Positions 1 through 64,000 of a stretch of 64,000 nucleotides of DNA are shown here, one piece after another; within the stretch, counting starts at the first letter, position 1, and every line of letters begins with the position of its first letter. Position numbers and translations under genes: made by a program. Below the pieces are notes generated by a model. It worked only from the letters and a program-made list of their open reading frames with translations, made no database searches and was not told the DNA's origin. Where the stretch lies: sequence record LR597660; one strand, given 5' to 3'. Source of the stretch: Escherichia phage T4_ev151.

Positions 1-1010
1 GTACAGTATATCTGCAAGCTACAGAAGTTAAACAAATTGATTCAGGCGCATCTGACGCAGACAAATTAGATGCTGAAATTAAGAAACAAATGGAAGCTGG
101 TGTACTGGTAGAAATCGCTGAAGGTATGGCTACTTCTATCGCTGAACTTCAGGAAGGTTTTAACGGTTCTACCGATAACCCATGGAATGAAATGGGCTTC
201 CGTATCGATAAGCAAGTTATCGAAGCTAAATCTCGTCAGCTGAAAGCTGCTTACTCTATTGAATTAGCACAAGACCTTCGCGCTGTTCACGGTATGGATG
301 CTGATGCTGAACTGTCTGGTATTCTGGCTACCGAAATTATGCTGGAAATCAACCGCGAAGTTGTTGATTGGATTAACTACTCCGCTCAGGTTGGTAAATC
401 TGGTATGACCCTGACTCCGGGTTCTAAAGCTGGTGTATTTGACTTCCAGGATCCAATTGATATTCGTGGTGCTCGCTGGGCGGGTGAATCCTTTAAAGCT
501 CTGTTGTTCCAGATTGACAAAGAAGCAGTTGAAATTGCTCGTCAGACTGGTCGTGGTGAAGGTAACTTCATTATCGCTTCCCGTAACGTAGTTAACGTTC
601 TGGCTTCAGTTGATACCGGCATTTCTTATGCTGCACAGGGTCTGGCTACCGGCTTTAACACTGATACTACCAAGTCAGTATTTGCTGGTGTTCTGGGTGG
701 TAAATACCGTGTATATATCGACCAGTATGCTAAACAGGATTATTTCACTGTAGGTTATAAAGGTCCGAACGAAATGGATGCTGGTATTTACTATGCTCCA
801 TATGTAGCTCTGACTCCGCTGCGTGGTTCCGATCCGAAGAACTTCCAACCGGTAATGGGATTCAAAACTCGTTACGGTATCGGTATCAACCCATTTGCAG
901 AATCCGCTGCTCAGGCTCCGGCTTCTCGCATCCAGAGCGGTATGCCTTCTATTCTGAATAGCCTTGGTAAGAACGCTTACTTTAGACGTGTATATGTTAA
1001 AGGTATCTAA
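1..1010 (+). CDS. 23: major capsid protein gp23, C-terminal part (5' end outside window)
   Basis: Frame-3 ORF open from window start; translation (...AEIKKQMEAGVLVEIAEGMATSIAELQEGFNG ... FRRVYVKGI) matches recalled T4 gp23 C-terminus; stop at 1008-1010. Confidence 0.95.
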   Translation, partial: TVYLQATEVKQIDSGASDADKLDAEIKKQMEAGVLVEIAEGMATSIAELQEGFNGSTDNPWNEMGFRIDKQVIEAKSRQLKAAYSIELAQDLRAVHGMDADAELSGILATEIMLEINREVVDWINYSAQVGKSGMTLTPGSKAGVFDFQDPIDIRGARWAGESFKALLFQIDKEAVEIARQTGRGEGNFIIASRNVVNVLASVDTGISYAAQGLATGFNTDTTKSVFAGVLGGKYRVYIDQYAKQDYFTVGYKGPNEMDAGIYYAPYVALTPLRGSDPKNFQPVMGFKTRYGIGINPFAESAAQAPASRIQSGMPSILNSLGKNAYFRRVYVKGI

Positions 1011-1025
1011 TCTTTGACGATTTAA

Positions 1026-1047
1026 GGGACCTTCGGGTCCCTTTAGT
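1026..1047 (+). terminator. rho-independent terminator after gene 23
   Basis: GGGACC-TTCG-GGTCCC stem with UUCG tetraloop followed by T-rich tract. Confidence 0.75.
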
Positions 1048-1058
1048 TGTTTTTATGG

Positions 1059-1066
1059 TATAAATA
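1059..1066 (+). promoter_or_regulatory. late promoter TATAAATA upstream of gene 24
   Basis: Exact TATAAATA about 28 nt upstream of the gene 24 ATG; SD AAAGGAAA. Confidence 0.6.
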
Positions 1067-1093
1067 AATCATATAAACCAAAAGGAAAGCGCA

Positions 1094-2377
1094 ATGGCTA
1101 AAATCAACGAACTTCTGCGCGAATCAACCACAACGAATAGCAACTCAATCGGTCGCCCAAATCTCGTTGCTTTGACTCGCGCTACCACTAAATTAATATA
1201 TTCTGACATTGTAGCAACGCAAAGAACTAATCAACCTGTTGCTGCTTTTTATGGTATCAAATACCTTAACCCAGACAATGAATTTACATTTAAAACTGGT
1301 GCTACTTATGCTGGCGAAGCTGGATATGTAGACCGAGAACAAATCACAGAATTAACAGAAGAGTCTAAATTAACTCTCAATAAAGGCGATTTATTCAAAT
1401 ATAATAATATCGTTTATAAAGTATTAGAAGATACACCATTTGCTGATATTGAAGAAAGCGATTTAGAATTGGCTCTTCAGATTGCAATTGTTCTTTTAAA
1501 GGTTCGTCTATTTTCTGACGCAGCGTCAACAAGCAAATTTGAAAGCTCTGATAGTGAAATTGCGGATGCTAGATTCCAGATTAATAAATGGCAAACCGCA
1601 GTTAAATCTCGCAAACTTAAAACTGGTATCACAGTTGAATTAGCACAAGATTTAGAAGCAAATGGATTCGATGCTCCTAATTTCTTGGAAGATTTGCTTG
1701 CAACTGAAATGGCAGATGAAATCAATAAAGATATTCTGCAGTCTTTGATTACAGTGTCAAAACGCTATAAAGTTACAGGAATTACTGATACTGGATTCAT
1801 CGATTTGAGTTATGCATCTGCACCTGAAGCTGGTCGTTCATTATACCGAATGGTATGTGAAATGGTTTCGCATATCCAAAAAGAATCAACTTATACAGCA
1901 ACGTTCTGTGTTGCTTCTGCTCGTGCCGCTGCGATTCTTGCTGCTTCAGGTTGGTTAAAACATAAACCAGAAGATGACAAATATCTTTCACAAAATGCCT
2001 ATGGGTTTTTAGCTAATGGTTTACCACTTTATTGCGATACTAACAGCCCATTAGATTATGTAATCGTTGGCGTAGTAGAAAATATCGGTGAAAAAGAAAT
2101 TGTTGGATCAATTTTCTATGCTCCGTATACAGAAGGTCTCGACTTAGATGACCCTGAACATGTAGGTGCATTTAAAGTTGTTGTTGATCCAGAAAGCTTG
2201 CAACCGTCTATCGGTTTATTAGTTAGATATGCTTTATCTGCAAATCCTTACACCGTAGCAAAAGATGAAAAAGAAGCAAGAGTAATTGATGGTGGAGACA
2301 TGGATAAAATGGCGGGTCGTTCAGATTTGTCTGTTTTATTAGGTGTTAAGCTACCAAAAATTATCATTGATGAATAA
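1094..2377 (+). CDS. 24: head vertex protein gp24
   Basis: 427 aa ORF, ATG start with SD; sequence and length match recalled T4 gp24; directly downstream of gene 23. Confidence 0.92.
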   Translation: MAKINELLRESTTTNSNSIGRPNLVALTRATTKLIYSDIVATQRTNQPVAAFYGIKYLNPDNEFTFKTGATYAGEAGYVDREQITELTEESKLTLNKGDLFKYNNIVYKVLEDTPFADIEESDLELALQIAIVLLKVRLFSDAASTSKFESSDSEIADARFQINKWQTAVKSRKLKTGITVELAQDLEANGFDAPNFLEDLLATEMADEINKDILQSLITVSKRYKVTGITDTGFIDLSYASAPEAGRSLYRMVCEMVSHIQKESTYTATFCVASARAAAILAASGWLKHKPEDDKYLSQNAYGFLANGLPLYCDTNSPLDYVIVGVVENIGEKEIVGSIFYAPYTEGLDLDDPEHVGAFKVVVDPESLQPSIGLLVRYALSANPYTVAKDEKEARVIDGGDMDKMAGRSDLSVLLGVKLPKIIIDE

Positions 2378-2383
2378 AACAAA

Positions 2384-2405
2384 GGGACCGAAAGGTCCCT
2401 TTTTA
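2384..2405. terminator. stem-loop terminator between convergent genes 24 and rnlB
   Basis: GGGACC-GAAA-GGTCCC with GNRA loop followed by TTTTTATTT. Confidence 0.7.
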
Positions 2406-2406
2406 T

Positions 2407-3411
2407 TTAACTTACCAATTCAATCCAAGCCGGACGAAGTACATCTTGTACCATTTTAACTAATTCCTTTTTAACTAAAGAAGGATTATCTGCTTGAGTT
2501 AGAGTAATACCTTCACGAGAAGTTTCTTCCAAAATATCTTGAACAGTTAGTCCCATCACCTTTCCAAAATCTTTTGGACCAATTTCGCCAATTTTAGAAA
2601 TAACGTTATTTACTCGGTTTAGTGTAACGTAACAAGCTAAAATCCCCACCAATTTGTTATCAGCTTCTGACAGTTCAACTTTAGCTTTAATAAGCTTATC
2701 AGACTTTTTCTTTTCACTAAATTTAGAATTCTTGCATTTGATGGCTACACGATTTCCATTATGAAGCCAAGAAGGATAACAAGGTTTCAATACATATCCT
2801 TCAGCGGTAAATACTTCGCCTTTGGCTTCAGCTTTCCAAACGCATTTATTTGCATCAACTAATCCAGCATGGTCTACTGTAAAATTATAATCTTGGACGA
2901 CAGAATCTAAATCATTTGGCAATTTAATAAGCTCTTCAAATTTACCGCGACCTAAAAGTGGAGCCATTTTAAATTTAAATGTATTGCAGAATGATTCCAT
3001 CATATAATCGTCGACATAAGTCACATCACCACTTTCTGTAGTGACAATAATGTCAAATACATAAAAATCTTTATCACCATAATCAACATTCTTCTGAATG
3101 CCAGGTCCAGCGAATTCGCCAAAGACTTGATAAGATACAACCGCTGAGGTTTCCATAATATTTTGTACTGCTTTAATGGAATCAGCGTAATTCTTTAAAA
3201 TAATTTCATAACCGAAGAAATCTTCAGCAGGAAGAATCGGTCCAGTACGTTTAGCACAAGTTACTTTATCACGCTCAATAATCAATGAGAAATTTGTGCC
3301 GTGAATCTTTTCACGAGCTACCCATTCGCCGCCAGTCAATCCTAAGCTATAAAGTTTTTCAATAAATTTAGAGTTGTAATGATTTTCAAGACTGCTATAC
3401 TTTTTAAACAT
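2407..3411 (-). CDS. rnlB: RNA ligase 2 (Rnl2)
   Basis: 334 aa; N-terminus [21 protein letters not shown] with KxHG nucleotidyltransferase lysine motif; length equals T4 Rnl2. Confidence 0.9.
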
Positions 3412-3420
3412 AATTAATCC

Positions 3421-3699
3421 TCAAAATGTAATTTCTAACCAATCACCATCACGCTGATCACTATTGACTTTAAAGCTGAATCCTTCTTTTCTCAGCCAAT
3501 CACCAATTTCTTCAGTAATCAATTTATCACGAGCAATACAATAATAATTAAAATGTGTTTTACCTTGTTCAGCTGCTTTATTAGCAAGTTCCGAAAAATC
3601 TTTAATAAAACACTCTAGTTTAAACTGTTTACTTTTTAATGCTTTTTCACGTAATTGATTAGCAAAAGATTCATTTTCATAAAAATCATACTGTTCCAT
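3421..3699 (-). CDS. hypothetical protein (T4 24.2 position)
   Basis: 92 aa ORF between rnlB and hoc on the same strand as flanking genes. Confidence 0.6.
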   Translation of the reverse strand: MEQYDFYENESFANQLREKALKSKQFKLECFIKDFSELANKAAEQGKTHFNYYCIARDKLITEEIGDWLRKEGFSFKVNSDQRDGDWLEITF

Positions 3700-3901
3700 T
3701 TTTCACCTTTTTATTAATATGTCTTTTTCTATAGACAACTTTTTCTCGAGTTTCAAATTTATTCTTAGCAGTCATAGCTCGAGCCCATAATACAGCCACT
3801 TCTTTTGCCTGTAAGTTCAATTCACGAGCAATTTCAATGAATGACTTTCCAGACTCATGAAGAGTAAACACCACAACCTCAGTTCTCATAATCAATCTCA
3901 T
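3686..3901 (-). CDS. hypothetical small protein (T4 24.3 position); start uncertain
   Basis: 71 aa ORF overlapping the previous ORF; start codon not checked. Confidence 0.5.
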   Translation of the reverse strand: MRLIMRTEVVVFTLHESGKSFIEIARELNLQAKEVAVLWARAMTAKNKFETREKVVYRKRHINKKVKNGTV

Positions 3902-3967
3902 GTTATCGAGTTGGTGCCATTATATACATCATTTTCTGAGTGTGTTTTGTGTGCTTTCAAAATGAAG

Positions 3968-3986
3968 AAAGGGGCCGAAGCCCCTT
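3968..3986 (-). terminator. stem-loop downstream of hoc
   Basis: AAAGGGGC-CGAA-GCCCCTT hairpin immediately 3' of the hoc stop on the - strand. Confidence 0.5.
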
Positions 3987-3990
3987 ATGA

Positions 3991-5697
3991 TTATGGATAG
4001 GTATAGATGATACCAGTTTCTAAAGCAGTTTTATGAATGATGTATCCATTACGCGATTCTTGGACATCAACTTCTGGATAATCTTTCATCATCTTCTGGA
4101 GAGTGTAACGATGCAAGTAGTACTTACTATCTGGATCGTCAGTTTTCCAATCTTTACCTTCTTCGGTCATTTTTTGGATTTCATCCATAACCCACCAACC
4201 GCACCAGATATAAGCCGAAGTACGATGTGGAAGAGGATGAACATAAGGCAATTCACCTTCTGGTTCTGGAGCAACTTTATCAGTTACCTGAACTTGACCT
4301 TCTGCTGTGATAGTTTTGCTATCATAATCAGTAGCAGTAACAGTTGCAGTAACTTCAATAGTTTGACTTCCAATAGATGATGTATCAACAGTGTATACAT
4401 TAGTTGACCCTTCTACTGGAGAAGAATCTTTCTTCCATGAATATTCGATTTGTGCTTCTTCTGGAGCATCCGTAACATTAGCAGTAAATGTAGCCGAAGC
4501 ATCTTGCTGAACGTTAATAGAAGGAGGAGTCAATGTAACCCGTGGATTCATTGTTTTCTTATTAACAGTCAATGATACTTCATTAGAAGTAACTTCCTTT
4601 TCATTGTAATTTTCTGCAGTTACTTGCGCTACACACTTAACTGTTTTAGCTCCAACTGTGGTAGGAGTATAGTTAAATGTAGTAGTAGTTTCTCCATCGA
4701 CCAGAGAACCGTCAACATACCACTGATACGTAGCAGACGCTCCTGGTGGCTGTGAAGCCAAGGCAGCAGTAAATTGAACTGGGGTTCCAATTACTGCTGC
4801 AGCAGGATTAGCAGGAGTTACGGCTAACGTAGTTGTCTGTGTTTTCTTATTAACTGTTAATGATACTTCATTAGAAGTAACTGTTTTTGCGTCATAATCT
4901 GTTGCTGTTACTTGGGCTACGCATTTAATTCTTTTAACCCCACTTGTAGTTGGAGTGTAATTGAACGTAGCATTAGTTTCTCCACCAACTTGTGAATCAT
5001 CTACATACCACTGATACGTAGCAGATGCTCCTAGCGGCTGCGAAGCTAAGGCAGCAGTAAATTGAACTGGGGTTCCAATTACTCCTGCTGGAGGACTATC
5101 AGGAGTTACTGCCAAAGTAGTTGTCTGCTCCTTTTTATTAACAGTCAGTGATACTTCATTAGAAGTAACGCTTAGTGCATCATAATCTGTCGCAGTTACT
5201 TGAGCTACACACTTGATTTTTTTAACTCCGCTTGTGTCAGGAGTGTAATTGAATGTAGCGTCAGTTGCTTCGTCTACAGGAGAACCGTCAACGTACCACT
5301 GATATGTGGCGTTTGCGCCAGATGGCTGCGAAGCTAAGGCAGCGGTAAATTCAATTGGAGTTCCAATCACTCCAGCATCAGGGCTACCAGGAGTTACAGC
5401 TAAAGTAGTTGTTTGTGTCTTATTTTGAACTGTGATAGTTGTACTAATTTCAGCTGTTTCAGCTTCACTGTCAGGAACTGGATTTGTTGCAACTACTTTA
5501 ATAGTTTTCTGGCCTGCAGGCCCCTTTAATACATAACTAAAAGTTGCTGACGTTTCTTCCTGTGGAGCACCGTCTACAGTCCAAGCATATGTAATAGGTC
5601 CATCTCCAGTTTGACCACTGGGTGTAGCAGTAAACTGCTGAGTCTGATCTATAACTCCAGTAGGTGTTTTAGGAGTTATATCAACTGTAAAAGTCAT
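3991..5697 (-). CDS. hoc: outer capsid decoration protein Hoc, extended variant with extra Ig-like repeats
   Basis: 568 aa; C-terminal capsid-binding tail (...YIWCGWWVMDEIQKMTEEGKDWKTDDPDSKYYLHRYTLQKMMKDYPEVDVQESRNGYIIHKTALETGIIYTYP) matches recalled T4 Hoc; preceded by repeated ~96-aa Ig-like modules; ATG with AAGGA SD. Confidence 0.85.
   Translation of the reverse strand: MTFTVDITPKTPTGVIDQTQQFTATPSGQTGDGPITYAWTVDGAPQEETSATFSYVLKGPAGQKTIKVVATNPVPDSEAETAEISTTITVQNKTQTTTLAVTPGSPDAGVIGTPIEFTAALASQPSGANATYQWYVDGSPVDEATDATFNYTPDTSGVKKIKCVAQVTATDYDALSVTSNEVSLTVNKKEQTTTLAVTPDSPPAGVIGTPVQFTAALASQPLGASATYQWYVDDSQVGGETNATFNYTPTTSGVKRIKCVAQVTATDYDAKTVTSNEVSLTVNKKTQTTTLAVTPANPAAAVIGTPVQFTAALASQPPGASATYQWYVDGSLVDGETTTTFNYTPTTVGAKTVKCVAQVTAENYNEKEVTSNEVSLTVNKKTMNPRVTLTPPSINVQQDASATFTANVTDAPEEAQIEYSWKKDSSPVEGSTNVYTVDTSSIGSQTIEVTATVTATDYDSKTITAEGQVQVTDKVAPEPEGELPYVHPLPHRTSAYIWCGWWVMDEIQKMTEEGKDWKTDDPDSKYYLHRYTLQKMMKDYPEVDVQESRNGYIIHKTALETGIIYTYP
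4558..5421. repeat. three tandem copies of a ~288-bp unit inside hoc
   Basis: Landmark string cttattaac(a/t)gt(c/t)a(a/g)tgatacttcattagaagtaac recurs at ~4558, ~4846, ~5134 (period 288 bp = 96 codons); protein shows SNEVSLTVNKK...TTLAVTP...ATYQWYVD...IKCVAQVTATDYD repeated. Confidence 0.85.
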
Positions 5698-5706
5698 AAG
5701 TTATCC

Positions 5707-6387
5707 TTATTTTAATGTTACGAAAGAAGAATTGCGTGTTTCACGAATTAAAACTGATCCGTCACGGTTAATGTAATAAATTAAGCTAAATAAAGTTTGG
5801 TGTGCTGACGCGTGTTCAAAACTAGTTGGGTGAGATTTCCAATCCGGAGTTTCAGCTATCCATTGATAAATCCACCAAGGAACGGTGCAGAATCCTGGAT
5901 TTTTTCCAATCAACTGAAGATTCGGGCTAAAGTTTTCCGGAAGAGTAAATACAGACGGCTTTTCAGATTCAATAATCTCAGCTACAGCCTGTTCAAATTT
6001 TTCTTCAACAAAAGGAGTATCTTCAATCAAAACATCGGCATTTTCGGGAATTTTATCCGTTTCTACTACTTCAATTTTAATGTCAGATTTAACCGGAGAA
6101 TCAATCAGAAGTGCTGCTTCTGGATTGACTTCTTCATCGTCATATTTTAATCCCTCTGCAGCATCAGCAGCATCAATTAAGTCTTTAATAGATAACCCAT
6201 CAGTCTCTGGCATAGGTTCACTAGCGAGCTTCTGGAGGGCTTCTTCAATATCAACAACGATATTATCAAAAGATTTATTCTTTTTGACCTTTATACCAAA
6301 CTGTTCAGCATATTCAGCTAATTTAGCTTTAGCTTCTTTGTTATCATCAAGAGCCTTCAGCTCTGCAATATAATCTTTATCTATCAT
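5707..6387 (-). CDS. inh: inhibitor of prohead protease (Inh)
   Basis: 226 aa acidic protein between hoc and segD, as in T4; ATG start verified. Confidence 0.75.
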   Translation of the reverse strand: MIDKDYIAELKALDDNKEAKAKLAEYAEQFGIKVKKNKSFDNIVVDIEEALQKLASEPMPETDGLSIKDLIDAADAAEGLKYDDEEVNPEAALLIDSPVKSDIKIEVVETDKIPENADVLIEDTPFVEEKFEQAVAEIIESEKPSVFTLPENFSPNLQLIGKNPGFCTVPWWIYQWIAETPDWKSHPTSFEHASAHQTLFSLIYYINRDGSVLIRETRNSSFVTLK

Positions 6388-6400
6388 AATATTTCCTCAG

Positions 6401-6408
6401 TATAAATA
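6401..6408 (+). promoter_or_regulatory. late-promoter-like TATAAATA upstream of segD
   Basis: Exact TATAAATA 29 nt upstream of the segD ATG. Confidence 0.45.
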
Positions 6409-6436
6409 TAGATATATTTATTACTCGGAAAATAGT

Positions 6437-7054
6437 ATGTACCACTTTGTATATGAAACAACAAATCTAATAAACGGTAAAAAGTATATAGGAAAACACT
6501 CTACTGATGACTTGAATGATGGTTACCTTGGTTCCGGTAAGGCAATTCAGCAGGCTATAAAGAAATATGGTGAAAACAATTTCTCTAGAACAATATTAAA
6601 AGAGTTTAAAACTTCTGAAGAAGCGTACATGTATGAAGAAGAAATTATAACTCCTGAAATAATAAAAAGCAAAAATTATTATAATATGAAACCTGGTGGA
6701 ATTGGTGGAATTGTTATGACTACAGAGGTTATAGCAAAGATGAAAGAATCTTCCGCTAAGAGATTTGAAAACTCACCGGGCACGGTATTAGGTACAACTT
6801 GTTACACCAATGGAACTAAAAATATTTTTATTAAACCTGGAGAACTTGTTCCAGAAGGATTTGTAAAAGGAATGGTTCATCCTAATAGAAAGTCCAGAAA
6901 AGGATGTAAAGTCAAACCGACTACCACAGGAACTTTTTGGGTCAATAACGGTGCAATAAATAAATTAATACAACCAGACGGTATTATTCCCGACGGATTT
7001 ATTAAAGGTCGTCTCATGAAAAGAGATTCTAAAGGCAAATTTAGTAAGGCATAA
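6437..7054 (+). CDS. segD: free-standing GIY-YIG homing endonuclease (Seg family)
   Basis: 205 aa; N-terminal ...VYETTNLINGKKYIGKHS... GIY-YIG-type motif; C-terminal duplicated I(P)xGF(V/I)KG DNA-binding-like repeats; sits between inh and uvsW as T4 segD. Confidence 0.75.
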   Translation: MYHFVYETTNLINGKKYIGKHSTDDLNDGYLGSGKAIQQAIKKYGENNFSRTILKEFKTSEEAYMYEEEIITPEIIKSKNYYNMKPGGIGGIVMTTEVIAKMKESSAKRFENSPGTVLGTTCYTNGTKNIFIKPGELVPEGFVKGMVHPNRKSRKGCKVKPTTTGTFWVNNGAINKLIQPDGIIPDGFIKGRLMKRDSKGKFSKA

Positions 7055-7056
7055 TT

Positions 7057-8565
7057 ATGGATATTAAAGTACATTTTCACGACTTCAGCCATGTACGCAT
7101 CGATTGTGAAGAGAGCACGTTCCACGAATTAAGAGATTTCTTTTCGTTTGAGGCCGATGGATATAGGTTTAATCCTCGCTTCAGATATGGCAACTGGGAT
7201 GGACGAATCCGTCTTTTAGATTATAATCGTCTTCTTCCATTTGGCTTGGTCGGGCAAATTAAAAAGTTCTGTGATAACTTTGGCTATAAAGCCTGGATTG
7301 ACCCACAAATTAACGAAAAAGAAGAATTATCAAGAAAAGATTTTGATGAATGGCTTTCTAAATTAGAAATCTATTCAGGAAATAAAAGAATTGAACCACA
7401 CTGGTATCAAAAAGATGCAGTGTTCGAAGGATTAGTTAATCGTCGTAGAATTCTTAATCTTCCAACATCTGCAGGTAAATCGTTAATTCAAGCTCTGCTT
7501 GCTCGGTATTATTTGGAAAATTATGAAGGTAAAATTCTTATCATTGTTCCAACAACTGCTCTAACAACTCAGATGGCTGATGACTTCGTTGACTATCGTT
7601 TATTCAGTCATGCAATGATAAAGAAAATTGGTGGCGGAGCATCAAAAGATGATAAATATAAAAATGATGCACCAGTCGTTGTTGGTACATGGCAAACTGT
7701 AGTAAAACAACCGAAAGAATGGTTCTCACAGTTTGGAATGATGATGAATGATGAATGCCATCTTGCTACAGGAAAAAGTATTTCATCTATCATATCAGGT
7801 TTAAATAACTGCATGTTCAAATTTGGTCTATCTGGTTCATTACGTGATGGCAAAGCCAATATCATGCAGTATGTTGGAATGTTTGGTGAAATATTTAAGC
7901 CAGTAACGACTTCTAAGTTAATGGAAGATGGACAAGTAACTGAGCTAAAAATTAATAGTATTTTTCTTCGCTATCCCGATGAGTTCACTACTAAATTAAA
8001 GGGAAAAACTTATCAAGAAGAAATAAAAATTATTACTGGGCTCAGTAAAAGAAATAAATGGATCGCTAAATTAGCTATTAAGCTTGCGCAAAAAGATGAA
8101 AACGCTTTTGTCATGTTTAAACATGTATCGCACGGTAAAGCTATTTTCGATTTAATTAAAAATGAATACGATAAAGTTTATTACGTATCAGGGGAAGTTG
8201 ATACCGAAACCCGCAATATAATGAAAACTTTAGCTGAAAATGGTAAAGGAATAATTATAGTAGCTAGTTATGGTGTATTTTCTACTGGTATTTCAGTTAA
8301 AAATCTACATCACGTTGTTTTAGCGCACGGTGTTAAATCAAAAATCATTGTATTACAAACAATCGGTCGTGTATTACGTAAGCATGGTTCTAAGACAATA
8401 GCAACAGTCTGGGACCTCATAGATGATTGTGGTGTTAAGCCAAAATCTGCTAATACGAAAAAGAAATATGTTCATTTGAACTATCTTTTAAAACACGGCA
8501 TTGATCGTATTCAGCGCTACGCAGATGAAAAATTTAATTACGTAATGAAAACAGTTAATTTATAA
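7057..8565 (+). CDS. uvsW: UvsW DNA/RNA helicase
   Basis: 502 aa; Walker A (LPTSAGKS) and DECH box (MMNDECH); T4 position between segD and uvsY. Confidence 0.9.
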   Translation: MDIKVHFHDFSHVRIDCEESTFHELRDFFSFEADGYRFNPRFRYGNWDGRIRLLDYNRLLPFGLVGQIKKFCDNFGYKAWIDPQINEKEELSRKDFDEWLSKLEIYSGNKRIEPHWYQKDAVFEGLVNRRRILNLPTSAGKSLIQALLARYYLENYEGKILIIVPTTALTTQMADDFVDYRLFSHAMIKKIGGGASKDDKYKNDAPVVVGTWQTVVKQPKEWFSQFGMMMNDECHLATGKSISSIISGLNNCMFKFGLSGSLRDGKANIMQYVGMFGEIFKPVTTSKLMEDGQVTELKINSIFLRYPDEFTTKLKGKTYQEEIKIITGLSKRNKWIAKLAIKLAQKDENAFVMFKHVSHGKAIFDLIKNEYDKVYYVSGEVDTETRNIMKTLAENGKGIIIVASYGVFSTGISVKNLHHVVLAHGVKSKIIVLQTIGRVLRKHGSKTIATVWDLIDDCGVKPKSANTKKKYVHLNYLLKHGIDRIQRYADEKFNYVMKTVNL

Positions 8566-8590
8566 GGGCTTCGGCCCTTTGGAGAAAAAG

Positions 8591-8824
8591 ATGTTACTAG
8601 AATTTAAACAATTTCTTTATGAAGCTTCTATTGATGAATTTATGGGTAAAATTGCCTCTTGTCAAACATTAGAAGGTTTAGAAGAACTTGAAGCTTATTA
8701 TAAGAAAAGAGTTAAAGAAACTGAATTAAAAGATACTGATGACATCTCTGTGAGAGATGCTTTGGCAGGAAAAAGAGCTGAATTAGAAGATTCAGACGAT
8801 GATGAAGTAGAAGAAAGTTTTTAA
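8591..8824 (+). CDS. uvsW.1: UvsW.1-like small acidic protein
   Basis: Track ORF begins at TTG 8579; first ATG at 8591 is preceded by GGAG SD at 8581-8584, giving 77 aa. Confidence 0.7.
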   Translation: MLLEFKQFLYEASIDEFMGKIASCQTLEGLEELEAYYKKRVKETELKDTDDISVRDALAGKRAELEDSDDDEVEESF

Positions 8825-8878
8825 ATAAAAAAGGCCCAACCAAAAAGGAAGGGCCAAAACTATAGACTAAAGGTCACA

Positions 8879-9046
8879 CTATAGCAAAAGTTGTGTTTCA
8901 TTTAATTGTTCTTCCGAACTTTCTGAAACTGGTAGTTCTTTAATGTAATTATAGCAAGGCCCAGGATGTACAGGACCTTTGTCTGTTTCAACAACCAATG
9001 CAGAATCGATTGGAGTTTTACAGACAACACAAATCTTATCTGACAT
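8879..9046 (-). CDS. small Cys-containing protein (T4 uvsY.-2 position)
   Basis: Hand-translated 55 aa ORF (MSDKICVVCKTPIDSALVVETDKGPVHPGPCYNYIKELPVSESSEEQLNETQLLL), below the 60-aa track cutoff; ATG preceded by GGAGA SD. Confidence 0.6.
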   Translation of the reverse strand: MSDKICVVCKTPIDSALVVETDKGPVHPGPCYNYIKELPVSESSEEQLNETQLLL

Positions 9047-9071
9047 GATTGTCTCCTCTGAATTATATATC

Positions 9072-9079
9072 TATTTATA
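9072..9079 (-). promoter_or_regulatory. late promoter TATAAATA (- strand) upstream of the 55-aa ORF
   Basis: TATTTATA on + strand = TATAAATA on - strand, 26 nt upstream of ATG at 9046. Confidence 0.5.
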
Positions 9080-9169
9080 ACCCCATCTTAAAACGCATTT
9101 CTTGTACACGCTTTAAACATGCTTCCATTTCTGCTAAAAGTCTAAATACTTCTTTATAATTTGTCATAT

Positions 9170-9397
9170 TTACCCCATATCTCTCATATGCATATCAATG
9201 CCCATATCTTTAGAATAAAAATATTCATCAAGATATCCGGCAAATTTTCCTTTAATATAAAGGACATCTTCACCACACGGGTGGTCGGCCAGGATACGAA
9301 TATCCTGACGCTTAATATTATGCTTTTTCATTAAGAATTGAATTTCCGTTTCAAATTCTTCTTCATAATTAAAAGCATCATCAATGTTATATCTCAT
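9170..9397 (-). CDS. hypothetical protein (T4 uvsY.-1 position)
   Basis: 75 aa ORF; ATG at 9397 overlaps the uvsY stop (TAATG). Confidence 0.65.
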   Translation of the reverse strand: MRYNIDDAFNYEEEFETEIQFLMKKHNIKRQDIRILADHPCGEDVLYIKGKFAGYLDEYFYSKDMGIDMHMRDMG

Positions 9398-9810
9398 TAT
9401 TTTCCAGCCTCAAATGCTCGCATGTCTTGAATATGCTTAATAGCAAATCCACGTGATTTAATAGCATCAAGAGCTCCGCTACAGAAATCTAATAAAATCC
9501 CCCAATACTGTAACGAGGTATCAACCTTTAAAACATCCTTATCAGCTGATAGAACTGTCTTCATTTCTGATTTCTCGTAACGATCCATACTAAATTCATC
9601 ACCATCTCCTCGTCCCGAGTAGTAGTCTAATTTAGCTTTAAGAGCAACTTTTTTCTGTGCGTCAATTCTAAGCATTTCCTTTTTAATACTTGAATGCTTA
9701 TTAAGCCATTTACTATATAACATCACATTATTAGCTGCTTCATACTGTAATTTAGTCGAATCTATAAACACATCTTTCTTCAATTCTTCTTGAAGATCTT
9801 CTAATCTCAT
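9397..9810 (-). CDS. uvsY: recombination mediator UvsY
   Basis: 137 aa, same length as T4 UvsY; ATG verified; position upstream of gene 25. Confidence 0.85.
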   Translation of the reverse strand: MRLEDLQEELKKDVFIDSTKLQYEAANNVMLYSKWLNKHSSIKKEMLRIDAQKKVALKAKLDYYSGRGDGDEFSMDRYEKSEMKTVLSADKDVLKVDTSLQYWGILLDFCSGALDAIKSRGFAIKHIQDMRAFEAGK

Positions 9811-9876
9811 ATTGTTCTCTATTCAATTGTTATTGGATGGACTTAGATTCATTATACCACGTTTTAACGTGAAGCA

Positions 9877-10275
9877 TTATACTCTATTACTGGAAGCCAG
9901 TTGCAGTTTTATCTGCTCAATATCATCGGGGTTATCGATGACCGAAAAGCGTATTTCTACTATCAGAGTATAATCATCATAAACCGGTATTACATTAACT
10001 GCTAATTTATCAATACGTGGCTCATAGTTTCTTACTGCGCTTTCGATGTTACGCTCAACCGTATCAGCAGTAAGAGGAGTCATATTTTCAAAAAGCTGAT
10101 CTGATAAATCACATCCAAATTCAGGGTCAAATGGTCTTGAACCTTTTCTTGTTGTAATAATTCCTAAAAGACTGTTTTTAATTGACCTTAATCCAAGCGA
10201 TCTGGAAACGTCTTTGTTCCAATCCATTTTCATTTCCGGGTCAATGTCAGAATAAAGCTTATTAATATTTGACAT
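9877..10275 (-). CDS. 25: baseplate wedge protein gp25
   Basis: 132 aa (T4 gp25 length); start overlaps gene 26 stop (TAATG). Confidence 0.88.
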   Translation of the reverse strand: MSNINKLYSDIDPEMKMDWNKDVSRSLGLRSIKNSLLGIITTRKGSRPFDPEFGCDLSDQLFENMTPLTADTVERNIESAVRNYEPRIDKLAVNVIPVYDDYTLIVEIRFSVIDNPDDIEQIKLQLASSNRV

Positions 10276-10901
10276 TATAGTAACTCAAAGAACTCTTTGA
10301 GGCCTCTTATTACGTGAGCATGGGTTTTTCCACACTCTGGACACTTAATTGGAACAGCCAAATAAACGGTAGGTTTTAAAAGCATATCTTTTATAGCTAC
10401 AATATCTGACTCTGTGATGATAGAATATAAATCTTCTAGTTCCTTTTCATTTAAGTCTTCAACTGGAATGCTTTCCCCGTTAGCATGAATCGTTTCTATG
10501 CATGATACTATCATGTGGGCTATATTTTTATCATCAAAAATTTTAGGGTATCGGAATTTAATTTTAATGTCACCCAGTGTATACCAGAGGTCTTCTGGTG
10601 CATCTATTTGTGTATGTAATAGATTTATATGGGTTGGTATTTCAGTTCCACAGGTGCACTTCCAGGAGTTTTCGTGATTAACTTCACCGAGAGAATGTGC
10701 CCATAAATGAATCAACAATAGTTCTGATTCTTGGCGGTTTAAATCTTTTGCATTTGTGCAGTCTTTGATTAGCTTTTTAACAATTACTTCTACGGAACCA
10801 TTATTTTTGGCAGTAATAAGTTCTAGATATTCTTTAAGCGTGAATGCGCGACAATTGATTATTTTAGAACCAACTCTCACATCAAATTTGTATTCATACA
10901 T
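10275..10901 (-). CDS. 26: baseplate hub protein gp26
   Basis: 208 aa; ATG with AGGAG SD; divergent from gene 51. Confidence 0.82.
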
Positions 10902-10922
10902 ATTTAGCTCCTTTATTTATCA

Positions 10923-10934
10923 TATTTATAAATA
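10923..10934. promoter_or_regulatory. overlapping divergent late promoters (TATTTATAAATA) for genes 26 (-) and 51 (+)
   Basis: - strand TATAAATA (10923-10930) 22 nt from the gene 26 ATG; + strand TATAAATA (10927-10934) 18 nt from the gene 51 ATG. Confidence 0.6.
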
Positions 10935-10951
10935 GAATAAAAGGAGCATCT

Positions 10952-11701
10952 ATGGCAAACATTATTCGTTGTAAATTACCAGATGGTGTTCATCGTTTTA
11001 AACCATTTACGGTAGAAGATTATCGAGATTTTTTGTTAGTTCGAAACGATATAGAACATCGGTCACCGCAAGAACAAAAAGAAATAATTACTGATTTAAT
11101 TGATGATTATTTTGGAGACTATCCGAAGACTTGGCAACCATTTATATTTTTGCAGGTATTTGTAGGGTCGATAGGTAAAACTAAAGTACCGGTCACATTT
11201 GTATGTCCAAAATGTAAAAAAGAAAAGACAGTTCCATTTGAAATATACCAAAAAGAATTAAAGGAACCTGTTTTTGATGTAGCTAATGTTAAAATTAAAT
11301 TAAAGTTTCCTTCTGAGTTTTATGAAAATAAAGCAAAGATGATTACTGAAAATATTCATTCTGTTCAAGTAGATGAAATTTGGTATGATTGGAAGGAAAT
11401 TAGCGAATCCAGTCAAATAGAACTCGTTGACGCCATCGAGATAGAAACATTAGAAAAAATTCTCGATGCAATGAATCCTATTAATTTAACTCTACATATG
11501 TCATGCTGTAATAAGTACATTAAAAAATACACTGATATAGTAGATGTGTTTAAGCTATTAGTTAACCCAGATGAGATATTTACTTTTTATCAAATTAACC
11601 ACACACTTGTAAAAAGCAATTATAGCTTAAATTCAATAATGAAAATGATTCCTGCCGAGCGCGGATTCGTATTAAAACTGATTGAGAAGGATAAACAATA
11701 A
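10952..11701 (+). CDS. 51: baseplate hub assembly protein gp51
   Basis: 249 aa; AAGGAG SD; T4 order 26-51-27. Confidence 0.85.
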
Positions 11702-12876
11702 TGAGTATGTTGCAACGCCCCGGATATCCAAATCTCAGCGTTAAATTATTTGATAGCTACGACGCTTGGAGTAATAATAGATTTGTTGAATTAGCTGCTA
11801 CTATTACCACATTAACTATGCGGGATTCTCTTTATGGCCGAAATGAAGGAATGCTGCAGTTTTATGATTCTAAAAACATCCATACAAAAATGGATGGAAA
11901 TGAAATAATTCAGATTTCTGTAGCTAATGCAAATGATATTAATAATGTTAAAACACGAATTTATGGATGTAAGCATTTTTCCGTGTCAGTAGATTCAAAA
12001 GGTGATAACATCATTGCTATTGAATTGGGAACTATTCATTCTATAGAAAATCTTAAATTCGGTAGACCATTTTTCCCTGATGCAGGTGAATCTATAAAAG
12101 AAATGCTTGGTGTCATTTATCAGGATCGCACATTATTAACTCCAGCAATAAATGCTATAAATGCTTATGTTCCTGATATTCCGTGGACTAGCACATTTGA
12201 AAACTATTTGTCATATGTAAGAGAAGTTGCTCTAGCTGTAGGAAGCGACAAATTTGTATTTGTATGGCAAGACATCATGGGAGTTAACATGATGGACTAT
12301 GATATGATGATAAATCAAGAACCATATCCAATGATTGTCGGTGAGCCATCTTTAATAGGTCAATTTGTCCAAGAATTAAAATATCCATTAGCATATGATT
12401 TCGTTTGGTTGACTAAATCGAATCCTCACAAACGTGACCCAATGAAAAATGCTACTATCTATGCTCATTCATTTTTAGATTCTTCACTGCCAATGATTAC
12501 TACAGGAAAGGGCGAAAACTCTATTGTAGTGTCAAGGTCAGGTGCTTATTCTGAAATGACTTATAGGAATGGATATGAAGAAGCCATTCGTCTTCAAACT
12601 ATGGCACAATATGACGGTTATGCTAAATGTTCTACTGTCGGTAATTTTAACTTGACTCCTGGTGTTAAAATTATTTTTAATGATAGTAAAAACCAATTTA
12701 AAACAGAATTTTACGTTGATGAAGTCATCCATGAATTATCAAATAATAATTCGGTAACTCATCTATATATGTTCACTAATGCAACGAAACTGGAAACAAT
12801 AGACCCAGTTAAGGTTAAAAATGAATTTAAATCTGATACTACCACTGAAGAAAGTAGTTCTTCCAATAAGCAATAA
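11701..12876 (+). CDS. 27: baseplate hub protein gp27
   Basis: 391 aa (T4 gp27 length); ATG overlaps gene 51 stop. Confidence 0.9.
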
Positions 12877-13354
12877 AGAAGTTTCTATTCCTAAAATGGG
12901 TCTTAAACATTATAACATTTTAAAAGATGTTAAAGGTCCTGATGAAAATTTAAAACTTCTTATTGATTCTATTTGCCCGAATTTGTCACCAGCAGAAGTT
13001 GATTTCGTTTCTATTCATTTATTGGAATTTAATGGAAAGATTAAATCTCGTAAAGAAATAGATGGTTATACTTATGACATTAATGATGTTTATGTATGCC
13101 AAAGATTAGAATTTCAATACCAAGGAAATACATTTTATTTTAGACCTCCTGGAAAATTTGAACAATTTTTAACGGTGAGCGATATGTTATCCAAATGCTT
13201 GCTTAAGGTCAATGATGAAGTTAAAGAAATTAATTTTCTTGAGATGCCAGCATTCGTTTTAAAATGGGCAAATGATATTTTTACAACTTTAGCAATTCCT
13301 GGCCCTAATGGTCCAATAACTGGAATTGGCAATATTATTGGATTATTTGAATGA
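12821..13354 (+). CDS. 28: baseplate hub distal subunit gp28
   Basis: 177 aa; overlaps the gene 27 3' end in another frame; ATG verified. Confidence 0.8.
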
Positions 13355-15123
13355 AAAAGCCACAAGAAATGCAAACGATGCGTAGAAAAGTTATTTCAGA
13401 TAATAAACCAACACAGGAAGCGGCTAAATCCGCTTCTAATACTTTATCTGGGCTTAATGACATTTCTACGAAATTGGATGATGCTCAAGCTGCTTCTGAA
13501 TTAATAGCTCAAACTGTCGAAGAAAAATCGAATGAAATAGTTGGAGCAATTGGTAACGTAGAAAGCGCAGTGAGTGATACTACTGCCGGTTCTGAGTTAA
13601 TTGCTGAAACTGTCGAAATTGGCAACAATATTAATAAAGAAATCGGTGAATCACTCGGAAGCAAATTAGATAAATTAACAAGTTTACTAGAGCAAAAAAT
13701 TCAGACAGCTGGAATTCAACAGACTGGAACTAGTTTAGCTACAGTTGAAAGCGCTATTCCTGTTAAAGTCGTTGAGGATGATACTGCTGAATCTGTGGGT
13801 CCTTTATTACCAGCTCCCGAAGCAGTTAATAATGATCCTGACGCTGATTTTTTCCCTACTCCTCAGCCAGTTGAACCCAAGCAAGAATCGCCAGAAGAAA
13901 AACAGAAAAAAGAAGCATTTAACTTAAAATTATCTCAAGCTTTAGATAAATTAACGAAGACTGTTGATTTTGGATTTAAGAAATCCATTTCAATTACTGA
14001 TAAAATATCAAGCATGCTATTTAAGTACACCGTCAGTGCTGCTATTGAAGCTGCTAAAATGACTGCAATGATATTGGCTGTTGTTGTTGGAATAGACCTG
14101 TTGATGGTTCATTTTAAATACTGGTCAGATAAATTTTCAAAAGCCTGGGATTTATTTAATACTGACTTTACTAAATTCTCTAGCGAAACCGGAACATGGG
14201 GTCCTTTATTACAGAGCATCTTTGATTCTATTGATAAAATTAAACAACTTTGGGAAGCGGGAGATTGGGGTGGATTGACAACAGCTATCATAGAAGGACT
14301 TGGAAGTGTTCTTTTTAATTTAGGAGAGCTTATTCAATTAGGTATGGCTAAATTATCTGCAGCAATTCTTCGAGTCATTCCTGGTATGAAGGATACTGCT
14401 GATGAAGTAGAAGGAAGAGCATTGGAAAATTTCCAAAATTCTACTGGAGCATCTCTCAATAAAGAAGACCAAGAAAAAGTTGCAAATTATCAAGATAAAC
14501 GAATGAACGGAGACCTTGGTCCGATAGCAAAAGGATTAGATAAAATTGCTAATTGGAAAACTCGTGCATCTAATTGGATTCGTGGAGTTGATAATAAAGA
14601 AGCACTAACTACCGACGAAGAACGCGCAGCAGAAGAAGAAAAATTAAAGCAACTTTCACCTGAAGAAAGAAAAAATGCTTTAATGAAGGCTAATGAAGCC
14701 CGTGCCGCAATGATTCGCTTTGAAAAATATGCTGATTCAGCTGATATGAGTAAAGACTCAACGGTTAAATCTGTTGAATCTGCCTATGAAGACCTTAAAA
14801 AACGGATGGATGACCCGGATTTAAACAATTCACCGGCAGTTAAAAAAGAACTTGCTGCTAGATTTTCTAAAATTGATGCTACTTATCAAGAGCTCAAGAA
14901 AAATCAGCCTAATGCCAAACCTGAAACTTCTGCTAAATCGCCAGAAGCGAAACAGGTCCAGGTTATTGAAAAGAACAAAGCACAGCAAGCTCCTGTTCAG
15001 CAAGCATCTCCTTCAATCAATAATACTAATAATGTTATTAAGAAAAATACTGTCGTTCATAATATGACACCCGTAACGAGCACGACTGCTCCTGGTGTAT
15101 TTGATGCGACTGGAGTTAATTAA
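13351..15123 (+). CDS. 29: baseplate hub / tail length determinator gp29
   Basis: 590 aa; start overlaps gene 28 stop (ATGA). Confidence 0.85.
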   Translation: MKKPQEMQTMRRKVISDNKPTQEAAKSASNTLSGLNDISTKLDDAQAASELIAQTVEEKSNEIVGAIGNVESAVSDTTAGSELIAETVEIGNNINKEIGESLGSKLDKLTSLLEQKIQTAGIQQTGTSLATVESAIPVKVVEDDTAESVGPLLPAPEAVNNDPDADFFPTPQPVEPKQESPEEKQKKEAFNLKLSQALDKLTKTVDFGFKKSISITDKISSMLFKYTVSAAIEAAKMTAMILAVVVGIDLLMVHFKYWSDKFSKAWDLFNTDFTKFSSETGTWGPLLQSIFDSIDKIKQLWEAGDWGGLTTAIIEGLGSVLFNLGELIQLGMAKLSAAILRVIPGMKDTADEVEGRALENFQNSTGASLNKEDQEKVANYQDKRMNGDLGPIAKGLDKIANWKTRASNWIRGVDNKEALTTDEERAAEEEKLKQLSPEERKNALMKANEARAAMIRFEKYADSADMSKDSTVKSVESAYEDLKKRMDDPDLNNSPAVKKELAARFSKIDATYQELKKNQPNAKPETSAKSPEAKQVQVIEKNKAQQAPVQQASPSINNTNNVIKKNTVVHNMTPVTSTTAPGVFDATGVN

Positions 15124-15131
15124 GGAATAAT

Positions 15132-16226
15132 ATGGCAATTGTTAAAGAAATAACTACTGATTTAATTAAAAAGTCCGGTGAGAAAATTTCAGCCGGACAG
15201 AGCACTAAATCAGAAGTAGTAACTAAAACATACACTGCCCAGTTTCCAACTGGGCGTGCTAGTGGTAATGACACTACAGGGGACTTCCAGGTAACAGATC
15301 TATATAAGAATGGATTATTATTTACTGCATACAATATGTCATCTAGGGATTCTGGAAGTCTTAGAACGATGAGATCTAACTACTCTTCTTCATCTTCGAG
15401 TATTTTACGTACAGCCAGAAACACTATCAGTAGTACAGTATCAAAACTATCAAATGGATTAATATCAAATAATAATTCAGGAACAATAAGTAAAGCTCCT
15501 GTCGCAAACATTCTTTTACCGAGATCTAAATCTGATGTTGACACATCATCACATAGATTTAATGATGTTCAAGAAAGTCTTATCAGCAGAGGCGGAGGTA
15601 CTGCTACTGGTGTGCTAAGTAATGTTGCTTCAACCGCAGTATTTGGGGCACTGGAAAGTATAACACAAGGTATAATGGCTGATAATAATGAACAGATTTA
15701 TACGACAGCCAGAAGTATGTATGGTGGTGCTGAAAATAGAACTAAAGTGTTTACATGGGATTTGACTCCACGTTCAACAGAAGATTTAATGGCTATTATT
15801 AATATCTATCAATATTTTAACTATTTTTCTTATGGTGAAACAGGTAAATCTCAACACACTGCTGAAATAAAGGGGTATTTAGATGATTGGTATCGTTCTA
15901 CGTTAATTGAACCTTTATCTCCGGAAGACGCAGCTAAAAATAAAACACTATTTGAGAAAATGACAGCAAGTTTAACGAACGTTCTTGTAGTTTCAAACCC
16001 GACAGTTTGGATGGTGAAAAACTTTGGTGCAACATCTAAGTTTGATGGAAAAACGGAAATATTTGGTCCATGCCAAATACAGAGCATTAGATTTGATAAA
16101 ACACCTAATGGTAACTTTAACGGATTAGCTATTGCTCCAAACCTCCCTAGTACATTTACTCTCGAGATTACTATGAGAGAAATTATCACGTTAAACCGTG
16201 CTTCTTTATATGCGGGGACTTTTTAA
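15132..16226 (+). CDS. 48: baseplate tail-tube cap gp48
   Basis: 364 aa; T4 order 29-48-54. Confidence 0.85.
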   Translation: MAIVKEITTDLIKKSGEKISAGQSTKSEVVTKTYTAQFPTGRASGNDTTGDFQVTDLYKNGLLFTAYNMSSRDSGSLRTMRSNYSSSSSSILRTARNTISSTVSKLSNGLISNNNSGTISKAPVANILLPRSKSDVDTSSHRFNDVQESLISRGGGTATGVLSNVASTAVFGALESITQGIMADNNEQIYTTARSMYGGAENRTKVFTWDLTPRSTEDLMAIINIYQYFNYFSYGETGKSQHTAEIKGYLDDWYRSTLIEPLSPEDAAKNKTLFEKMTASLTNVLVVSNPTVWMVKNFGATSKFDGKTEIFGPCQIQSIRFDKTPNGNFNGLAIAPNLPSTFTLEITMREIITLNRASLYAGTF

Positions 16227-17191
16227 TGTATTCTTTAGAGGAATTTAATAATCAAGCAATAAACGCAGATTTCCAACGTAATAATATGTTTAGCTGCGTT
16301 TTTGCAACAACTCCATCAACTAAAAGCTCTTCGTTGATAAGTTCAATTAGCAACTTTTCTTATAATAACTTGGGCCTAAATTCAGATTGGTTAGGATTAA
16401 CTCAAGGCGATATTAATCAGGGAATTACCACGCTAATTACAGCTGGCACACAAAAACTGATAAGAAAATCAGGGGTTAGTAAATATCTTATTGGTGCCAT
16501 GAGTCAACGTACAGTTCAAAGTTTATTAGGCTCATTTACAGTTGGTACATATTTAATTGACTTCTTTAACATGGCATATAACTCATCTGGATTGATGATA
16601 TACTCTGTAAAAATGCCAGAGAATAGATTATCCTATGAAACTGACTGGAACTATAATTCTCCTAATATTCGTATAACTGGGAGAGAATTAGACCCTTTGG
16701 TTATTTCATTTAGAATGGATTCAGAAGCTTGTAACTATCGTGCAATGCAAGACTGGGTTAACTCTGTTCAAGACCCAGTAACTGGATTGCGTGCTTTGCC
16801 ACAAGATGTCGAGGCAGATATTCAGGTTAATCTTCATTCTCGCAATGGATTACCTCATACTGCGGTGATGTTCACTGGATGCATTCCAGTGTCAGTGAGC
16901 GCTCCTGAGTTATCATATGATGGAGATAACCAAATAACTACATTTGATGTTACTTTTGCGTATAGAGTGATGCAGGCTGGAGCAGTTGATAGGCAAGCTG
17001 CGCTTGAATGGCTTGAATCTGCTGCTATAAATGGTATTCAAAGCGTTCTTGGAAATAGTGGAGGTGTTACTGGACTATCTAATTCGCTTTCACGACTTAG
17101 TAGATTAGGAGGGACTGCAGGAAGCATTTCAAACATTAATACTATGACAGGGATTGTCAATTCGCAAAGTAAAATATTAGGAGCAATATAA
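16226..17191 (+). CDS. 54: baseplate tail-tube initiator gp54
   Basis: 321 aa; start overlaps gene 48 stop (TAATG). Confidence 0.85.
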   Translation: MYSLEEFNNQAINADFQRNNMFSCVFATTPSTKSSSLISSISNFSYNNLGLNSDWLGLTQGDINQGITTLITAGTQKLIRKSGVSKYLIGAMSQRTVQSLLGSFTVGTYLIDFFNMAYNSSGLMIYSVKMPENRLSYETDWNYNSPNIRITGRELDPLVISFRMDSEACNYRAMQDWVNSVQDPVTGLRALPQDVEADIQVNLHSRNGLPHTAVMFTGCIPVSVSAPELSYDGDNQITTFDVTFAYRVMQAGAVDRQAALEWLESAAINGIQSVLGNSGGVTGLSNSLSRLSRLGGTAGSISNINTMTGIVNSQSKILGAI

Positions 17192-17195
17192 CAAT

Positions 17196-17219
17196 GGGGA
17201 CCTTTCGGTCCCCATATTT
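17196..17219. terminator. stem-loop terminator between convergent genes 54 and the alt-downstream ORF
   Basis: GGGGACC-TTTC-GGTCCCC followed by ATATTTTTATTT. Confidence 0.7.
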
Positions 17220-17510
17220 TTATTTACGGAATGAAATGAAAGCAGAAACTGAAGCAACTAAACTGTCTTCAATATAAACTTCAATTTTTACCGGAGCTTC
17301 TGACTCAAATTTACCTGTTACTACACCCTGAAAAATACTTTCAGTTTGTTCTGGCTTTGAAAAATTTTCAGAAGGAAAAATTCCGAACTTTTTATCTGTT
17401 CCAAAAATTTTAATAAATTCATCGTAAACTGCTTCATTAAAAGCATTATCAGCAGGAATAACGCCTTCAACTACAAGTTCTTGACCCAAAAAGCGCAAAG
17501 AAGATTTCAT
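17220..17510 (-). CDS. hypothetical protein (T4 alt.-3 position)
   Basis: 96 aa; ATG verified; preceded by GAGGA SD supplied by the 54-bp repeat. Confidence 0.65.
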   Translation of the reverse strand: MKSSLRFLGQELVVEGVIPADNAFNEAVYDEFIKIFGTDKKFGIFPSENFSKPEQTESIFQGVVTGKFESEAPVKIEVYIEDSLVASVSAFISFRK

Positions 17511-17517
17511 TTTGTGT

Positions 17518-17571
17518 TCCTCATGTTATGTCAGTAAGACTACTATAACACAACACGAGGGACTTGTAAAC
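17518..17571 (-). promoter_or_regulatory. 54-bp repeat copy A: early promoter (GTTTAC, 18 nt, TGnTATAGT) plus leader and SD
   Basis: Identical to 31151-31204; - strand reads GTTTAC-AAGTCCCTCGTGTTGTGT-TATAGT...GAGGA; the downstream gene ATG is 7 nt past the repeat. Confidence 0.6.
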
Positions 17572-17746
17572 TACATTTTGAACTTTTTAGTACGCGTAAT
17601 AGGCATGCGTCGATTTTATACTGTTTCATTGTTTGAAGAGCAGTATCAAAAACAGCATTAATGACACCAATTGGATTTCCACCCAAGTTTTTAAGCTTAA
17701 CTAATGATAGTTTCTCATTAACACCTATCATTACGATATGCATCAT
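17543..17746 (-). CDS. Alt N-terminal paralogue, distal fragment (T4 alt.-2 position)
   Basis: 67 aa MMHIVMIGVNEKLSLVKLKNLGGNPIGVINAVFDTALQTMKQYKIDACLLRVLKS... aligns with Alt residues ~63-125 (MMHIVPFTLTAKGSIAKLKGLGPSPINYINSVFTVAMQTMRQYKIDACMLRILKS); start overlaps the upstream ORF stop (ATGA). Confidence 0.6.
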   Translation of the reverse strand: MMHIVMIGVNEKLSLVKLKNLGGNPIGVINAVFDTALQTMKQYKIDACLLRVLKSSKCSLQVPRVVL

Positions 17747-17928
17747 TTTGTCGCCTGGTTTAACGTTTTATCTGTATCACCGCCAGAGGTGTATGTACAA
17801 AATCTAAATCCAGGAAGCACGCTTTCTTCGCCGGCTTGAATAGCAAAAATTTGTGGTATTTTATGCTTAGGATTTAAGTTAACAACCGGCGCCGAAGCGC
17901 CGTCAAATAATTCTGTAATAAGTTCCAT
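17743..17928 (-). CDS. Alt N-terminal paralogue, proximal fragment (T4 alt.-1 position)
   Basis: 61 aa MELITELFDGASAPVVNLNPKHKIPQIFAIQAGEESVLPGFRFCTYTSGGDTDK... aligns with Alt residues 1-60. Confidence 0.6.
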   Translation of the reverse strand: MELITELFDGASAPVVNLNPKHKIPQIFAIQAGEESVLPGFRFCTYTSGGDTDKTLNQATK

Positions 17929-17931
17929 GAT

Positions 17932-20019
17932 TTATCCTTGAACGAACTTGTAAGGCATATTTGTAATATCTATGCAAGACGCAATAATTCCAAGAGATGA
18001 TTCTACTTTCTGTTTAACATTTGACGAAACAAATGATGCAAAGTCAACTCTATTTTCTATATAGCCTGTCATTGTAACCAATTCACCAGTTTCCATTAAA
18101 CGGTCTCCGTCATAGATTACCGATTCGGTGAGTTCTTCTGTGGTCATAACTTCAGCTTGAATGAGTTTTGTATTATTAGATGTTGTTCCGTCATTATTAG
18201 AAGCATCAGTTATTTTATTAACTTTGACCATCAATCCACGCGGTAGAATAACTTCAGCTTCAGTTGCTATTCCGAGATTTCCTGGATATACAACATTAAC
18301 TTTATGTGCGCCGTCAATAGCCCATCCTATTTGAACTTTAACGTATTCAGGATTTTCTTTATACGCTCTTATTTCGTTTGGATTAATAGTTATTCCTTCT
18401 TCATTTTTATCAACTGTTAATTCATTGCGAGCTTCTGGTTCTAAAAGACCAATACCAGCATGTGTAATTCCAAAACGTCCAAAAATGATAGGAGTTAAAG
18501 AAGTAGATACAAAATTTCTGAAATAGAATACTTTATTTTTAACTAGTGCTTCGTATATAGGAGCAGTCATACTTTGAGCACGATAAACTGTAATGCCTTC
18601 TGGTATACGATCACCATTTTCAAAAGCATAATCTAAATTAGTTATAGCAGCTTCAATTTCTTTTTCACTCATTACTTCATAACGTTCTGGATCATAACGA
18701 CCCAAAAGAAGATTATTGATGTCAGTATACCCTGAACCACAATACTCTCTAATGCCGCGCTTTTGTGATGGAGTATATTTAGAACCATCACGGGCAATAG
18801 TAATATCAATCATTGGACCTGCACCAATTCCAGAAAAACTATAAATCATTCTTTTGAGGAATTTAGTTTTTGCTGCGTTCCAGGAATTTTTAGTCATTTC
18901 TTCCCAGACTTCATCTGGCTGCCCTTTACGAGTTTTATTATGTTTATCAAGCCAATTATCTTTATATTCTTCAAAGAGTTGATTAACAGCTGCTGCGTAT
19001 TTCTCTAAACATTTTATTGAAGTAGTTGGTTCATTTTTAATTGCATTAAAAATTACTTCTTTAATTTTTTCTGAAACTTCACCGACTTGACTCATTGGAA
19101 AGAATTTATAATCATAGTGAAGTTCATCTGCCGTTCCTTCAGCAATAATTTTTGCTGCCTTTGTTTTAGAAGCTAATGAATTAATTCCAATTTTCATTTC
19201 TTCTGCTTCGGGAATTAAAGGTGCAGTAGCTGGTTTATTAAAATTAGCTGCTGTAGATTCATACTTCTGGAATAATTCACTTTCAAATCTAGAAGATTCC
19301 AATGATTGACTTTGCGCAATTGCTCTACGGGAAATTTTAACTTTAACGATTACAGCTTGGTCAGAACGTTTATCATTTTCTTGTGCAATAGATGCTGCAA
19401 TTGCCTCATTTTTAGTTACTTGAGCTCCAGTATCTTTATTGATGTAAACATCGCCGACTTTCGATTCAACTTTAGTAAAGAGCTCGGTACTAATTTCCGG
19501 AACTCCTGGAATGTCTTCTAGTGATACATTTTTGCGATGTATAAGAATATATGCATACTTTTTATCATAATCCCAGAGTTCCTTAAGAAGGACGTATCTG
19601 CCACCTGAACGGCTACGGATAAGTCTATCAGCAATAACTTGAATTTGTCGAGCTTGACCAGCGGTTTTAGACTTAAGAATACGAAGCATACAAGCATCAA
19701 TTTTATACTGACGCATTGTTTGCATTGCAACAGTAAAAACTGAATTGATATAATTAATTGGGCTTGGACCAAGACCTTTTAATTTAGCAATTGAACCTTT
19801 AGCAGTTAATGTAAAAGGAACAATGTGCATCATTTTATCGCCCATCTTTAAATCGCGATTAGTATCACCTCCAGATGTATAGGTACATAAACGAAAGCCT
19901 GGTTGTTCAATTGCATCATCAACATGAACTGAAAAAATTTGCGGTATTTTCTTCTTTGGATTTAAGTTTGTAATCGGAAGAGTAGTATCTTCGTCAAATA
20001 ATTCTGTAATGAGTTCCAT
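17932..20019 (-). CDS. alt: ADP-ribosyltransferase Alt (virion-packaged)
   Basis: 695 aa; position upstream of gene 30 and the late promoter; the N-terminal 125 aa are shared with the two downstream fragments; function from recalled T4 Alt. Confidence 0.85.
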   Translation of the reverse strand: MELITELFDEDTTLPITNLNPKKKIPQIFSVHVDDAIEQPGFRLCTYTSGGDTNRDLKMGDKMMHIVPFTLTAKGSIAKLKGLGPSPINYINSVFTVAMQTMRQYKIDACMLRILKSKTAGQARQIQVIADRLIRSRSGGRYVLLKELWDYDKKYAYILIHRKNVSLEDIPGVPEISTELFTKVESKVGDVYINKDTGAQVTKNEAIAASIAQENDKRSDQAVIVKVKISRRAIAQSQSLESSRFESELFQKYESTAANFNKPATAPLIPEAEEMKIGINSLASKTKAAKIIAEGTADELHYDYKFFPMSQVGEVSEKIKEVIFNAIKNEPTTSIKCLEKYAAAVNQLFEEYKDNWLDKHNKTRKGQPDEVWEEMTKNSWNAAKTKFLKRMIYSFSGIGAGPMIDITIARDGSKYTPSQKRGIREYCGSGYTDINNLLLGRYDPERYEVMSEKEIEAAITNLDYAFENGDRIPEGITVYRAQSMTAPIYEALVKNKVFYFRNFVSTSLTPIIFGRFGITHAGIGLLEPEARNELTVDKNEEGITINPNEIRAYKENPEYVKVQIGWAIDGAHKVNVVYPGNLGIATEAEVILPRGLMVKVNKITDASNNDGTTSNNTKLIQAEVMTTEELTESVIYDGDRLMETGELVTMTGYIENRVDFASFVSSNVKQKVESSLGIIASCIDITNMPYKFVQG

Positions 20020-20042
20020 TATATCCTCTCTAGTGTTTATTC

Positions 20043-20050
20043 TATTTATA
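20043..20050 (-). promoter_or_regulatory. late promoter TATAAATA (- strand) upstream of alt
   Basis: TATTTATA on + strand, 23 nt upstream of the alt ATG; SD GAGAGGA. Confidence 0.55.
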
Positions 20051-20055
20051 AAATT

Positions 20056-20073
20056 AAAGGCCCGAAGGCCTTT
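20056..20073 (-). terminator. stem-loop terminator after the ORF at 20072-20260
   Basis: AAAGGCC-CGAA-GGCCTTT overlapping the stop codon, followed on the - strand by a T/A-rich tract. Confidence 0.55.
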
Positions 20074-20260
20074 AATAATCTATTGGTAAGAGAGTACGAT
20101 ATATTTCAAACTTTGGACCTTTTTCATAAGCATCAAAAGTTTCTGTGAATTTATTATAAGCATATGCATCTATAAATTCAATCATGATTTGTGATACAGA
20201 AGTAGAAACATCTCCACCTTCTTTTTGAGCCACGACAATTGTTTCTAAGTAAGCTTTCAT
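20072..20260 (-). CDS. hypothetical protein
   Basis: 62 aa; ATG overlaps the DNA ligase stop (ATGA). Confidence 0.6.
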   Translation of the reverse strand: MKAYLETIVVAQKEGGDVSTSVSQIMIEFIDAYAYNKFTETFDAYEKGPKFEIYRTLLPIDY

Positions 20261-21720
20261 AGACCAGTTACCTCATGAAAATCACCAAATACATCTTCGA
20301 ATGTATTAGCTTTAGTTTTATCTTCACGTAAACGAATCGCAATCGGAAGAAATAATTTAACGTAATCAGTGCGGCCATCAGATTTTAACCAACCGTTGCA
20401 TTCGCACTCTAGAATTTTTCCAATATAATAATTTTGGTTTTCCATAATGCGAGTACGGTCAAGTTCATGTGATTTTACACCGGCTTTATCTTTTAAGCCT
20501 GAACCAGCATTCACCTTAATTTTTCCACACTCTGACTCAAGAATAAATCCACCTGCTTTAGTAGGGTCTTTACGGTGAGGATAAATTCCTACAATTTTTA
20601 AATCAACATCAATTACTTCTTTAAATTTATAGAGATTTTTTGAACGAGCATTTTCCCATAATCCATCGATATTTTTGAGAATAATACCTTCAAGACCTTG
20701 GTCAATATACTTTTTATAAATTACCTTAGCTTCATCTAGGTTATTTACTACTTGGTTTTCAATTAAAATTACTTTATCATAACCTGATGTCATTTGTTCT
20801 AATTTAGAAAAACGGACATCATATTTCAAACGAAATGTAGGAAGACCGTATATTTCTATCAACGGTACATAATCCCAGACCTGAAACTTCATGCATTGTG
20901 CTTCTTTTTCAGAAATTGTTCCCTTTAAAGATTTATTGGCGATGCCATTAGAAGCAGTACGTGATTCAGCTACTTCGGCGAATTCTTTAGCTTTACTATT
21001 TTCAGGATAAGCATCAAAAAGAAAATCTAGGCCTTCTGGCTCCTTTTTAACTTGCTCATGGTATACCAATTCGCCATCAATTAACACACCTTCTGGATGA
21101 ATCTGGCGGGCTTCAGCGGTCATTTTGATTAACTCTTCCTTAAGAAGATCTAATCCTAGGTATTCATTACCAGCTCGTGATAAAAGACGAACATCATCTA
21201 ATTCATCACCTCTGACTTCAGCAAAGCACCGAGCCCCATCAGCTTTTAACTGGGCAAAGGCTGGAAATTTGATATTCTTATTAATGCCTTTTTCATCATA
21301 AGAACTTGCAAGCATTTGAGGTTGTTCAGGAATTAAACCTGGCCAAACTTTGTTTGCAATAGATACTGAAGCACCACATTCAAGGTCTCGCATCATCACT
21401 CGACGCAAAACTTCAACATCATCTTTTTTACCATCGGTGATATATCCAGTTAATTCCTCAATTGCTGCATTTCCAGTCAATTTCCGAGTAGCTAACGTGA
21501 ATTCAATAAAATCAAGCATATCGGTAAGAGTCAACATTCCAAAACTCTGGGTAGCAATACCAGGTTTAGGCCATTTCTTGATATAATACTGTAACCCACG
21601 AGAATAAGTCAGACGATATACTCGTTTAAGCAATTCATTATCTTTATTCTTTTCAAGAATTGCTTGCTTCTGCTTAGTTGAACCAATAGATGCTATTTCG
21701 TTCAGAATTTTAAGAATCAT
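20257..21720 (-). CDS. 30: ATP-dependent DNA ligase
   Basis: 487 aa; sequence matches recalled T4 DNA ligase including the KADG adenylation motif (..FAQLKADGARCF..). Confidence 0.95.
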   Translation of the reverse strand: MILKILNEIASIGSTKQKQAILEKNKDNELLKRVYRLTYSRGLQYYIKKWPKPGIATQSFGMLTLTDMLDFIEFTLATRKLTGNAAIEELTGYITDGKKDDVEVLRRVMMRDLECGASVSIANKVWPGLIPEQPQMLASSYDEKGINKNIKFPAFAQLKADGARCFAEVRGDELDDVRLLSRAGNEYLGLDLLKEELIKMTAEARQIHPEGVLIDGELVYHEQVKKEPEGLDFLFDAYPENSKAKEFAEVAESRTASNGIANKSLKGTISEKEAQCMKFQVWDYVPLIEIYGLPTFRLKYDVRFSKLEQMTSGYDKVILIENQVVNNLDEAKVIYKKYIDQGLEGIILKNIDGLWENARSKNLYKFKEVIDVDLKIVGIYPHRKDPTKAGGFILESECGKIKVNAGSGLKDKAGVKSHELDRTRIMENQNYYIGKILECECNGWLKSDGRTDYVKLFLPIAIRLREDKTKANTFEDVFGDFHEVTGL

Positions 21721-21986
21721 TGTTCATCCTTTAGAGTTTGGTTTACAGCTCTATTATAAATCAATTCATCATTAAGCTCAGTCAAAGACCTGTGGTACGT
21801 TGTTCTAACTTTATTTCCTTGCATCCAGTGCTTGACGTAAATGAAACCTTGCTCTACACATTTTTTAAAAATTCGTTCGTCTTTTTGAGCTCGGAATTCT
21901 GGATTGCATCTAAAAAATTGATTTACGTGACCGTAATCACGTGTAGTATTACCTTCATTTTCATAAATAGTGTGAACAACAAACAT
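21717..21986 (-). CDS. hypothetical protein (T4 30.1 position)
   Basis: 89 aa; ATG verified; overlaps neighbours by 1-4 nt. Confidence 0.65.
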   Translation of the reverse strand: MFVVHTIYENEGNTTRDYGHVNQFFRCNPEFRAQKDERIFKKCVEQGFIYVKHWMQGNKVRTTYHRSLTELNDELIYNRAVNQTLKDEQ

Positions 21987-22822
21987 TAGAATGCTCCTTG
22001 GAAAATATTATCACCACTAGTAGGTCTATTATACAAATACTCTATGCCACCGGGTTTAATATAATTCCATGTCTGAAACGGATGCGTCTGATATGGATGA
22101 TATGGATTATAAGGATTAAATCCAGGAGTTCTCCAGGTAGTGTTCCAAGGAAAAGAATCGTTTTTAATCATCTTCTCGATTGCATCTTTTATAGCTTTTT
22201 CACTATCAAAACTTTCTTTATTTTCCTTCGGTGAAAAAAGCTTATTTTCTACATCATTCCATGTATAAACTCGCTGTGCAGTTTTTGGAATACTGTCACG
22301 CTCCCCTCGAGCCATCCAATAAACAGGAACATTTAATATTTCACTCGCGTGATCGCAGTGGTGAGCGAGATCGTCAATATAACAAATTACGTTATATTTT
22401 TCTTTTGCCTTTTTGAACAGCTCTTCTTTTGAAGAATCATGACCACACATCATTACTTCTGAGAAGGCACCAGGAAAAAGAGCATTCAAATTAAATTGAC
22501 GATTCAGCAGAGCGTCAATAGAATCACCCAATGCTGTAACAGCTACAAAATTATAATCTTCTTTTAATTTGTTAATTACACACAGAGCATCTTTATATGG
22601 AGACAAGTAACGAATAAAATCTGAACGATTGTATTTTTCAATTAACTTGACGCCAAGTTCTTCATCACAATTAAAGAGTTTACCAGGAGAAATAAATTTC
22701 TCATCTTGGATCATTTTTAAAATATGTTCTAACGGAAGATTATATTTCTGAGCAAAATAAGGAAGACCTGATTGCCAGCTTAAACATACTCCATCAATAT
22801 CAGTTAAAATAGTAGGCTTCAT
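21986..22822 (-). CDS. HAD-superfamily-like protein (T4 30.2 position)
   Basis: 278 aa; N-terminal ILTDIDGV (DxDG motif I of HAD phosphatases); C-terminal NPYNPYHPYQTHP repeats. Confidence 0.65.
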   Translation of the reverse strand: MKPTILTDIDGVCLSWQSGLPYFAQKYNLPLEHILKMIQDEKFISPGKLFNCDEELGVKLIEKYNRSDFIRYLSPYKDALCVINKLKEDYNFVAVTALGDSIDALLNRQFNLNALFPGAFSEVMMCGHDSSKEELFKKAKEKYNVICYIDDLAHHCDHASEILNVPVYWMARGERDSIPKTAQRVYTWNDVENKLFSPKENKESFDSEKAIKDAIEKMIKNDSFPWNTTWRTPGFNPYNPYHPYQTHPFQTWNYIKPGGIEYLYNRPTSGDNIFQGAF

Positions 22823-23277
22823 AGAGAGTCTCTTAATAGGTTTAACACATCAATAAATTCAGCTTCGGTTAGTATTGTATCATCTTTTGTTAGACCACTA
22901 GCCATGCTGTGCTTCAAAACTTTTCCTTTCGAGGCTAGTAATGCATCACGAAAGCCCTTGTTTTGGATTGCTGCTTCAAAATATGCATTTGTGTATAATT
23001 CTTTCCACGCTGGGGAGTATCTTGAAAACGGAACTCCAAGCCAGAAGAGGGTCCCACGGTCCTGAGCTCTAGCATAAGACCTTCCAGCTTGTTGGGCGGC
23101 AAGCCCGGATAACCCAAATATACGTCTTTGCTGTTCAACATTTTTCACCTTACATCCTTGGAGGAATCCTTCAAGACCTCCAAATTGAATGCCATCCATA
23201 ACGAAAGGCCATTGGGCAAAATTACTTAATGCACATGATGGCCATTTAAAATTGCTTCTAATCTCTAACTCAGACAT
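22819..23277 (-). CDS. NADAR/YbiA-like domain protein (T4 30.3 position)
   Basis: Track start is TTG; first ATG gives ~152 aa MSELEIRSNFKWPSCALSNFAQWPF...; LSNF motif and size resemble NADAR (DUF1768) proteins; assignment from memory. Confidence 0.55.
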   Translation of the reverse strand: MSELEIRSNFKWPSCALSNFAQWPFVMDGIQFGGLEGFLQGCKVKNVEQQRRIFGLSGLAAQQAGRSYARAQDRGTLFWLGVPFSRYSPAWKELYTNAYFEAAIQNKGFRDALLASKGKVLKHSMASGLTKDDTILTEAEFIDVLNLLRDSL

Positions 23278-23476
23278 TTTCAATACTTATAATTTCAACA
23301 TCAGCCCAATGACCATAGTTTGGTAGACGAAATTCAACTGGCCAGTCACTGCCTTTTTCTAATATAATAGACTTAACTTGTGGTTCTTCGTGTTCATCAG
23401 TATACGGATTTTTATCTGTTACTTTATATGTTACCTTAATGTACTGAATTCCAAAAATCTTATTAATTATATTCAT
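23270..23476 (-). CDS. hypothetical protein
   Basis: 68 aa; ATG verified. Confidence 0.55.
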   Translation of the reverse strand: MNIINKIFGIQYIKVTYKVTDKNPYTDEHEEPQVKSIILEKGSDWPVEFRLPNYGHWADVEIISIENV

Positions 23477-23670
23477 ACTAATTCCTTTAATCCGTAGATA
23501 GGAGATAATTCATCACCCATACGAAGGTCTTCATTCCCATCTACCCAAGAAACAATATAAGCCTCTTTTACTTGAACATCTCCCAATTTAAATGCGGGTA
23601 AAACCTTAGAAATTAATCCAGGTATACCAACTCCCTTTAATTCAACAGTTTGGCCTAAAAAGAATTTCAT
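23473..23670 (-). CDS. hypothetical protein
   Basis: 65 aa; ATG verified; ATGA overlap. Confidence 0.55.
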   Translation of the reverse strand: MKFFLGQTVELKGVGIPGLISKVLPAFKLGDVQVKEAYIVSWVDGNEDLRMGDELSPIYGLKELV

Positions 23671-23957
23671 TAAAACCTCATCTGAAAACCATGCGATTTA
23701 ACATTACCGCCATTAATATCAGAACTATTAATTTCACGTGCAATTGAGGGATCAATGTCAATTTCGCCATTAAGTTTAATGATAGACAAAGTATCACGCC
23801 CATTTACTGTGCGGAACTCTAAAGGGCAGACTGCATTAACATAGTTTTTAATCGATTCACTGGTAGGCTGCAAATGAGCAGGAAGGTCTTTAGGCGCCTT
23901 TGAGAAAACTACTTCACAGAAATTTTTGCGGGTGTCAAAATAAGTAGTCATAAACAT
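23670..23957 (-). CDS. hypothetical protein
   Basis: Track ORF starts at TTG inside a hairpin; ATG at 23957 with GAGGAAAA SD gives ~95 aa. Confidence 0.55.
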   Translation of the reverse strand: MFMTTYFDTRKNFCEVVFSKAPKDLPAHLQPTSESIKNYVNAVCPLEFRTVNGRDTLSIIKLNGEIDIDPSIAREINSSDINGGNVKSHGFQMRF

Positions 23958-23973
23958 AATATTTTCCTCAGTA

Positions 23974-23989
23974 AGGGGCCGAAGCCCCT
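23974..23989. terminator. intergenic stem-loop AGGGGC-CGAA-GCCCCT
   Basis: Perfect hairpin between two - strand ORFs; T-run is on the + strand side. Confidence 0.4.
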
Positions 23990-23997
23990 GTTTTATT

Positions 23998-24363
23998 TTA
24001 AATATCAAATTCGTTAAGAACTACATCAAAGATTGCTTCAAGATGCTCAGGTTTAGCTTTGTTACTCAGAATATGACGAATCCAAGTTTTAACCAGAAGC
24101 TTACGATTGACGCCATTCCAGCAAGGATGAGTCCCTAAATCACGTTGACGAAAATCATCATCCAAAGCGATTTTAAAAGAAGAACCTTCTTTCGTGATTG
24201 AAACCGTGATGCCATTTTCAAATCGCATATAAACGTAATTAGGAGTCATATACTGTTCAATTTCGCATACTGATCCATTTTGATGTTTCCAAAGGCAGAT
24301 AGTATCAATAGAACCTGCAATACCATTAGAAACATATTTACGTTCAAAGTTGATGTAGTTCAT
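23998..24363 (-). CDS. hypothetical protein
   Basis: Track start is TTG; ATG at 24363 preceded by GGAG gives ~121 aa. Confidence 0.6.
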   Translation of the reverse strand: MNYINFERKYVSNGIAGSIDTICLWKHQNGSVCEIEQYMTPNYVYMRFENGITVSITKEGSSFKIALDDDFRQRDLGTHPCWNGVNRKLLVKTWIRHILSNKAKPEHLEAIFDVVLNEFDI

Positions 24364-24388
24364 TTTATTCTCCAAGATGTTTAATTGC

Positions 24389-24428
24389 GGTACAGGTATA
24401 TAATATCATATCCTGTACCAAAGTAAAC
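24389..24428 (-). promoter_or_regulatory. early-type promoter (GTTTAC ... TATTAT) with embedded perfect dyad GGTACAGG-N15-CCTGTACC
   Basis: GTAAAC at ~24423-24428 on + strand; 8-bp inverted repeat arms at 24389-24396 and 24412-24419 span the -10 region. Confidence 0.45.
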
Positions 24429-24430
24429 AA

Positions 24431-24763
24431 TTATTTTACTACTTTCCAATGTTGCATGTCAAGTTTACCAACTTTTTTCATCTTCTCAATTAAGCGTTCT
24501 GCACGTTGGCGAGCTGTAACATAATGCCATTCGCCTAATTCATTTTGTTCAATTTTTCCAACGATTACTGTATTCAATTCATAAATCCAACCAGTAAAGA
24601 AATTATGAACTTGAATTGTAAAGGTGAAATCTGTTCCCATACCTTCTGTTGTTTCTACTTCAATAATATCACCTTCAACTGCCATTAAGAACCACATAGT
24701 TTCATTATATTTACCATTGAAGCATTTAGTTTTAACTGTAGCGTTCAGATTAATCGTTTTCAT
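24431..24763 (-). CDS. hypothetical protein
   Basis: 110 aa; ATG with AGGAGAA SD. Confidence 0.6.
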   Translation of the reverse strand: MKTINLNATVKTKCFNGKYNETMWFLMAVEGDIIEVETTEGMGTDFTFTIQVHNFFTGWIYELNTVIVGKIEQNELGEWHYVTARQRAERLIEKMKKVGKLDMQHWKVVK

Positions 24764-24873
24764 TTTATTCTCCTTTGTTTGTGTAAGATAATACTATCAC
24801 AAAGGAGCTATACTGTAAACAACTTTGTGCAATCTTTGGAAAATAAAAAAGGACTCCCGAAGGAGTCCTCAAC

Positions 24874-25050
24874 TTATGCTTTCTGCTTACCAAAACGAGA
24901 AGCATCATCTCGAAGAACCGCACGTGCTCGGCGCATGATCTTCTCAACAGTTTGATTGATACGAGAGTTCGACCCACGCTTGTAACCAGCGCGTTTAGAA
25001 TCACCAACTTTCTTTTCAACTGCTTTCTTTGCTTTAGCTTGTTTTGCCAT
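24874..25050 (-). CDS. small basic protein (T4 30.9 position)
   Basis: ATG at 25050 gives 58 aa MAKQAKAKKAVEKKVGDSKRAGYKRGSNSRINQTVEKIMRRARAVLRDDASRFGKQKA; the upstream extension in the track lacks an ATG. Confidence 0.5.
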   Translation of the reverse strand: MAKQAKAKKAVEKKVGDSKRAGYKRGSNSRINQTVEKIMRRARAVLRDDASRFGKQKA

Positions 25051-25338
25051 TATAAATTCTCTTTTAAATGAAAATGCAGGACTTATTGGCATTGCCTGCG
25101 CAAGCCCTCAAGGGGAACATAGGTTTTGAATATTTACCGACAGGATAACCATAAACCTCGTCATCATACCACCAAGACTTACACAGATAACACTTTTCTG
25201 ACGCATGATAGTAACATTCAAGAGGTACACCATAAAACTGCCGGGGTCTTAAAACTATAATGATTCGCAAATCATTAATCAGACAGTTCGATGGCTCCTC
25301 GATTTTAGCTCACACTAAGGCAGTGAATCTCCAATAAA

Positions 25339-25587
25339 TTACTTCAGTGTTACCACAAAGTGACGAACTGCTTTTCGTGCAGCAGAAGCCAAAGGCTTAG
25401 CATATTTAAGTTCATCTTTTTCCTGAAGCTCAGCAGCTAATGCAGTTTGAGCAGGATTCAGATGTTTGAAATAACGCAGGATTTCAAGAGCTTCGGCTTC
25501 AACATCAATAGATGCGCCATAGTTTTCGTGACCATTATTCCATGCGTTTCGTTGCAGTTCAAGAGCGTGTTGTAATTGTTTAATCAT
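25339..25587 (-). CDS. rIII: lysis-inhibition accessory protein RIII
   Basis: 82 aa (T4 RIII length); location between the gene 30 block and gene 31. Confidence 0.8.
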   Translation of the reverse strand: MIKQLQHALELQRNAWNNGHENYGASIDVEAEALEILRYFKHLNPAQTALAAELQEKDELKYAKPLASAARKAVRHFVVTLK

Positions 25588-25734
25588 TTAAAAATTCTCG
25601 TTAGAGATTAAAACTCGGTAGTCACGTTCTTCTGAATTTCATCTTCTTTCGACAGATCTCTCAGTTGTAGACTACCACATAGAATTGTTCGGTTAACTTA
25701 TTATTCCGACACCCAATTCATATTATTATTTATA

Positions 25735-26070
25735 TCACTTATAAAGACACGGAATAGCTTTATAGTGACAAGTGACGAATTTTTGTTTAATTTCTTTTGG
25801 CTGCTTAAGACCCAGAGCTACAAAAGGATGTGGAACATTTCGAATTTGACCAACTGGAAGAGAAGTCAAATCACCAACTTCGCAGAAACCTTCAGGAACA
25901 TCAGGACCGACAGAGTGAACTACACATAGTTCAGGAACTTCACCTTGAACACGTTTACCGATAATAAGTCCTGATTCTGTAACTTCTTCATCACCAGCCT
26001 GTGCAGGTTCAGAAACTAAAATAACATATTCACCGACAGCACGAATTGGTAGCTGTTGTACTTCAGACAT
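25735..26070 (-). CDS. 31: GroES-like co-chaperonin gp31
   Basis: 111 aa; [21 protein letters not shown]... matches recalled T4 gp31. Confidence 0.92.
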
Positions 26071-26126
26071 CGTTTTTCCTTTTTGTTAACAGATGAATTA
26101 ATAATAACAAATAATTCTTAAAGCAT

Positions 26127-26435
26127 TTATTTACCAATAATTTGAAGCAAATGCTCAACTTTCATACCATTAACAGAAATCAATTTGTCAATAGAAAAAC
26201 CTCGCCATGCGCCAAGTTCAACATCAAATACTGGAATCATGTCAGTAGATTCTTTCCGAGTAGATTCAGTCAATTTACCAGTTTGCATGGTTGGCATAAA
26301 GTCTGCATCACGAGTACCTTTCATAATACGAATAGTACCATCAGATTTTTCAAAAACTACGTTTGAAACACCCATGGACAGTTTAGTTTTCAAAATTTCG
26401 CGAATTGCTACTTTCTGCTCAGTTGTCAGTTTCAT
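26127..26435 (-). CDS. hypothetical protein (T4 31.1 position)
   Basis: 102 aa; ATG verified. Confidence 0.6.
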   Translation of the reverse strand: MKLTTEQKVAIREILKTKLSMGVSNVVFEKSDGTIRIMKGTRDADFMPTMQTGKLTESTRKESTDMIPVFDVELGAWRGFSIDKLISVNGMKVEHLLQIIGK

Positions 26436-26672
26436 TTATTTACCTATTACAGTTTTAATATGAGTTGTTCCACGTTCTTTAAGGGTGGAAAGTAATTTTT
26501 GGCATTTTTCTAAATCAGATTTCCAACTATATGGTCTATCAATACTAGTCCAATCAGTTTTATAATACTGTTTCCATTTAGAGAAAAAATATTTCTTATA
26601 CTCTACAGCAAACGAGATGTTCTCATTAGAATAAGAACTAATTGCTGTGAGCTTTACCAAACGAAATTTCAT
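26436..26672 (-). CDS. hypothetical protein (T4 31.2 position)
   Basis: 78 aa; start overlaps cd stop (TAATG). Confidence 0.6.
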   Translation of the reverse strand: MKFRLVKLTAISSYSNENISFAVEYKKYFFSKWKQYYKTDWTSIDRPYSWKSDLEKCQKLLSTLKERGTTHIKTVIGK

Positions 26673-27253
26673 TATTCACCACAGAATTCGTTGATATTTT
26701 CCCAGTTTAACTTATTCAAGTTTTTCTTAGGAACATTAAACACTTCAATACCTGCATTTCGCAGAATATCATCCCAGCCAGGTTTATTTTTATCGTATGT
26801 TTCGCAATAAACCAGCTTTTTAATACCAGATTGAGCTATTGCTTTTGCACAATCTGGACAGGGAGAAAGTGTTACATACATAGTAGCACCTTCAATAGAA
26901 GAACCATTTCGTGCAGCAAACAAAATTGCATTTAGTTCAGCATGAATTTCATTTTTAGACGACCATTCAGAGTGAGCGCTACGGTGTTCTTTCGCCAAGA
27001 CAAAACGATCAGTTGAACCAAATGATACACATTCAGGCTTATGACCTTGGATGATAGTGTGTTTAGGCTTATTCAACAACCATCCTTGCTCAGCAGCATA
27101 ATCACAACAGTTCACACCCCCTGCGGGGGAACCATTATACCCAGTAGAAATAATACGTCCATTCTTTTCAATTACTGCTCCTACCTTCCAGGAGCAACAT
27201 TTTGATTCTTGTGATACTAAATATGCAATTTGAAGTACTGTACTCGCTTTCAT
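26672..27253 (-). CDS. cd: dCMP deaminase
   Basis: 193 aa; zinc-binding HAE...PCxxC deaminase motifs (HAELNAILFAAR ... SPCPDCAKAI). Confidence 0.92.
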   Translation of the reverse strand: MKASTVLQIAYLVSQESKCCSWKVGAVIEKNGRIISTGYNGSPAGGVNCCDYAAEQGWLLNKPKHTIIQGHKPECVSFGSTDRFVLAKEHRSAHSEWSSKNEIHAELNAILFAARNGSSIEGATMYVTLSPCPDCAKAIAQSGIKKLVYCETYDKNKPGWDDILRNAGIEVFNVPKKNLNKLNWENINEFCGE

Positions 27254-27588
27254 TTCATAATCACCAGATAAGCAGATTTAGCAGTTTCAACACGATAAAT
27301 TTCGTGACGAAGTTTAGTTATACTTTTAATAACAGAACTAATTATATTCTGCCCATCTTTAAAGCGGTTTTTCTTATCAATAAAAATTGCGCCAACCATC
27401 TTTTTGTGAAGCTCAACTGGATACTTCGTCACAATAATAGCATCATATACAGAAGGATGAATACTATTTACTAGAGTGTCATTCATTAAAGTTATTCTAA
27501 TAAACTGTGCTGTTTCAGAGTCAAGCGCTCTATGATCGCCAGTATCATTTTCAAGACAATTATCAATTATATCAGTTAAATTCATCAT
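27250..27588 (-). CDS. hypothetical protein (cd.1 position)
   Basis: 112 aa; ATG verified; ATGA overlap. Confidence 0.55.
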   Translation of the reverse strand: MMNLTDIIDNCLENDTGDHRALDSETAQFIRITLMNDTLVNSIHPSVYDAIIVTKYPVELHKKMVGAIFIDKKNRFKDGQNIISSVIKSITKLRHEIYRVETAKSAYLVIMK

Positions 27589-27824
27589 AGTACGCCATAC
27601 ACCCTTTGTGCTTCAACTAATCCATCAAAATCCAGTTTAAGATGCGATATTTGATCGCCATCACCTGGATTCACAATTACTAATACTGAACGAGGAGTTT
27701 CGGTAATAACACGAACCGATGTTTCAGGAAATCGTTCAGAAACCTTATTTACCAATTCCTGAGCAAATAGTTTAACTTTTTCTTGGAATTCTTTAACAGT
27801 AATTGGTTTTTCACTTAGCAGCAT
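27585..27824 (-). CDS. hypothetical protein (cd.2 position)
   Basis: 79 aa; ATG verified. Confidence 0.55.
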   Translation of the reverse strand: MLLSEKPITVKEFQEKVKLFAQELVNKVSERFPETSVRVITETPRSVLVIVNPGDGDQISHLKLDFDGLVEAQRVYGVL

Positions 27825-27885
27825 TTTGTTTTCCTCATTTATTTGGTAGAGCTATAATATCACAACTCTACCGTAAAGTAAACCA

Positions 27886-28161
27886 TTAAATCGCTTTGAA
27901 TTCCGCAGTTTGAGATTCAAAGCGAATGTCGCCTTTGATAACTAACTCAGCATCAAGACCGAATACGACAATGATATGCGCGGAACCTGGATACAGCGTA
28001 ATGGCAACAGAATCCACCTGGTCTGGAAGCAAAGTGTTTAATACATGAGTCACTTGAGCATGGATTCGAAGTTCGGCTGCGTTATCAAGTTTTTCAAACA
28101 TATTATTAGCGATAATTTGGCTAAACACTACTTCTACGATTTTAGAATAAGTCGGAAACAT
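27886..28161 (-). CDS. hypothetical protein (cd.3 position)
   Basis: 91 aa; ATG verified. Confidence 0.55.
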   Translation of the reverse strand: MFPTYSKIVEVVFSQIIANNMFEKLDNAAELRIHAQVTHVLNTLLPDQVDSVAITLYPGSAHIIVVFGLDAELVIKGDIRFESQTAEFKAI

Positions 28162-28163
28162 AT

Positions 28164-28364
28164 TTACCTCACATAATTTTCTTCAAGCCAATCGATAACA
28201 TCCAAAGCGTTATCAAAAGTTGAACCATCTACTTTGTCTTCTGTTTCATAATCAAGAACATCTAAACCTACTCTTCCATCAACAATAGGCCATAAACAAA
28301 ATAGATATTTCTTTTCTTTTTCAATTTTATCACAAAGACGATAAATCTTTTCTAGATTATTCAT
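28164..28364 (-). CDS. hypothetical protein (cd.4 position)
   Basis: 66 aa; ATG verified. Confidence 0.55.
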   Translation of the reverse strand: MNNLEKIYRLCDKIEKEKKYLFCLWPIVDGRVGLDVLDYETEDKVDGSTFDNALDVIDWLEENYVR

Positions 28365-28553
28365 AAGTTTTCCATGGTAAAGGCAGTTTAGTTTTCTTTA
28401 CTGTTAGTTCAACATCAGGATTCTTTTCTCTCAATTTAAGACATTCCTCCCAAGCTCTGATTTCACTAGTGAATACACAAAATTGCCCATTACTAGTACC
28501 GACTAAACCACTATTTACAATAATAATAGCCCAAGTTTCATGATGCCACGCCA

Positions 28554-28554
<1 letters not shown>
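28357..28554 (-). CDS. hypothetical protein (cd.5 position)
   Basis: 65 aa; ATG verified; overlaps pseT stop. Confidence 0.55.
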
Positions 28555-29772
<1,218 letters not shown>

Positions 29773-29776
<4 letters not shown>

Positions 29777-30009
29777 TTATTTTTCTCAACTAATGATTGA
29801 ATATAATCATGCAGATCTTTAGATGCCTTACCCCACTTATTTTGATATTCATTTTTAAGATTAGCACGTGATTGAGCTAATAAAACATCATTAGTTGGAG
29901 GTAAAGATTCTAATCGTTGAATCTGTCGTCCATAAATCATTGCAGCCATCTCGGATTCATAAATTAATCCTTTTAAATGTTCAAATTGATACCAAGAAAT
30001 CATTTGCAT
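29773..30009 (-). CDS. hypothetical protein
   Basis: 78 aa; ATG verified. Confidence 0.5.
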
Positions 30010-30299
30010 TTATCCTCTTTTAACTCTTGACGATAATAACATATCATAGTTTTCTGGTCGTGTACATATCGTTTTACATCATTAAGCCAAATACGAAATT
30101 CCTGAGAATCTTCAAATGGCATACCGACCCAAGCTTTACCATCAATAACTTTAACTTGCCAAGATAATTTAGCTTCGTCATATGACTTTATTTGTACAGG
30201 CCAATTAGGATGAACTGTTTCTTTCTTTACTTCTAGAGGCTTTGTCGAACAACCAACTAGAAGACCAATAGATAATATTACTGCTGATAGTTTAATCAT
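30000..30299 (-). CDS. putative o-spanin (outer-membrane lipoprotein)
   Basis: 99 aa; N-terminal signal peptide with lipobox (ILSIGLLVGCSTKP); adjacent to and overlapping the i-spanin-like gene. Confidence 0.6.
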   Translation of the reverse strand: MIKLSAVILSIGLLVGCSTKPLEVKKETVHPNWPVQIKSYDEAKLSWQVKVIDGKAWVGMPFEDSQEFRIWLNDVKRYVHDQKTMICYYRQELKEDKCK

Positions 30300-30649
30300 T
30301 TAGAAAGGTCCTGGATGTCTTCTGCGAACTTGTTGAAGGAGTTGTTGATTTGTTTTTCAACCAATCCTGGCTTATGAGCCACCACATCCGCCTTCTTTGC
30401 GTCTTTGCGCAGTTTTTCATTTTCACGCTCAATAGCAGCAATTGCCTCACGATTTTTATTATTCATCGCGTCAATATAATTATACTGAATTCGCAAATTA
30501 TTTAATGCTAAGGCGTTTTCATTGGCCGTTTTTGTAATTTCTACAACAGACGTTTCTAATCTTTCAATTTTATTTTTTAAAATTAAAGAAGTTCCGCCCA
30601 ATGCAATTACAATTAATAGCAAGCCTGTTGTCGTATTACTTAATTGCAT
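30296..30649 (-). CDS. putative i-spanin (N-terminal TM helix plus coiled coil)
   Basis: 117 aa; hydrophobic N-terminus TGLLLIVIALGGTSLIL followed by a charged helical region. Confidence 0.6.
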   Translation of the reverse strand: MQLSNTTTGLLLIVIALGGTSLILKNKIERLETSVVEITKTANENALALNNLRIQYNYIDAMNNKNREAIAAIERENEKLRKDAKKADVVAHKPGLVEKQINNSFNKFAEDIQDLSK

Positions 30650-31146
30650 AAAGTTTTAATAACCTCTATAATATCGTCTTGAGAAAGACCGTTAATTAAA
30701 ATATGATGTTCAGCCGGAGATTTAGAAATTTTAAAGCACGCCGCAACATCTTCTGCCATATCCGATGCGCTACGATTTGGATTACTAATTCCAAGACGAT
30801 GCTTTCCTGTCAAAGGATTAACGATGATATAGCATTTGCAGCTATTGATATGAACATTAGGTTGAGTCTGATTAATAAACACTTCACAATCATACTTAGC
30901 GAGTTGATTTTCTAAAAAGACTTTCATCTCCTCAACCGCATCAGGAAGCATATCACGGGCTTGCTCAAGACGACGATTTCGATATTCTTTAATGGTCGTT
31001 TTCCGCTTGACTTGCTTAGCTAAATCTTTCTTAAGATCGGTGATATATCCAACTCGACGATTTCCTTTGAATACAGAAATCCCATCTGTAGTATCACCGT
31101 ATGCTTCAACGACCATTTCAGTAGTAATAAGCTGCAAATCCATCAT
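30640..31146 (-). CDS. alc: Alc (host transcription unfoldase/terminator) candidate
   Basis: 168 aa ORF immediately downstream of rnlA as in T4; assignment by position and length only. Confidence 0.7.
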   Translation of the reverse strand: MMDLQLITTEMVVEAYGDTTDGISVFKGNRRVGYITDLKKDLAKQVKRKTTIKEYRNRRLEQARDMLPDAVEEMKVFLENQLAKYDCEVFINQTQPNVHINSCKCYIIVNPLTGKHRLGISNPNRSASDMAEDVAACFKISKSPAEHHILINGLSQDDIIEVIKTLCN

Positions 31147-31150
31147 AAAG

Positions 31151-31204
31151 TCCTCATGTTATGTCAGTAAGACTACTATAACACAACACGAGGGACTTGT
31201 AAAC
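31151..31204 (-). promoter_or_regulatory. 54-bp repeat copy B: early promoter plus leader and SD upstream of alc
   Basis: 100% identical to 17518-17571; alc ATG is 5 nt beyond the repeat. Confidence 0.6.
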
Positions 31205-31207
31205 AGC

Positions 31208-32795
<1,588 letters not shown>

Positions 32796-32803
32796 AATAA
32801 AAT

Positions 32804-32817
32804 GGGCCTTGCGGCCC
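32804..32817 (-). terminator. stem-loop after nrdB
   Basis: GGGCC-TTGC-GGCCC hairpin followed on the - strand by ATTTTATT. Confidence 0.5.
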
Positions 32818-32822
32818 ACTCC

Positions 32823-34001
32823 TTAAAAGTATTTTTTAAAACTCATCATAACTTTATCATCAACATCATTATCAATCTGTGCAACAAGATAAGATGACAG
32901 TTCTACTTCTTGCGGCGCGGATTGAACATTATCAGAATTAAGGTATTCACGAATCCAAGGATATGGATGTTTAACCGGAGCATCGGTAATCGGGCATGGA
33001 AGACCACACTGTTTCATACGAGATACAGTTAAGTAATCAATAAAGCTCCACATGCTATTTGTATTTAATCCAGGAACATCGCCATCTTTAAATAAATGAA
33101 CTGCCCAATCTTTTTCTTGGCGGTTAACTTCCATGAAAATATCAACTGCTTCTTGTTCACACTCTTTGGCAATTTTAACCCATTCATCGCCATCAGTACC
33201 GGATTGAAGTTGACGAATAATATATTGTGTACCTTTAAGATGAAGCTGCTCATCACGTGCAATAAATTTCATAATCTTCGCATTACCTTCCATGATTTCC
33301 ATGTTCTTATGGAAGTTGAAAGTACATGCAAAGGATACATAAAAACGAATAGCTTCCAGAGCATTGATAACGTGCAGACAGAGATAAAGCGACTTCATCA
33401 GGTCTCGTTTACATTCTTCCAAATGAGTGAGACTGTTTGAATATGCTTCTAAATCATATTCATTTTCAGCAAAATAACTAAAGTTTTCTTTGGCGTTTTC
33501 CCAAATACGTGTCTTGTCCAGAACATCATCATAATAACGACCAATAGATTCAGCACGTTTCATGATAGCTTTATCTAATACAATCTCATCAAATACCTTT
33601 GACGGATCAGTATAAAGATTTCGCATAATATGAGTGTATGAACGACTGTGAATGGTTTCACTAAAAGTCCATGTAGCAACCCATGTATCAAGGCTTGGGT
33701 CTGAAATCAATGACATAAGTACAGCAGACGGTGCACGACCCTGAATGCTATCCAGAAGTGATTGATACTTCAGATTATTAGTAAAAATATTCTGCTGATA
33801 TTGAGGAAGCTTATTAAACTGTGCAGCATCCATCATTAAGTTTACTTCTTCAGGACGCCAGAAAAATGACAACTGCTTTTCGGTTAAATCTTCAAAAACT
33901 TTATGACGTTGAATATCATAACGCGCAATACCAAGACCTGAACCAAAAAACATAGGTTCTTTTAAAACATCAACTGGATTTGTATTAAAAACTGTAGACA
34001 T
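32823..34001 (-). CDS. nrdB: ribonucleotide reductase small subunit NrdB (uninterrupted)
   Basis: ATG at 34001 with AGAGGA SD gives 392 aa MSTVFNTNPVDV...; one continuous ORF, no intron; start overlaps mobE stop (TAATG). Confidence 0.92.
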   Translation of the reverse strand: MSTVFNTNPVDVLKEPMFFGSGLGIARYDIQRHKVFEDLTEKQLSFFWRPEEVNLMMDAAQFNKLPQYQQNIFTNNLKYQSLLDSIQGRAPSAVLMSLISDPSLDTWVATWTFSETIHSRSYTHIMRNLYTDPSKVFDEIVLDKAIMKRAESIGRYYDDVLDKTRIWENAKENFSYFAENEYDLEAYSNSLTHLEECKRDLMKSLYLCLHVINALEAIRFYVSFACTFNFHKNMEIMEGNAKIMKFIARDEQLHLKGTQYIIRQLQSGTDGDEWVKIAKECEQEAVDIFMEVNRQEKDWAVHLFKDGDVPGLNTNSMWSFIDYLTVSRMKQCGLPCPITDAPVKHPYPWIREYLNSDNVQSAPQEVELSSYLVAQIDNDVDDKVMMSFKKYF

Positions 34002-34732
34002 TAATTTTTCCTCTTTAAAATTCTGCCGCGTTTCCAACCTGGCGGTATAATATCATCTTTACCTATAAGCGTGCATTCACTTCCATTATTAATCCATTTC
34101 TTACCGCGGATTCCTTTATAATCTCTTGGTTGTATTTTATCAAACTTTGCATCAAGTTGATATGACCATCTAAATCCATAGGCATATTGAAATTTACCCT
34201 CAGCACAATATTTGATATTTGACCCGTTTCCATTAACTGACCTGGACGCTGCCGCAATAGAGTGAAAGGTTTCTATGAAATCCCCATCTAATGAGAATTT
34301 ATGTATTTCGATAGATGGGCATGCATACCTATTCACGTTTGATACATGTTGTTTAGTTTCGTTTTTATGATGCTTGCCTAACATTCCTCTAGGATGAGGA
34401 TTATTTTTCCAATATTTCTTAAAGAAATCAGAATTAGCTTTAGCAAATAATTTTCTGTGCAAGCTATACAATCTGTTATTAATTCTATTACCAGCTTTAT
34501 CTGTTACCATTAACGTTAACGCAGAGGCAAGCCCAAAATGGCCTTCATTTATCTTACATAGTAATAGATGCGCTATAAAATGTTCTCTAGCTGTTAATTC
34601 AACTAAATTTTCTTTATCATCAGAACCTCCCATGCATTTAGGGACTATATGATGTGTCTCTTTATATTCAGATAAAGGTTCCCGAGCCTGAGCTCGGGAA
34701 ATTAGGTCATTATAGATTTTTTGATAATTCAT
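34001..34732 (-). CDS. mobE: free-standing HNH homing endonuclease
   Basis: 243 aa; HNH motif (HHIVPKCMGGSDDKENLVELTAREHFIAH); C-terminal IPPGWKRG DNA-binding-like motif; TAATG overlaps with nrdA stop and nrdB start. Confidence 0.8.
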   Translation of the reverse strand: MNYQKIYNDLISRAQAREPLSEYKETHHIVPKCMGGSDDKENLVELTAREHFIAHLLLCKINEGHFGLASALTLMVTDKAGNRINNRLYSLHRKLFAKANSDFFKKYWKNNPHPRGMLGKHHKNETKQHVSNVNRYACPSIEIHKFSLDGDFIETFHSIAAASRSVNGNGSNIKYCAEGKFQYAYGFRWSYQLDAKFDKIQPRDYKGIRGKKWINNGSECTLIGKDDIIPPGWKRGRILKRKN

Positions 34733-36996
34733 TACAATTTACACGCTGCACAATCGTCGGCTTTAGGAGTTTCTATTTCATAATCATCAGTACCAGAACC
34801 ATCACGGGTATTATGATAATAGAAATTTTTAATGCCATAATACCATCCGTATAGCATGTCATCAATCATTATTGACATTGGAACCTTGCCTTTAGGGAAG
34901 ATTTGGGGGTCATAGTATGTATTCGCTGAAGCTGATTGACATACCCATTTCAGCATAATAGCTACCTGCGTAAGATAAGGTTTATTACCTTTCTTAGCTA
35001 ATTTCCATGTATAATCATATAGGTCTATGTTATGTTCAATATTGGGCACGACTTGATTAAAGGAACCCTCTTTTGATTCTTTAACAGAGACTGGTCCACG
35101 TGGAGGCTCGATACCGTTTGTACTGTTAGAAACTTGGGAAGATGACTCACATGGCATAAGTGCTGATAGTGTGCTATTACGGATGCCAAAGAGCTTAAGG
35201 TCTTCCCGCAGCGACGACCAGTCACAAACGTATTTTGGAGCTGCGATTTGGTCAATCTTTTTATTGTACCAGTCGATAGGTAATTCGCCTCGAGACCAAC
35301 GAGTGTCTGAATAATATTCGCAAGGTCCTTTTTCTTTGGCGAGCTTAATGGATGCTTTAATGAGTCCATACTGTAATCTCTCAAATAGTTCATGTGTTAA
35401 ATCGTTAGCATCTTCATAAGAAGCAAAGTTACTTGCCAACCAAGCTGCATAGTTAGTAACACCTACACCGAGGTTACGACGCTTTTTAGCTTTTTCTGCT
35501 TCAGGAACCGGATATCCTTGGTAATCCAAAAGATTATCAAGAGCACGAACCTGGACTTCTGCCAATTCATTAATTTTATCTTGGTCTTGCCAGTCAAAAT
35601 TATCCAGTACGAATGCAGAGAGAGTACACAATCCAATTTCAGCATCAGGACTATTCACATCATTTGTTGGAATAGCAATTTCACAACACAAGTTACTCTG
35701 ACGAATAGGTGCCTTTTCACGAATAAACGGAGTATAGTTATTCGTATTATCAATGAACTGCACATAAATCCTTGCGGTTCCTGAACGTTCAGTCATGAGC
35801 AATTCAAATAGTTCACGGGCTTTAATACGCTTTTTACGAATATTAGGGTCTTTTTCTGCTGCTTCGTATAATTCACGGAAACGGTTTTGGTCTTTAAAAT
35901 AAGAATAATAAAGCTCGCCACCCATTTCATGTGGACTGAACAAAGTAATGTAATCGTTCTTTCCGAATCGTTCCATCATCAAATCATTCAGTTGAACACC
36001 ATAATCCATATGACGAATGCGGTTTTCTTCTACGCCTTTGTTATTTTTCAAAACAAGAAGATTTTCAACTTCCAAATGCCAAATAGGATAATAAGCAGTA
36101 GCAGCGCCGCCACGAATTCCACCCTGTGAGCATGATTTAACAGCAGTCTGAAAATGTTTCCAAAAAGGAATAACACCAGTATGGCGTACTTCACCCATGC
36201 CAATCTTAGAACCTTCAGCACGAATCATACCAACGTTAATACCAATTCCAGCACGTTTAGAGATATATTCAACAATTGAAGCGGAAGCCTTATTGATAGA
36301 CTTCAATGAATCTCCTGCCTCAATAACAACGCATGAACTAAACTGTCGAGTCGGAGTACGACAACCAGCCATAATAGGAGTTGGCAGTGAAATCTGTCGA
36401 GTAGATACTGCTTCATAAAAACGAATAACATGTTTTAATCTGTCAACAGGTTCATCTTGATGCAATGCCATTCCAATAGTCATAAATGCAAACTGTGGAG
36501 TTTCATAAATTTGACCAGTGGTTTTATCTTTAACGAGATATTTTTCTTTTAATTGCATCGCCCCGGAATAAGTAAATTCCATATCCCGCTCGTGCTTAAT
36601 TTTTGATTCTAAAAATGTAATTTCTTCTGCAGAATATTTTGACAACAATTCAGGGTCGTATTTACCTTCATTTACACAGTAAGAAATATGGTCAATAAAT
36701 GAACGTGGTTCATATTGTCCGTAAACATGCTTACGAAGAGCAAACATTAAACAGCGTGCAGCTACGTATTGATAATCAGGCTCTTCAACTGAAATAGAAT
36801 TCGCAGCAGCCTTAATTACAATGGTTTGAATGTCATCAGTGGTCATTCCATCACGGAGATATGATTTAATATTTTCATATAATTCATAAGGATCTACAGA
36901 TGTTCCTTCAGCTGCCCAAGATAAAACTTTAATAATTTTTTGCGGGTCAAAGCTCTGAGAAACACCACTACTTTTGATAACATTAATTAATTGCAT
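34732..36996 (-). CDS. nrdA: ribonucleotide reductase large subunit NrdA
   Basis: 754 aa; class I RNR alpha features including a C-terminal Cys pair (..CAACKL). Confidence 0.93.
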   Translation of the reverse strand: MQLINVIKSSGVSQSFDPQKIIKVLSWAAEGTSVDPYELYENIKSYLRDGMTTDDIQTIVIKAAANSISVEEPDYQYVAARCLMFALRKHVYGQYEPRSFIDHISYCVNEGKYDPELLSKYSAEEITFLESKIKHERDMEFTYSGAMQLKEKYLVKDKTTGQIYETPQFAFMTIGMALHQDEPVDRLKHVIRFYEAVSTRQISLPTPIMAGCRTPTRQFSSCVVIEAGDSLKSINKASASIVEYISKRAGIGINVGMIRAEGSKIGMGEVRHTGVIPFWKHFQTAVKSCSQGGIRGGAATAYYPIWHLEVENLLVLKNNKGVEENRIRHMDYGVQLNDLMMERFGKNDYITLFSPHEMGGELYYSYFKDQNRFRELYEAAEKDPNIRKKRIKARELFELLMTERSGTARIYVQFIDNTNNYTPFIREKAPIRQSNLCCEIAIPTNDVNSPDAEIGLCTLSAFVLDNFDWQDQDKINELAEVQVRALDNLLDYQGYPVPEAEKAKKRRNLGVGVTNYAAWLASNFASYEDANDLTHELFERLQYGLIKASIKLAKEKGPCEYYSDTRWSRGELPIDWYNKKIDQIAAPKYVCDWSSLREDLKLFGIRNSTLSALMPCESSSQVSNSTNGIEPPRGPVSVKESKEGSFNQVVPNIEHNIDLYDYTWKLAKKGNKPYLTQVAIMLKWVCQSASANTYYDPQIFPKGKVPMSIMIDDMLYGWYYGIKNFYYHNTRDGSGTDDYEIETPKADDCAACKL

Positions 36997-37313
36997 AAGT
37001 CCTCAACTTGAAAATCGTCTTTAAACAATCGGTTAACTATATGAGCTATTATATCACCATGACACGGCTTTGGTTTACATGTGCATCCTAGCCTCATTCC
37101 ACGTAAAGGCTCTAAATGTGCTTTAGTTATTTCTCCGGATTTAATTCGACGTATAAAATCTTTTTTGAATAATTCAATGGCAGCCGGAAGGCTGCCAGCA
37201 TCTTTACCGACGTAATTTCCCCAAAATGTACCGCGGTGAATATTAACATCAAAGTCGGATTTATATTTATTCACTACCCGGCATAGACGGCCCGCGCGGT
37301 GATAATTCGGCAT
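36987..37313 (-). CDS. hypothetical protein (T4 nrdA.1 position)
   Basis: 108 aa; ATG verified. Confidence 0.6.
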
Positions 37314-37530
37314 ATTGTTTTTCCGTTAAAACAGTAATATCATAATAACAATCAGAAGAAGTTTTAACTGTAGAAATTTTATTATCAAAATACTCACGAG
37401 TCATTTTATGAGTATAATATTTTTTGCCATAAATGATAATAGGCTGATTTGGTCCTGGAACTTCTAACTCACTTGGGTTAGGAAGTGTAAAAAGAACTAC
37501 ACCAGAAGTATCTTTAAATCGTAAAATCAT
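37267..37530 (-). CDS. hypothetical protein (T4 nrdA.2 position)
   Basis: 87 aa; ATG verified. Confidence 0.55.
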
Positions 37531-37553
37531 AAATCCTCACAATTAAATTAAAA

Positions 37554-37865
37554 TTACACCGCCATTTTTCCTTTCAAGACGCCGTGGGACTGATAATCTT
37601 TGAGAACGAAATCTTTAGGCCTGAGTTTAAGAATGTATTCCAATTGTTCTTTAGTAGAAAGATAGCGGAATTTATAAGGCAATCCGCCTATTACCAGTTC
37701 ACAAAGCTCTTTAGGTTCACGACGCAAAATTTCTTTACATTGTTCTACGTGATTCATATAGATATGAGTATTACCGCCAGAAAATATCAAATCTCCAGGA
37801 ATAAGATTACACATCTTAGCTACAATATGAACTAACGCAGCATATGATGCAATATTAAATGGAAG
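37554..37865 (-). CDS. td: thymidylate synthase, exon 2
   Basis: Encodes LPFNIASYAALVHIVAKMCNLIPGDLIFSGGNTHIYMNHVEQ... (TS C-terminal region); the 3' splice site follows ...UCUGAACAUAAUG on the - strand. Confidence 0.9.
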   Translation of the reverse strand, partial: LPFNIASYAALVHIVAKMCNLIPGDLIFSGGNTHIYMNHVEQCKEILRREPKELCELVIGGLPYKFRYLSTKEQLEYILKLRPKDFVLKDYQSHGVLKGKMAV

Positions 37866-38881
37866 CATTATGTTCAGATAAGGTCGTTAATCTTACCCCG
37901 GAATTATATCCAGCTGCATGTCACCATGCAGATCAGACTATATCTCCAACTTGTTAAAGCAAGTTGTCTATCGTTTCGAGTCACTTGACCCTACTCCCCA
38001 AAGGGATAGTCGTTAGGCATTTATGTAGAACCAATTCCATTTATCAGATTTTACACGATAAGTAACTAATCCAGACGAAATTTTAAAATGTCTAGCTGCA
38101 TCTGCTGCACAATCAAAAATAACCCCATCACATGAAATCTTTTTAATATTACTAGGCTTTTTACCTTTCATCTTTTCTGATATTTTAGATTTAGTTATGT
38201 CTGAATGCTTATGATTAAAGAATGAATTATTTTCACCTGAACGATTTCTGCATTTACTACAAGTATAAGCAGAAGTTTGTATGCGAACACCGCACTTACA
38301 AAACTTATGGGTTTCTGGATTCCAACGCCCGTTTTTACTTCCGGGTTTACTGTAAAGAGCTTTCCGACCATCAGGTCCAAGTTTAAGCATCTTAGCTTTA
38401 ACAGTTTCAGAACGTTTCTTAATAATTTCTTCTTTTAATGGATGCGTAGAACATGTATCACCAAACGTTGCATCAGCAATATTGTATCCATTAATTTTAG
38501 AATTAAGCTCTTTAATCCAAAAATTTTCTCGTTCAATAATCAAATCTTTCTCATATGGAATTTCTTCCAAAATAGAACATTCAAACACATTACCATGTTT
38601 GTTAAAAGACCTCTGAAGCTTTATAGAAGAATGGCATCCTTTTTCTAAATCTTTAAAATGCCTCTTCCATCTCTTTTCAAAATCTTTAGCACTTCCTACA
38701 TATACTTTATTGTTTAAAGTATTTTTAATCTGATAAATTCCGCTTTTCATAAATACCTCTTTAAATATAGAAGTATTTATTAAAGGGCAGTCCTACAATT
38801 TAGCACGGGATTGTCTACTAGAGAGGTTCCCCGTTTAGATAGATTACAAGTATAAGTCACCTTATACTCAGGCCTCAATTA
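37866..38881 (-). mobile_element. group I self-splicing intron in td (1016 nt) carrying I-TevI
   Basis: Exon 1 frame hits UAA at the first intron codon (...VDVFLG then UAAUUGAGGCCUGAGUAUAAGGUG...); 1016 nt, the length I recall for the T4 td intron. Confidence 0.9.
38013..38750 (-). CDS. I-TevI: intron-encoded GIY-YIG homing endonuclease I-TevI
   Basis: 245 aa MKSGIYQIKNTLNNKVYVGSAKDFEKRWKRHFKDLEKGCHSSIKLQRSFNKHGNVFECSILEEIPYEKDLIIERENFWIKELNSKINGYNI... matches recalled I-TevI. Confidence 0.95.
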   Translation of the reverse strand: MKSGIYQIKNTLNNKVYVGSAKDFEKRWKRHFKDLEKGCHSSIKLQRSFNKHGNVFECSILEEIPYEKDLIIERENFWIKELNSKINGYNIADATFGDTCSTHPLKEEIIKKRSETVKAKMLKLGPDGRKALYSKPGSKNGRWNPETHKFCKCGVRIQTSAYTCSKCRNRSGENNSFFNHKHSDITKSKISEKMKGKKPSNIKKISCDGVIFDCAADAARHFKISSGLVTYRVKSDKWNWFYINA

Positions 38882-39430
38882 ACCCAAGAAAACATCTACT
38901 GATCGTTGATACCACTGCAAATCCAAATAGCCATTACGCACATTAAACTGATAGAACATATGACAAGGCGGTAATGCCATCTGCTTGAGTTCAGCTGGAT
39001 TCCATGCTGAAACAATTTGACGCCTATCATTTGGCAATTTTTTAATACGATCAACAACTTCTATAATTTGGTCTACACCGCCAAAATCGCGCCATTGTTT
39101 TCCATAAATTGGACCAAGTTCACCGCTATGGTATCCTAAATCTTTTGCTTGATTTTCGTAATTTTCATCCCAGACTGTTTTGCCTTGGATTAACGAATCA
39201 TGCTGAATTACTCGTAAATCATTGACATTTGTGCTTCCCGATAAAAACCATATTAGCTCAGCAATGCAAGCTTTCCAGGCGAGCTTTTTAGTTGTTACTG
39301 CAGGAAAACCTTTACTTAAATCCCAGCGTAATTTAGTACCGAACAAAGCAATTGTTCCTGTGCCCGTTCGGTCATCGGTTTCATAGCCATTTTCAAAAAT
39401 GTCTTTAATTAAATCTTGGTATTGTTTCAT
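38882..39430 (-). CDS. td: thymidylate synthase, exon 1
   Basis: 183 codons MKQYQDLIKDIFENGYETDDRTGTGTIALFGTKLRWDL...; with exon 2 gives a 286-aa TS. Confidence 0.92.
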
Positions 39431-39475
39431 TTAGTACCTTATATAAATTATAATACATTTTATGAAGCTAAATAA

Positions 39476-39835
39476 TCAATACGGTTTAGCATCAAATTTT
39501 CTCTCAATTTCAGGCGTGAAATATAATTCTTTACCGCGTTTGGAAAAGCGACCAATAATATGATAATTATTCTCATCAAACGCGATATTACCAATATCCA
39601 TAGCTTTCAACCAAATATCGATATTTCTATCCAGCTTTATATCAAAATTCCAATACGGAGAACTATTACCGAAAATACTACAAGCGGATTCAGTGAAACA
39701 GCTACTATAAATCTTGTCTTTAGGAACTACTAATTGATAGACACCTTTAATAAACTGAGGACCTTGCCATTTTGGCTGTTTCACGTCTTTTTCTAATAGA
39801 ATAGGGTAATAATTAAAATTCATATTTTCCGCCAC
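39476..39835 (-). CDS. hypothetical protein inserted between frd and td (no T4 counterpart recalled)
   Basis: 119 aa from GTG 39835, or 115 aa from ATG 39823; no recognised motifs; fills a ~410-bp gap where I recall T4 frd and td overlapping. Confidence 0.5.
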   Translation of the reverse strand: MAENMNFNYYPILLEKDVKQPKWQGPQFIKGVYQLVVPKDKIYSSCFTESACSIFGNSSPYWNFDIKLDRNIDIWLKAMDIGNIAFDENNYHIIGRFSKRGKELYFTPEIERKFDAKPY

Positions 39836-39843
39836 GCGTTATT

Positions 39844-40664
<821 letters not shown>

Positions 40665-40673
40665 TATATTTCC

Positions 40674-40916
40674 TCAAACAGACTTTTTCACAATTTTCCA
40701 ATCAGCTTTAAACTGATCGACGTCAGAGTGATAAATCCAAAATCCTGCGCTTTCACCGTCTTCATAAAGCGGACACCCATCACATTCATCTTCCCATCCC
40801 ATGCCACGTAAAAGGTGTTCAGCTTTTTCAACAAGTTCAGAATCTTTACCGATGATATTAAAATACCATTTACCTTTAACTTCTGAATCTTTGATGCTCT
40901 GGCGTTGTAATCTCAT
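40674..40916 (-). CDS. hypothetical protein (frd.2 position)
   Basis: 80 aa; ATG with AGGAGAA SD; contains a CxxC pair (EDECDGCPLYEDGE). Confidence 0.6.
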   Translation of the reverse strand: MRLQRQSIKDSEVKGKWYFNIIGKDSELVEKAEHLLRGMGWEDECDGCPLYEDGESAGFWIYHSDVDQFKADWKIVKKSV

Positions 40917-40926
40917 TTTATTCTCC

Positions 40927-40995
40927 TTAGCAAGCTTTAATCAAAAGATATAAACAGACCAACATAACTGCTGCCATAATATAAGGTGCGAACAT
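40927..40995 (-). CDS. possible 22-aa hydrophobic micro-protein
   Basis: Hand-found ATG preceded by GGAGAAAAG; MFAPYIMAAVMLVCLYLLIKAC; downstream of a GTTTAC early-promoter-like site. Confidence 0.3.
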   Translation of the reverse strand: MFAPYIMAAVMLVCLYLLIKAC

Positions 40996-41054
40996 TTTCT
41001 TTTCTCCATTAGTTTTGATAGGGTAATAGTATCACACTACTACCCTTCTGTAAA

Positions 41055-41450
41055 CTACTTTTTGAAAGTTTTTCGCAAAAGTTCAATGATTTCATCTACA
41101 TTGTTTTCGTCAACAATGCAGTGAATTTTTGTTACGCCAGAAACTGGGGTCTTATTAATGAAATCTATGGGTTGAAATGATTCTGGAGATACTTCAACAA
41201 AGTATTTGAATTCGTCTTCATATATTTCAAAAAATGAACCCGGTTTGCCGGCAGCATAAAATTTACTGCCGTCTTGCATAGTAACTCCTGTTACGAATGA
41301 TATGTTGTCATCATCAACAACCATATCATTGACAGTAAAACTAGGACCATGAATCTCAATCAAAGATACCATATCAGCATTTTGTGGGCATTCATCAGCA
41401 AAAGTAGCTTTGCATATAGGATTAATGATATAAGTTTTTCCGATTTTCAT
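41055..41450 (-). CDS. hypothetical protein (frd.3 position)
   Basis: 131 aa; ATG verified. Confidence 0.6.
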   Translation of the reverse strand: MKIGKTYIINPICKATFADECPQNADMVSLIEIHGPSFTVNDMVVDDDNISFVTGVTMQDGSKFYAAGKPGSFFEIYEDEFKYFVEVSPESFQPIDFINKTPVSGVTKIHCIVDENNVDEIIELLRKTFKK

Positions 41451-41494
41451 TTATTTTCTCTCATTTTAATAGGGGCTTGATAGCCCCTTGATAA

Positions 41495-41722
41495 TTACTG
41501 CTCAATAAATCCTGTGTAAAATTCTACATCTTCATCATCCATACCGTCACAGTATTCATTAACCATAAACTGTTTAAGACGATTTAAAGGACCTTCAATA
41601 ACAACTGAAACATTGCAATTAGGATCATTTAGTGCGCTTATGATATTAAGTTCAGGATAACGATTACGAATAATTTCTTCAAAATATTCAAAATCAATAA
41701 CATCAATATCAACTTTAGCCAT
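41495..41722 (-). CDS. hypothetical acidic protein
   Basis: Track starts at 41743 without SD; ATG at 41722 preceded by AGAGGAAAAC gives ~75 aa [17 protein letters not shown]... Confidence 0.55.
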
Positions 41723-41765
41723 ATTGTTTTCCTCTTTAATCATCAGCAGTATTGCCGATAGTTGT

Positions 41766-41795
41766 ATAGTACCATAAAGCTTTATGCTTGTAAAC
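41766..41795 (-). promoter_or_regulatory. early promoter (GTTTAC, 18 nt, TGGTACTAT) downstream of gene 32
   Basis: - strand reads AAAATTTTTCACAAAACGGTTTACAAGCATAAAGCTTTATGGTACTATACAAC; A/T-rich upstream element. Confidence 0.55.
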
Positions 41796-41820
41796 CGTTT
41801 TGTGAAAAATTTTTGAAATA

Positions 41821-41844
41821 AAAAAGGGGACCTCTAGGGTCCCC
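41821..41844 (-). terminator. gene 32 terminator
   Basis: GGGGACC / GGTCCCC stem followed on the - strand by TTTTT, 22 nt 3' of the gene 32 stop. Confidence 0.7.
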
Positions 41845-41866
41845 AATTAATTAGTAATATAATCTA

Positions 41867-42775
41867 TTAAAGGTCATTCAAAAGGTCATCCAGGTCCGTG
41901 TCATCAGCACTAGATGAACTGCCAGAGCTTGAGCTCATAAAATCATCTTCAGTTTTTGTATTGAAGTCATCAACATTGAATGCATCCAAATCATCAGCAA
42001 CTTTATCAGCTTTCTTAGCGGCAGTTGCTGCGGCACCGCCCATAGCAGCAGTTCCCATAACTTGACTGAACTTAGTGCTCAGTTCTTCAAACGATTTGAA
42101 TTTATCTTTAGAAGTCATTTCAGAAAGGTCAACCATTTGTTCGAACAGTTCTTTCTGGAAAGATTCATCATCAATGTTTGGAATCGCAGATTGATTCAGG
42201 AATTTAGATTCGTCGTAGTTACTAAAACCAGAAACTTGTTTAACTTTCAGTACAAAGTTAGCACCTTCCCACGGGCAAGTTACATCAACCGGAGTTTCAC
42301 CCATTTCAACATCAACTGCAATCATTGCATTGATTTTATCCCAGATTTTCTTACCGAAACGATATTTAAATACTTTACCTTCATTTTCTGGAGCAGCTGG
42401 GTCTTTTACTACAAGAATGTTAGCCCAGTAAGAAGTTTTACGTTTAACAAGACTATACTCTTTATTGTCAGTGTTGTACAGATCATTTTTACTGATATAC
42501 TGACATACTGGACAAGAATCGTAATCACCGTGGGTAGATGAACATGTTTCAATATACCATTTACCATTTTTCTTGAAACCGTGATTTACAAGAATTGCGA
42601 ATGGTGCTTGTTCATCATTTTTAGACGGAAGAAAACGAATTACTGCTTGACCGTTACCCGCATTATCGAGTTTCAGTTTCCACTCGCCTTTATCTTCAGA
42701 AGAAAAACCACCTTTATTGCCATTCAGTTTAGCCATTTGTGCAGCGAGTTCAGCAGTAGATTTACGTTTAAACAT
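41867..42775 (-). CDS. 32: single-stranded DNA-binding protein gp32
   Basis: 302 aa [75 protein letters not shown]... with acidic C-terminal tail; matches recalled T4 gp32. Confidence 0.95.
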
Positions 42776-42874
42776 TTTTATTTCCTTTTTAATTTAATTA
42801 ACAGTTGGTGCTATGACGATGTATGACCTCATAGCTGGTCAGTGAGATAATTATAATCTATTTATAATAAGCAA

Positions 42875-43528
42875 TTAATACTTGCAAGATTTCACAGTTT
42901 CAATGAAAACACTTTTAGCTTTCTGTGAATCAATATTTAAAATTTTTCTATAAGCCTTTAACTTTATAGAATAATTATTCCAGACTAAATTATCAGTCTG
43001 TTCATCATGTTTATCGATTATATTTAAAAACGAATCAAGCAAGATAAACGTCTCAAACGAAATTATATTCGATTGTAGAAGTTTAAAAATATAACTTGAC
43101 TGAACCTTTGGATTATATTCAAAGATTTCTTTAAAAGCAGAAACTTCAACTTTTTTACTAAAATAATAAATGTTGCGAATATCTTCTTCAAACTTAAATT
43201 TAATTTGCTTTAAGCGTCCGATATATTCACGATAAAACACAAGTGCATCAGCGTCAGAGATGTCACCAATCCAAGCATCTTGGTTAGCAACCAGATTGCT
43301 TATAAAGATTAAAGCAAGTTCCTTTAATTTATATTTTTCTGATAACTTCTGGAAAAAATACTTATCCCTTCGCTTTTGATAAGCGGCATCAGACACCCGC
43401 ATGCACCAATTATACTTAATTACATCATACTTTCCGTTCATATGTTGTTTTATCATTAAGTATAATTTATAAACTGATTTACCATCAATGTATCTTTCAC
43501 CACCAGCAGGCATGCGGAGTTTAATCAT
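42875..43528 (-). CDS. 59: helicase loader gp59
   Basis: 217 aa (T4 gp59 length); position between 32 and 33. Confidence 0.85.
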   Translation of the reverse strand: MIKLRMPAGGERYIDGKSVYKLYLMIKQHMNGKYDVIKYNWCMRVSDAAYQKRRDKYFFQKLSEKYKLKELALIFISNLVANQDAWIGDISDADALVFYREYIGRLKQIKFKFEEDIRNIYYFSKKVEVSAFKEIFEYNPKVQSSYIFKLLQSNIISFETFILLDSFLNIIDKHDEQTDNLVWNNYSIKLKAYRKILNIDSQKAKSVFIETVKSCKY

Positions 43529-43863
43529 AGCAGAAAATCTAATGTATTAGTTTTTTCACAACGAACAACAGAAGGACGTAAAAGATTTTCGTCAATAGCT
43601 TCTGATTGAATTTTTTCAATTATACCCGAAGGAATAAATTTAGCAAATTGAGTTTCAGGAATAGAGTTTTCTTCCAAGAATGCTGTTGTAGCTTCAAGAT
43701 AACTCATTCCAAACTCTTCTACCATTTTTTCAATAATAAATCCATTTTCTTGACGATCAAGAAGCTTTGCTATTTCATCCTTTTCTTTCTTTATTGAAAG
43801 TTCTTTTTCTGAAAGACCGGTCTCATCGACCGGACGAATATCATTTAGAGAAAACTGTGTCAT
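43525..43863 (-). CDS. 33: late transcription co-activator gp33
   Basis: Track starts at TTG; ATG at 43863 gives 112 aa MTQFSLNDIRPVDETGLSEKELSIKKEKDEIAKLL... Confidence 0.85.
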   Translation of the reverse strand: MTQFSLNDIRPVDETGLSEKELSIKKEKDEIAKLLDRQENGFIIEKMVEEFGMSYLEATTAFLEENSIPETQFAKFIPSGIIEKIQSEAIDENLLRPSVVRCEKTNTLDFLL

Positions 43864-44110
43864 AAAGTTCAACTACCTCTTCAGTTTCAGCTTCAAACAC
43901 ATCACGGTTATCTTTATGATACAGAGCTAATAGACGATTAAACATCTTACCATCAACGCCAAGTTCATCTTTAGCACGAATTCGAATATCTTTAATCAGT
44001 TCATTATAACCGGAAATTTTCAGTTTATGATCAGATGCTTCTTTAATAAATTTAGCCAAGTCTTCACCGTGGATAGCTTCATCAAATTCAACCATTTCTT
44101 TTTTAGCCAT
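43841..44110 (-). CDS. dsbA: dsDNA-binding protein DsbA
   Basis: 89 aa; position between rnh and 33. Confidence 0.8.
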   Translation of the reverse strand: MAKKEMVEFDEAIHGEDLAKFIKEASDHKLKISGYNELIKDIRIRAKDELGVDGKMFNRLLALYHKDNRDVFEAETEEVVELYDTVFSK

Positions 44111-44118
44111 TATTCACC

Positions 44119-45036
44119 TCAAAATTCATTAATGCTATTAGTTAATTTAGAAAGACCCGCTTTTACAAAATATGAATAAATTTTGCCACGCGGTGGTAAT
44201 TTATATGAATTATAGTAATTCACAATGTTTGAAGCAATATTATCAGGAATATAATCAAAATCAATTAGAACTAAATTTTCTTTATAACGATTATACTCAG
44301 ATTCTGAGAGAAGCACCTTAGCTTGCTCACGGTCATTAGCAATAGCTTCAACGATTGAAGTTTTCATTGAAGGAGTTCGTTCACCTTCAACTCTGGTAAA
44401 CCAAAAGTCAGATCGTACTTTAACTGAAGCAACGTTATCCTTTTTGTCGCCTTTAAGGATTTTAGTCATACAGTCAATTTCAGCAGAACCGCTTTTAATT
44501 TTAACCCATTTCTTATGCATCGGTGACCATTGCTTAACATTTGGATATTTGTGAAGCTGTGTAAAGTCACCATCCGACGAAATGATTAAAATCTTGTGTC
44601 CTTCTAAAGAGAACTTTTTAACAAGAACAGCAATATGGTCATCTGCTTCATACTTATCAATATCCATAACAATGTATGGCATATAAGCTTTCAATTCATC
44701 TATAACTTTATGGCTGGATTCAAAATAACCTTCCCAGTCCCAAGTAGATTCTTCTCGTGCTTTTCCACGGTTTTTCTTATAATAATAAGCAAAATCACGA
44801 CGCCAGTATCCAGATTTCGCGTTATCAATACACAGTACAATTTTAGTGTATCCAAGCATTTTTGCTTTTTTGACATTAAACTTAATTGAGTTCAATATCA
44901 AATGACGAACCATTGATAAATTAATTTTTTCTTTATCTGGGAAGTTTACCAAAGCAGTTGAAAGCGCAATTTGACTAAAGTCAATTAAGCAGATTCCTTC
45001 TTTGTAATCTTCATCCAGCATCATTTCTAAATCCAT
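44119..45036 (-). CDS. rnh: RNase H / 5'-3' flap exonuclease
   Basis: Track starts at TTG 45051; ATG at 45036 with GAGG SD gives 305 aa MDLEMMLDEDYKEGICLIDFSQIALSTA... Confidence 0.9.
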   Translation of the reverse strand: MDLEMMLDEDYKEGICLIDFSQIALSTALVNFPDKEKINLSMVRHLILNSIKFNVKKAKMLGYTKIVLCIDNAKSGYWRRDFAYYYKKNRGKAREESTWDWEGYFESSHKVIDELKAYMPYIVMDIDKYEADDHIAVLVKKFSLEGHKILIISSDGDFTQLHKYPNVKQWSPMHKKWVKIKSGSAEIDCMTKILKGDKKDNVASVKVRSDFWFTRVEGERTPSMKTSIVEAIANDREQAKVLLSESEYNRYKENLVLIDFDYIPDNIASNIVNYYNSYKLPPRGKIYSYFVKAGLSKLTNSINEF

Positions 45037-45098
45037 ATGAACCTCGTTCAATTAGTGAGATTTCTATTATATACCATCCAAATCTTAAAGTAAACAGG

Positions 45099-45106
45099 TA
45101 TAAATA
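45099..45106 (+). promoter_or_regulatory. late promoter TATAAATA for the tail-fibre genes
   Basis: Exact TATAAATA 35 nt upstream of the gene 34 ATG; SD GGAG. Confidence 0.6.
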
Positions 45107-45140
45107 CTTATTATTGAAAACACAATAGGAGCCCGGGAGA

Positions 45141-48100
45141 ATGGCCGAGATTAAAAGAAAGTTCAGAGCAGAAGATGGTCTGGACGCAGGTGGCGATAAA
45201 ATAATCAACGTAGCTTTAGCTGATCGTACCGTAGGAACTGACGGTGTTAACGTTGATTACTTAATTCAAGAAAACACAGTTCAGCAATATGACCCAACTC
45301 GTGGATATTTAAAAGATTTTGTAATCATTTATGATAACCGCTTTTGGGCTGCTATAAATGATATTCCAAAACCGGCAGGAGCTTTTAATAGCGGACGCTG
45401 GAGAGCATTACGTACCGACGCAAACTGGATCACAGTTTCATCCGGTTCGTATCAATTAAAATCTGGCGAAGCAATTTCGGTTAATACTGCAGCTGGAAAT
45501 GACATCACATTTACTTTACCATCTACTCCAATTGATGGTGATACTATCGTTCTCCAAGATATTGGAGGAAAACCTGGAGTTAACCAAGTTTTAATTGTAG
45601 CTCCAGTGCAAAGTATTGTAAACTTTAGAGGTGAACAGGTACGTTCAGTACTAATGACTCATCCAAAGTCACAGCTAGTTTTAATTTTTAGTAATCGTCT
45701 GTGGCAAATGTATGTTGCTGATTATAGTAGAGAAGCTGTAATTGTAACACCAGCAAGTCTCTATCAGGCGCAATCTAATGATTTTATCGTACGTAGATTT
45801 ACTTCTGCTGCACCAATTAATATTAAACTTCCAAGATTTGCTAATCATGGCGATATTATTAATTTCGTCGATTTGGATAAATTAAATCCACTTTATCATA
45901 CAATTGTTACTACATACGATGAAACGACTTCAGTACAAGAAGTTGGAACTCATTCCATTGAAGGCCGTACATCGATTGACGGTTTCTTGATGTTTGATGA
46001 TAATGAGAAATTGTGGAGATTGTTTGACGGGGATAGTAAAGCACGTTTACGCATTATAACGACTAATTCTAATATTCGTCCAAACGAAGAAGTTATGGTA
46101 TTTGGTGCGAATAACGGAACAACTCAGACAATTGAACTTCAGCTTCCGACTGATATTTCTGTTGGTGATACTGTTAAAATTTCCATGAATTACATGAGAA
46201 AAGGACAAACAGTTAAAATCAAAGCTGCCGGTGAAGATAAAATTGCTTCTTCAGTTCAATTGCTGCAATTCCCAAAACGTTCAGAGTATCCGCCTGAAAC
46301 TAAATGGGTTACAGTCCAAGAATTAGTTTTTAATGGTGAAACTAATTATGTTCCAGTTTTACAGCTTGCTTATATAGAAGATTCTGATGGAAAATACTGG
46401 GTTGTACAACAAAACGTTCCAACTGTAGAAAGAGTTGATTCTTTAAATGATTCTACTAGAGCAAGATTAGGCGTAATTGCTTTAGCTACACAAGCTCAAG
46501 CTAATGTCGATTTAGAAAATTCTCCACAAAAAGAATTAGCAATTACTCCAGAAACGTTAGCTAATCGTACTGCTACTGAAACTCGCAGAGGTATTGCAAG
46601 AATAGCAACTACTGCTCAAGTGAATCAGAACACCACATTCTCTTTTGCAGATGACCTTATCATTACTCCTAAAAAGCTGAATGAAAGAACTGCTACAGAA
46701 ACTCGCAGAGGTGTCGCAGAAATTGCTACGCAGCAGGAAACTAATACAGGTACTGATGATACTACAATCATTACTCCTAAAAAGCTTCAAGCTCGTCAAG
46801 GTTCTGAGTCATTATCTGGTATTGTAACTTTTGTATCTACTGCAGGTGCTACTCCAGCTTCTAGCCGTGAATTAAATGGTACGAATGTTTATAATAAAAA
46901 CACTAATAATTTAGTTGTTTCACCTAAAGCTTTGGATCAGTATAAAGCTACTCCAACACAGCAAGGTGCAGTAATTTTAGCAGTTGAAAGTGAAGTAATT
47001 GCTGGACAAAGTCAAGAAGGATGGGCAAATGCGGTTGTAACACCAGAAACATTACATAAAAAGACATCAACTGATGACAGAATTGGTTTAATTGAAATTG
47101 CTACGCAAAGTGAAGTTAATACAGGAACTGATTATACTCGTGCAGTTACTCCTAAAACTTTAAATGACCGTAAAGCAACCGAAAGTTTAAGTGGTATAGC
47201 TGAAATTGCTACACAAGTTGAATTCGACGCAGGCGTCGACGATACTCGTATCTCTACACCATTAAAAATTAAAACCAGATTTAATAGTACTGATCGTACT
47301 TCTGTTGTTGCTTTATCTGGATTAGTTGAATCAGGAACTCTCTGGGACCATTATACCCTTGATATTCTTGAAGCAAATGAGACACAGCGTGGTACACTTC
47401 GTGTGGCTACACAAGTTGAAGCTGCTGCAGGAACATTAGATAATGTTTTAATAACTCCTAAAAAGCTTTTAGGTACTAAATCTACTGAAGCACAGGAAGG
47501 TGTTATTAAAGTTGCAACTCAGTCTGAAACTGTGACTGGAACGTCAGCAAATACTGCTGTATCTCCAAAAAATTTAAAATGGATTGTGCAGAGTGAACCT
47601 ACTTGGGCAGCTACTACTTCGATAAGAGGTTTTGTTAAAACTTCATCTGGTTCAATTACATTCGTTGGTAATGATACAGCTGGTTCCACGCAGGACTTAG
47701 AACTATACGAGAAAAATAGCTATGCAGTATCACCATATGAATTAAACCGTGTATTAGCAAATTATTTACCATTAAAAGCAAAAGCTGCTGATACAAATTT
47801 ATTGGATGGTCTAGATTCATCTCAGTTCATTCGTAGGGATATTGCACAGACGGTTAATGGTTCACTAACCTTAACCCAACAAACGAATCTGAGTGCCCCT
47901 CTTGTATCATCTAGTACTGCTACGTTTGGTGGTTCAGTTTCGGCAAATAGTACATTAACTATTTCTAATACTGGAACAGCAACTCGATTGATTTTTGAGA
48001 AAGGACCTCAAACTGGAACAAACCCGGCTCAAACGATGACTGTCAGAGTATGGGGAAATCAATATAGTGGGGAATCAGACACAACACGTTCTACCGTATT

Positions 48101-49010
48101 TGAAGTTAGCGATGAAACATCTAGTCATTTTTATTCTCAGCGCAATAAAGCTGGAAATATAACATTTAATATCAACGGTACAGTAACTCCGATAAATGTT
48201 AATGCTTCAGGAACATTGAATGCAAATGGTGTAGCAACATTTGGTAATTCAGTTACTGCTAATGGCGAATTTATCGGCAAGTCTGCAAATGCTTTCAGAG
48301 CAATAAACGGTGATTATGGATTCTTTATCAGGAATGATGGCGGCAGCACATATTTTATGCTCACTGCATCGGGTGATCAGAGTGGCGGATTTAATGGATT
48401 ACGTCCATTAGCTATTAATAATGCATCTGGTCAAGTAACGATTGGTGAAAGCTTAATCATCGCCAAAGGTGCTACTATAAATTCAGGTGGTTTGACTGTT
48501 AACTCGAGAATTCGTTCTCAGGGTACTAAAACCTCTGATTTATATACCCGTGCGCCAACATCTGATACAGTAGGATTCTGGTCAATCGATATTAATGATT
48601 CAGCCACTTATAACCAGTTCCCGGGTTATTTTAAAATGGTTGAAAAAACTAATGAAGTGACTGGACTTCCATACTTAGAACGTGGTGAAGAAGTTAAATC
48701 TCCTGGTACATTGACTCAGTTTGGTAACACACTTGATTCACTTTACCAAGATTGGATTACTTATCCAACGACCCCAGAAGCACGTACCACTCGCTGGACA
48801 CGTACATGGCAGAAAACCAAAAACTCTTGGTCAAGTTTTGTTCAGGTATTTGACGGAGGTAACCCTCCTCAACCTTCAGATATAGGAGCGATCCCATCTG
48901 ATAATGGAATAATAGGTAATCTTACTATTCGCGATTTCTTGCGAATTGGTAATGTTCGCATTATTCCTGACCCAGTGAATAAAACTGTTAAATTTGAGTG
49001 GATTGAATAA
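45141..49010 (+). CDS. 34: long tail fibre proximal subunit gp34
   Basis: 1289 aa (T4 gp34 length); repeated ...ATETRRG(I/V)A(R/E)IAT... fibre motifs. Confidence 0.92.
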   Translation: MAEIKRKFRAEDGLDAGGDKIINVALADRTVGTDGVNVDYLIQENTVQQYDPTRGYLKDFVIIYDNRFWAAINDIPKPAGAFNSGRWRALRTDANWITVSSGSYQLKSGEAISVNTAAGNDITFTLPSTPIDGDTIVLQDIGGKPGVNQVLIVAPVQSIVNFRGEQVRSVLMTHPKSQLVLIFSNRLWQMYVADYSREAVIVTPASLYQAQSNDFIVRRFTSAAPINIKLPRFANHGDIINFVDLDKLNPLYHTIVTTYDETTSVQEVGTHSIEGRTSIDGFLMFDDNEKLWRLFDGDSKARLRIITTNSNIRPNEEVMVFGANNGTTQTIELQLPTDISVGDTVKISMNYMRKGQTVKIKAAGEDKIASSVQLLQFPKRSEYPPETKWVTVQELVFNGETNYVPVLQLAYIEDSDGKYWVVQQNVPTVERVDSLNDSTRARLGVIALATQAQANVDLENSPQKELAITPETLANRTATETRRGIARIATTAQVNQNTTFSFADDLIITPKKLNERTATETRRGVAEIATQQETNTGTDDTTIITPKKLQARQGSESLSGIVTFVSTAGATPASSRELNGTNVYNKNTNNLVVSPKALDQYKATPTQQGAVILAVESEVIAGQSQEGWANAVVTPETLHKKTSTDDRIGLIEIATQSEVNTGTDYTRAVTPKTLNDRKATESLSGIAEIATQVEFDAGVDDTRISTPLKIKTRFNSTDRTSVVALSGLVESGTLWDHYTLDILEANETQRGTLRVATQVEAAAGTLDNVLITPKKLLGTKSTEAQEGVIKVATQSETVTGTSANTAVSPKNLKWIVQSEPTWAATTSIRGFVKTSSGSITFVGNDTAGSTQDLELYEKNSYAVSPYELNRVLANYLPLKAKAADTNLLDGLDSSQFIRRDIAQTVNGSLTLTQQTNLSAPLVSSSTATFGGSVSANSTLTISNTGTATRLIFEKGPQTGTNPAQTMTVRVWGNQYSGESDTTRSTVFEVSDETSSHFYSQRNKAGNITFNINGTVTPINVNASGTLNANGVATFGNSVTANGEFIGKSANAFRAINGDYGFFIRNDGGSTYFMLTASGDQSGGFNGLRPLAINNASGQVTIGESLIIAKGATINSGGLTVNSRIRSQGTKTSDLYTRAPTSDTVGFWSIDINDSATYNQFPGYFKMVEKTNEVTGLPYLERGEEVKSPGTLTQFGNTLDSLYQDWITYPTTPEARTTRWTRTWQKTKNSWSSFVQVFDGGNPPQPSDIGAIPSDNGIIGNLTIRDFLRIGNVRIIPDPVNKTVKFEWIE

Positions 49011-49018
49011 GAGGTATT

Positions 49019-50134
49019 ATGGAAAAATTTATGGCAGAGTTTGGACAAGGATATGTCCAAACGCCATTTTTATCGGAAAGCAATTCAGTAAGATATAAAA
49101 TAAGCATAGCGGGTTCTTGCCCGCTTTCTACTGCGGGGCCATATGTTAAATTTCAGGATAATCCCGTTGGAAATCAAACATTTAGTGCAGGTCTTCATTT
49201 AAGAGTTTTTGACCCTTCTACGGGAGCATTAGTTGATAGCAAGTCATATGCTTTTTCTGCTTCAAACAATACAACATCTGCCGCTTTTGTCAGTTTCATG
49301 AATTCTTTGTCAAACAATAGACTTGTTGCTATATTAACTAGCGGAAAGGTTAATTTTCCTCCTGAAGTGGTATCTTGGTTAAGAACCGCCGGAACGTCTG
49401 CTTTTCCATCTGACTCTATATTGTCAAGATTTGATGTATCATATGCTGCTTTTTATACTTCTTCTAAAAGAGCTATTGCATTAGAGCATGTTAAATTAAG
49501 TAATAGAAAAAGCACAGATGATTATCAAACTATTTTAGATGTTGTATTTGACAGTTTAGAAGACGTTGGAGCTACCGGGTTTCCAAGAAGAACATATGAA
49601 AGCGTTGAGCAGTTTATGTCAGCGGTTGGTGGAACTAATAACGAAATTGCACGTCTACCAACTTCATCCGCGATAAGTAAACTTTCTGACTACAATTTAA
49701 TTCCTGGCGATGTTCTTTATCTTAAAGCACAACTATATGCTGATGCCGATTTACTTGCTCTTGGAACTACGAATATATCCATTAGATTTTATAATGAATC
49801 GGATGGATATATTTCTTCAACACATGCTGAGTTTACTGGTCAAGCTGGGTCATGGGAATTAAAGGAAGACTATGTAGTTGTTCCTGAAAATGCGGTAGGA
49901 TTTACGATATATGCACAAAGAACTGCCCAAGCAGGTCAAGGAGGCATGAGAAATTTAAGTTTTTCTGAAGTATCAAGAAATGGCGGCATTTCAAAACCTG
50001 CTGAATTCGGCGTCAATGGTATTCGTGTTAATTATATCTGTGAATCTGCTTCACCTCCGGATATAATGGTACTTCCTACACAAGCATCGTCTAAAACTGG
50101 TAAAGTGTTTGGGCAAGAATTTAGAGAAGTTTAA
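49019..50134 (+). CDS. 35: long tail fibre hinge connector gp35
   Basis: 371 aa; immediately downstream of gene 34. Confidence 0.85.
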   Translation: MEKFMAEFGQGYVQTPFLSESNSVRYKISIAGSCPLSTAGPYVKFQDNPVGNQTFSAGLHLRVFDPSTGALVDSKSYAFSASNNTTSAAFVSFMNSLSNNRLVAILTSGKVNFPPEVVSWLRTAGTSAFPSDSILSRFDVSYAAFYTSSKRAIALEHVKLSNRKSTDDYQTILDVVFDSLEDVGATGFPRRTYESVEQFMSAVGGTNNEIARLPTSSAISKLSDYNLIPGDVLYLKAQLYADADLLALGTTNISIRFYNESDGYISSTHAEFTGQAGSWELKEDYVVVPENAVGFTIYAQRTAQAGQGGMRNLSFSEVSRNGGISKPAEFGVNGIRVNYICESASPPDIMVLPTQASSKTGKVFGQEFREV

Positions 50135-50139
50135 ATTGA

Positions 50140-50166
50140 GGGAGCCTTCGGGTTCCCTTTTTCTTT
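50140..50166 (+). terminator. stem-loop terminator after gene 35
   Basis: GGGAGCC-TTCG-GGTTCCC (one G-U pair) followed by TTTTTCTTT. Confidence 0.65.
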
Positions 50167-50173
50167 ATAAATA
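50166..50173 (+). promoter_or_regulatory. late promoter TATAAATA for genes 36-37-38-t
   Basis: Exact TATAAATA 24 nt upstream of the gene 36 ATG. Confidence 0.6.
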
Positions 50174-50196
50174 CTATTAAAATAAAGGGGCATACA

Positions 50197-50853
50197 ATGG
50201 CTGATTTAAAAGTAGGTTCAACAACCGGAGGCTCTGTCATTTGGCATCAAGGAAATTTTCCATTGAATCCAGCCGGTGACGATGTACTCTATAAATCATT
50301 TAAAATATATTCAGAATATAATAAACCACAAGCTGCTGATAACGATTTCGTTTCTAAAGCTAATGGCGGTACTTATTTAAATAAAGTAATTTTTAATAAA
50401 GGAATGACTGTTCCTGGCGCAGGGTCAGGTGATAATGGTATTTTTGCTGGTCCTGGTGATAGTGCCACGTATGATACTACAAATATGGATATTGTTTCGT
50501 GGTATGGTATTGGTTTTAAATCATCACAAGGAACAGCAGGTAGAACTGTAGTAATTAACACACGAAATGGAGATATTAGCTCAAAGGGCGTAATTGAAGC
50601 ATCACAAATCCGTGTAACTTCGTTATCACCAGTAAATAATTATGACCTTACGCGGAAAGATTATGTTGATGGAGCAATAAATATTGTTACAGCAAACGCA
50701 AACTCTAGGGTATTACGCTCTGGAGACACTATGACAGGAAATTTAACTGCGCCAAACCTTTTTTCACAGAATCCTGCATCTCAACCCTCGCATGTTCCAC
50801 GATTTGACCAAATTGTTATTAAGGATTCTGTTCAAGATTTCGGCTATTATTAA
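50197..50853 (+). CDS. 36: long tail fibre distal connector gp36
   Basis: 218 aa; AAGGGG SD. Confidence 0.85.
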   Translation: MADLKVGSTTGGSVIWHQGNFPLNPAGDDVLYKSFKIYSEYNKPQAADNDFVSKANGGTYLNKVIFNKGMTVPGAGSGDNGIFAGPGDSATYDTTNMDIVSWYGIGFKSSQGTAGRTVVINTRNGDISSKGVIEASQIRVTSLSPVNNYDLTRKDYVDGAINIVTANANSRVLRSGDTMTGNLTAPNLFSQNPASQPSHVPRFDQIVIKDSVQDFGYY

Positions 50854-50861
50854 GAGGACTT

Positions 50862-53800
50862 ATGGCTACTTTAAAACAAATACAATTTAAAAGAAGCAAA
50901 ACTGCAGGAGCACGTCCTGCCGCTTCAGTATTAGCCGAAGGTGAATTGGCTATAAACTTAAAAGACCGTGTACTTTTTACTAAAGATGACCAAGGAAATA
51001 TTATTGATCTGGGTTTTGCTAAAGGCGGTAGTATTGACGGGAATGTTATTCATACAGGCAATTATAACCAAACTGGCGATTATATTTTAAATGGTGTCTT
51101 CACTCAGACTGGTAATTTTAATTTAACCGGTATTGCTCGAGTAACTCGCGATATTATTGCCGCTGGGCAGATTATGACTGAAGGCGGAGAACTTATTACA
51201 AAAAGTTCAGGTACAGCGCATGTTCGTTTTTTCGATAACAATAGTCGCGAACGCGGAATCATTTATGCCCCGGCTAATGATGGTTTAACTACACAAGTAC
51301 TTAATATCAGGGTTCAAGACTACGCCGCTGGTAGCGAAAGCACTTATGCATTTTCAGGCAGTGGACTATTTACTTCACCTGAAGTATCAGCATGGAAATC
51401 TATTTCGTCTCCACAAATTCTAACCAACAAAGTCATTACTAATAATAAATCTACGGGTGATTATGACATCTATTCGATGGCAGACAATGTTCCATTGTCT
51501 GAAAGCACTACTGCTATTAATCATCTTCGTGTCATGCGTAATGCCGTTGGTTCTGGTATTTTCCATGAAGTTAAAGATAATGATGGAATAACTTGGTATG
51601 CAGGTGATGGACTTGACACCTATCTTTGGTCATTTACTTGGAGCGGCGGAATTAAATCAAGTCACTCAATTTCTATTGGTTTAACACCTGGTAATAAAGA
51701 TTATTCAATATTAGGACCATCTAGTATTGCTTTAGGAGATAATGATACTGGATTTAAATGGCATCAAGATGGATATTATTTTAGCGTTAATAATGGAACA
51801 AAAACGTTTTTATTTAGTCCTAGCGAAACAACTAGCCTAAGAAAATTTGTAGCTGGATATTCTACTAACGGAACCGATTTAACTACTCCTCCAACTGAAA
51901 ACTATGCTCTCGCTACTGTCGTGACATATCACGATAATAACGCGTTTGGAGATGGTCAGACTCTTTTAGGATATTATCAAGGCGGTAACTATCATCATTA
52001 TTTCCGCGGCAAGGGTACCACAAACATTAATACTCACGGCGGTTTGTTAGTTACTCCTGGTAATATTGACGTTATTGGTGGTTCTGTTAATATCGATGGT
52101 AGAAATAATGCTTCTACACTGATGTTTAGAGGTAACACAACTGGTAGCAGTTCAGTTGATAATATGACAATTTCCGTGTGGGGTAATACCTTTACTAATC
52201 CTAGCGAAGGCACCCGTAAAAATGTCATGGAAATTTCTGACGCAACTAGTTGGATGAGCTATATTCAACGAACAACTGCAGGTAAAGTCGAATCGGTTAT
52301 AAATGGCACCCAGATTGTTAATGAAAACTTGACAGTAGTAAAAAATGCTACATTTGACGGTACAATCAGCGCAGCCGGTGAAATCGCGACAAATGCTGTA
52401 AATGGTCTTCGCATTTGGAACGCAGATTATGGAGCTATTTTTAGACGTTCAGAAGGAAGTCTTCATATTATTCCAACTGCTTACGGTGAAGGTAAATATG
52501 GCGATATCGGTCCACTTCGCCCGTTTAGTATGGCTTTAGATACTGGTAAAGTTACTATTCCAGATTTACAATCAAGTTACAATACGTTCGCTGCTAACGG
52601 TTATATTAAATTTGTTGGTCATGGAGCGGGTGCCGGCGGTTATGACATTCAATATGTTCAAGCGGCTCCTATTTTCCAGGAAATCGATGATGATGCTGTA
52701 AGCAAATATTATCCTATTGTTAAACAGAAGTTTCTAAACGGTAAATCCGTTTGGTCTTTAGGTACTGAAATTAATTCGGGTACATTGGTTATTCATCATC
52801 TGAAAGAAGATGGATCACAAGGCCATACGTCTCGTTTTAATCAAGACGGTACTGTTAACTTCCCTGATAACGTTCAGGTCGGCGGCGGTGAAGCTACTAT
52901 TGCTCGTAATGGTAATATTTTCTCGGATATTTGGAAATCGTTCACTTCAGCAGGAGACACTACAAATATTCGTGACGCAATAGCTACCCGTGTTGCCAAA
53001 GAAGGTGATACGATGACCGGCAAGTTGATTATTAGAAGAGATTCTGACGCTATTAACTTAGCTGCGCCTTCAGCAACTGATGCAAGTTACCTTCTTTCTA
53101 CTGGCGGTGGAGAAAATCAATGGTATATTGGTAAAGGCGGCGCTGATAATACTGTATCATTCTACAACTATAAAACCAACGGGGCTGTGCAAATTAACTC
53201 TATTGGTGAAATCGCGCTGATTCCACAAGGTGCTGCAACATTTAACTTTAACCGCGATCGTCTCCATATAAATGGGACTCAATGGACTGCACATCAAGCT
53301 GGTGACTGGGGTAACCAATGGCGTCAAGAAGCTCCTATATTTGTGGATTTTGGTAGTGTCGGTAATGATAGTTATTATCCTATTATTAAAGGAAAATCTG
53401 TTATTACGAATGAAGGATACGTATCTGGTGTTGATTTCGGTATGCGACGCATTCCTAATAACTGGGCTCAGGCTATTATCCGTGTTGGTAACCAGGAAAA
53501 TGCTAGCGATCCGCAAGCTATCTTCGAATTCCACTATAATGGAAACATGTACGTTCCTGACATGGTTAAAGCTGGAGTAAGAATATCAGCTGGTGGAGGT
53601 GACCCTGTATGGACAGGCGCATGTGTTGTTATTGGTGATAATGATACCGGATTAGTTCATGGTGGTGACGGCCGAATCAATATGGTTGCAAATGGAATGC
53701 ATATTGCTTCATGGTCGTCCGCTTACCATCTCCATGAAGGTCTTTGGGATACCACTGGTGCTTTGTGGACTGAACAAGGAAGAGCTATTATTTCTTTTGG

Positions 53801-54194
53801 TCATTTAGTCCAACAGAGCGATGCCTATTCCACATTTGTTCGAGATGTTTATGTCCGTTCTGATATTCGTGTTAAAAAAGACCTTGTTAAATTTGAAAAT
53901 GCTTCTGAGAAGCTTTCCAAAATTAACGGTTACACTTATATGCAGAAGCGAGGCCTAGATGAAGAAGGCAATCAGAAATGGGAACCTAACGCCGGTTTAA
54001 TTGCTCAAGAAGTTCAAGCTATTTTACCAGAATTAGTTGAAGGTGACCCTGATGGCGAAGCTTTACTTCGTTTGAACTATAACGGTATAATTGGTTTAAA
54101 TACAGCTGCAATCAATGAGCATACTGCAGAAATTGCAGAACTTAAATCAGAAATCGAAGAACTTAAAGCATTAGTTAAATCATTGTTAAAATAA
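50862..54194 (+). CDS. 37: long tail fibre distal subunit gp37 with C-terminal intramolecular-chaperone-like domain
   Basis: 1110 aa versus 1026 aa recalled for T4; the C-terminal ~111 aa begin SDIRVKKDL and end in a coiled coil ([22 protein letters not shown]). Confidence 0.88.
53859..54191 (+). other. putative auto-cleaved intramolecular chaperone domain of gp37
   Basis: S-D-x-R-x-K motif at residue 1000 (SDIRVKK), resembling the cleavage/catalytic motif of phage fibre and endosialidase chaperone domains; assignment from memory. Confidence 0.55.
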
Positions 54195-54198
54195 TAAG

Positions 54199-54214
54199 AG
54201 GGGCTTCGGCCCCT
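54199..54214. terminator. stem-loop between genes 37 and 38
   Basis: AGGGGC-TTCG-GCCCCT hairpin immediately after the gene 37 stop and just upstream of the GGAGG SD of gene 38. Confidence 0.45.
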
Positions 54215-54225
54215 TGGAGGTTTAT

Positions 54226-55002
54226 ATGGCAGTAGCAGGACCGTGGATAGGAACTTCTGCATTGGCACAGACTGGAGACCATTGGATGGCAGGAGCAGCC
54301 GCAAGATTAAGAATGGGCGTTCCGTTTTGGATGAGTAATATGATAGGTCGATCTGTTGAAGTAATTCACACGCTTGGAGCAGACCATAACTTCAATGGTC
54401 AATGGTTCCGAGATAGATGTTTTGAGGCAGGTAGTGCACCTATAGTGTTTAATATCACTGGAGATTTAGTATCATATTCTAAAGATGTTCCTTTATTCTT
54501 CATGTATGGAGATACACCGAATGAATATGTTCAGTTGAATATACACGGCGTAACGATGTATGGACGTGGCGGTAATGGCGGTAGCAATAGTCCTGGCTCA
54601 GCTGGAGGTCATTGTATTCAAAACGATATTGGTGGGAGACTAAGAATCAATAATGGCGGAGCTATTGCAGGCGGCGGTGGCGGCGGTGGCGGCGGATATT
54701 ATTCTCCTTTTTCACAAATGAGATTGACCTTTGGTGGTGGTGGCGGTCGTCCTTTTGGTGCGCCAGGCGGATCTATTGATATGCAATCAGGCGCAACTGC
54801 TGGTACTATTTCTGCGCCTGGCGCAGGGTCTGTGAACGGTATCTATAATGGCGGGAATGGTGGTGAAGTTGGCTCCGCAGGAGGTAGATGCAATATTCGC
54901 GGTCAAGGATCTGAATATAATGGCGGCGATGCTGGTTATGCTGTTATAGGGTCTGCTCCAACGTGGATAAATGTTGGAGCAATATATGGTCCAAGAGTAT
55001 AA
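54226..55002 (+). CDS. 38: T2/T6-type tail-fibre adhesin gp38 with glycine-rich motifs
   Basis: Track starts at TTG 54214; ATG at 54226 follows GGAGG; 258 aa with glycine-rich segments ([61 protein letters not shown]) separated by variable segments. Confidence 0.8.
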
Positions 55003-55032
55003 TTTGAATAAATATCCTTAAAAGGAGGGTCT

Positions 55033-55689
55033 ATGGCAGCACCTAGAATATCATTTTCGCCCTCTGATATTCTATTTGGTGTTCTAGATCGCTTGTTCAA
55101 AGATAACGCTACCGGGAAAGTTCTTGCTTCCCGGGTAGCTGTCGTAATTCTTTTATTTATGATGGCGATTGTTTGGTATAGGGGAGATAGTTTCTTTGAG
55201 TACTATAAGCAATCAAAGTATGAAACATACAGTGAAATTATTGAAAAGGAAAGAAATGCACGCTTTGAATCTGTCGCCCTGGAACAACTCCAGATAGTTC
55301 ATATATCATCTGAGGCAGACTTTAGTGCGGTGTATTCTTTCCGCCCTAAAAACTTAAACTATTTTGTTGATATTATAGCATATGAAGGAAAATTACCTTC
55401 AACAATAAGTGAAAAATCACTTGGAGGATATCCTGTTGATAAAACTATGGATGAATATGCAGTTCATTTAAATGGACGTCATTATTATTCCAACTCAAAA
55501 TTTGCTTTTTTACCAACTAAAAAGCCTACTCCCGAAATAAACTACATGTACAGTTGTCCATATTTTAATTTGGATAATATCTATGCTGGAACGATAACCA
55601 TGTACTGGTATAGAAATGATCATATAAGTAATGACCGCCTTGAATCAATATGTGCTCAGGCGGCCAGAATATTAGGAAGGGCTAAATAA
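55033..55689 (+). CDS. t: holin / lysis-inhibition sensor T
   Basis: 218 aa MAAPRISFSPSDILFGVLDRLFKDNATGKVLASRVAVVILLFMMAIVWYR...; single TM segment and large periplasmic domain; matches recalled T4 T. Confidence 0.93.
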   Translation: MAAPRISFSPSDILFGVLDRLFKDNATGKVLASRVAVVILLFMMAIVWYRGDSFFEYYKQSKYETYSEIIEKERNARFESVALEQLQIVHISSEADFSAVYSFRPKNLNYFVDIIAYEGKLPSTISEKSLGGYPVDKTMDEYAVHLNGRHYYSNSKFAFLPTKKPTPEINYMYSCPYFNLDNIYAGTITMYWYRNDHISNDRLESICAQAARILGRAK

Positions 55690-55962
55690 TTATTTGTTCG
55701 TATACATCTCTAGATATCGATATACACCCTCAAAACCCTCGTTGAATTCGTCGATGAGGGTTTTCTTATCTTCTTGGGTTAATTCAGAAACAATTTTACG
55801 GAATGAATTCTGATTTAACTTTCTACCTTCATGCGTTACTCCAATCTCATTCAGAAATGCAATAAAATTAGCACGATTCTCAACAATATCTTCTCTGGAA
55901 AATTTAATCAAAATAGACGCAACAGTAATAATTTCACGAACTGTATCAATATTTTTATTCAT
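55690..55962 (-). CDS. asiA: anti-sigma-70 factor AsiA
   Basis: 90 aa MNKNIDTVREIITVASILIKFSREDIVENRANFIAFLNEIGVTHEGRKLNQNSFRKIVSELTQEDKKTLIDEFNEGFEGVYRYLEMYTNK matches recalled T4 AsiA. Confidence 0.95.
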   Translation of the reverse strand: MNKNIDTVREIITVASILIKFSREDIVENRANFIAFLNEIGVTHEGRKLNQNSFRKIVSELTQEDKKTLIDEFNEGFEGVYRYLEMYTNK

Positions 55963-55968
55963 TAACTA

Positions 55969-56127
55969 TACCACTCAATTAGTTGACTTTGTTATAATAT
56001 CATCAGACGCTTGATTTGTAAACTGGTCTGTGGTATTTTCTTCAAAAATTTTTTCTACGAATTCCTTGAACGACTTACGTTCCTGAGCTACATTATGCTC
56101 GATTACTTTTTCAAGATTATGACTCAT
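55969..56127 (-). CDS. possible 52-aa ORF between arn and asiA
   Basis: Hand-found; ATG overlaps the arn stop (ATGA); MSHNLEKVIEHNVAQERKSFKEFVEKIFEENTTDQFTNQASDDIITKSTN. Confidence 0.4.
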
Positions 56128-56402
56128 TCGAAATAATCTTCAATTTCATAATCAAGAACATAAATCATTATAGTTTTTAATACATCATCAATACTTTTTC
56201 CAGGAGCTGGAATTACGTAAAAATATCCTGCTTTTGAGAGGTCTTTATAAGTTCCAACCAAGAAATCATTATTCTCAAGATGCAGTTCTTCAACTAATTC
56301 ATTAACAATTGAGTGGTATAAATTTGGTAGAAACTTATATAGCTTTTCTAGAATATCAATTTTGATTGTGTATTGAACCACAGACTGAGAATCAATAATC
56401 AT
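56124..56402 (-). CDS. arn: anti-restriction nuclease (Arn) candidate
   Basis: 92 aa acidic protein at the T4 arn position and with the T4 Arn length; assignment by position and size. Confidence 0.65.
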   Translation of the reverse strand: MIIDSQSVVQYTIKIDILEKLYKFLPNLYHSIVNELVEELHLENNDFLVGTYKDLSKAGYFYVIPAPGKSIDDVLKTIMIYVLDYEIEDYFE

Positions 56403-56568
56403 AGACCTTCCCCTTATGTTTCTGTTTGCGATTAGATTCTTTAAACGCTTTCTTCTTATCTTTGTGGACAGAAGCTTTATTAAAATTATGTTTTGCGACT
56501 AAATTGTTCATAGTGCTGAATTACCTCTCTCAAACATTTGCATGTGAATGAAAACTTTTTAATATTCA

Positions 56569-57030
56569 TTAGTAAAGGTCCTCAGAGTAAAGTTCTTTTT
56601 CATTACCACCACGTTCAATACGTACTTGTCCAGCGTAAGTTGCAATAATCATTGCTTCTTCACGTGTCCAATAATTACTATATTGGTCAATAAACCCTTG
56701 GTCATCATCACAAACTTGTTGAGTAACTAATTGAGGTTTAACTACATCTAAAACTTCTGCCATATCTTTAGAATAATGACGAGCACCTGGAATAATAAGA
56801 GTTTGTCCATCTTTTAATTTAAAACGGTTGGCTGCACAGACAATTCGTCGTTGATACTTTTGGTTTTCATCCCAATACGCAGTCTGCCAACAGATTTCAG
56901 GAACTTCTTTCAGAATATCTTCTTCTGCGCATTTATAACCATGCGCTTTAAATTTTTCAACAAGACTTTCTGGAGTTTCACGAGATAAAGGAACATTCAG
57001 CATTTTTAAACGATTAATAAATGGGTTCAT
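56569..57030 (-). CDS. hypothetical protein
   Basis: 153 aa; ATG verified; no recognised motifs; region corresponds to the arn.x/motA.1 block in T4 but with different ORF sizes. Confidence 0.6.
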
Positions 57031-57356
57031 TTAAACCATCCTTTAATACGTTGCCACAAAGTTTTCTGCTGAGCTTTGTTAACACCAATTGAACGAATAA
57101 CCGGTTGAGATTCCTGGAATTCTTTATAATCGGCAAGGTAAATTTCGTAAGCTGCATCCGTAAATGAACTTATCGCTGCCATAAAATTATTGCGAATACC
57201 TACTGGAGCATCTTTACTTTCACGAATAATCATGTATTTACCAGTCTTAATCTTTACGATAGTTCCAAGATAAGCTCCATGGTACCAGATGTCCCACCCC
57301 TCTTGAGTGGGTTCTGCACAACGACGAAGTTCATTGACAATTTCTAACTTGTTCAT
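57027..57356 (-). CDS. hypothetical protein
   Basis: 109 aa; ATG verified; ATGA overlap with the downstream ORF. Confidence 0.6.
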
Positions 57357-57366
57357 TATTTATTCC

Positions 57367-58002
57367 TCACAGTTCAGATGCTACAGTGATTACAGCTTCA
57401 ATGTTTTCTGCCGAGCGTTTAATGTCAAGATACACATTACCGTTTTTAGCGATTTTACATGACATTCCGATGTCAGTAAATTTCTGAATATGATGTTCCA
57501 TCATTTTGTATCCAAAAATTCGCATATTTCCATTGTTGTTAATTTCAAAATTACGAATTCCGTGAGTGCGTTTTTCTAAAATAGCGAGATAGTTACTGCG
57601 GTAAGTTTCAACCTTTTTAAGAACAAATCCATTTTCATCTAAAAGTTTTAACATGAGGTCTTTATCTTCTTCCATATCAGAAGTAATCTCACGAGCTTTA
57701 CGAGTTGCTCGTTTTTTCAGTAGTTCCGGAGCATTTTCCTGTGCATATAAAGTTGCTGCATTTGAAATAATATCCTGAGCTTCACCAGTAATGATTAATC
57801 CATCACCAGATTTCTCCACCAGGCCTTTTTTAATCAATACCCCAATATTACTATTAACTACTGCGTTACCTAAATCTGGATGCACCTCACGAACTTCTGC
57901 AGCTGTAATGAAATCTTTCTTAGCAATAGTAATTAAAATCGCAGCAGTTTTTTCATTCAGAACATCGTTAGAAGCTTTGATGATGTAAGTTACTTTAGAC
58001 AT
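57367..58002 (-). CDS. motA: middle-transcription activator MotA
   Basis: 211 aa MSKVTYIIKASNDVLNEKTAAILITIAKKDFITAAEVREVHPDLGNAV... matches recalled T4 MotA. Confidence 0.92.
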   Translation of the reverse strand: MSKVTYIIKASNDVLNEKTAAILITIAKKDFITAAEVREVHPDLGNAVVNSNIGVLIKKGLVEKSGDGLIITGEAQDIISNAATLYAQENAPELLKKRATRKAREITSDMEEDKDLMLKLLDENGFVLKKVETYRSNYLAILEKRTHGIRNFEINNNGNMRIFGYKMMEHHIQKFTDIGMSCKIAKNGNVYLDIKRSAENIEAVITVASEL

Positions 58003-58043
58003 TTTCTAATCTCCGTAATTCTGTATCAGTAGTTGATAGTTGT

Positions 58044-58073
58044 ATAGTACCACAGTATGCTTTGGTTGTAAAC
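58044..58073 (-). promoter_or_regulatory. early promoter (GTTTAC, 18 nt, TGGTACTAT) upstream of motA
   Basis: - strand GGTTTACAACCAAAGCATACTGTGGTACTATACAAC. Confidence 0.55.
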
Positions 58074-58097
58074 CGTTTTGTGAAAAAATTTTAAAAT

Positions 58098-58123
58098 AAA
58101 AAAGGGAGAGCCGAGGCTCTCCC
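58098..58123 (-). terminator. terminator downstream of the gene 52 operon
   Basis: GGGAGAGCC / GGCTCTCCC stem followed on the - strand by TTTTTTATTTT. Confidence 0.65.
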
Positions 58124-58128
58124 TAAAA

Positions 58129-58278
58129 TTACTGCATGACTGTGATAACTGTCATGATAACACGTTGAATTCCGAACGCAAGAAGACCTCCTGCTACGGC
58201 TGGAACAACGCCTAAACCCGCCAGTAAAATGCTACCAGATACTAATGCAGCGCTTGTAATACCAATGAATGGACTCAT
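58129..58278 (-). CDS. 49-aa hydrophobic micro-protein
   Basis: Hand-translated MSPFIGITSAALVSGSILLAGLGVVPAVAGGLLAFGIQRVIMTVITVMQ; ATG overlaps the gene 52 stop (ATGA); followed by the terminator. Confidence 0.45.
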   Translation of the reverse strand: MSPFIGITSAALVSGSILLAGLGVVPAVAGGLLAFGIQRVIMTVITVMQ

Positions 58279-59603
58279 TTTATTTCCTCTAAATCTTTGG
58301 TGTATTCTGTAACTACATCAGTAGTTTTCCAATATTCGTTTTCTTCTTTTTTAGCTTTAGCTTCTTCAGCAAGTTTCTTTGCTTCATCGGAAGTCATATG
58401 AAAAATATTCATTCCAACCAGTTTATCAACATAAGAAGAATACATATCGATTTTCGAAAGTTCTTCGGTCAGTTCTTTACGAGTTTTACCTTGTACAACA
58501 ATTTCACCTGAAATTACTTTCTTAATGAAATGTGCCTTGGCAAAGGCTAAACGAAAAGCTGATTCAGTTTCTTTAATTTTGTTATCAATTCGTTTTTGAA
58601 CATAAGTTTTACGAACTTCAACAAAGTCTTTAATTAAATCAACTACGTTATCGTAAACTTGTAGTTTTCCTTTCTCATTAATAACCGTAATATTCTGAGA
58701 ACGACGCTCAATCAACCCGAAGTCTTTCATAATTTTTGCATGACGTTCTTCTTCATTATCGCTCAAAGAATATTCTTTGCGGAATTTAACTTTGAATCCA
58801 AAACCGTGCTCACCGCAAGCATCATCCCATGTAATGAAGCCTTTATCTTCAAGTGGGTCTAAGATTTTACTCACGTAAGTTTCACGATCATACTTATACG
58901 GAATCTCAGTGATATGCATTTGAGTTCGTGAAGTAAACTTATATGTTCCACGAATTTCATACTGCCCATCAATTTCAACAACTTCACCACGAAATTCTGG
59001 GAATTCTACCTTCGGTTTAGTTACTTTCTTTCCTTGAAGAGCTTGCAGTACAGCTTTCCTGACAGAAGAAACACTATGAGGAAGAATGTAAGTTGCATAA
59101 CCAGTTGCAATACCGGAAACACCATTAAGAAGAACAGTAGGAATAATAGGCAAATAGAAAGCAGGCGGAATGTGTTCTTTATCTTGATGTACCGGAGCAT
59201 ATTCAGTATCTTTATATACGTTATAGAAATTTTTACTTACACGAGCAAAAATATAACGACTTGCCGCTGCTTTTTGAACGGTACGAGAACCAAAGTTTCC
59301 TTGACCATCTAACAAAGGAAAGTTATTATTCCAAGTGTTAGCCATCAAAGCTCCCGCATCTTGCGCAGAGTTTTCACCATGATGATATCCAAGGTCCGCT
59401 ACACCACCTGCAATAGAAGCGAGTTTGTGAAACTTATCTTTATTCCCTCGTGCCAAATCAAGAGCTCGAGCAATAACAAATCGTTGAACTGGCTTAAATC
59501 CATCAATCATATTTGGAATAGCACGATTTTCAACCGTGTACATAGCATAAGCCAATGCTTCATTATCAATGATACTTTTTAAATCGCGATTATTCAGTTG
59601 CAT
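58275..59603 (-). CDS. 52: DNA topoisomerase II medium subunit gp52
   Basis: 442 aa (T4 gp52 length); topoisomerase A-subunit-like N-terminal region (..PNMIDGFKPVQRF..). Confidence 0.92.
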   Translation of the reverse strand: MQLNNRDLKSIIDNEALAYAMYTVENRAIPNMIDGFKPVQRFVIARALDLARGNKDKFHKLASIAGGVADLGYHHGENSAQDAGALMANTWNNNFPLLDGQGNFGSRTVQKAAASRYIFARVSKNFYNVYKDTEYAPVHQDKEHIPPAFYLPIIPTVLLNGVSGIATGYATYILPHSVSSVRKAVLQALQGKKVTKPKVEFPEFRGEVVEIDGQYEIRGTYKFTSRTQMHITEIPYKYDRETYVSKILDPLEDKGFITWDDACGEHGFGFKVKFRKEYSLSDNEEERHAKIMKDFGLIERRSQNITVINEKGKLQVYDNVVDLIKDFVEVRKTYVQKRIDNKIKETESAFRLAFAKAHFIKKVISGEIVVQGKTRKELTEELSKIDMYSSYVDKLVGMNIFHMTSDEAKKLAEEAKAKKEENEYWKTTDVVTEYTKDLEEIK

Positions 59604-59740
59604 AAATTTACCATACTAGTGAATGTAGTGCCATAATAACATCAGAAATGAAAAGCACGACTTGAATTAATCCGAACATTACTCCATAATATAGTGCTAC
59701 CAATAAAGTAGCAAGGGCTAATGAATAGCCCAAGATTTTC

Positions 59741-59899
59741 TTAATCATTAGTAGATAACAACACAAATGTTAAATATGCACACATACCCTGGGCTAAAGC
59801 CTGCGAAAACACACTGCTAGCATCGATACAGATAGTTAAAACACATGCTACTATCCAACAAATAAATGAAATAACTCCTAATAATTTTGCAATATTCAT
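59741..59899 (-). CDS. 52-aa membrane micro-protein (T4 ac/52.1-like)
   Basis: Track starts at TTG; ATG at 59899 with GAGGAG SD; MNIAKLLGVISFICWIVACVLTICIDASSVFSQALAQGMCAYLTFVLLSTND. Confidence 0.5.
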   Translation of the reverse strand: MNIAKLLGVISFICWIVACVLTICIDASSVFSQALAQGMCAYLTFVLLSTND

Positions 59900-59909
59900 A
59901 ATATTCTCC

Positions 59910-60065
59910 TCAACTATTTTTAGAACCAATGTACGCGAATAATGATAAAATCGCTAATACGCCCTGAGCTGATGCTTGCAAAAATACTGAAGTTTCTCCA
60001 GTTATTACCGTTCCGGCGAATAAAAAGGACCAACAGAAAAAAGTTATACCATAAACAAGTTTCAT
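59910..60065 (-). CDS. 51-aa membrane micro-protein, paralogue of the preceding ORF (T4 ac-like)
   Basis: Hand-translated MKLVYGITFFCWSFLFAGTVITGETSVFLQASAQGVLAILSLFAYIGSKNS; shares the ...SVF.QA.AQG... core with the downstream ORF. Confidence 0.5.
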   Translation of the reverse strand: MKLVYGITFFCWSFLFAGTVITGETSVFLQASAQGVLAILSLFAYIGSKNS

Positions 60066-60072
60066 ATTTTCC

Positions 60073-60153
60073 TCACTGGCGTCCGAAGACGCCTTTAGTT
60101 TTAAGATTGTTACGATAGAACTGCATCACATGTTCGTTATGGAAATTACTCAT
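60073..60153 (-). CDS. stp: Stp peptide (anticodon-nuclease PrrC activator)
   Basis: Hand-translated 26 aa [26 protein letters not shown] matches recalled T4 Stp; ATG overlaps the ndd stop (TAATG). Confidence 0.85.
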
Positions 60154-60608
60154 TAATATGCCTGCAAAACAAATTTAAAGTTATCAGCCAACATACGGTT
60201 CATTTCTTCAAGTGTTTGATACTCAGAATGATGATTACGAGTAAATGCCAAAGCTAACTGACCTTTACCAAATCCTGTCGTCAGAGGTTTCATCTTAGAA
60301 GCAGGCAGATAAAACACTGTATATGGAACATTGTTATTTGCAATAGTACGCGCAAGCTGAGACCGGCGTTGACGAATATGACTTAAAACCGCACTGAATC
60401 CTTGCTTAGAACGCTGATTACCTACATAAAATCGTGCAGATACGCATGGACTACTAAATGGACCACCGAGTTTACTCACTAAAAAGTAAAATCCAGGTTT
60501 AGACAAAATGTCTTTATGCGGGGTTCCCAAAAACCATTCACCACCCTTAATTGTACCAATAACGGTAGCGCCTGCATTGTTCAGATCAGTAACAGTCATA
60601 TATTTCAT
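60153..60608 (-). CDS. ndd: nucleoid disruption protein Ndd
   Basis: Track starts at GTG 60656; ATG at 60608 gives 151 aa [52 protein letters not shown]... Confidence 0.9.
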
Positions 60609-60668
60609 ATTAATTTCCTCTAAATTATTTTCTACTCCATGGCCGCATGAATACACACGGCCATTAAA

Positions 60669-60884
60669 TTAATCGTCGCAGTCGACGCTCAATTCCCAAA
60701 ACTCTTCTACAGTATAAGTTTCAGTATCATTTTCAATACAGAAACGTTCATTACTGTTATTTGCTAAAGTAGCATTAACTGTCATTTTCTCGCTGGTGCT
60801 CTTAAGAGGTGAAATACGAATTAACTGATCACCGTTATCTAAACAAAAAATTTCACCAACTTTTACATCTTTAAAACTTTTCAT
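60669..60884 (-). CDS. hypothetical protein (ndd.1 position)
   Basis: 71 aa; ATG with GAGG SD. Confidence 0.55.
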   Translation of the reverse strand: MKSFKDVKVGEIFCLDNGDQLIRISPLKSTSEKMTVNATLANNSNERFCIENDTETYTVEEFWELSVDCDD

Positions 60885-60892
60885 AATTCACC

Positions 60893-61003
60893 TCAAGGAG
60901 TATAAAATCCAAATGCAGTTGTTGACCATCCCATCCAATATGGGAAATTTGCACCAATGTAAAACATAAGAATATAAAACCAACCACTCAGCAAATTCAT
61001 CAT
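60893..61003 (-). CDS. 36-aa hydrophobic micro-protein
   Basis: Hand-translated MMNLLSGWFYILMFYIGANFPYWMGWSTTAFGFYTP; ATG overlaps the upstream stop (ATGA). Confidence 0.4.
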   Translation of the reverse strand: MMNLLSGWFYILMFYIGANFPYWMGWSTTAFGFYTP

Positions 61004-61197
61004 TTTACACCATTCCAAATTGTTTCAACTACGGATTTTAAACCATTCTGATGAATATCCATTCCGACTACCGCCATCAAATAGATTCCAACTACAACTG
61101 AACCTAAGGCAAAAATCAGCATGAAAATGAATAAAGCCGGAAAAATATTATCGAAAAACCATTCAATAAATGTAAAAGCACTGCGTTTACGCTTCAT
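61000..61197 (-). CDS. 65-aa membrane protein
   Basis: Track starts at TTG; ATG at 61197 with GAGGAA SD; MKRKRSAFTFIEWFFDNIFPALFIFMLIFALGSVVVGIYLMAVVGMD... Confidence 0.5.
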   Translation of the reverse strand: MKRKRSAFTFIEWFFDNIFPALFIFMLIFALGSVVVGIYLMAVVGMDIHQNGLKSVVETIWNGVK

Positions 61198-61204
61198 ATT
61201 TTCC

Positions 61205-61318
61205 TCACATAAATCCAAAGTAAACGTTTAATACATCAATCATTAAAACGATTGGGAATATACTCAAAACTATTAGTATTATAACTACATTCCATATAGC
61301 TTTAACAATCTTTTTCAT
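61205..61318 (-). CDS. 37-aa membrane micro-protein
   Basis: ATG at 61318 preceded by GGAGGA; MKKIVKAIWNVVIILIVLSIFPIVLMIDVLNVYFGFM; the longer track ORF (to 61453) would run through a promoter. Confidence 0.45.
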   Translation of the reverse strand: MKKIVKAIWNVVIILIVLSIFPIVLMIDVLNVYFGFM

Positions 61319-61346
61319 TTTGTGTTCCTCCGTAGTTGATAGGGTA

Positions 61347-61376
61347 ATAGTACCACGGAGGAACAGTCTTGTAAAC
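61347..61376 (-). promoter_or_regulatory. early promoter (GTTTAC, 18 nt, TGGTACTAT) with inverted repeat reaching the downstream SD
   Basis: - strand GTTTACAAGACTGTTCCTCCGTGGTACTATTAC; 9-bp arms TTCCTCCGT (61324-61332) and ACGGAGGAA (61356-61364). Confidence 0.5.
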
Positions 61377-61383
61377 AACTTTT

Positions 61384-61482
61384 TTAAAAATATTCGTAAT
61401 AAATGTGAATACCAACTACTACCGCTGAAACCTGTGCAACCCACCATGCACACGCAATAAGTACAGAATTCAAAATTTTCAT
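61384..61482 (-). CDS. 32-aa hydrophobic micro-protein
   Basis: Hand-translated MKILNSVLIACAWWVAQVSAVVVGIHIYYEYF; GAGG SD; ATG overlaps the upstream stop (ATGA). Confidence 0.4.
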   Translation of the reverse strand: MKILNSVLIACAWWVAQVSAVVVGIHIYYEYF

Positions 61483-61565
61483 AATAACCTCATCACAAAA
61501 GTAAATGTTAAACAAATTACTGGAATACTAATTAACCAAACAAAACACCACCATAATGAACTCAT
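61479..61565 (-). CDS. 28-aa hydrophobic micro-protein
   Basis: Hand-translated MSSLWWCFVWLISIPVICLTFTFVMRLL; ATG overlaps the upstream stop (ATGA). Confidence 0.4.
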   Translation of the reverse strand: MSSLWWCFVWLISIPVICLTFTFVMRLL

Positions 61566-61825
61566 AGTTCAATCTCAACGATTTCCAAGTGTTTTTGTTT
61601 TATTGCCTTTTTAACACAATCATGGACTAAATATGACCATGAATCATTATATTCTCCATTAACTAATCGTTGGAGATCTTCACGTGATGATAAGTAAGGT
61701 TGATCTGATTCCCATTTTGATAAAAATACTGCAGTAAAAATATCTCCTTCATCTGTAGTTGAAGTCGTAAATGCAATAAATTCACCGGTAATTTTATGTT
61801 TAGCGTAATAAAATTTAAATTTCAT
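61562..61825 (-). CDS. hypothetical protein
   Basis: ATG at 61825 preceded by GGAGGAG gives ~87 aa MKFKFYYAKHKITGEFIAFTTSTTDEGDIF...; an early promoter lies just upstream. Confidence 0.55.
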   Translation of the reverse strand: MKFKFYYAKHKITGEFIAFTTSTTDEGDIFTAVFLSKWESDQPYLSSREDLQRLVNGEYNDSWSYLVHDCVKKAIKQKHLEIVEIEL

Positions 61826-61898
61826 TTTTACTCCTCCGTAGCTGATAGTTGTATAGTACCACAGTCCTTGTGGTATGTAAACCATTTTGTGAAATTTT

Positions 61899-62456
61899 TT
61901 AAATGGAAAGATACCATCCGTTGTAGTTGCTTTTTCTTACAACCTTACGAAGGTCTTCTCTATCACCGATGAACTTCGGAGTGTACTGGATGACACCTGG
62001 ATGAATTTCTTTAGTGTTGAATATAATTATACAGTCAGCGACTTGATGATTTAGAATGGGCCCTAGATTTATTCCAGAACCATATGGATACTCTCCGCTG
62101 CATCCTGTTGTTACAGAAATCCAACGTGAGTCAGTTTGGTGTGTCTTAACTTCTACACGAAGCCCACAGTATCTTGGATGTGCCAAAACATCCCATGCAT
62201 ATGTGTACGGATCATCGACATCTTCTTGACCTTTATTGACATATCCGCTTAGCCAATCTGCCACAAAAAACTCTGCGTACACAGCGATACGGCATCTTTC
62301 GATAACTTCTGCCTTATCCTGATTTGGGTTTTGTTTTAAAGAGTATCTTGCAGTATCAGCAATTTTGACCTTCATTTCACTAGTCAAGTCACTGTTCGAT
62401 AGGGTAAATGTCGGAATCTGAAATAGTCTCTGCAAACCCGGATTCGTTTTCTGCAT
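61899..62456 (-). CDS. denB: endonuclease IV (DenB)
   Basis: 185 aa (T4 DenB length); position between ndd block and rIIB; ATG verified. Confidence 0.8.
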   Translation of the reverse strand: MQKTNPGLQRLFQIPTFTLSNSDLTSEMKVKIADTARYSLKQNPNQDKAEVIERCRIAVYAEFFVADWLSGYVNKGQEDVDDPYTYAWDVLAHPRYCGLRVEVKTHQTDSRWISVTTGCSGEYPYGSGINLGPILNHQVADCIIIFNTKEIHPGVIQYTPKFIGDREDLRKVVRKSNYNGWYLSI

Positions 62457-62538
62457 TTAAACTTTCCTTTATGTCGGAATCACTGATATTCATATAAATC
62501 ATAATTTCTCTTAAAACAAAAGGGCCGAAGCCCTTATT

Positions 62539-62733
62539 TTATTTGAATTGTGCAATTCTTTTCTCTAGACATTCAGCATAAGATTTCATTGAGATGAACT
62601 GTGAAAGTAGCAGTTCTTGCTCAACTGCACTAACTGTTAGAAACTTTGCGCTTTCTAAAAATTTGCTCAGTGCATTAATTTTGAGCATTAATTGATCGTA
62701 TTCTTCTTTTACTCGTGCTTGATAACCTAACAT
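62539..62733 (-). CDS. hypothetical protein flanked by two near-identical hairpins
   Basis: 64 aa; ATG with AAGGAAA SD. Confidence 0.5.
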   Translation of the reverse strand: MLGYQARVKEEYDQLMLKINALSKFLESAKFLTVSAVEQELLLSQFISMKSYAECLEKRIAQFK

Positions 62734-62761
62734 AATTTTCCTTAGTTAAGGGCCGAAGCCC

Positions 62762-63700
62762 TTATTTAAATTGTTCAGTAACGTCTTCAACTACTTCGTA
62801 TTGGCAGGTACGCATTTTAGCATCGTTGTAATCAATCGGAATTGATACTACATCGCGAGGATGAACCTTAACTTTTACAACTCGGCTAGTTGAACTGCCA
62901 AAGTGACGAATATAAGATTTAGAACACACATGCAGACCACGAGAACAAGTTTGTGTATCATCGTCATTCACACGAGTACGTGGCATTTTAACTACTTTAC
63001 CCGGACTGTTATCAAAGGTGTTTGAGTGACAGTCAAAGTAATTGCTGCGAACTACTTTCCAAGCATAGAAGTAGCCATCTTCTGTAATTTCAATATCATT
63101 TGCTACCAAGAAATCAAAGAGTCGAGATACCGCTTTTTGGCTTGGGTTTTCCAGCAGATTTTCCAAGAACGGAAAATAAAATTCAAAGTTTTCACCTTTT
63201 TCCATCGAGTCGAGAATACGATCAACCAAACCAGATCGCAATTCAATATTTTGATAGAACAAGCTTTCACCTTCAATTCGAACATCACCGGAAATATATT
63301 TTTCAACAGCGCGACGAACATCAATTTTTTGCGCAGCTTCTTCCAGTTTATCCGCTACAAGCAGATTAAGAATTTCCTGGAAGTTTGAATGAGTATTAGG
63401 AGTTGCGTTATAAGTTACACCGTCAACAGTAATTGAAATGAATTTTTTAGATGCATTCCAAATAATGTCAGATTTAGCAACTGGAGCAATAACTGCATCG
63501 CTATTAACTTTAACTGTAATATCACCGCTAATAGTAACTTTAGAGCGTTTAGCTTCTTCAGCATTTTTCAAAACACGACGGATTGTATCAACCGATACAC
63601 CTTGCCAATCAGCCAATTCCTGTTGGGTGTAATTACCACTTGAATACAGCTTAACAATTTCAGCTTGTTCGTTTTTGGTCAGGCATTTAATATTGTACAT
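62762..63700 (-). CDS. rIIB: rapid-lysis / Rex-exclusion protein RIIB
   Basis: 312 aa (T4 rIIB length); ATG preceded by AAGGAAA; position downstream of rIIA. Confidence 0.9.
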   Translation of the reverse strand: MYNIKCLTKNEQAEIVKLYSSGNYTQQELADWQGVSVDTIRRVLKNAEEAKRSKVTISGDITVKVNSDAVIAPVAKSDIIWNASKKFISITVDGVTYNATPNTHSNFQEILNLLVADKLEEAAQKIDVRRAVEKYISGDVRIEGESLFYQNIELRSGLVDRILDSMEKGENFEFYFPFLENLLENPSQKAVSRLFDFLVANDIEITEDGYFYAWKVVRSNYFDCHSNTFDNSPGKVVKMPRTRVNDDDTQTCSRGLHVCSKSYIRHFGSSTSRVVKVKVHPRDVVSIPIDYNDAKMRTCQYEVVEDVTEQFK

Positions 63701-63711
63701 AATTTTCCTTA

Positions 63712-64000
63712 TTAGGCCGCAAGGGCCTTCATAGTTTTAGCGATTTGAGAAACTTCATCATCACTTAAAGAGTTGCGATAACCGATGAAGTCGGAAACAA
63801 TACGGAATTTCTTGGTAAACTCAGCAACCATTTTATCACTATTTTTTGAAGCATTACGTGATAATTCATCAAAGAGATTAGTTACTGTCCAGATATCATG
63901 ACCGATGGTATCTTTTCCACCATTGAAATACACACCGCGTAATGAACTAACCATATTACCAAGTCGTGTATATTCTTCAGAAACTTCATCTGTACTGAAG
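63712..64000 (-). CDS. rIIA: RIIA, C-terminal part (5' end outside window)
   Basis: ORF open to the window end, ending ...AKTMKALAA; stop immediately upstream of the rIIB SD. Confidence 0.8.

Follow-up and report, generated by a model that had tools for sequence, protein, structure and literature searches.

An apparently old triplication of Ig-like domain 2 in the hoc gene of Escherichia phage T4_ev151, one allele of a unit-number polymorphism in Tequatrovirus

Hoc is a non-essential and highly immunogenic decoration fibre of the T4 capsid. In T4 the fibre is linear, about 180 Å long, and is composed of three Ig domains and the domain D4, as described within PMC10385173. The 64,000-nucleotide stretch of Escherichia phage T4_ev151 DNA analyzed here (record LR597660; hereafter the window) encodes a Hoc of 568 amino acids, and a sequence-only reading of it attributed the excess over the 376 aa of T4 to tandem Ig-like modules. 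The locus therefore raises the question of what the additional length consists of, how and when it arose, and what it may do to the capsid fibre.

The gene occupies positions 3991..5697 on the minus strand, where the ORF listing contains an intact reading frame of 568 codons plus a stop codon that starts with ATG. Its identification as hoc, proposed from the sequence, is borne out by a match of the protein to PHROG 1149 "Hoc-like head decoration" (E 1e-174), by a phmmer match to the T4 Hoc chain 5vf3_Z (E 3e-206), and by the gene order rnlB / 24.2 / 24.3 / hoc / inh / segE-like / uvsW, which is the T4 order. The order of ORFs around hoc also matches that of YUEEL01, ime09 and VEc74, and that of the called genes of L028. 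The Pfam models PKD (54.9 bits versus a cut-off of 23.5), Ig_2, Ig_3, PKD_3 and BiPBP_C all exceed their cut-offs, on the repeated part of the protein and on the domain D3 that follows it. The SegE-like neighbour of hoc is a GIY-YIG endonuclease. Immediately upstream lies inh, the gene for the prohead protease inhibitor (5707..6387, minus strand); hoc starts 9 nt past the inh stop codon and is preceded by an AAGGA ribosome-binding site, and the two genes are probably co-transcribed. An intrinsic-terminator-like hairpin, AAGGGGCTTCGGCCCCTT followed by a T-run (3959..3986, minus strand), starts 5 nt past the hoc stop codon. It is a pattern match from a consensus scan, and the record of phage fPS-90 carries an annotated terminator at the corresponding place. 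Other candidates inside hoc, namely the ORFs at 4033-4380 (plus strand, opposite to the gene) and 4629-4790 (minus strand, nested) and a terminator-like match at 5356-5374, were rejected as products of chance in coding DNA that is rich in repeats.

Within the gene, Tandem Repeats Finder reports a single array at 4552-5418, with a period of 288, 3.0 copies, 80% matches and a score of 1064. A repeat finder likewise returned three 288-nt copies, spaced by exactly 288 nt, with two of them 82% and 76% identical to the one taken as reference. The self-identity of hoc at a lag of 288 nt is 0.80, as compared to 0.328 +/- 0.020 at all other in-frame lags (~23 sd), and the repeat is therefore far beyond chance. 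These approaches agree on the three tandem 288-bp (96-codon) units that had been read from the sequence, and the span then given, ~4558-5421, is correct, given that the phase of a tandem repeat is arbitrary. In protein register each unit starts with TTTLAVTP and ends with SNEVSLTVNKKxQ/M. The units had also been called near-identical, with a few substitutions, and this description does not stand. Designating them A, B and C in protein order, nucleotide identity is 77.8% for A/B, 76.0% for A/C and 81.6% for B/C, and amino acid identity is 82%, 73% and 79%, respectively; pairs of units are separated by 53-69 differences over 288 nt and by 17-26 over 96 aa. A recent, recombination-prone array would be marked by near-identical units that share long stretches of perfect homology; here the longest perfect match between any two units is 21-36 nt. 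By the Nei-Gojobori method the three paralogues are separated by a dS of 0.56-1.0 with a dN/dS of 0.12-0.27; each unit has been kept under purifying selection.

The array is flanked by more diverged copies of the same module, as the sequence-only reading had held. An HMM built from the three units detects the N-terminal domain D1 (aa 1-95; 5413..5697, minus strand) over aa 2-95 with 30 bits, and the domain D3 (aa 384-476; 4270..4548, minus strand) over aa 386-476 with 33 bits, and these two domains are 36-45% identical to the units. Between them, all on the minus strand, lie three copies of Hoc domain 2: unit 1, of type A (aa 96-191; 5125..5412), which groups with the first-position units of other two- and three-unit Hocs, unit 2, of type B (aa 192-287; 4837..5124), and unit 3, of type C (aa 288-383; 4549..4836). 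Pfam Ig_3 and I-set match aa 385-469, within D3. The capsid-binding C-terminal domain D4 (aa 477-568; 3994..4269, minus strand) is not Ig-like and was assigned by its near-identity to T4; PHROG 21694 matches its aa 504-568 (E 1e-41). The layout of the protein is D1-A-B-C-D3-D4, six domains of which five are Ig-like, and D1 is the distal tip of the Hoc fibre.

Structure prediction is in keeping with this layout. An AlphaFold2 model of the 568-aa protein, computed from a 38-sequence alignment (mean pLDDT 83.8), contains five all-beta modules with pLDDT values mostly of 85-95, and of about 78-91 in D1. Together with the unit HMM it upholds the original estimate of about five Ig-like modules, for which structure prediction had been suggested as a check. 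D4 is partly helical and of low confidence (pLDDT 43-64), as expected for a domain modelled away from its capsid. Foldseek searches of the PDB return multi-Ig proteins at E 1e-13 to 1e-16, the matches including a carcinoembryonic antigen (CEA) model, DSCAM, PirB, cadherins and GhpA. The whole-chain TM-scores are low (0.13-0.23) because the multi-domain chain is flexible, and they support a "string of Ig-like domains" only. RB49 Hoc is absent from the top 50 of the PDB matches obtained with Foldseek, and searches of PDB sequences at E <= 0.01 recovered T4 Hoc and not RB49 Hoc; a profile search of PDB sequences gave weak matches to antibody constant domains and titin.

Comparison to T4 locates the additional length. 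The T4 hoc gene (record KJ477686) has 1131 nt and encodes 376 aa, the length assumed in the sequence-only reading, with a single domain-2 unit, whereas the window Hoc has three (A-B-C) and is 192 aa longer. T4 thus has fewer modules, and the extra length does come from tandem Ig-like modules, as was proposed. The mass rises from 40.4 kDa in T4 to about 60.8 kDa, and the computed net charge is -28 versus -14. The two proteins share 91 of 92 residues in D4 (T4 aa 285-376), consistent with the conserved capsid-binding C-terminus described earlier, 74 of 95 in D1 and 79 of 93 in D3, and the single domain 2 of T4 is closest to unit B of the window (88 of 96 aa). Structures of T4 Hoc for comparison are PDB 5vf3 chain Z and 8t1x.

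The window allele is the longest of a polymorphism of one, two or three units (1131, 1419 and 1707 nt) within Tequatrovirus. Megablast of the window hoc against 50,697 phage records matched 656 of them. In at least 13 of these, belonging to some dozen phages, the match is a single piece of 1707 or 1713 nt, the best at 94.9% identity; records with a hoc of ~1707 nt are those of ESh36, ESh16, ESh34, ESh26, YUEEL01 (two accessions) and TOPO13, as well as ECML-123-2, OMNI12, KMB26, EC101, UGKSEcP1 and UGKSEcP2. The 568-aa form has a RefSeq entry, YP_010074903.1, from Escherichia phage YUEEL01, and the exact 568-aa sequence of the window is present on two ENA metagenome contigs, such as ERZ28599232 scaffold_191 (62 kb), with the same neighbours. 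Among 60 rows sampled over the whole megablast ranking, the match spanned 1707 nt in 2, about 1419 nt in 14, about 1131 nt in 38 and about 850 nt in 2, and covered the C-terminus only in the remaining 4; in the sampled Tequatrovirus records one unit accounts for ~63%, two units for about a quarter and three for a few per cent. The best 120 of 686 protein clusters from a 5.8-billion-protein collection include 73 of 376 aa, 29 of 472 aa and 9 of 567-570 aa. Eight further 568-aa clusters are found among these 120, and none has a Hoc longer than 567-570 aa. Since a four-unit relative would rank near the top and none was seen, three units appear to be the maximum in this lineage.

The Hocs of YUEEL01, UGKSEcP1, OMNI12, KMB26, EC101, ECML-123-2 and the Shigella phages ESh36, ESh16, ESh34 and ESh26 have the same architecture as that of the window, with 1707 nt and the order A-B-C. 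They are 92-95% identical to it in nucleotides and up to 96% in amino acids, and the allelic differences fall mostly in D1, in unit A and especially in unit B (89% nt), whose middle segment in the window is nearer to T4 domain 2 than to unit B of ESh36. The two-unit Hocs (472 aa) of ime09 (A-C) and VEc74 (A-B) share the flanking domains, and their units are 86-97% identical in nucleotides to the corresponding types of the window. Each has one unit fewer than the window: unit B is absent from ime09, and in VEc74 an A-like unit precedes a B unit whose tail is of C/B type.

The unit types were defined on 181 domain-2 units from 126 Hoc proteins: those of the window and of five named phages, and the representatives of 120 clusters. 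With a cut at 16% amino acid distance, these units form three types, A, B and C. By whole-unit classification, the arrangement B is found in 60 of the 126 proteins, A-B in 26, A in 13, A-B-C in 9, C in 9 and A-C in 6, and B-C, A-B-B and A-B-(A/B) in one each. All seven of the order-preserving subsets of A-B-C are represented in this set, and a reversed unit order is found in 0 of its 44 multi-unit genes. Position is likewise conserved between individual phages. Unit 1 of the window is 92.7-96.2% identical in nucleotides to unit 1 of ESh36, YUEEL01 and ime09, and unit 3 has 99.0% identity with its counterpart in ESh36 and YUEEL01 and 97.2% with the second and last unit of ime09; unit 2, at 89.2% to unit 2 of ESh36, is the most diverged of the three. 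The dS values between the window and ESh36 are 0.21 for A, 0.36 for B and 0.03 for C, an unevenness that marks hoc as a recombination mosaic.

Recombination also reaches below the level of the unit. In segment painting, a head (aa 9-34), a middle (aa 43-66) and a dimorphic tail (aa 75-82) reassort among phages, the tail being either ATDYDALS/ATDYDAKT or AENYNEKE. In the window, the A and C units are pure, and the B unit carries the tail ATDYDAKT, the dimorphic form other than that of the type-B consensus. The order of duplication, which was expected to be readable from the substitutions, is not simply readable, because the units are mosaics of reassorting segments. When 4.7 kb around hoc in the window was aligned with five phages, the flanks were 95-100% identical and the Ig-coding part 74-91%, and over 20 kb the nearest backbones to that of the window (96-97%) are those of VEc74, FriedrichMiescher and slur phages (slur02), in all of which hoc has two units. 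Judged from these alignments, hoc alleles evidently move between phage backbones.

How such an array could have come about admits several answers of very different weight. The least credible is that the extra units stem from repeat mis-assembly in a metagenome contig. Tandem repeats are a classic cause of assembly error, and the contigs that carry the exact protein were assembled from metagenomes, but the units are 18-24% diverged, too different for an assembler to collapse or duplicate, the reading frame is intact, and each unit separately matches its orthologues in isolate genomes, of which at least 13 independent records carry the 1707-nt gene; the additional 568-aa clusters of the protein collection point the same way. 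On the grounds that the units are diverged, the frame is intact and each unit is conserved elsewhere, we exclude an assembly artefact, which the sequence-only reading had named as a possible refutation, as having a negligible probability, and take the three-unit repeat as real. It is also very improbable that the units were made lately as near-identical copies, in an array that varies within populations like a contingency locus. Head-to-tail copies with an exact 288-nt period, and a unit number that differs among related phages, are what such an expansion would leave. Opposed to it are the low identity, high dS and short exact runs of the units, the fact that different laboratories have deposited the three-unit layout in at least 13 records, and the presence in other phages of same-position orthologues of every copy. 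Because these orthologues are 89-99% identical in nucleotides while the paralogues are only 76-82% identical, the comparison indicates that the triplication is old and that the units are diverged paralogues. The earlier view of the array as prone to expansion and contraction holds between phages, which have one, two or three units, on an evolutionary scale; it fails for a young or unstable array, given the dS of the units. Copy-number heterogeneity within one phage stock would be expected to be uncommon, since the units are diverged and their exact runs reach only 21-36 nt.

A more serious contender, which we still regard as unlikely, is that A, B and C diverged as single-unit hoc alleles and were joined later by unequal recombination in co-infection. 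The three-unit gene would then be derived and the one-unit state of T4 ancestral. Single-unit genes are in the majority, with ~63% of the records sampled and 82 of the 126 proteins, and are known for each of the three types, and sister Tevenvirinae with two, three and four Ig modules imply that gains occur within the subfamily. Such joining should, however, have produced mixed orders, yet none of the 44 multi-unit genes is reversed and every order-preserving subset is present. An early single A-B-C array, of which the shorter genes would mostly be contractions or recombinants, is preferred as the simplest route to all of these subsets and to no reversed one. Since the sampled Hoc proteins are related, the order-conservation argument carries no formal probability, and the order could instead stem from structural constraint and not from common descent. 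It is nevertheless a better argument than the single-unit chimeras, with an A head and a C tail or an A head and a B tail, which equal recombination between alleles of one unit suffices to produce and which we therefore rejected as proof of unequal crossing-over. We also sought the exact point of deletion between the A-B-C array of the window and the A-C array of ime09, and no clean crossover is callable, as either register shows mismatches across the boundary between units; our claim for this pair is limited to an indel of one unit, in register. From an original A-B-C array, homologous recombination between phages and between units would shuffle the unit segments, and removal of whole units by the same process would be the rarer event. 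Overall, we consider it probable that the window carries an intact hoc allele with an old A-B-C triplication, that this allele belongs to a unit polymorphism, and that it specifies a longer Hoc fibre with the predicted effects described below.

By its near-identity to T4, D4 should, as it does in T4, seat one Hoc monomer centrally on each gp23 hexamer. A linear fibre built from the five Ig-like modules would then be some two modules longer than the 18-nm fibre of T4, an increase by about half to roughly 26-27 nm, and would carry D1 further from the capsid, with the net negative charge doubled and the domain-2 motif NEVSLT tripled. Weak binding to mucins or bacterial-surface glycans is likely to change in reach, avidity or specificity, and the repulsion between virions is likely to change as well. 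Hoc Ig domains bind MUC2 or fucose (PMC11853027), and in domain 2 of the PNJ-9 Hoc the residues S183, L184 and T185 are needed for MUC2 binding (PMC11853027). NEVSLT, at aa 180-185, 276-281 and 372-377 of the 568-aa protein, is the window reading of the hexapeptide N180-T185 that was mutated in PNJ-9 Hoc. Domain 2 of PNJ-6 does not bind MUC2 despite conserved residues 183-185 (PMC11150434, PMC11853027), so that three such motifs need not amount to three binding sites, and extra avidity from them is a hypothesis drawn from the motif. It is conceivable, if rather doubtful, that the extra modules bind no ligand of their own and serve passively, as a spacer or an antigenic decoy that changes immune recognition or the colloidal dispersion of virions. 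The dispensability and high immunogenicity of Hoc would fit this role, as would the doubled negative charge and the part that Hoc plays in keeping T4 virions dispersed according to section 3.7 of Fokine 2023 (PMC10385173). A dN/dS of 0.12-0.27 implies that the sequence of the units is constrained beyond their length, and MUC2 binding is known for domain 2 of a related Hoc (PMC11853027); both observations speak against a mere spacer and are still compatible with one.

Variation in the number of modules extends beyond Tequatrovirus. In sister lineages of the Tevenvirinae, Hoc is 282, ~377 or ~472 aa long, corresponding to two, three or four Ig modules, and changes of module number in steps of ~95 aa are general across the subfamily. 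Hoc homologues are defined by the capsid-binding D4 in the account of Fokine 2023 (PMC10385173), whose section 3.6 gives 1-10 Ig domains for them and lists the Hoc of Serratia phage Muldoon with 1174 aa and 10 Ig domains. The Hoc of Klebsiella phage PMBT63 has 468 aa and four Ig domains (PMC13435897), and that of PNJ-9 lacks domain 3 (PMC11853027). Like the window Hoc, these proteins are strings of Ig-like domains on a conserved capsid-binding domain; they belong to other lineages in which other modules were gained or lost, whereas in the window domain 2 has been multiplied in a close relative of T4. An analogy is offered by crAss-like phages, in which de Jonge et al. reportedly described tandem repeats of the BACON domain in 2019. 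There, a putative glycan-binding domain occurs in variable tandem copy number in a structural protein of a gut phage; fold, protein and phage group are all unrelated to those of the Hoc units.

In the searchable literature we found general statements that the number of Hoc domains varies, and no description of an A/B/C polymorphism of domain-2 units in Tequatrovirus. The variable number of Ig domains has been published and the 568-aa architecture is present in GenBank and RefSeq, so that the window hoc adds one more allele to a class already deposited there, and the population-level pattern of A, B and C units is the sole element that is new, and only mildly so. T4-based vaccines and vectors use Hoc as a display platform, and the protein is the model for the adherence of phages to mucus. 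Natural alleles of one, two and three units in near-isogenic backbones provide a ready set for studying the effects of fibre length and of domain-2 type on mucus adherence, aggregation and immunogenicity, and the three-Ig Hoc of T4 is unrepresentative of the genus. It is possible, though we advance it only tentatively, that the A-B-C triplet is ancestral in Tequatrovirus, that the T4 Hoc is one of several products of contraction, and that hoc is a cassette-like system of surface variation under selection. If so, differences between glycan or mucosal environments, or the pressure of antibodies, would maintain its arrangements and segments, and cassette-like variation would occur in lytic phages that are otherwise nearly identical.

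The Ig-coding part of hoc (window 4100-5600) is a local island of divergence, with 74-91% identity between phages in which the flanking genes on either side (window 2500-4100 and 5700-7200) retain 95-100% identity. Within a single phage pair, dS at adjacent hoc units ranges from 0.03 to 0.36. On its downstream side the gene is followed, 5 nt past the stop codon and on the same minus strand, by a strong GC-rich hairpin with a T-run (AAGGGGCTTCGGCCCCTT, 3959-3986), a sequence arrangement that probably serves as the terminator closing the inh-hoc transcript before gene 24.3. The immediate neighborhood of the variable hoc also carries a presence/absence polymorphism, a gene for a SegE-like GIY-YIG homing endonuclease (205 aa; 6437-7054, plus strand) that lies between inh and uvsW. 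This gene is found in the window, in T4, in the three-unit phage ESh36, in the two-unit phage VEc74 and in FriedrichMiescher, and is absent from YUEEL01 (three units) and ime09 (two units), where inh directly adjoins uvsW.

In Escherichia phage FriedrichMiescher (Bas39), the annotation splits the 1420-nt hoc (1501-2920 of its locus, L005) into two overlapping CDS, labeled "Hoc part 1" and "Hoc part 2", which implies an apparent frameshift within the second unit. Two CDS also underlie the hoc match in several further records, such as vB_EcoM-101117BS1, PM107 and BYEP02. Such split genes may be true pseudogenes or may stem from errors in sequencing. Among the Hoc cluster representatives (the best 120 of 686 protein clusters), P0033 and P0099 carry the titles "endonuclease [Shigella sonnei]" and "endonuclease [Bacillus cereus]"; further representatives are listed as "PKD domain-containing protein [Escherichia coli]". 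These bacterially named clusters are probably misleadingly named T4-like phage contigs within bacterial assemblies.

Variation in module number extends to other Hoc lineages. The cluster representative P0090 (567 aa, 65% identical, 24 member sequences) represents a second, more diverged five-module Hoc lineage. Against a profile built from the three repeat units of the window, its first, second and third middle modules score 173, 96 and 72 bits, respectively, and its five-module layout may reflect an older or independent expansion. The Hocs of sister Tevenvirinae (IMG/VR loci L011-L018 and L021-L024), which begin with MAYTV and end with IIYDYVY, fall into length classes of 279-282, 367-377 and 471-472 aa, corresponding to two, three and four Ig modules, respectively. 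These steps in module number mirror the step-wise polymorphism of Tequatrovirus Hoc.

Follow-up and report, generated by a model that had tools for sequence, protein, structure and literature searches.

An exact 54-bp repeat in a T4-like phage carries a candidate early-promoter cassette predicted to mask the Shine-Dalgarno sequences of alc and alt.-3 on read-through RNA

The stretch of Escherichia phage T4_ev151 DNA analyzed here (record LR597660; 64,000 nucleotides, hereafter the window) contains one 54-mer twice, at 17518-17571 (copy A) and 31151-31204 (copy B), with no mismatch between copies that lie 13.6 kb apart. Both are read on the minus strand, copy A standing upstream of alt.-3 and copy B between the stop codon of rnlA and alc. 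The explanation that we favor, with modest confidence, is that the 54-mer is a cassette that masks the Shine-Dalgarno (SD) sequence and allows translation early only, that it was copied from alc to alt.-3, and that the two copies have been kept alike by gene conversion. Such a cassette would unite a strong sigma-70 promoter, a leader of about 25 nt and an SD, and would at the same time be an imperfect 18-bp palindrome. RNA from its own promoter would carry the 3' arm only, leaving the SD free, and Alc and Alt.-3 would be made right after infection. RNA entering from upstream would carry both arms and fold into a hairpin, burying the SD and silencing the gene. For alc, this read-through would be middle-mode and delayed-early transcription via nrdB-denA-rnlA; for alt.-3, it would be late transcription from the alt late promoter. 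The outcome would be an 'early-only' translational gate, working in the reverse sense to the late-only gates known from T4 e, soc, 49 and I-TevI. The design would be ancestral at alc, ectopic recombination would have put the cassette at alt.-3 in the Tequatrovirus ancestor, and the 54-bp copies would have gone on exchanging sequence by gene conversion since that transfer.

The layout of each copy is that of a T4-type early promoter with its leader and SD, and from it we infer promoter activity and a start site. On the minus strand, the cassette reads GTTTAC-AAGTCCCTCGTGTTGTGT-TATAGT-AGTCTTACTGACATAACAT-GAGGA. In copy A, the -35 element GTTTAC occupies 17566-17571, the extended -10 element TGTTATAGT, with TG before the second hexamer, 17542-17550, and the SD GAGGA 17518-17522; the geometry of sigma-70 promoters predicts a start at an A, 7 nt past the -10 element, at 17535. 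The corresponding elements of copy B lie at 31199-31204, 31175-31183 (TGTTATAGT again) and 31151-31155, with a predicted start at 31168. In both copies, GTTTAC and TATAGT are separated by an 18-nt gap ending in TGT, which becomes a spacer of 17 nt if the hexamer is taken as TTTACA. A sigma-70 scan scored the two copies alike, at 10 of 12 matches plus the TG extension. Only such individual scores were used, because the generic scan of the window gave 64 sites and shuffled sequences gave as many (64.5), so that the site count is uninformative. As for A/T-rich, UP-like DNA upstream of the -35 hexamer, copy B has AAAAATTATAAAAAATTTAT at a distance of about 20-40 nt; at copy A there is no more than CTAAAAAGTTCAAAATGTA, a segment that codes for protein in relatives.

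T4 early promoters have been described as a -35 element, TGn and a -10 element (PMC2988021). With these 'uber' promoters (UP/-35/TGn/-10), the cassette shares the GTTTAC -35 element, TGn, a TAnnnT -10 element and downstream genes of the early class (PMC2988021). It differs in that ordinary early promoters in the window have the consensus in common only, their match to the 54-mer staying below 30 of 54 positions, whereas the cassette pair is identical from the -35 element through the SD. In time-resolved omics of T4, alc and alt.-3 both have early RNA and early protein, and rnlA, the gene upstream of alc, has early RNA and late protein (PMC9697503 supplement). The T4 RefSeq record carries no promoter feature at either cassette site, and a mapped 5' end for either cassette was not found in the T4 literature searched. 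The original prediction had read the repeat as an early promoter, leader and SD, with GAGGA a few nucleotides before the ATG of an ORF at 17220-17510 and of alc. The promoter scores at both copies agree with that reading and fit the T4 description; GAGGA lies 7 nt from the ATG in both cases, the ORF being alt.-3, and the alc codon being the second ATG of the gene, which is the start annotated in T4.

The two copies sit in different surroundings, all features being on the minus strand unless stated. The alt.-3 ORF (17220-17510; 96 aa, Pfam DUF5498, annotated in T4/T4T) forms a one-gene unit, bounded by a bidirectional terminator-like hairpin at 17194-17215 in the gap between gene 54 and alt.-3. 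Copy B is placed between two conserved genes, rnlA (31208-32332), whose TAA stop lies 3 nt before the -35 element, and alc, the inhibitor of host transcription (30640-31143 from the second ATG, as in T4 and T4T). Copy A adjoins a variable second copy of alt, kept whole in most relatives and present as the remnants alt.-1 and alt.-2 here and in T4. In the window, these remnants span 17543-17928, and most Tequatroviruses have an intact paralog of 2058 nt; three alt-like genes are present in Dhakavirus WG01. In relatives that have kept the second alt gene whole, the G at the start of the alt.-3 GTTTAC is also part of that gene's TAG stop. The remnant ORF alt.-2 (17543-17746) has its TAG stop within the -10 element of copy A, so that its frame crosses the 5' arm of the hairpin described below, and ribosomes on alt.-2, if it is translated, would melt that hairpin and could couple translation of alt.-3. 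At copy B, the size of the ribosome footprint suggests that the rnlA stop is too far upstream for a terminating ribosome to touch the stem.

Homology between the copies ends exactly at the G of GTTTAC and the A of GAGGA, and the sequence flanking copy A is unrelated to that flanking copy B. The diverged context that had been pointed out for the repeat was found on both flanks, but copy A is not wholly intergenic: its first 29 bp are shared with the 3' end of alt.-2. The leader itself contains an ATG (in CATGAGG) that opens a mini-ORF of 4-5 codons, MRNTK or MRTL (17508-17525 and 31141-31158, minus strand), which lacks a separate SD and ends in a TGA that shares bases with the alt.-3 or alc ATG (ATGA). 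A function is improbable, as some natural variants destroy the mini-ORF: copy A reads ATAAGGA in GBLB0003 and SHFML-26, and copy B of ACG-C40 has a 1-nt insertion. The same insertion changes the SD of the ACG-C40 alc cassette from GAGGA to GAGGGA.

In predicted RNA that starts at or upstream of the -35 element, both copies fold into a hairpin, at 17519-17560 in copy A (18 bp; -23 kcal/mol, z -4.1) and at 31152-31193 in copy B (-24.4 kcal/mol, z -3.6), minus strand. The 18-bp helix pairs repeat positions 12-25 with 40-53 and 28-31 with 36-39; the promoter spacer forms the 5' arm, and the leader with the SD forms the 3' arm. A 7-bp pairing of spacer and SD, from which sequestration of the SD on read-through transcripts had originally been proposed, forms the base of this helix, and the predicted masking is accordingly stronger than had been claimed. 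Folding of read-through against promoter-proximal RNA put the cost of opening GAGGA on read-through RNA at 11.5 kcal/mol for copy A and 7.0 kcal/mol for copy B, and on the gene's own transcript at 0.8-1.9 kcal/mol. The predicted start falls near repeat position 37, in the 3' half of the hairpin, and by sigma-70 geometry the gene's own transcript would for that reason be without the 5' arm. Folding of RNA that starts after the -10 element found no significant structure at either copy. Read-through RNA is hence predicted to bury the SD and the gene's own transcript to leave it free. Rfam covariance models gave a match at neither copy, even at E <= 1.

Read-through RNA across both cassettes is plausible. 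A late-promoter motif, TATAAATA, lies just 5' of alt at 20043-20050 (minus strand), and the terminator scan found no minus-strand terminator-like site between it and copy A; the motif is a likely source of late read-through RNA into alt.-3. For alc, T4 has the middle promoters PnrdB and PI-TevIII upstream (PMC2988021 Table 1), and the same scan found no terminator-like site between rnlA and alc; RNA that passes the rnlA stop would run on into the hairpin of copy B. Upstream of rnlA, at 32370-32400 (minus strand), TGCTTC stands 13 nt before TACTAT and resembles a MotA-dependent middle promoter; this site is absent from the T4 middle-promoter table of PMC2988021.

The predicted behavior of the cassette has a close counterpart in the hairpins of T4 e, soc, 49 and I-TevI (PMC3014915). 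There, too, the SD and/or the AUG is paired in RNA started upstream, and an internal promoter in the DNA of the 5' arm or loop gives a proximal transcript without the inhibitory arm; in both cases translation is controlled in time, for the cassette by prediction. Their promoters, however, are late (TATAAATA, gp55-dependent), and it is early read-through that is silenced, whereas the cassette has a predicted internal immediate-early sigma-70 promoter and would silence middle and late read-through. Because its internal promoter is of this early type and not late, the cassette is not a strict member of that group.

Further evidence on the hairpin comes from other T4-like genera, from which upstream regions of alc were gathered and 23 lineage representatives were folded from the -35 element to the ATG. 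The SD was fully paired with the spacer in 17 of these 23 (-15.6 to -25.4 kcal/mol, z -3.5 to -6.7), among them Karamvirus, Gelderlandvirus, Dhakavirus and a lineage of Klebsiella phages. The arms differ between lineages, being ATCTCCGTTTAGTT/AACTAAACGGAGAT in Gelderlandvirus, ATCCTCATCAG/CTGATGAGGAT in the Klebsiella-phage lineage and TCTCCTCAT/ATGAGGAGA in Dhakavirus, and at least two canonical pair types occur at 16 of the 19 stem positions when these are indexed from the -35 element. In a covariance-model alignment (42 hits, some non-hairpin promoters among them), double-sided changes were counted in 41 cells, compared with 21.2 in shuffles, none of 500 of which reached the observed value; the covariation score was 0.189, against 0.116 in shuffles and at most 0.136 with slid partners. 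RNAalifold on a plain MAFFT alignment across genera had recovered 6 basal pairs only, because the arms were out of register, and it was replaced by the -35-anchored counting and the covariance-model alignment. Among Tequatrovirus copies, pairing is kept in 98.5% of cells, one pair changes from C-G through U-G to U-A, and several G-U pairs change to A-U or G-C. A common variant, 29A, disrupts one apical pair, and the helix statistics inside this genus are weak, as 20 of 500 shuffles score at least as high as the real sequences. SD pairing is missing in the other six lineages, two of which have a hairpin over the -10 element only and four of which, Mosigvirus among them, lack a long hairpin. It follows that alc can do without masking.

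T4-like phages are known to carry promoter-early stem-loop (PeSL) cassettes, in which an A/T-rich region precedes an early promoter whose -35 and -10 elements may have a stem-loop between or over them, followed by an SD and start codon; the T4/PST promoters read TTTACW-N17-TAYWAT (Arbiol et al. 2010, PMC2839356; Comeau et al. 2014, PMC4122927). The cassette fits this broad definition, having an early promoter, a stable stem-loop, an SD and a start codon, being repeated in the genome, and being a proposed or apparent substrate of homologous exchange. It departs from PeSL in that its 18-bp stem is without a G/C-rich tract or T run and that the SD itself makes up its 3' arm. PeSL cassettes lie beside variable ORFs in hyperplastic regions; of the two copies, A has the variable second alt copy as its neighbor, and B has two conserved genes. 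The role put forward for PeSL stem-loops suggests another reading of the hairpin, unlikely in our judgment but to be taken seriously, in which it is mainly a transcriptional insulator, attenuator or 3'-end stabilizer for upstream RNAs (rnlA at copy B; alt and its paralog at copy A), and its overlap with the SD is incidental. In RB49/phi1, a PeSL stem-loop reduced downstream lacZ to a similar extent as did the rrnB T1 terminator (PMC2839356), and in the GenBank record of SA20RB the alt.-3 hairpin is entered as a rho-independent terminator, from a WebGeSTer prediction. The strong -10 hairpins that end before the SD in two alc lineages speak for it as well, as do those that stop short of the SD at about three other early promoters of the window. 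PeSL stem-loops have been interpreted as terminators or attenuators, whereas the terminator scan calls neither cassette hairpin: a G+C-rich hairpin followed directly by a T run is present at neither copy, the tails being AACACAAAATG and CTTTATGATG. Moreover, the 3' arm coincides exactly with the SD region in 17 of 23 lineages, with the anti-SD directly after the -35 element, a placement that a terminator or stabilizer would not need. Insulation and SD masking are not mutually exclusive.

The SD-masking cassette was probably copied from alc to alt.-3, where it would have replaced a generic promoter. The alt.-3 promoter of Dhakavirus WG01, Mosigvirus LF82-5, Marfavirus PhiKpNIH-6 and Karamvirus CkP1 is a generic early one, whose small hairpin stays within the spacer and leaves the SD unpaired; this makes the alc-type cassette at alt.-3 a trait of Tequatrovirus. 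Karamvirus and Dhakavirus have the long hairpin at alc and none at alt.-3, and the alc cassette of Gelderlandvirus is single-copy among the records listed. Homology between the alt.-3 and alc promoters of Mosigvirus was considered and rejected, as their likeness is that of a generic consensus (GTTTACAA..TG.TACTAT..ATCAAC) also present at unrelated promoters of the window.

For signs of exchange after this transfer, both copies were compared in 23 genomes, a sample biased toward divergent records; most pairs came from GenBank phage records, and degenerate-pattern scans of IMG/VR and metagenomes gave 9 loci each. No fixed difference between A and B was found in these genomes. At 8 of the 16 polymorphic sites, the same derived allele occurs at both copies, and seven haplotypes are common to both sites, among them 29A+32A and 32A+34T, which combine two positions each; SA20RB and SH-2 carry the loop variants 32A+34T and 33A at opposite sites. 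The mean distance per 54 bp was 3.04 for A-A and 2.11 for B-B comparisons between genomes, 2.71 for A-B between genomes, and 2.30 for A-B within a genome (permutation p = 0.019). The cassette thus varies by about 4-5% between genomes, and A and B are no more different than orthologues. The missing fixed differences together with the shared alleles and haplotypes indicate gene conversion, and these sequence comparisons point to homogenization of the copies by that route. T4 recombination needs less than 50 bp of homology, according to Singer et al. 1982 as cited in PMC2839356. The copying or gene conversion of a promoter cassette that had been suggested from the exact identity of the repeat in a diverged context is supported by the same shared alleles and by the restriction of the alt.-3 cassette to Tequatrovirus.

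These comparisons also bear on another history, namely a single old duplication whose copies stayed nearly identical through purifying selection on the promoter and ribosome-binding site, with no ongoing exchange. Promoter, leader and SD are all functional sequence, and 38 of the 54 positions are invariant over both copies in the 23 genomes. Furthermore, the overlap of polymorphic sites, with a hypergeometric p of 1.5e-4, is not significant (0.10) if only 24 sites are free to vary, and the shared polymorphisms could in part reflect a small set of mutable, unconstrained sites. Selection of this kind would nevertheless have to leave between-genome variation of 2.1-3.0 differences per 54 bp and yet no fixed difference, place the same two-site haplotypes at both sites and loop variants at opposite sites in two genomes, and make A-B pairs within a genome closer than random A-B pairs. 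We consider this history improbable and prefer continued gene conversion.

Crossing-over between the copies may also occur in replicating DNA, and the deletion or duplication of the intervening block that had been envisaged is possible at the DNA level. Among the genes of the block are 30 and 31, which T4 genetics has established as essential in standard hosts, and the headful and terminal redundancy of T4 would be too small for a duplication of 13.6 kb. Viable recombinants of either kind are not expected for these reasons. In this respect, too, the cassette differs from PeSL, whose recombination has been interpreted as insertion or deletion of nearby ORFans via mini-circles; the present copies stand 13.6 kb apart around essential genes, and conversion is the only exchange between them that the sequences show signs of.

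A role of the palindrome as DNA, in the form of a site bound by a phage or host protein, a cruciform or a recombination hotspot, appears very improbable. The imperfect inverted repeat is centered on the -10 element, and Arbiol et al. speculated that PeSL stem-loops are targets of a DNA-binding recombination protein (PMC2839356). The stems are nevertheless fully different between genera, with complementarity and G-U pairs kept and no common recognition sequence, and G-U pairs are a feature of RNA and not of DNA.

The repeat is a regular part of Tequatrovirus genomes. A blastn search of 50,697 phage records with the 54-mer gave 997 places in 499 records, all Tequatrovirus-like, or about two per genome, and a third copy was absent among the records listed; the two copies are also present in metagenome contigs. 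Within the window, an ungapped scan at a threshold of at least 30 of 54 positions found no third near-copy. In T4 itself, 53 of the 54 positions agree between the copies. The window is a Tequatrovirus mosaic with 95-99% identity to T4 and many relatives, and no record in the collection matches it at >=99% across a stretch of 24 kb. A sequencing or assembly artefact, the objection named beforehand, and a chance match are practically excluded by these 499 independently sequenced genomes with about two copies each, by the metagenome contigs, and by dinucleotide-preserving shuffles, none of 100 of which contained two 54-mer matches.

SD-spacer pairing was found in 4 of the 10 TGn-type early promoters of the window: those of alc and alt.-3, and those at 61376 and 24820. 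The cassettes at these last two positions mean that the design is not unique to alc and alt.-3. At 61316-61376 (minus strand), the pairing forms a 14-bp stem, TGTTCCTCCGTGGT/ACTACGGAGGAACA (-22.4 kcal/mol), and at 24761-24820 (minus strand) a 9-bp stem, CTCCTTTGT/ACAAAGGAG. Three to four further minus-strand promoters (-35 elements at 27883, 24428, 41055 and 45095) have PeSL-like inverted repeats of 7-13 bp over the -10 element that end short of the SD, and those at 61882, 58073 and 41795 (minus strand) have a small hairpin within the spacer only. As a tentative generalization, about which we remain rather doubtful, spacer-borne anti-SDs would form a general, undescribed class of 'early-only' gates in T4-like phages, allowing translation from the gene's own immediate-early transcript only and never from the long middle or late read-through RNAs, which span most of the genome. 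If true, part of the PeSL stem-loops would be translational insulators and not terminators, and the class could explain the shut-off of some T4 early proteins while the coding RNA is still made.

The cassette itself is a variant of two known T4 designs, PeSL and the SD-masking hairpin, and not a new kind of element; its mechanism is predicted from folding. If the gate works, the classic T4 principle seen at e, soc, 49 and I-TevI, by which promoter choice decides whether an mRNA can be translated, would be extended, now in the opposite temporal direction and for immediate-early genes that include the host-shutoff factor Alc, and the stem-loops of early-promoter cassettes would gain a concrete function. 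The alc/alt.-3 pair would be a natural case of a whole regulatory cassette transplanted and afterwards homogenized by conversion in a lytic phage. For phage engineering, the cassette could offer a compact part that combines a strong promoter with built-in insulation from upstream transcription.

Three further observations were made in passing. A weak Rfam match to the Rhizobiales sRNA Atu_C8 at 24835-24918 (minus strand) covers a terminator-like hairpin region; it scores 31 bits, the gathering score being 50, and is most likely due to chance. The translation-initiation region GAGGAACACAAAATG is the same at alt.-3 (17508-17522, minus strand) and at about 61316-61330 (minus strand), where it stands upstream of a small membrane-protein ORF and downstream of the 61376 promoter. 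According to the T4 RefSeq record NC_000866 (extracted locus 10801-10814), the loop of the cd.3 early-promoter hairpin Pe133295 was formerly given as its inverted complement, a discrepancy that goes back either to a fault in older sequencing or to a genuine inversion at this promoter hairpin.

Follow-up and report, generated by a model that had tools for sequence, protein, structure and literature searches.

The question raised by this locus is what two very small open-reading frames represent immediately downstream of alt in a T4-like phage. The window, a 64,000-nucleotide stretch of Escherichia phage T4_ev151 (sequence record LR597660), belongs to a T4-like myovirus (genus Tequatrovirus), and the 20-kb stretch around the two ORFs shows 96–97% identity to many Escherichia and Shigella T-even phages. 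The initial annotation, made from the sequence alone, took the pair for a partial tandem duplication of the 5' region of alt, which had decayed or been re-purposed into two small proteins that might compete for or modulate capsid packaging, should the Alt N-terminus mediate it. The explanation favored here, with a probability of about 0.88, is that the region 17543–17928 is a decaying pseudogene, the relic of a full-length alt paralogue that stood second in a tandem pair.

The order of genes in the window, 30, alt.1, alt, alt.-1, alt.-2 and alt.-3, followed by 54 and 48, is the same as in T4. On the minus strand, the DNA ligase gene 30 (20257–21720) is followed by alt.1 (20072–20260), whose 62-amino-acid product matches the Pfam family PF24647, “Phage blade protein”, with an E-value of 7.5e-29, and by a match to the T4 late-promoter consensus, TATAAATA (20043–20050), which lies upstream of alt and is annotated at the same place in phage Lutter. 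The intact upstream paralogue, alt itself (17932–20019, minus strand), encodes a protein of 695 amino acids, which contains an N-terminal module of ~240 residues and an ADP-ribosyltransferase domain (PF03496, residues 378–627); its residues R480, S505, E587 and E589 are invariant across the family. The first small ORF, alt.-1 (17743–17928, 61 aa), begins 3 nt past the alt stop codon and overlaps the second, alt.-2 (17543–17746, 67 aa), in an ATGA sequence; both were found on the minus strand exactly where they had been placed initially, and the same ORFs are present in T4. The downstream neighbor alt.-3 (17220–17510, minus strand), a DUF5498 protein of 96 residues, is intact, and this fixes the orthologous position of the remnant. 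Genes 48 (15132–16226) and 54 (16226–17191), encoding gp48 and gp54, are located on the plus strand. A GC-rich hairpin with a 9-bp stem and T runs on both sides (17194–17215), a putative bidirectional terminator, separates the converging genes 54 and alt.-3, and a terminator is annotated here in several relatives.

Both ORFs are related to Alt. Aligned by BLASTP, the 61-aa ORF is identical to Alt residues 1–62 at 36 of 62 positions (58%, E-value 3e-23), and the 67-aa ORF to Alt residues 63–117 at 34 of 55 positions (62%, E-value 1e-21). The earlier estimate of a match to Alt residues ~1–125 at 60–65% identity is upheld as to similarity and has to be shortened at its end point, as the homology stops at residue 117. 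No homology to Alt is shown by the final 8 codons of the 61-aa ORF, which follow a frameshift, or by the final 12 of the 67-aa ORF, which follow a deletion junction. The pairwise DNA comparison that had been suggested as a check showed 233 matches (67.5%) in the 345 bases aligned between the 5' end of alt and the remnant as far as the junction; the score of a global alignment lies 18.9 standard deviations above 200 shuffles, so that the similarity is not compositional. Two PHROGs families are matched over the full length of the ORFs, phrog_23015 by the 61-aa ORF (residues 1–61 of 61, E-value 3.9e-45) and phrog_15247 by the 67-aa ORF (residues 1–67 of 67, E-value 8.8e-50), while of the 674-position profile of the Alt-like ADP-ribosyltransferases, phrog_802, only positions 2–120 are matched by the small ORFs. 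A Pfam domain search of both gave no match, PF03496 ADPrib_exo_Tox included. The catalytic domain with its R / S-T-S / E-x-E residues, which characterizes an Alt-like ADP-ribosyltransferase, is absent from the remnant; this region falls inside a deleted stretch of 1699 bp.

The source of the remnant is indicated by its close relatives. When GenBank phage records were searched with the alt region of the window, most close relatives matched in two pieces, with a span ~1.7 kb longer than that of the query. RB14, UAB_60, T2, RB51, PP01, phiD1 and Ge15 possess an intact 685-aa gene between alt and alt.-3, that is, an intact orthologue at the locus of the remnant. This gene is annotated as “Alt-like ADP-ribosyltransferase”, carries PF03496 with the R / STS / ExE residues aligned, and shows 41% identity to Alt overall, with a higher value for the first ~240 residues; the RB14 and RB51 records name the full-length gene alt.-2. 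Over the first ~347 nt of the second paralogue the window remnant shows 96% identity to it, as opposed to 67.5% identity to alt, and the 3' end of the remnant corresponds to the last ~20 nt of the second paralogue, followed by intergenic DNA. Across RB14, RB51, T2, PP01 and phiD1 these first ~347 and last ~20 nt, at the orthologous locus, are 93–97% identical to the remnant. The full-length paralogues are nevertheless intact, contain the ADP-ribosyltransferase domain and are under strong purifying selection, whereas the window is missing the central 1699 bp. A query straddling the junction matched 501 phage records, 90 of which have the remnant form, while in the rest the two halves are far apart. 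Scans of IMG/VR gave 2 loci with the junction pattern and 5 with the intact paralogue, too small a number for population analysis, which is based on the GenBank phage records.

The boundaries of the deletion are defined by a short repeat. In the intact RB14 gene of 2058 nt, the 9-bp sequence CTAAAAAGT occurs at nt 340 and at nt 2039, 1699 bp apart, and the junction in the window coincides exactly with the single remaining copy (17582–17590, minus strand). Both copies are exact in six of nine intact genes. Since 1699 is not a multiple of 3, the frame of the 67-aa ORF misses the old TAG and closes 27 nt beyond it. The final 12 codons, SKCSLQVPRVVL, are read from intergenic DNA that carries the early promoter of alt.-3, and the product would have the tail peptide SSKCSLQVPRVVL. 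This promoter, of T4 early type (17542–17571, minus strand), consists of GTTTAC/TTTACA, a 17-nt spacer and TG-n-TATAGT; its site is intergenic in phages with the intact paralogue and is annotated at the same place in phage Lutter. The 1699-bp deletion ends ~10 nt short of it.

The frame change that had been noticed between the two ORFs is accounted for by an A5 run at codon 54 that has lost one A. The window has A4 at this site (17766–17769, minus strand) and the intact paralogue has A5; A5 was found in all intact genes fitting the test pattern (8 of 9) and A4 in 12 of 14 remnants. The 61-aa ORF is made of ancestral codons 1–53 and 8 out-of-frame codons, which would give its product the shifted tail KTLNQATK, and ends at a TGA within the ancestral ATGATG, and the 67-aa ORF is made of ancestral codons ~62–116, read in the ancestral frame from the ancestral Met-Met, and 12 new codons. 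Alt also carries DKMMHIV, which matches the Met-Met start of the 67-aa ORF. As the ancestral AAA ATG ATG already includes the TGA that closes the shifted frame, the ATGA overlap required no further mutation; the overlap and the “new start codon” are to be regarded as by-products of the ancestral sequence, not as adaptations. Relative to its orthologue the window copy is disabled by the 1699-bp deletion and by the -1 frameshift, and copies in relatives contain more lesions.

Fourteen of the 90 remnant-type records were read base by base, namely the window, T4, Lutter, FJ1, SYGD1, FL12, CE1, IME537, Pu-Krd-SF7, e11/2, slur14, ESh30 and two IMG/VR contigs. The deletion junction is identical in all 14, and the ORFs are found in five different states. 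Six remnants (the window, T4, Pu-Krd-SF7, e11/2 and the two IMG/VR contigs) have ORFs of 61 and 67 aa. In four (Lutter, FJ1, slur14 and ESh30), a change of codon 6 from GAA to TAA leaves 5 aa in front of the 67-aa ORF, and in CE1 and IME537 the codon 6 stop is joined by an extra -1 frameshift in a T run, leaving 5 aa and 39 aa. The first frameshift is absent from two remnants, SYGD1, which contains a single ORF of 128 aa, and FL12, which is stopped at codon 6. The codon 6 stop is present in 7 of the 14 remnants and, according to an allele-specific 55-nt search, in 45 database records. As to the 67-aa ORF, two of the 14 have it cut to 39 aa and the other 12 keep it intact.

Within the 348 nt common to both forms, the variants segregating among the intact genes are ~33 synonymous and 2 nonsynonymous, and those among the remnants 21 synonymous and 12 nonsynonymous or stop. 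The test of private variants draws on few events (14 + 16 variants in 23 related, recombining sequences), with 10 nonsynonymous or stop and 4 synonymous changes private to remnants (in agreement with the neutral expectation of 78% nonsynonymous or stop, binomial p 0.52) and 1 nonsynonymous and 15 synonymous changes private to intact genes (Fisher p = 0.0004 against remnants). On this small sample, the ratio of 10:4 vs 1:15 indicates relaxed selective constraint in the remnants. No fixed differences were found between remnants and intact genes over the 348 nt, and most polymorphisms are common to both. Such sharing fits recombination among phages, and recurrent deletion at the same repeat would also be compatible with it.

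The orthology and the junction, as well as the frameshift, the further lesions and the relaxed pattern of substitutions, are read directly from the compared genomes, and the following course of events is proposed. The ancestor would have possessed two complete Alt-type ADP-ribosyltransferase genes in tandem, as are still present in most Tequatrovirus genomes, among them RB14, T2, PP01 and phiD1. In the lineage from which T4 and the window phage received this segment, slippage or illegitimate recombination between the CTAAAAAGT repeats may have removed 1699 bp, so that the N-terminal module was left without its second half and the middle region and entire catalytic domain were lost. Loss of the A from the A5 run would have come after the deletion; the deletion was most likely first because SYGD1 carries the deletion alone. 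The frameshift and the nonsense mutation probably arose later and were then reshuffled by recombination, which is suggested by the occurrence of all four frameshift/nonsense combinations. Protein-level selection on the remnant would by now be gone, with further lesions accumulating in relatives. The initial annotation was right to see a paralogous copy of the Alt N-terminus that is broken by a frame change and has decayed. Its proposal of a partial tandem duplication of the alt 5' region gives way to that of a complete second paralogue reduced by a 1699-bp loss between 9-bp repeats.

In a time-resolved omics study of T4, alt.-1 and alt.-2 transcripts were detected and classed as “middle” (PMC9697503, Table S2). 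The corresponding proteins were not detected (Class_P “NA”), which is a weak negative for two very small proteins in shotgun proteomics, while for alt.-3, classed as early, both transcript and protein were detected (PMC9697503, Table S2). No terminator-like site was found on the minus strand between alt and the remnant, and the TATAAATA late promoter is therefore the likely source of a transcript running through the remnant, which would be transcribed passively as the 3' part of the alt message. The 61-aa ORF, intact in the window phage and in T4, is preceded by a good Shine-Dalgarno sequence, AAGGA, and together with the mostly intact 67-aa ORF this indicates that small peptides may well be made.

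An exhaustive search of representative sequences showed that the N-terminal module of Alt aligns end to end as a unit of ~240 residues in 71 clusters, nearly all of them proteins of 600–710 residues; a first homology search with Alt residues 1–240 had given only 5 proteins. The module is predicted to form a single compact α/β domain (pLDDT 88.9, pTM 0.84). The remnant keeps the conserved MELITELF start, covers residues 1–116 only, is split at residue 53 and in the predicted structure ends mid-module, after the strand 109–115, and so does not contain the complete ~240-residue module. A sequence search of the PDB for a solved Alt structure returned only weak matches to the catalytic domain of CDTa, and a Foldseek search with the full Alt model returned only ADP-ribosyltransferase domains of the C3/CDTa/iota type and nothing for the N-terminal module. 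Salmonella phage Melville encodes a 323-aa protein with the whole Alt N-terminal module and without the catalytic domain. Several other truncated ORFs with an Alt N-terminus, short and with unrelated tails, are found in public sequences, some of which may be contig-end or frameshift artefacts.

The fragments could alternatively be functional small proteins that, by entering or binding the scaffolding core, compete with Alt or tune its packaging, or that serve as decoys in host defence. They do retain the N-terminus of Alt with its MELITELF start, at which Alt is trimmed by the prohead protease; the 61-aa ORF has a strong ribosome-binding site 3 nt past the alt stop codon and is presumed to share the late transcript of alt; translation could be coupled through the ATGA; and the 67-aa ORF persists in 12 of 14 remnants. 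It also speaks for this explanation that the way in which proteins reach the T4 core is described as unresolved (PMC9958956). In a more detailed form, the two peptides would be produced late from the alt transcript in phages with both ORFs intact and drawn into the prohead core, or bound to partners of Alt, where they might tune packaging or injection of Alt or act as a decoy against Alt-sensing host defence. However, the first ORF is down to 5 codons in half of the remnants, the second is shortened in two genomes, the remnant-specific changes are mostly nonsynonymous and look neutral, and the overlap and start codon are inherited rather than new. In addition, the piece makes up less than half of a single predicted domain, some four fifths of related phages possess the intact gene only and no fragments, and the proteins were not detected in T4. 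A literature search for a function of alt.-1 or alt.-2 found no paper. The comparative evidence points against a conserved function of the fragments, and re-purposing into packaging modulators, as initially suggested, is unsupported and unlikely, the detailed form of it quite unlikely.

Three further explanations fare worse. It might be that the duplication never extended beyond the first ~350 nt of alt and that the full-length genes of RB14 and T2 are of separate origin, which would agree with the T4 RefSeq note, “a duplication of the first part of gene alt”, and with the listing of alt.-1 and alt.-2 as paralogous alt duplications by Nolan et al. 2006. This is very unlikely in view of the 96% identity to the 5' end of the full-length paralogue against only ~67% to alt, of a tail that equals the last ~20 nt of that paralogue, of a junction repeat found twice in it, and of the absence of any fixed remnant/intact difference over 348 nt. 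Programmed -1 ribosomal frameshifting or transcriptional slippage at the A run might fuse the two ORFs into a product of 128 aa; the position of the frame change within a homopolymer run speaks for this, as does the fused 128-aa ORF of SYGD1. Yet the site, GAT AAA ACG, contains no X XXY YYZ heptamer and a Lys tRNA shifted by -1 would face the codon TAA, in half of the genomes the stop at codon 6 comes before the site is reached, and SYGD1 and FL12 do not have the two-frame arrangement. A run of four A's is also too short for efficient polymerase slippage, which leaves this explanation a negligible probability. Single-base homopolymer errors are common in sequencing or assembly, but A4 recurs in 12 genomes sequenced independently of one another, the T4 reference among them, and an artefactual split is hardly conceivable. 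The decay of a full-length second alt gene remains the preferred explanation.

The ORF pair as such is already known from the T4 record, from Nolan et al. 2006 and from the PHROGs families phrog_23015 and phrog_15247. A comparison with the alt.-1/alt.-2 region of T4, recommended at the outset, showed the same ORF pair with the same lengths, junction and overlap. T4 alt.-1 (T4p199, 61 aa) and alt.-2 (T4p198, 67 aa) are likewise positioned between alt and alt.-3, have the A4 frameshift and are ~98% identical to the window at the DNA level; they differ by a few point changes, for example at residue 17 and as N/D at residue 53. According to the T4 reference record, alt.-1 and alt.-2 together duplicate the beginning of alt and were separated by the introduction of a stop codon and a new start; Nolan et al. 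2006 (PMC1524935) place them among paralogous duplications of adjacent genes. The proposed origin by internal deletion of a full-length paralogue, instead of partial duplication, would be a refinement, which is implicit in the RB14 and RB51 records and was not found stated in the literature searched.

Tandem and broken copies of alt recur in T4-like phages (PMC4177764, PMC1524935). Alt duplicates in 44RR, RB49, JS98, Bp7 and Ac42 resemble the window locus as tandem paralogues or rearranged alt genes. The split Alt of Acinetobacter phage ZZ1 (229 aa and 463 aa) differs in that both halves are kept, the catalytic one included, while in the window the catalytic half is gone. With regard to the junction, deletions of T4 between short direct repeats are reportedly known from classical rII studies. 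The deletion described here is similar, its end points being in a 9-bp direct repeat of which one copy is retained; in contrast to the rII deletions, which are laboratory mutants, it is natural and fixed, and is found in 90 database records.

The alt gene of the window is itself variable. Its product is nearly identical to T4 Alt at residues 1–245 and ~600–695 and about half identical over residues 245–600, the catalytic domain included. By this pattern the window alt is a mosaic allele, and an RB14-like alt is combined with a T4-like remnant. Escherichia phage vB_EcoM_KAW1E185 (NC_054922.1) contains a single hybrid alt between alt.1 and alt.-3, which is of Alt type from residue 1 to ~590 and of second-paralogue type over the last ~100 residues, with the crossover near a conserved AEVILPRG. 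This hybrid apparently arose by unequal recombination between the tandem paralogues.

The importance of the finding is small, as the pair is already present in the T4 reference genome and in PHROGs. The T4 note would be better worded as “internal deletion of a full-length second alt gene”, and in annotation the label of a pseudogene suits the two ORFs better than that of hypothetical proteins. Turnover in a tandem pair of injected ADP-ribosyltransferases is clearly exemplified by this locus, with intact, deleted and hybrid forms present in close relatives. Such turnover of the alt pair fits the allele-specific action of Alt against the Mokosh type I defence that has been reported (bioRxiv 10.1101/2025.11.20.689424).

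Follow-up and report, generated by a model that had tools for sequence, protein, structure and literature searches.

An experimentally studied counterpart of the locus considered here is mobE of phage T4, whose biology is set out in PMC2790892 (Wilson and Edgell 2009) and PMC2988022. The nick made by T4 MobE was mapped inside nrdB (nt 122-126), a hairpin within T4 mobE terminates about 30% of the transcripts, and the middle promoter of nrdB is located in the 3' part of the gene (PMC2790892). According to a survey of ribonucleotide reductase genes in phages, T4 and its RB relatives commonly have mobE inserted between their class Ia genes (PMC3653736). The nrdA/nrdB slot also houses Hef of phage U5, likewise a homing endonuclease and reported to cut nrdB.

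We studied the corresponding locus of Escherichia phage T4_ev151 within a stretch of 64,000 nucleotides (sequence record LR597660), which is called the window in the following. The locus comprises three genes on the same strand, with mobE between nrdA and nrdB:

34732-36996, minus strand: nrdA, class Ia ribonucleotide reductase large subunit, 754 aa (ATP-cone, Ribonuc_red_lgN, Ribonuc_red_lgC; Pfam, 4e-137)
34001-34732, minus strand: RB3-type mobE, free-standing HNH homing-endonuclease gene, 243 aa (RB3/RB5 identity and phrog_655)
32823-34001, minus strand: nrdB, ribonucleotide reductase small subunit, 392 aa plus stop, uninterrupted (Ribonuc_red_sm, 3e-37)

The nrdA TAA (34734-34732) ends on base 34732, with which the mobE ATG begins; likewise, the mobE TAA ends and the nrdB ATG begins on base 34001. 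That is, nrdA/mobE and mobE/nrdB each share a single nucleotide, which therefore results in TAATG at both junctions. A preliminary description of the locus had reported just such a 243-aa HNH gene wedged between nrdA and nrdB with TAATG overlaps on both sides, and the two shared bases bear this out.

We are confident that the 243-aa ORF represents the RB3 allele of mobE, i.e., a selfish free-standing HNH homing endonuclease in the nrdA/nrdB slot of a Tequatrovirus phage. Its C-terminal 179 aa are 99.4% identical to the protein annotated 'mobE: MobE' of RB3 (AY262130) and to those of RB5/7/10, and the overall identity between the ORF and RB3/RB5 mobE amounts to 99.4-99.9%. Over the whole gene, 1/732 nt separates the window from RB5, Jbel and Sf23. 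RB3 mobE (AY262130, protein ABI48926) and its RB5/6/7/9/10 counterparts are the same gene, with 243 aa and the same TAATG overlaps. Within PHROGs, the ORF matches phrog_655 ('homing endonuclease') at 1e-57. Its earlier assignment as a free-standing homing-endonuclease gene of the mobE kind is supported.

That the ORF is instead Hef, or an unrelated HNH gene which merely resembles mobE, has a practically negligible probability. While U5 Hef (AY262133) does sit in the same slot, it is an unrelated protein of 544 aa without detectable similarity to the window ORF, tblastn with Hef is blank at the window locus, and the near-identity to RB3/RB5 mobE leaves no room for either variant. We also rejected a fusion of T4 mobE with nrdB.1, since nrdB.1 is without similarity to the ORF. 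nrdB.1 is the tail of the T4/LZ7-type MobE protein, and the T4 reference annotation 'mobE + nrdB.1' (NC_000866) represents a single gene split by a 2-nt difference.

The encoded protein consists of the following parts:

34568-34732, minus strand: catalytic HNH module (mobE nt 1-165, aa 1-55), about 97% DNA identity to T4 mobE
34004-34567, minus strand: allele-specific C-terminal module, aa 56-243, presumed to be DNA-binding (alignment, Pfam)
34202-34294, minus strand: NUMOD1 in the C-terminus, aa 147-177 (Pfam, above cut-off)

The H-N-H residues of the catalytic module are H27/H28, N42 and H51/H55. All of them are among the positions invariant in 25 homologues (down to 34% identity), i.e., E25, H27, H28, P31, C33, G36, N42, E50, H51 and H55. 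A structure model of the ORF (pLDDT 88) contains strands at 25-28 and 43-46 followed by a helix at 48-61, such that homologue alignment and model together place the motif on a beta-hairpin plus helix, as in the HNH beta-beta-alpha-metal fold. The Pfam HNH family (PF01844) scores 19.3 bits (E = 0.0012), slightly below the curated cut-off of 21.4.

Next, we compared the protein with T4 MobE. The two have the slot, the UAAUGA coupling to the nrdA stop, the terminator hairpin and the HNH module in common (T4: NP_049844), and within aa 1-60 only 5 substitutions are observed. From aa 56 on, in contrast, T4 MobE is unrelated to the remaining 188 aa of the window protein, and past about aa 62 no similarity to T4 MobE or nrdB.1 was found. 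T4 and LZ7-type MobE proteins (213-232 aa) carry NUMOD3 repeats and a CPHCG-containing tail, whereas the window protein is of the NUMOD1 type and closes with a WINNG..LI..IPPGWKRGR motif. In Yersinia, Citrobacter, Salmonella and Erwinia phages, the nrdA/nrdB slot contains orthologues with 59-78% identity. Since the C-terminus matches RB3 MobE and not that of T4, the ORF belongs to the RB3 allele and not, strictly speaking, to the T4 allele. The original label 'mobE-like' thus applies with respect to T4 MobE for aa 1-55 but not for the other three quarters of the protein, for which the true match is the RB3 allele.

A PDB sequence search with the ORF gave only a marginal match, in which a group II intron maturase aligned through its HNH motif. 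The best fold match of the ORF model is I-HmuI (1u3e; probability 0.98, E 2e-3, 178 aligned columns), at 16% sequence identity and with a low global TM-score of 0.21-0.29, which we read as a probable effect of flexible domain orientation. I-HmuI, an HNH homing endonuclease with nicking activity from Bacillus phage SPO1, is encoded within an intron, while the window gene is free-standing. The order of parts is the same, with the HNH domain at the N-terminus and an extended DNA-binding region behind it. The window mobE thus has an I-HmuI-like two-part build of N-terminal HNH nuclease and NUMOD1-type C-terminal region.

We also inspected the gene for the regulatory elements described for T4 and identified two:

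34669-34700, minus strand: intrinsic-terminator-like hairpin in the mobE 5' end, TTCCCGAGC-TCAG-GCTCGGGAA then CCTTTATCTG
34047-34071, minus strand: candidate MotA-type middle promoter for nrdB in the mobE 3' end (predicted by motif match)

The hairpin, with a 9-bp stem including 6 GC pairs (-17.9 kcal/mol, z = -3.9), is identical in sequence to that of T4 mobE. The predicted promoter is composed of cGCTTAt (34071-34065), a 12-nt spacer and TATTAT (34052-34047). In its relaxed form the motif occurs 20 times in 128 kb (both strands), i.e., about 0.016 occurrences are expected per 100 nt of one strand. No GGAG-like Shine-Dalgarno element precedes the mobE start (...AAATTGTAATGAAT), and the AUG overlaps the nrdA stop (UAAUGA), an arrangement that matches the T4 description. 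nrdB is preceded by a Shine-Dalgarno element of its own (GAGG, 34013-34010, 8 nt before the ATG). With its lack of a Shine-Dalgarno element, the start coupled to the nrdA stop and the weak internal terminator hairpin, the window mobE keeps the regulatory layout of T4 mobE, and nrdB its own ribosome-binding site.

As to nrdB itself, the preliminary description had stated that the gene is uninterrupted (392 aa) while T4 nrdB carries an intron with I-TevIII, and both statements hold. The window gene is collinear with the T4 and RB5 nrdB exons and shows no break where the intron would be located:

33325-33326, minus strand: empty nrdB group I intron site (nrdB nt 676/677; ..TTTGCAT / GTACTTTC.., insertion point at the slash; alignment with the intron-containing T4 and RB5 genes)

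No Rfam match to a group I intron was obtained in nrdB or mobE (only td matched), and neither tblastn nor blastn detected a remnant of I-TevIII or of the nrdB intron in the window nrdB. A cryptic intron or I-TevIII remnant within nrdB was therefore rejected on the basis of alignment, Rfam and BLAST. Elsewhere in the window, the td intron with I-TevI is present. Both tests preset to refute the preliminary description left it standing: nrdB holds no cryptic intron, and the ORF shows clear similarity to MobE.

RB3 and its near-identical siblings differ from the window in that their nrdB contains a group I intron with full-length I-TevIII. Among matching related phage records, this full-length form is the minority state (85/662). 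For the RB3-type mobE allele, 42 database rows with intronless nrdB face 11 with the intron, which corresponds to about 34 and about 9 distinct sequenced T4-like phages, respectively. The combination of RB3-type mobE with intronless nrdB, i.e., endonuclease present and intron absent as initially described, is therefore the majority state for the allele and no anomaly. At a distance of about 680 nt, the nrdB intron and its I-TevIII form a mobile element in their own right, which is inherited independently of the mobE cassette.

The slot between nrdA and nrdB is either empty or filled with RB3-type mobE, T4/LZ7-type mobE, hef or other inserts. On the basis of this sequence diversity, for which 34 loci chiefly from other genera were drawn from IMG/VR, the slot appears to be an insertion hotspot.

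To assess mobility, we compared the cassette with its flanks. Among RB5, Jbel and Sf23, mobE differs at 0/732 nt, while differences of 1-6% are seen in the flanks (adjoining 300 nt of nrdA, first 330 nt of nrdB); the cassette is identical even in phages with flanks 4-5% apart. Identical tracts, 801-993 nt long, end within 24-48 nt of the cassette edges: on the nrdA side 24 nt (Jbel-Sf23: 210 nt) before the mobE ATG, on the other side at nrdB nt 48-54. Furthermore, the gene is intact and under purifying selection, with a dN/dS of 0.07-0.10. From these patterns mobE looks active and mobile. T4-like phages recombine very frequently, so that short identical tracts could also arise without an endonuclease-made break.

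Alternatively, mobE might be a stranded and immobile element that is retained since its deletion would remove signals needed by nrdB, such as an embedded promoter or translational coupling. The candidate promoter in the mobE 3' end fits this explanation, and Wilson and Edgell reason that in T4 a promoter of this kind disfavours the deletion of mobE (PMC2790892). We nevertheless regard it as very improbable: promoter retention cannot explain a dN/dS of about 0.1 over the whole frame with invariant catalytic residues, the identical cassette across adjacent genes of 4-5% divergence is left unexplained, and nrdB has its own Shine-Dalgarno element.

For a mobile RB3-type mobE, the question is where its product would cut. 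We studied the flanks of carriers and non-carriers. Apart from scattered single sites, the differences between the window and AugustSocin, which lacks mobE, are confined to nrdA -126..-1, the cassette and nrdB nt 4-6; within nrdB, only 6/1179 nt differ (nt 4, 5, 6, 348, 404, 801). The last 18 nt of nrdA separate the two groups at five variable sites (-18, -15, -13, -4 and -2): all mobE carriers have G,G,G,G,A there (..DCAACKL*), and all phages with an empty slot or with hef have T,T,C,A,G (..DCSSCKL*; 21 loci). The AugustSocin comparison also suggested that the nrdA block -126..-100 is linked to mobE. This was rejected, since T2H (empty) has the window version and the mobE-carrying slur04 the other.

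The site nicked by T4 MobE has the following counterpart in the window:

33876-33880, minus strand: position homologous to the T4-MobE nick site (nrdB nt 122-126; sequence comparison)

In T4/LZ7-type phages, the nrdB 5' block that surrounds the nick site has diverged, whereas in the window it has not: its nrdB nt 7-179 are identical to those of the mobE-less T2H and also to AugustSocin. The diverged, 'resistant' block is found in 4/4 phages of the T4/LZ7 type and in 2/2 with hef; among those of the RB3 type, only 1/9 has it. From these comparisons, which comprise about 20 loci, we infer that the target of RB3-type MobE probably lies near the nrdA/nrdB junction and not at nrdB nt 122-126. It is placed away from the T4-MobE nick site because the DNA-binding part is unrelated to that of T4. 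Cleavage near the junction had been expected in the preliminary description; the flank analysis favours this for the RB3-type allele, while T4 MobE nicks inside nrdB.

Whether RB3-type MobE might share the nrdB nt 122-126 target after all has to be weighed against this, with carriers either tolerating self-nicking or being otherwise protected. Its catalytic module is nearly identical to that of T4, and self-cutting would have parallels that count in support: Sandegren and colleagues are said to have found in 2005 that the free-standing endonucleases SegH and Hef also cut their own genomes. Moreover, Wilson and Edgell grouped RB3 together with the phages that carry mobE, and in their proposal it is the HNH domain that recognizes the polymorphic nt 114-131 (PMC2790892). 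Still, we consider a shared target unlikely, given the unrelated C-terminal 188 aa, the scarcity of the 'resistant' block among RB3-type phages compared to T4/LZ7-type and hef phages, the end of the identical cassette tracts before nt 122, namely at nrdB nt 48-54, and the agreement of the window nrdB with mobE-less T2H and AugustSocin over nt 7-179.

Under the favoured reading, i.e., a mobile RB3 allele with a junction target, a co-infection with an empty-slot relative would allow RB3-type MobE to nick or cut the DNA of the latter. The break would probably lie away from the T4-MobE site, within a few tens of nt of the nrdA/nrdB junction, and its recombinational repair would copy the mobE cassette into the relative.

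Beyond the individual locus, the T-even mobE genes might be a set of competing alleles instead of one endonuclease, a possible reading although the balance tips somewhat against it. Here, one nearly identical HNH module would be combined with swapped, unrelated DNA-binding modules, such that the RB3 type targets the empty junction and the T4 type could overwrite the RB3 type. The shared part would consist of the HNH module, the nrdA end and the terminator, joined to a NUMOD1-type region in RB3 and the window and to a NUMOD3-type region in T4/LZ7. RB3-type carriers, the present phage among them, would keep a T2-identical nrdB 5' region and so remain substrates of T4-type MobE. If true, T4-type alleles could replace RB3-type ones, with the shared 5' module serving as upstream homology arm, and the competition would resemble that of I-HmuI and I-HmuII (SPO1, SP82).

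The arrangement as such is already known, ordinary and annotated in many T4-like phages; dozens of deposited genomes label the gene mobE or 'homing endonuclease'. The value of the analysis is modest and lies in two clarifications. First, the T4 'mobE + nrdB.1' annotation describes one split gene. Second, the experimental results for T4 MobE, i.e., the nick at nt 122-126 and the protective nrdB polymorphisms, are not automatically transferable to the RB3-type allele, because the latter differs in its DNA-binding domain and is not linked to nrdB polymorphisms.

The window is a segment of a T4-like (Tequatrovirus) phage, where a minus-strand run follows the T4 gene order pseT, alc, rnlA, denA, nrdB, HNH ORF, nrdA, nrdA.1, nrdA.2 and td. 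Its ribonucleotide reductase part reads, with identities from Pfam and PHROGs:

34732-36996, minus strand: nrdA
34001-34732, minus strand: HNH ORF (243 aa)
34001 (ATG) down to 32823, minus strand: nrdB (392 aa)

Both the nrdA/HNH ORF and the HNH ORF/nrdB junction are TAATG with a one-base overlap. The preliminary description had given this layout accurately, and its gene identities agree with the domain searches.

It had also called nrdB intronless, in contrast to the T4 gene with its intron and I-TevIII. The statement on T4 is right (T4 I-TevIII being truncated), and so is the claim. Window nrdB is collinear with the T4 and RB5 exons, and no cryptic intron emerged from the alignment. At the intron site between nrdB nt 676 and 677 (window 33326/33325), which holds a 598-nt intron in T4 and one of about 1.09 kb in RB5, the sequence is continuous, i.e., ..TTTGCAT is directly followed by GTACTTTC.. 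there. Rfam at a permissive threshold found no group I intron in window nrdB or the HNH ORF, its sole match lying in td, and BLAST of the window found no remnant of I-TevIII or the nrdB intron. The phage is nevertheless not intron-free, since td has an intron; absence is confined to nrdB. A group I intron encoding I-TevI interrupts the td gene (37557-39430, minus strand), where the RF00028 match (37914-38144; 42.5 bits, E 2e-8) stays below the gathering score of 50 bits.

39430-38882 and 37865-37557, minus strand: td exons
38016-38750, minus strand: I-TevI ORF, protein 100% identical to T4 I-TevI
39479-39823, minus strand: td.1 ORF (115 aa) between frd and td, 98% identical to T2H Td.1

T4 has no gene at the td.1 position, as its frd and td overlap. 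Within nrdB, a hypervariable mosaic segment (window about 33402-33505; nrdB nt about 497-600) has a form common to the window, AugustSocin, NBEco003 and Jbel. Among Tequatrovirus phages, nrdB nt 330-670 are just 71-90% identical, with indels; over the first 330 nt these pairs keep 94-100% identity.

Next, we compared the HNH ORF with known occupants of the nrdA/nrdB slot. Against T4 MobE (141 aa in NC_000866) it is similar at the N-terminus only: aa 1-55 are nearly identical and nt 1-165 about 97% identical to T4 mobE, while the downstream sequences are unrelated. T4 nrdB.1, which fills the remainder of the T4 slot, has no similarity to it. The other known occupant, Hef, was rejected, the U5 Hef being an unrelated 544-aa protein. 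In a tblastn search, the allele-specific C-terminal 179 aa are 99.4% identical to the annotated 'mobE: MobE' of RB3 (AY262130) and to RB5, RB7 and RB10, with 54 records at >=95%, and RB5, Jbel and Sf23 each have a single mismatch to the full gene (1/732 nt). Given these identities and the exclusion of Hef, the HNH ORF is the RB3 allele of mobE. The ORF qualifies as mobE by slot position, start-codon coupling, T4-like HNH module, terminator and its identity to the RB3 gene so named, but not by its C-terminus, which lacks homology to T4 MobE.

Both allele types have aa 1-55 in common, which hold the H-N-H residues and most of a predicted beta-beta-alpha module (strands 25-28 and 43-46, helix 48-61; mean pLDDT 88). 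The catalytic H27/H28, N42 and H51/H55 are invariant in 25 homologues, down to 34% identity. Beyond this module, window MobE has a NUMOD1 motif (aa 147-177, scoring over the Pfam cut-off) as well as WINNG..LI..IPPGWKRGR, a motif at its C-terminus. T4-type relatives, whose protein has 213 aa in slur04, HY03 and LZ7-like phages and 232 aa in T4T, instead have NUMOD3 repeats, and their tail is the same as T4 nrdB.1. Among solved structures the top match is 1u3e (probability 0.98, E 2e-3), which is I-HmuI, an HNH homing endonuclease that nicks DNA and is the prototype of the two-domain kind. The low global TM-score (0.21-0.29) may be read as flexible domain orientation in the predicted model. The slot also holds orthologues at 59-78% identity in phages of Yersinia, Citrobacter, Salmonella, Erwinia and Vibrio.

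Annotation of these alleles varies. The T4 reference (NC_000866; locus positions 6717-7417) has mobE (141 aa) and nrdB.1 (83 aa) apart, while the same DNA is a single 232-aa mobE ORF in T4T (1506-2204) and slur04 has a 213-aa ORF with a tail equal to nrdB.1 (1311-1952); the split is a 2-nt length difference (503 vs 501 nt) from other T4 isolates. In Aplg8 and JoYop (1009-1755), the annotated RB3-type mobE ORF has 248 aa and overlaps nrdB by 17 nt; here nrdB starts one nucleotide earlier in the locus than it does at other RB3-type loci and has AGC as codon 2, like empty-slot phages. Elsewhere in the window, a seg-type endonuclease ORF immediately precedes a putative helicase gene:

6437-7054, plus strand: GIY-YIG seg-type endonuclease ORF (205 aa)
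7057-8565: putative uvsW-like helicase gene (502 aa), read from sequence

The C-terminal FWVNNGAINKLIQPDGIIPDGFIKGR of the former is 50% identical to aa 210-241 of the mobE-like protein, which suggests a DNA-binding tail motif common to a GIY-YIG and an HNH endonuclease.

The regulatory layout of window mobE agrees with that demonstrated for T4 mobE (PMC2790892, PMC2988022). Its ATG overlaps the nrdA stop as UAAUGA, with no Shine-Dalgarno in the upstream sequence, while nrdB has a GAGG of its own 8 nt before its ATG.

34700-34669, minus strand: T4-identical terminator hairpin, TTCCCGAGC-TCAG-GCTCGGGAA then CCTTTATCTG (-17.9 kcal/mol, z = -3.9)
34071-34047, minus strand: predicted promoter inside the mobE 3' end, i.e., MotA-box-like cGCTTAt, 12-nt spacer and TATTAT (about 0.016 matches to this pattern expected per 100 nt)

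We also compared the cassette with its flanks. Among RB5, Jbel and Sf23, mobE differs at 0/732 nt, while RB5 and Sf23 differ at 12 sites in the adjacent 300 nt of nrdA and 18 in the first 330 nt of nrdB. The identical tracts (801-993 nt) stop 24 nt upstream of the mobE ATG (Jbel-Sf23: 210 nt) and at nrdB nt 48-54. Compared with mobE-less AugustSocin, window nrdB differs at nt 4-6, 348, 404 and 801 only, and 21/30 differences in the last 900 nt of nrdA fall within the last 126 nt. Over 21 loci, nrdA ends in ..DCAACKL* wherever the slot holds a mobE allele, whichever it is, and in ..DCSSCKL* wherever it does not, a perfect linkage that covers five variable sites within the final 18 nt; 7/9 RB3-type loci have TCT as nrdB codon 2. 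The dN/dS of RB3-type alleles is 0.07-0.10. Such a pattern, where the cassette is near-identical and the co-converted flanks are very short although the backgrounds otherwise diverge, would be the footprint of a homing element. A dense polymorphic nrdA block (34831-34857, 126 to 100 nt before the nrdA end) alters the NrdA C-terminal region (DDMLYGWYYGI vs DDLLYFWYFGG); its linkage to mobE was rejected, as empty-slot T2H has the window form and mobE-carrying slur04 the other.

In vivo mapping placed the T4 MobE nick at nt 122-126 of T2 nrdB, and mobE-carrying phages are reported to be polymorphic at this site (PMC2790892). In the 21 loci, a diverged nrdB 5' block is found in 4/4 T4/LZ7-type, 2/2 hef, 1/9 RB3-type (Aplg8) and 0/6 empty-slot phages. 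Window nrdB nt 7-179 are identical to T2H, nick site included (window 33880-33876). Based on these counts, the T2H-identical nrdB, the unrelated C-terminus and the tract ends by nrdB nt 48-54, we infer that the RB3-type enzyme would break the empty allele near the junction, between nrdA -126 and nrdB +47, in agreement with the preliminary description, and that T4 MobE would be able to act on the window phage. The main caveat on both is the frequent general recombination of T4-like phages.

Finally, we assessed how common the arrangement is by querying with nrdB joined to the mobE segment specific to this allele, where one piece indicates an intronless and two pieces an intron-containing nrdB. 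RB3-type mobE occurs with intronless nrdB in 42 rows (about 34 distinct phages; closest EC121, 99.1%, and Jbel, 98.3%) and with the intron in 11 (RB3/5/6/7/9/10, vb_GEC_SH_GT, pSe_SNUABM_01, G2540-3). The 3' part of T4/LZ7-type mobE is found in 71 records, and a full-length nrdB intron with I-TevIII in 85/662 matching records. The slot is a hotspot, being empty (41-59 nt) or holding RB3-type mobE, T4/LZ7-type mobE, hef or other 400-500-nt inserts. Such inserts in more distant genera (loci L024-L029 and L036-L038, about 400-500 nt upstream of position 2501) have no match to mobE, hef or nrdB.1. In view of the many annotated relatives, and since a mobE insertion separating the class Ia genes is known to be common in T4 and its RB relatives (PMC3653736) and the nrd region is a known endonuclease hotspot (PMC2790892), intronless nrdB with RB3-type mobE is an ordinary, already annotated arrangement, nothing new in kind. 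The sole mildly novel point, part of which prior literature may already cover, concerns the two alleles: they may combine one common nuclease module with swapped DNA-binding modules, and thus have different targets and possibly compete with each other.

Follow-up and report, generated by a model that had tools for sequence, protein, structure and literature searches.

The distal end of the long tail fibre of Escherichia phage T4_ev151 is very probably a standard T2/T6-type Tequatrovirus tip, with a self-cleaving gp37, gp38 as the cap and Tsx-type loops on gp38. The DNA analysed here is a stretch of 64,000 nt (sequence record LR597660; "the window" refers to this whole stretch). It represents the late region of a Tequatrovirus (T-even phage) with a backbone about 96% identical to many Tequatroviruses, and among the matches listed in an INPHARED search the best were 93-96% identical. 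The part from 53859 to 55002 comprises the 3′ end of gene 37 and gene 38 (Table 1). It has homology to known fibre tips, conserved catalytic and docking residues, the expected gene order and a gp38 specificity domain nearly identical to those of Tsx-dependent phages.

Table 1. Position of the features in the window (position 1 is the first nucleotide of the window)
Feature	Position	Strand	Basis or remark
T4-type late promoter box TATAAATA	45099		exact match; just upstream of g34
g34	45141-49010		ORF, Pfam, synteny
g35	49019-50134		ORF, Pfam, synteny
T4-type late promoter box TATAAATA	50166-50173	+	exact match; 24 nt upstream of g36 ATG
g36	50197-50853	+	ORF, Pfam, synteny
g37 (gp37, 1110 aa)	50862-54194	+	ORF listing, Pfam, synteny
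gp37 mature part, residues 1-999, distal long-tail-fibre subunit	50862-53858	+	ORF; Pfam Gp34_trimer and gp37_trimer
gp37 distal tip, residues 919-999, ending in ...FVRDVYVR	53616-53858	+	aligned to S16 gp37 crystal construct 6F45_A
Putative intramolecular chaperone/autoprotease domain (Peptidase_S74), gp37 residues 1000-1110	53859-54191	+	PF13884, PDB profile matches
Predicted catalytic dyad of gp37, S1000 and K1005	53859-53861 and 53874-53876	+	alignment to solved chaperone domains
Heptad-repeat helix, gp37 residues about 1075-1110	54084-54191	+	heptad register
Tandem stop codons TAA TAA	54192-54197	+	sequence
C(UUCG)G tetraloop hairpin in the 37-38 spacer	54198-54215	+	sequence and fold
Shine-Dalgarno sequence GGAGG of g38	54216-54220	+	sequence
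g38, receptor-recognising adhesin of T2/T6 type, 258 aa	54226-55002	+	Pfam, PHROG, PDB
gp38 N-terminal attachment domain, residues 1-40, PP01/Maryam subtype	54226-54345	+	invariant columns, identity
gp38 specificity domain, T6/Tsx type	54562-54951	+	invariant glycine blocks, identity over residues 113-238
holin t	55033-55689		after g38; ORF, Pfam, synteny
asiA, arn, motA	downstream of t	-	ORF, Pfam, synteny

The C-terminal domain of gp37

An earlier reading of the window, made from the sequence only, had described gp37 as a protein of 1110 aa whose last 111 residues begin with SDIRVKKDL, and had assigned the S-D-x-R-x-K motif therein to auto-cleaving intramolecular chaperone domains. The length is confirmed by the ORF of gene 37. 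Translation of 53859-54194 starts with the named residues and yields exactly 111 residues and a stop, and position 53859 thus corresponds to codon 1000. The motif assignment was borne out by the Pfam and PDB profile searches, which stand in for the HHpred comparison of the gp37 C-terminus that the same reading had proposed. Residues 1000-1059 match PF13884 (Peptidase_S74, "chaperone of endosialidase") over positions 1-57 of the 58 profile positions with 54.6 bits (E 1.3e-14), which exceeds the curated Pfam cut-off of 22 bits. When the PDB was searched with a profile made from the C-termini of gp37 of the window, Maryam, FL23, T6 and T2, matches were obtained to S16 gp37 (6F45_A, 1e-28), the ICA domain of MyRF (7DC3, 2e-9), a tail fibre (8JOV, 2e-8) and the chaperone domain of the GA-1 neck appendage (3GUD, 7e-3), and the S-D-x-R-x-K motif is aligned in all of them.

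In these alignments S1000 of gp37 coincides with the cleavage-site serine, with which the released GA-1 fragment begins and which is position 587 of MyRF, and K1005 coincides with the lysine located five residues further on (K592 of MyRF). S587 and K592 of MyRF form a Ser-Lys catalytic dyad that is equivalent to S911/K916 of endosialidase NF (PMC8326128). The 7DC3 chain has an alanine at the position matching S1000, and we presume that this chain is the cleavage-dead MyRF mutant S587A. By analogy to these proteins, the bond predicted to be cleaved in gp37 is R999|S1000. The motif residues S, D, R and K show no variation among the window, T2, T6, FL23 and Maryam. Gp37 of phage S16 loses its last 113 residues by autocleavage at DLNVS^SDRRIKK, and the docking surface for gp38 is thereby bared (PMC7917993). 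Processing occurs in the homologous gp37 proteins of S16, T2 and T6 (PMC7917993, PMC3157838).

The sequence-only reading had also seen a coiled coil at the end of gp37, and the last 36 residues indeed follow a clean heptad pattern, with I, I, I, I and V at the a positions and N, H, L, L and L at d; 8 of these 10 positions are hydrophobic. This terminal helix is a probable trimerising coiled coil; in the homologous domain of MyRF a C-terminal coiled coil drives trimerisation (PMC8326128). For the 111-residue domain, AlphaFold run on the single sequence gave a poor model (pLDDT 65, pTM 0.37), with a helix of pLDDT about 90 at domain residues 91-110. The proposed identity of the chaperone domain is based on homology to solved structures.

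The same Peptidase_S74 match is present in gp37 of T2 (residues 1243-1300) and of T6 (residues 882-940), while T4 gp37 has no such domain and carries Collar and Phage_fiber repeats instead. The label "T2/T6-type", which had been given to this module by the sequence-only reading, is therefore accurate.

The gp37 tip and the mosaic structure of gp37

The Peptidase_S74 domain occupies the last 111 of the 1110 residues of gp37 and follows a tip (residues 919-999) that aligns to the beta-helix of S16 gp37 (6F45_A) with an E value of 1.9e-43. This tip is 98% identical to that of PP01 and of RB27, and 27% identical to that of T6. By analogy to the model for the docking role of the S16 tip (PMC6851490, PMC7917993), the docking surface for gp38 would be the gp37 tip freed by removal of the chaperone domain. 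As judged from identities per 50-residue block, the entire gp37 is a mosaic composed of segments that resemble RB27, PP01 and Maryam, and T4 gp37 aligns with it only over the N-terminal approximately 650 residues, with 34% identity.

Further upstream, a segment of gp37 (window 51270-52560; residues about 418-567) has homology to the trimerisation region at the C-terminus of gp34, the proximal fibre protein. It matches Pfam Gp34_trimer and PDB entries 4UXE and 5NXF (E about 1e-15), and is a known module common to both half-fibres. An antisense ORF of 125 aa within g37 (53157-53534) was taken as a chance ORF.

Gene 38 and the architecture of gp38

Gene 38 lies directly downstream of the gene 37 region for the predicted cleavable domain. 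Its ORF codes for 262 aa from a TTG at 54214 or for 258 aa from an ATG at 54226. The TTG is located in the stem of a hairpin and has no upstream Shine-Dalgarno sequence, and was rejected as start codon. We assign the start to ATG 54226, since GGAGG precedes it by 5 nt and all annotated homologues use the start that gives 258 aa. This agrees with the 258 aa previously given for the protein encoded next to gene 37.

That gp38 has the architecture of the T2/T6/K3-type adhesins, as had been proposed, is supported by full-length matches to two Pfam families. PF05268 (GP38; Pfam cut-off 25 bits) matches residues 45-258 with 240.7 bits (E 2e-71; profile positions 1-218 of 218), and PF21721 (Gp38_N) matches residues 1-40 with 70.2 bits (E 1.5e-19; profile positions 1-40 of 40). 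Further matches were found to PHROG 2056 ("tail fiber protein; host specificity", 3e-109), to the receptor-binding domain of PP01 gp38 (PDB 9V85, 4.5e-80) and to S16 gp38 (6F45_D, 1.4e-51). An alignment of gp38 with known adhesins had been suggested as a check, and these Pfam and PDB searches are its positive equivalents. With E values of 1.3e-14 for the gp37 domain and 2e-71 for gp38, both far beyond chance, the assignment to these families is unambiguous.

Within the attachment domain, W7, W20 and W35 are invariant in the window, Maryam, FL23, RB27, T6, PP01 and T2. In S16, three tryptophans of gp38 plug symmetric pockets of the gp37 trimer (PMC6851490), and W7, W20 and W35 correspond to these residues.

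By its invariant columns, gp38 has five glycine-rich blocks at residues about 113-119, 149-157, 170-178, 209-216 and 233-242, in which the invariant glycine stretches cover 113-118, 150-155, 170-178, 210-216 and 237-242. The sequence-only reading had counted four such motifs; the standard definition of gp38 comprises five glycine-rich motifs in alternation with four hypervariable segments (Trojet 2011, PMC3157838), and by this definition the number has to be corrected to five. The C-terminal motif P-x-W-x-NVG-x-IYG-x-RV is also present. Glycine accounts for 61 of the 258 residues (24%) and for 36.5% over residues 113-238. From 54500 to 55000 the local GC content is 0.49 and the GC skew +0.30, and the flanks have a GC content of about 0.35-0.40. 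The rise is due to the run of GGN glycine codons in the specificity domain and is no sign of foreign origin.

Prediction of the receptor

In order to predict the receptor, identities of gp38 to related adhesins were determined separately for the attachment domain and the specificity domain (Table 2).

Table 2. Identity of the window gp38 to related gp38 proteins by domain (attachment, residues 1-40; specificity, residues 113-238; RB33 over residues 113-258)
gp38 of phage	Attachment	Specificity	Receptor
FL23	78%	98%	Tsx
RB27	70%	97%	Tsx
T6	52%	94%	Tsx
PP01	92%	50%	OmpC
T2	45%	47%	FadL/OmpF
RB33		55% (over 113-258)	OmpA/LPS
Maryam	100%	94%	

On a tsx deletion strain, FL23 and FL44 are no longer infective (PMC12032242), and T6, RB27 and all other T6-like adhesins tested by Trojet et al. 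use Tsx (PMC3157838). Since the specificity domain is 94-98% identical to those of T6, RB27 and FL23 and only 47-55% identical to the other types, the predicted primary receptor, as judged by sequence, is most likely Tsx. The earlier expectation had been that the receptor differs from that of T4 and depends on the variable segments of gp38; this is in agreement with published data (PMC3157838, PMC12032242, PMC12892980) and can now be sharpened to Tsx. In a receptor-screen preprint from 2026 (bioRxiv 10.64898/2026.04.02.716166) and its supplements, no receptor data for EV151 were found.

The comparison at the level of single residues points in the same direction. Hypervariable segment HVS1 is identical to that of FL23, RB27 and T6, and HVS2 is identical to that of FL23 and RB27, with one difference to T6 (S163P). 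Among the sequences compared, D235 is the only residue of the specificity domain that is not seen in the Tsx-verified phages FL23, RB27 and T6, and it is shared only with Maryam; each of the other variant residues occurs in one or more of the Tsx-verified phages. At the positions that distinguish PST from T6 (Q167, M168 and G208 in T6), the gp38 of the window has the T6 state.

These data bear on a rival view, in which the architecture is unchanged but Tsx is not the primary receptor or not the only one; another porin such as OmpA or OmpF could be used, or LPS be needed in addition, as a consequence of a few substitutions in the specificity domain or of the PP01-type context. Single substitutions in the variable loops can indeed switch the receptor in the gp38 family: Q206L in RB68 changes it from OmpF to OmpW (bioRxiv 10.64898/2026.04.02.716166), and a few gp38 residues that differ between PST and T6 extend recognition to Yersinia and OmpA (PMC3157838). 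The absence of D235 from the three Tsx-verified relatives would also fit a deviating receptor. Nevertheless, we consider this unlikely, given near-identity to three independently tested Tsx users, HVS1 and HVS2 that are unchanged except for S163P relative to T6, the occurrence of all remaining variant residues in Tsx-verified phages, and the use of Tsx by every T6-like adhesin in the tests of Trojet et al.

The gp37 tip and the attachment domain of gp38 are both of the PP01/RB27/Maryam subtype, a match that corresponds to the lock-and-key pairing of Trojet et al. (PMC3157838). Based on the identities of the gp37 tip and the gp38 domains, the locus is a mosaic of a PP01/RB27-type tip and attachment domain with a T6-type specificity domain. 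There is a small chance that this mosaic, with a specificity domain carrying D235 and I248 on a PP01/O157-type gp37 tip and attachment domain, confers a receptor or host range unlike that of T6. A possible outcome would be dual recognition of Tsx and a second porin or LPS, as in PST, and the gp38 allele of the window would then be a natural example of host-range extension by few residues. Recognition of Tsx as primary receptor remains our preferred reading.

The RB33 record (KM607001) used for comparison has gene 38 (5882-6712) annotated as a truncated adhesin of 146 aa, with the remainder in another frame. Two explanations come into question: a frameshift in the deposited sequence close to where the glycine-rich region begins, or gene 38 of RB33 being a true pseudogene.

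Spacer between genes 37 and 38, late promoters and gene order

From the gp37 stop codon to the ATG of g38 there are 31 nt, which include the second stop codon, a CUUCGG hairpin and the Shine-Dalgarno sequence (Table 1). The hairpin is conserved in T2, T4, T6, PP01, RB27, FL23 and Maryam. No U-run follows it on the + strand, and it is thus not a typical terminator. It marks a conserved module boundary, since it is conserved although g38 of T4 is unrelated. A second hairpin of the CUUCGG type is located at 50138-50159, is followed by a T-run and directly precedes the late promoter of g36. Tuerk and co-workers are said to have described such hairpins in T4 intercistronic regions in 1988.

The box TATAAATA upstream of g36 probably drives a late transcript of genes 36, 37 and 38; we assume the promoter function of this box from what is known of T4. 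The order of the genes was derived from ORFs, Pfam matches and synteny with T6, RB27, T2 and T4. The spacer between arn and arn.3 (56402-56569) is only 167 bp long, compared to about 580 bp in RB27, T6, T2 and RB33, in which it carries the small ORFs arn.1 and arn.2. The short spacer suggests an indel in the hyperplastic region that follows asiA. Within the window no Rfam families and no tRNAs were found.

Proposed assembly of the fibre tip

Cleavage of gp37, presence of gp38 in the virion and binding to Tsx are suggested by analogy to close relatives that were studied by experiment; the position of gp38 at the fibre tip is established for T2-type phages and S16 (PMC12892980, PMC6851490). According to this model, gp37 precursors of 1110 residues would trimerise via the coiled coil of the C-terminal chaperone domain, which would serve as template for folding of the upstream triple beta-helix. 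After folding, Ser1000 and Lys1005 would cut between R999 and S1000 and release the 111-residue domain. One gp38 would then cap the bared tip (...DVYVR), with its N-terminal helical bundle docking via W7, W20 and W35. The five glycine-rich motifs would fold into a polyglycine-II sandwich from which the hypervariable loops are presented, and these T6-type loops would bind Tsx, a nucleoside channel in the outer membrane of E. coli.

Annotation and use of the prediction

The gp37-gp38 tip is an ordinary, well-studied textbook module for host recognition and is already known in kind. It is the predominant architecture of the fibre tip in T-even phages (PMC3157838, PMC6851490), and crystal structures, receptor genetics and also predictive models (bioRxiv 10.64898/2026.04.02.716166) are available for it. 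An exact protein look-up identified gp37 as VUF56014.1 and gp38 as VUF56016.1 of Escherichia phage T4_ev151, and both are labelled "hypothetical protein" in GenBank. The latter can be renamed with confidence as "receptor-recognising adhesin gp38", and the label of gp37 can likewise be replaced. The only gains are this better annotation of a deposited genome and the prediction of Tsx as receptor; no new biology is implied. Such a prediction is useful in the design of phage cocktails, as it avoids pairing of phages that have a common receptor and fail together against resistance.

Comparison with known systems

T4 has syntenic genes and the conserved CUUCGG hairpin between 37 and 38, but differs in both proteins. 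T4 gp37 carries its own receptor-binding tip, whereas gp37 of the window ends in a Peptidase_S74 domain. T4 gp38 is an unrelated assembly chaperone of 183 aa, a size and role correctly given in the sequence-only reading, that is released after folding and is not part of the virion (PMC12892980), as opposed to the 258-aa adhesin found here. Comparison of the two gp38 proteins revealed no similarity (best BLASTP E value 1.1 over 15 residues), and they have no Pfam family in common; a T4-type chaperone role for gp38 of the window was rejected on the lack of similarity. That the end of gp37 is retained uncleaved as a degenerate chaperone-like domain, with gp38 acting as assembly factor only, as in T4, is highly improbable in view of the intact and invariant Ser, Lys, D and R of the motif, the processing of the homologous S16, T2 and T6 proteins, this lack of similarity to the T4 chaperone, and an identity of about 70% to PP01 gp38, a proven receptor-binding protein of the fibre tip (PMC12892980).

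The arrangement with a cleavable gp37 and a gp38 cap has its nearest counterparts in T6, RB27, FL23 and FL44, which have the same gene order 36-37-38-t and a C-terminal Peptidase_S74 domain in gp37. Their gp38, like that of the window, is about 258-261 aa long and has five glycine-rich motifs as well as four hypervariable segments. In RB27, too, a T6-type specificity domain is combined with a PP01/RB27-type tip. T6 itself differs in the gp37 tip (27% identity) and in the attachment domain of gp38 (52% identity). Identity to PP01 amounts to 98% in the gp37 tip and chaperone domain and to 99% in the beta-helix domain of gp38, and the fold is the same (9V85). PP01 differs in the specificity domain of gp38 (50% identity) and binds OmpC of O157 through loops D and E (PMC12892980), while the gp38 of the window has T6/Tsx-type loops.

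S16 (6F45) resembles the window in the trimeric beta-helix of gp37, the Peptidase_S74-type end, the three tryptophans by which the monomeric gp38 docks and the polyglycine-II sandwich (PMC6851490, PMC7917993). Its sequence is diverged, the context of the cleavage site is DLNVS^SD instead of DVYVR^SD, and it recognises Salmonella OmpC. More distant relatives are endoNF, GA-1 gp12, T5 pb1 and the ICA domain of MyRF, with the same S-D-x-R-x-K motif, Ser-Lys dyad and terminal coiled coil (PMC8326128). In these proteins the domain is C-terminal and follows a triple beta-helix, as in gp37 of the window. The passenger is different, being the shaft of a T-even long tail fibre in the window, and a tailspike, a neck appendage or a transcription factor among the Peptidase_S74 relatives. 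Unlike in endosialidase-type systems, the end of gp37 that would be bared by the predicted cleavage would be capped by a separate adhesin.
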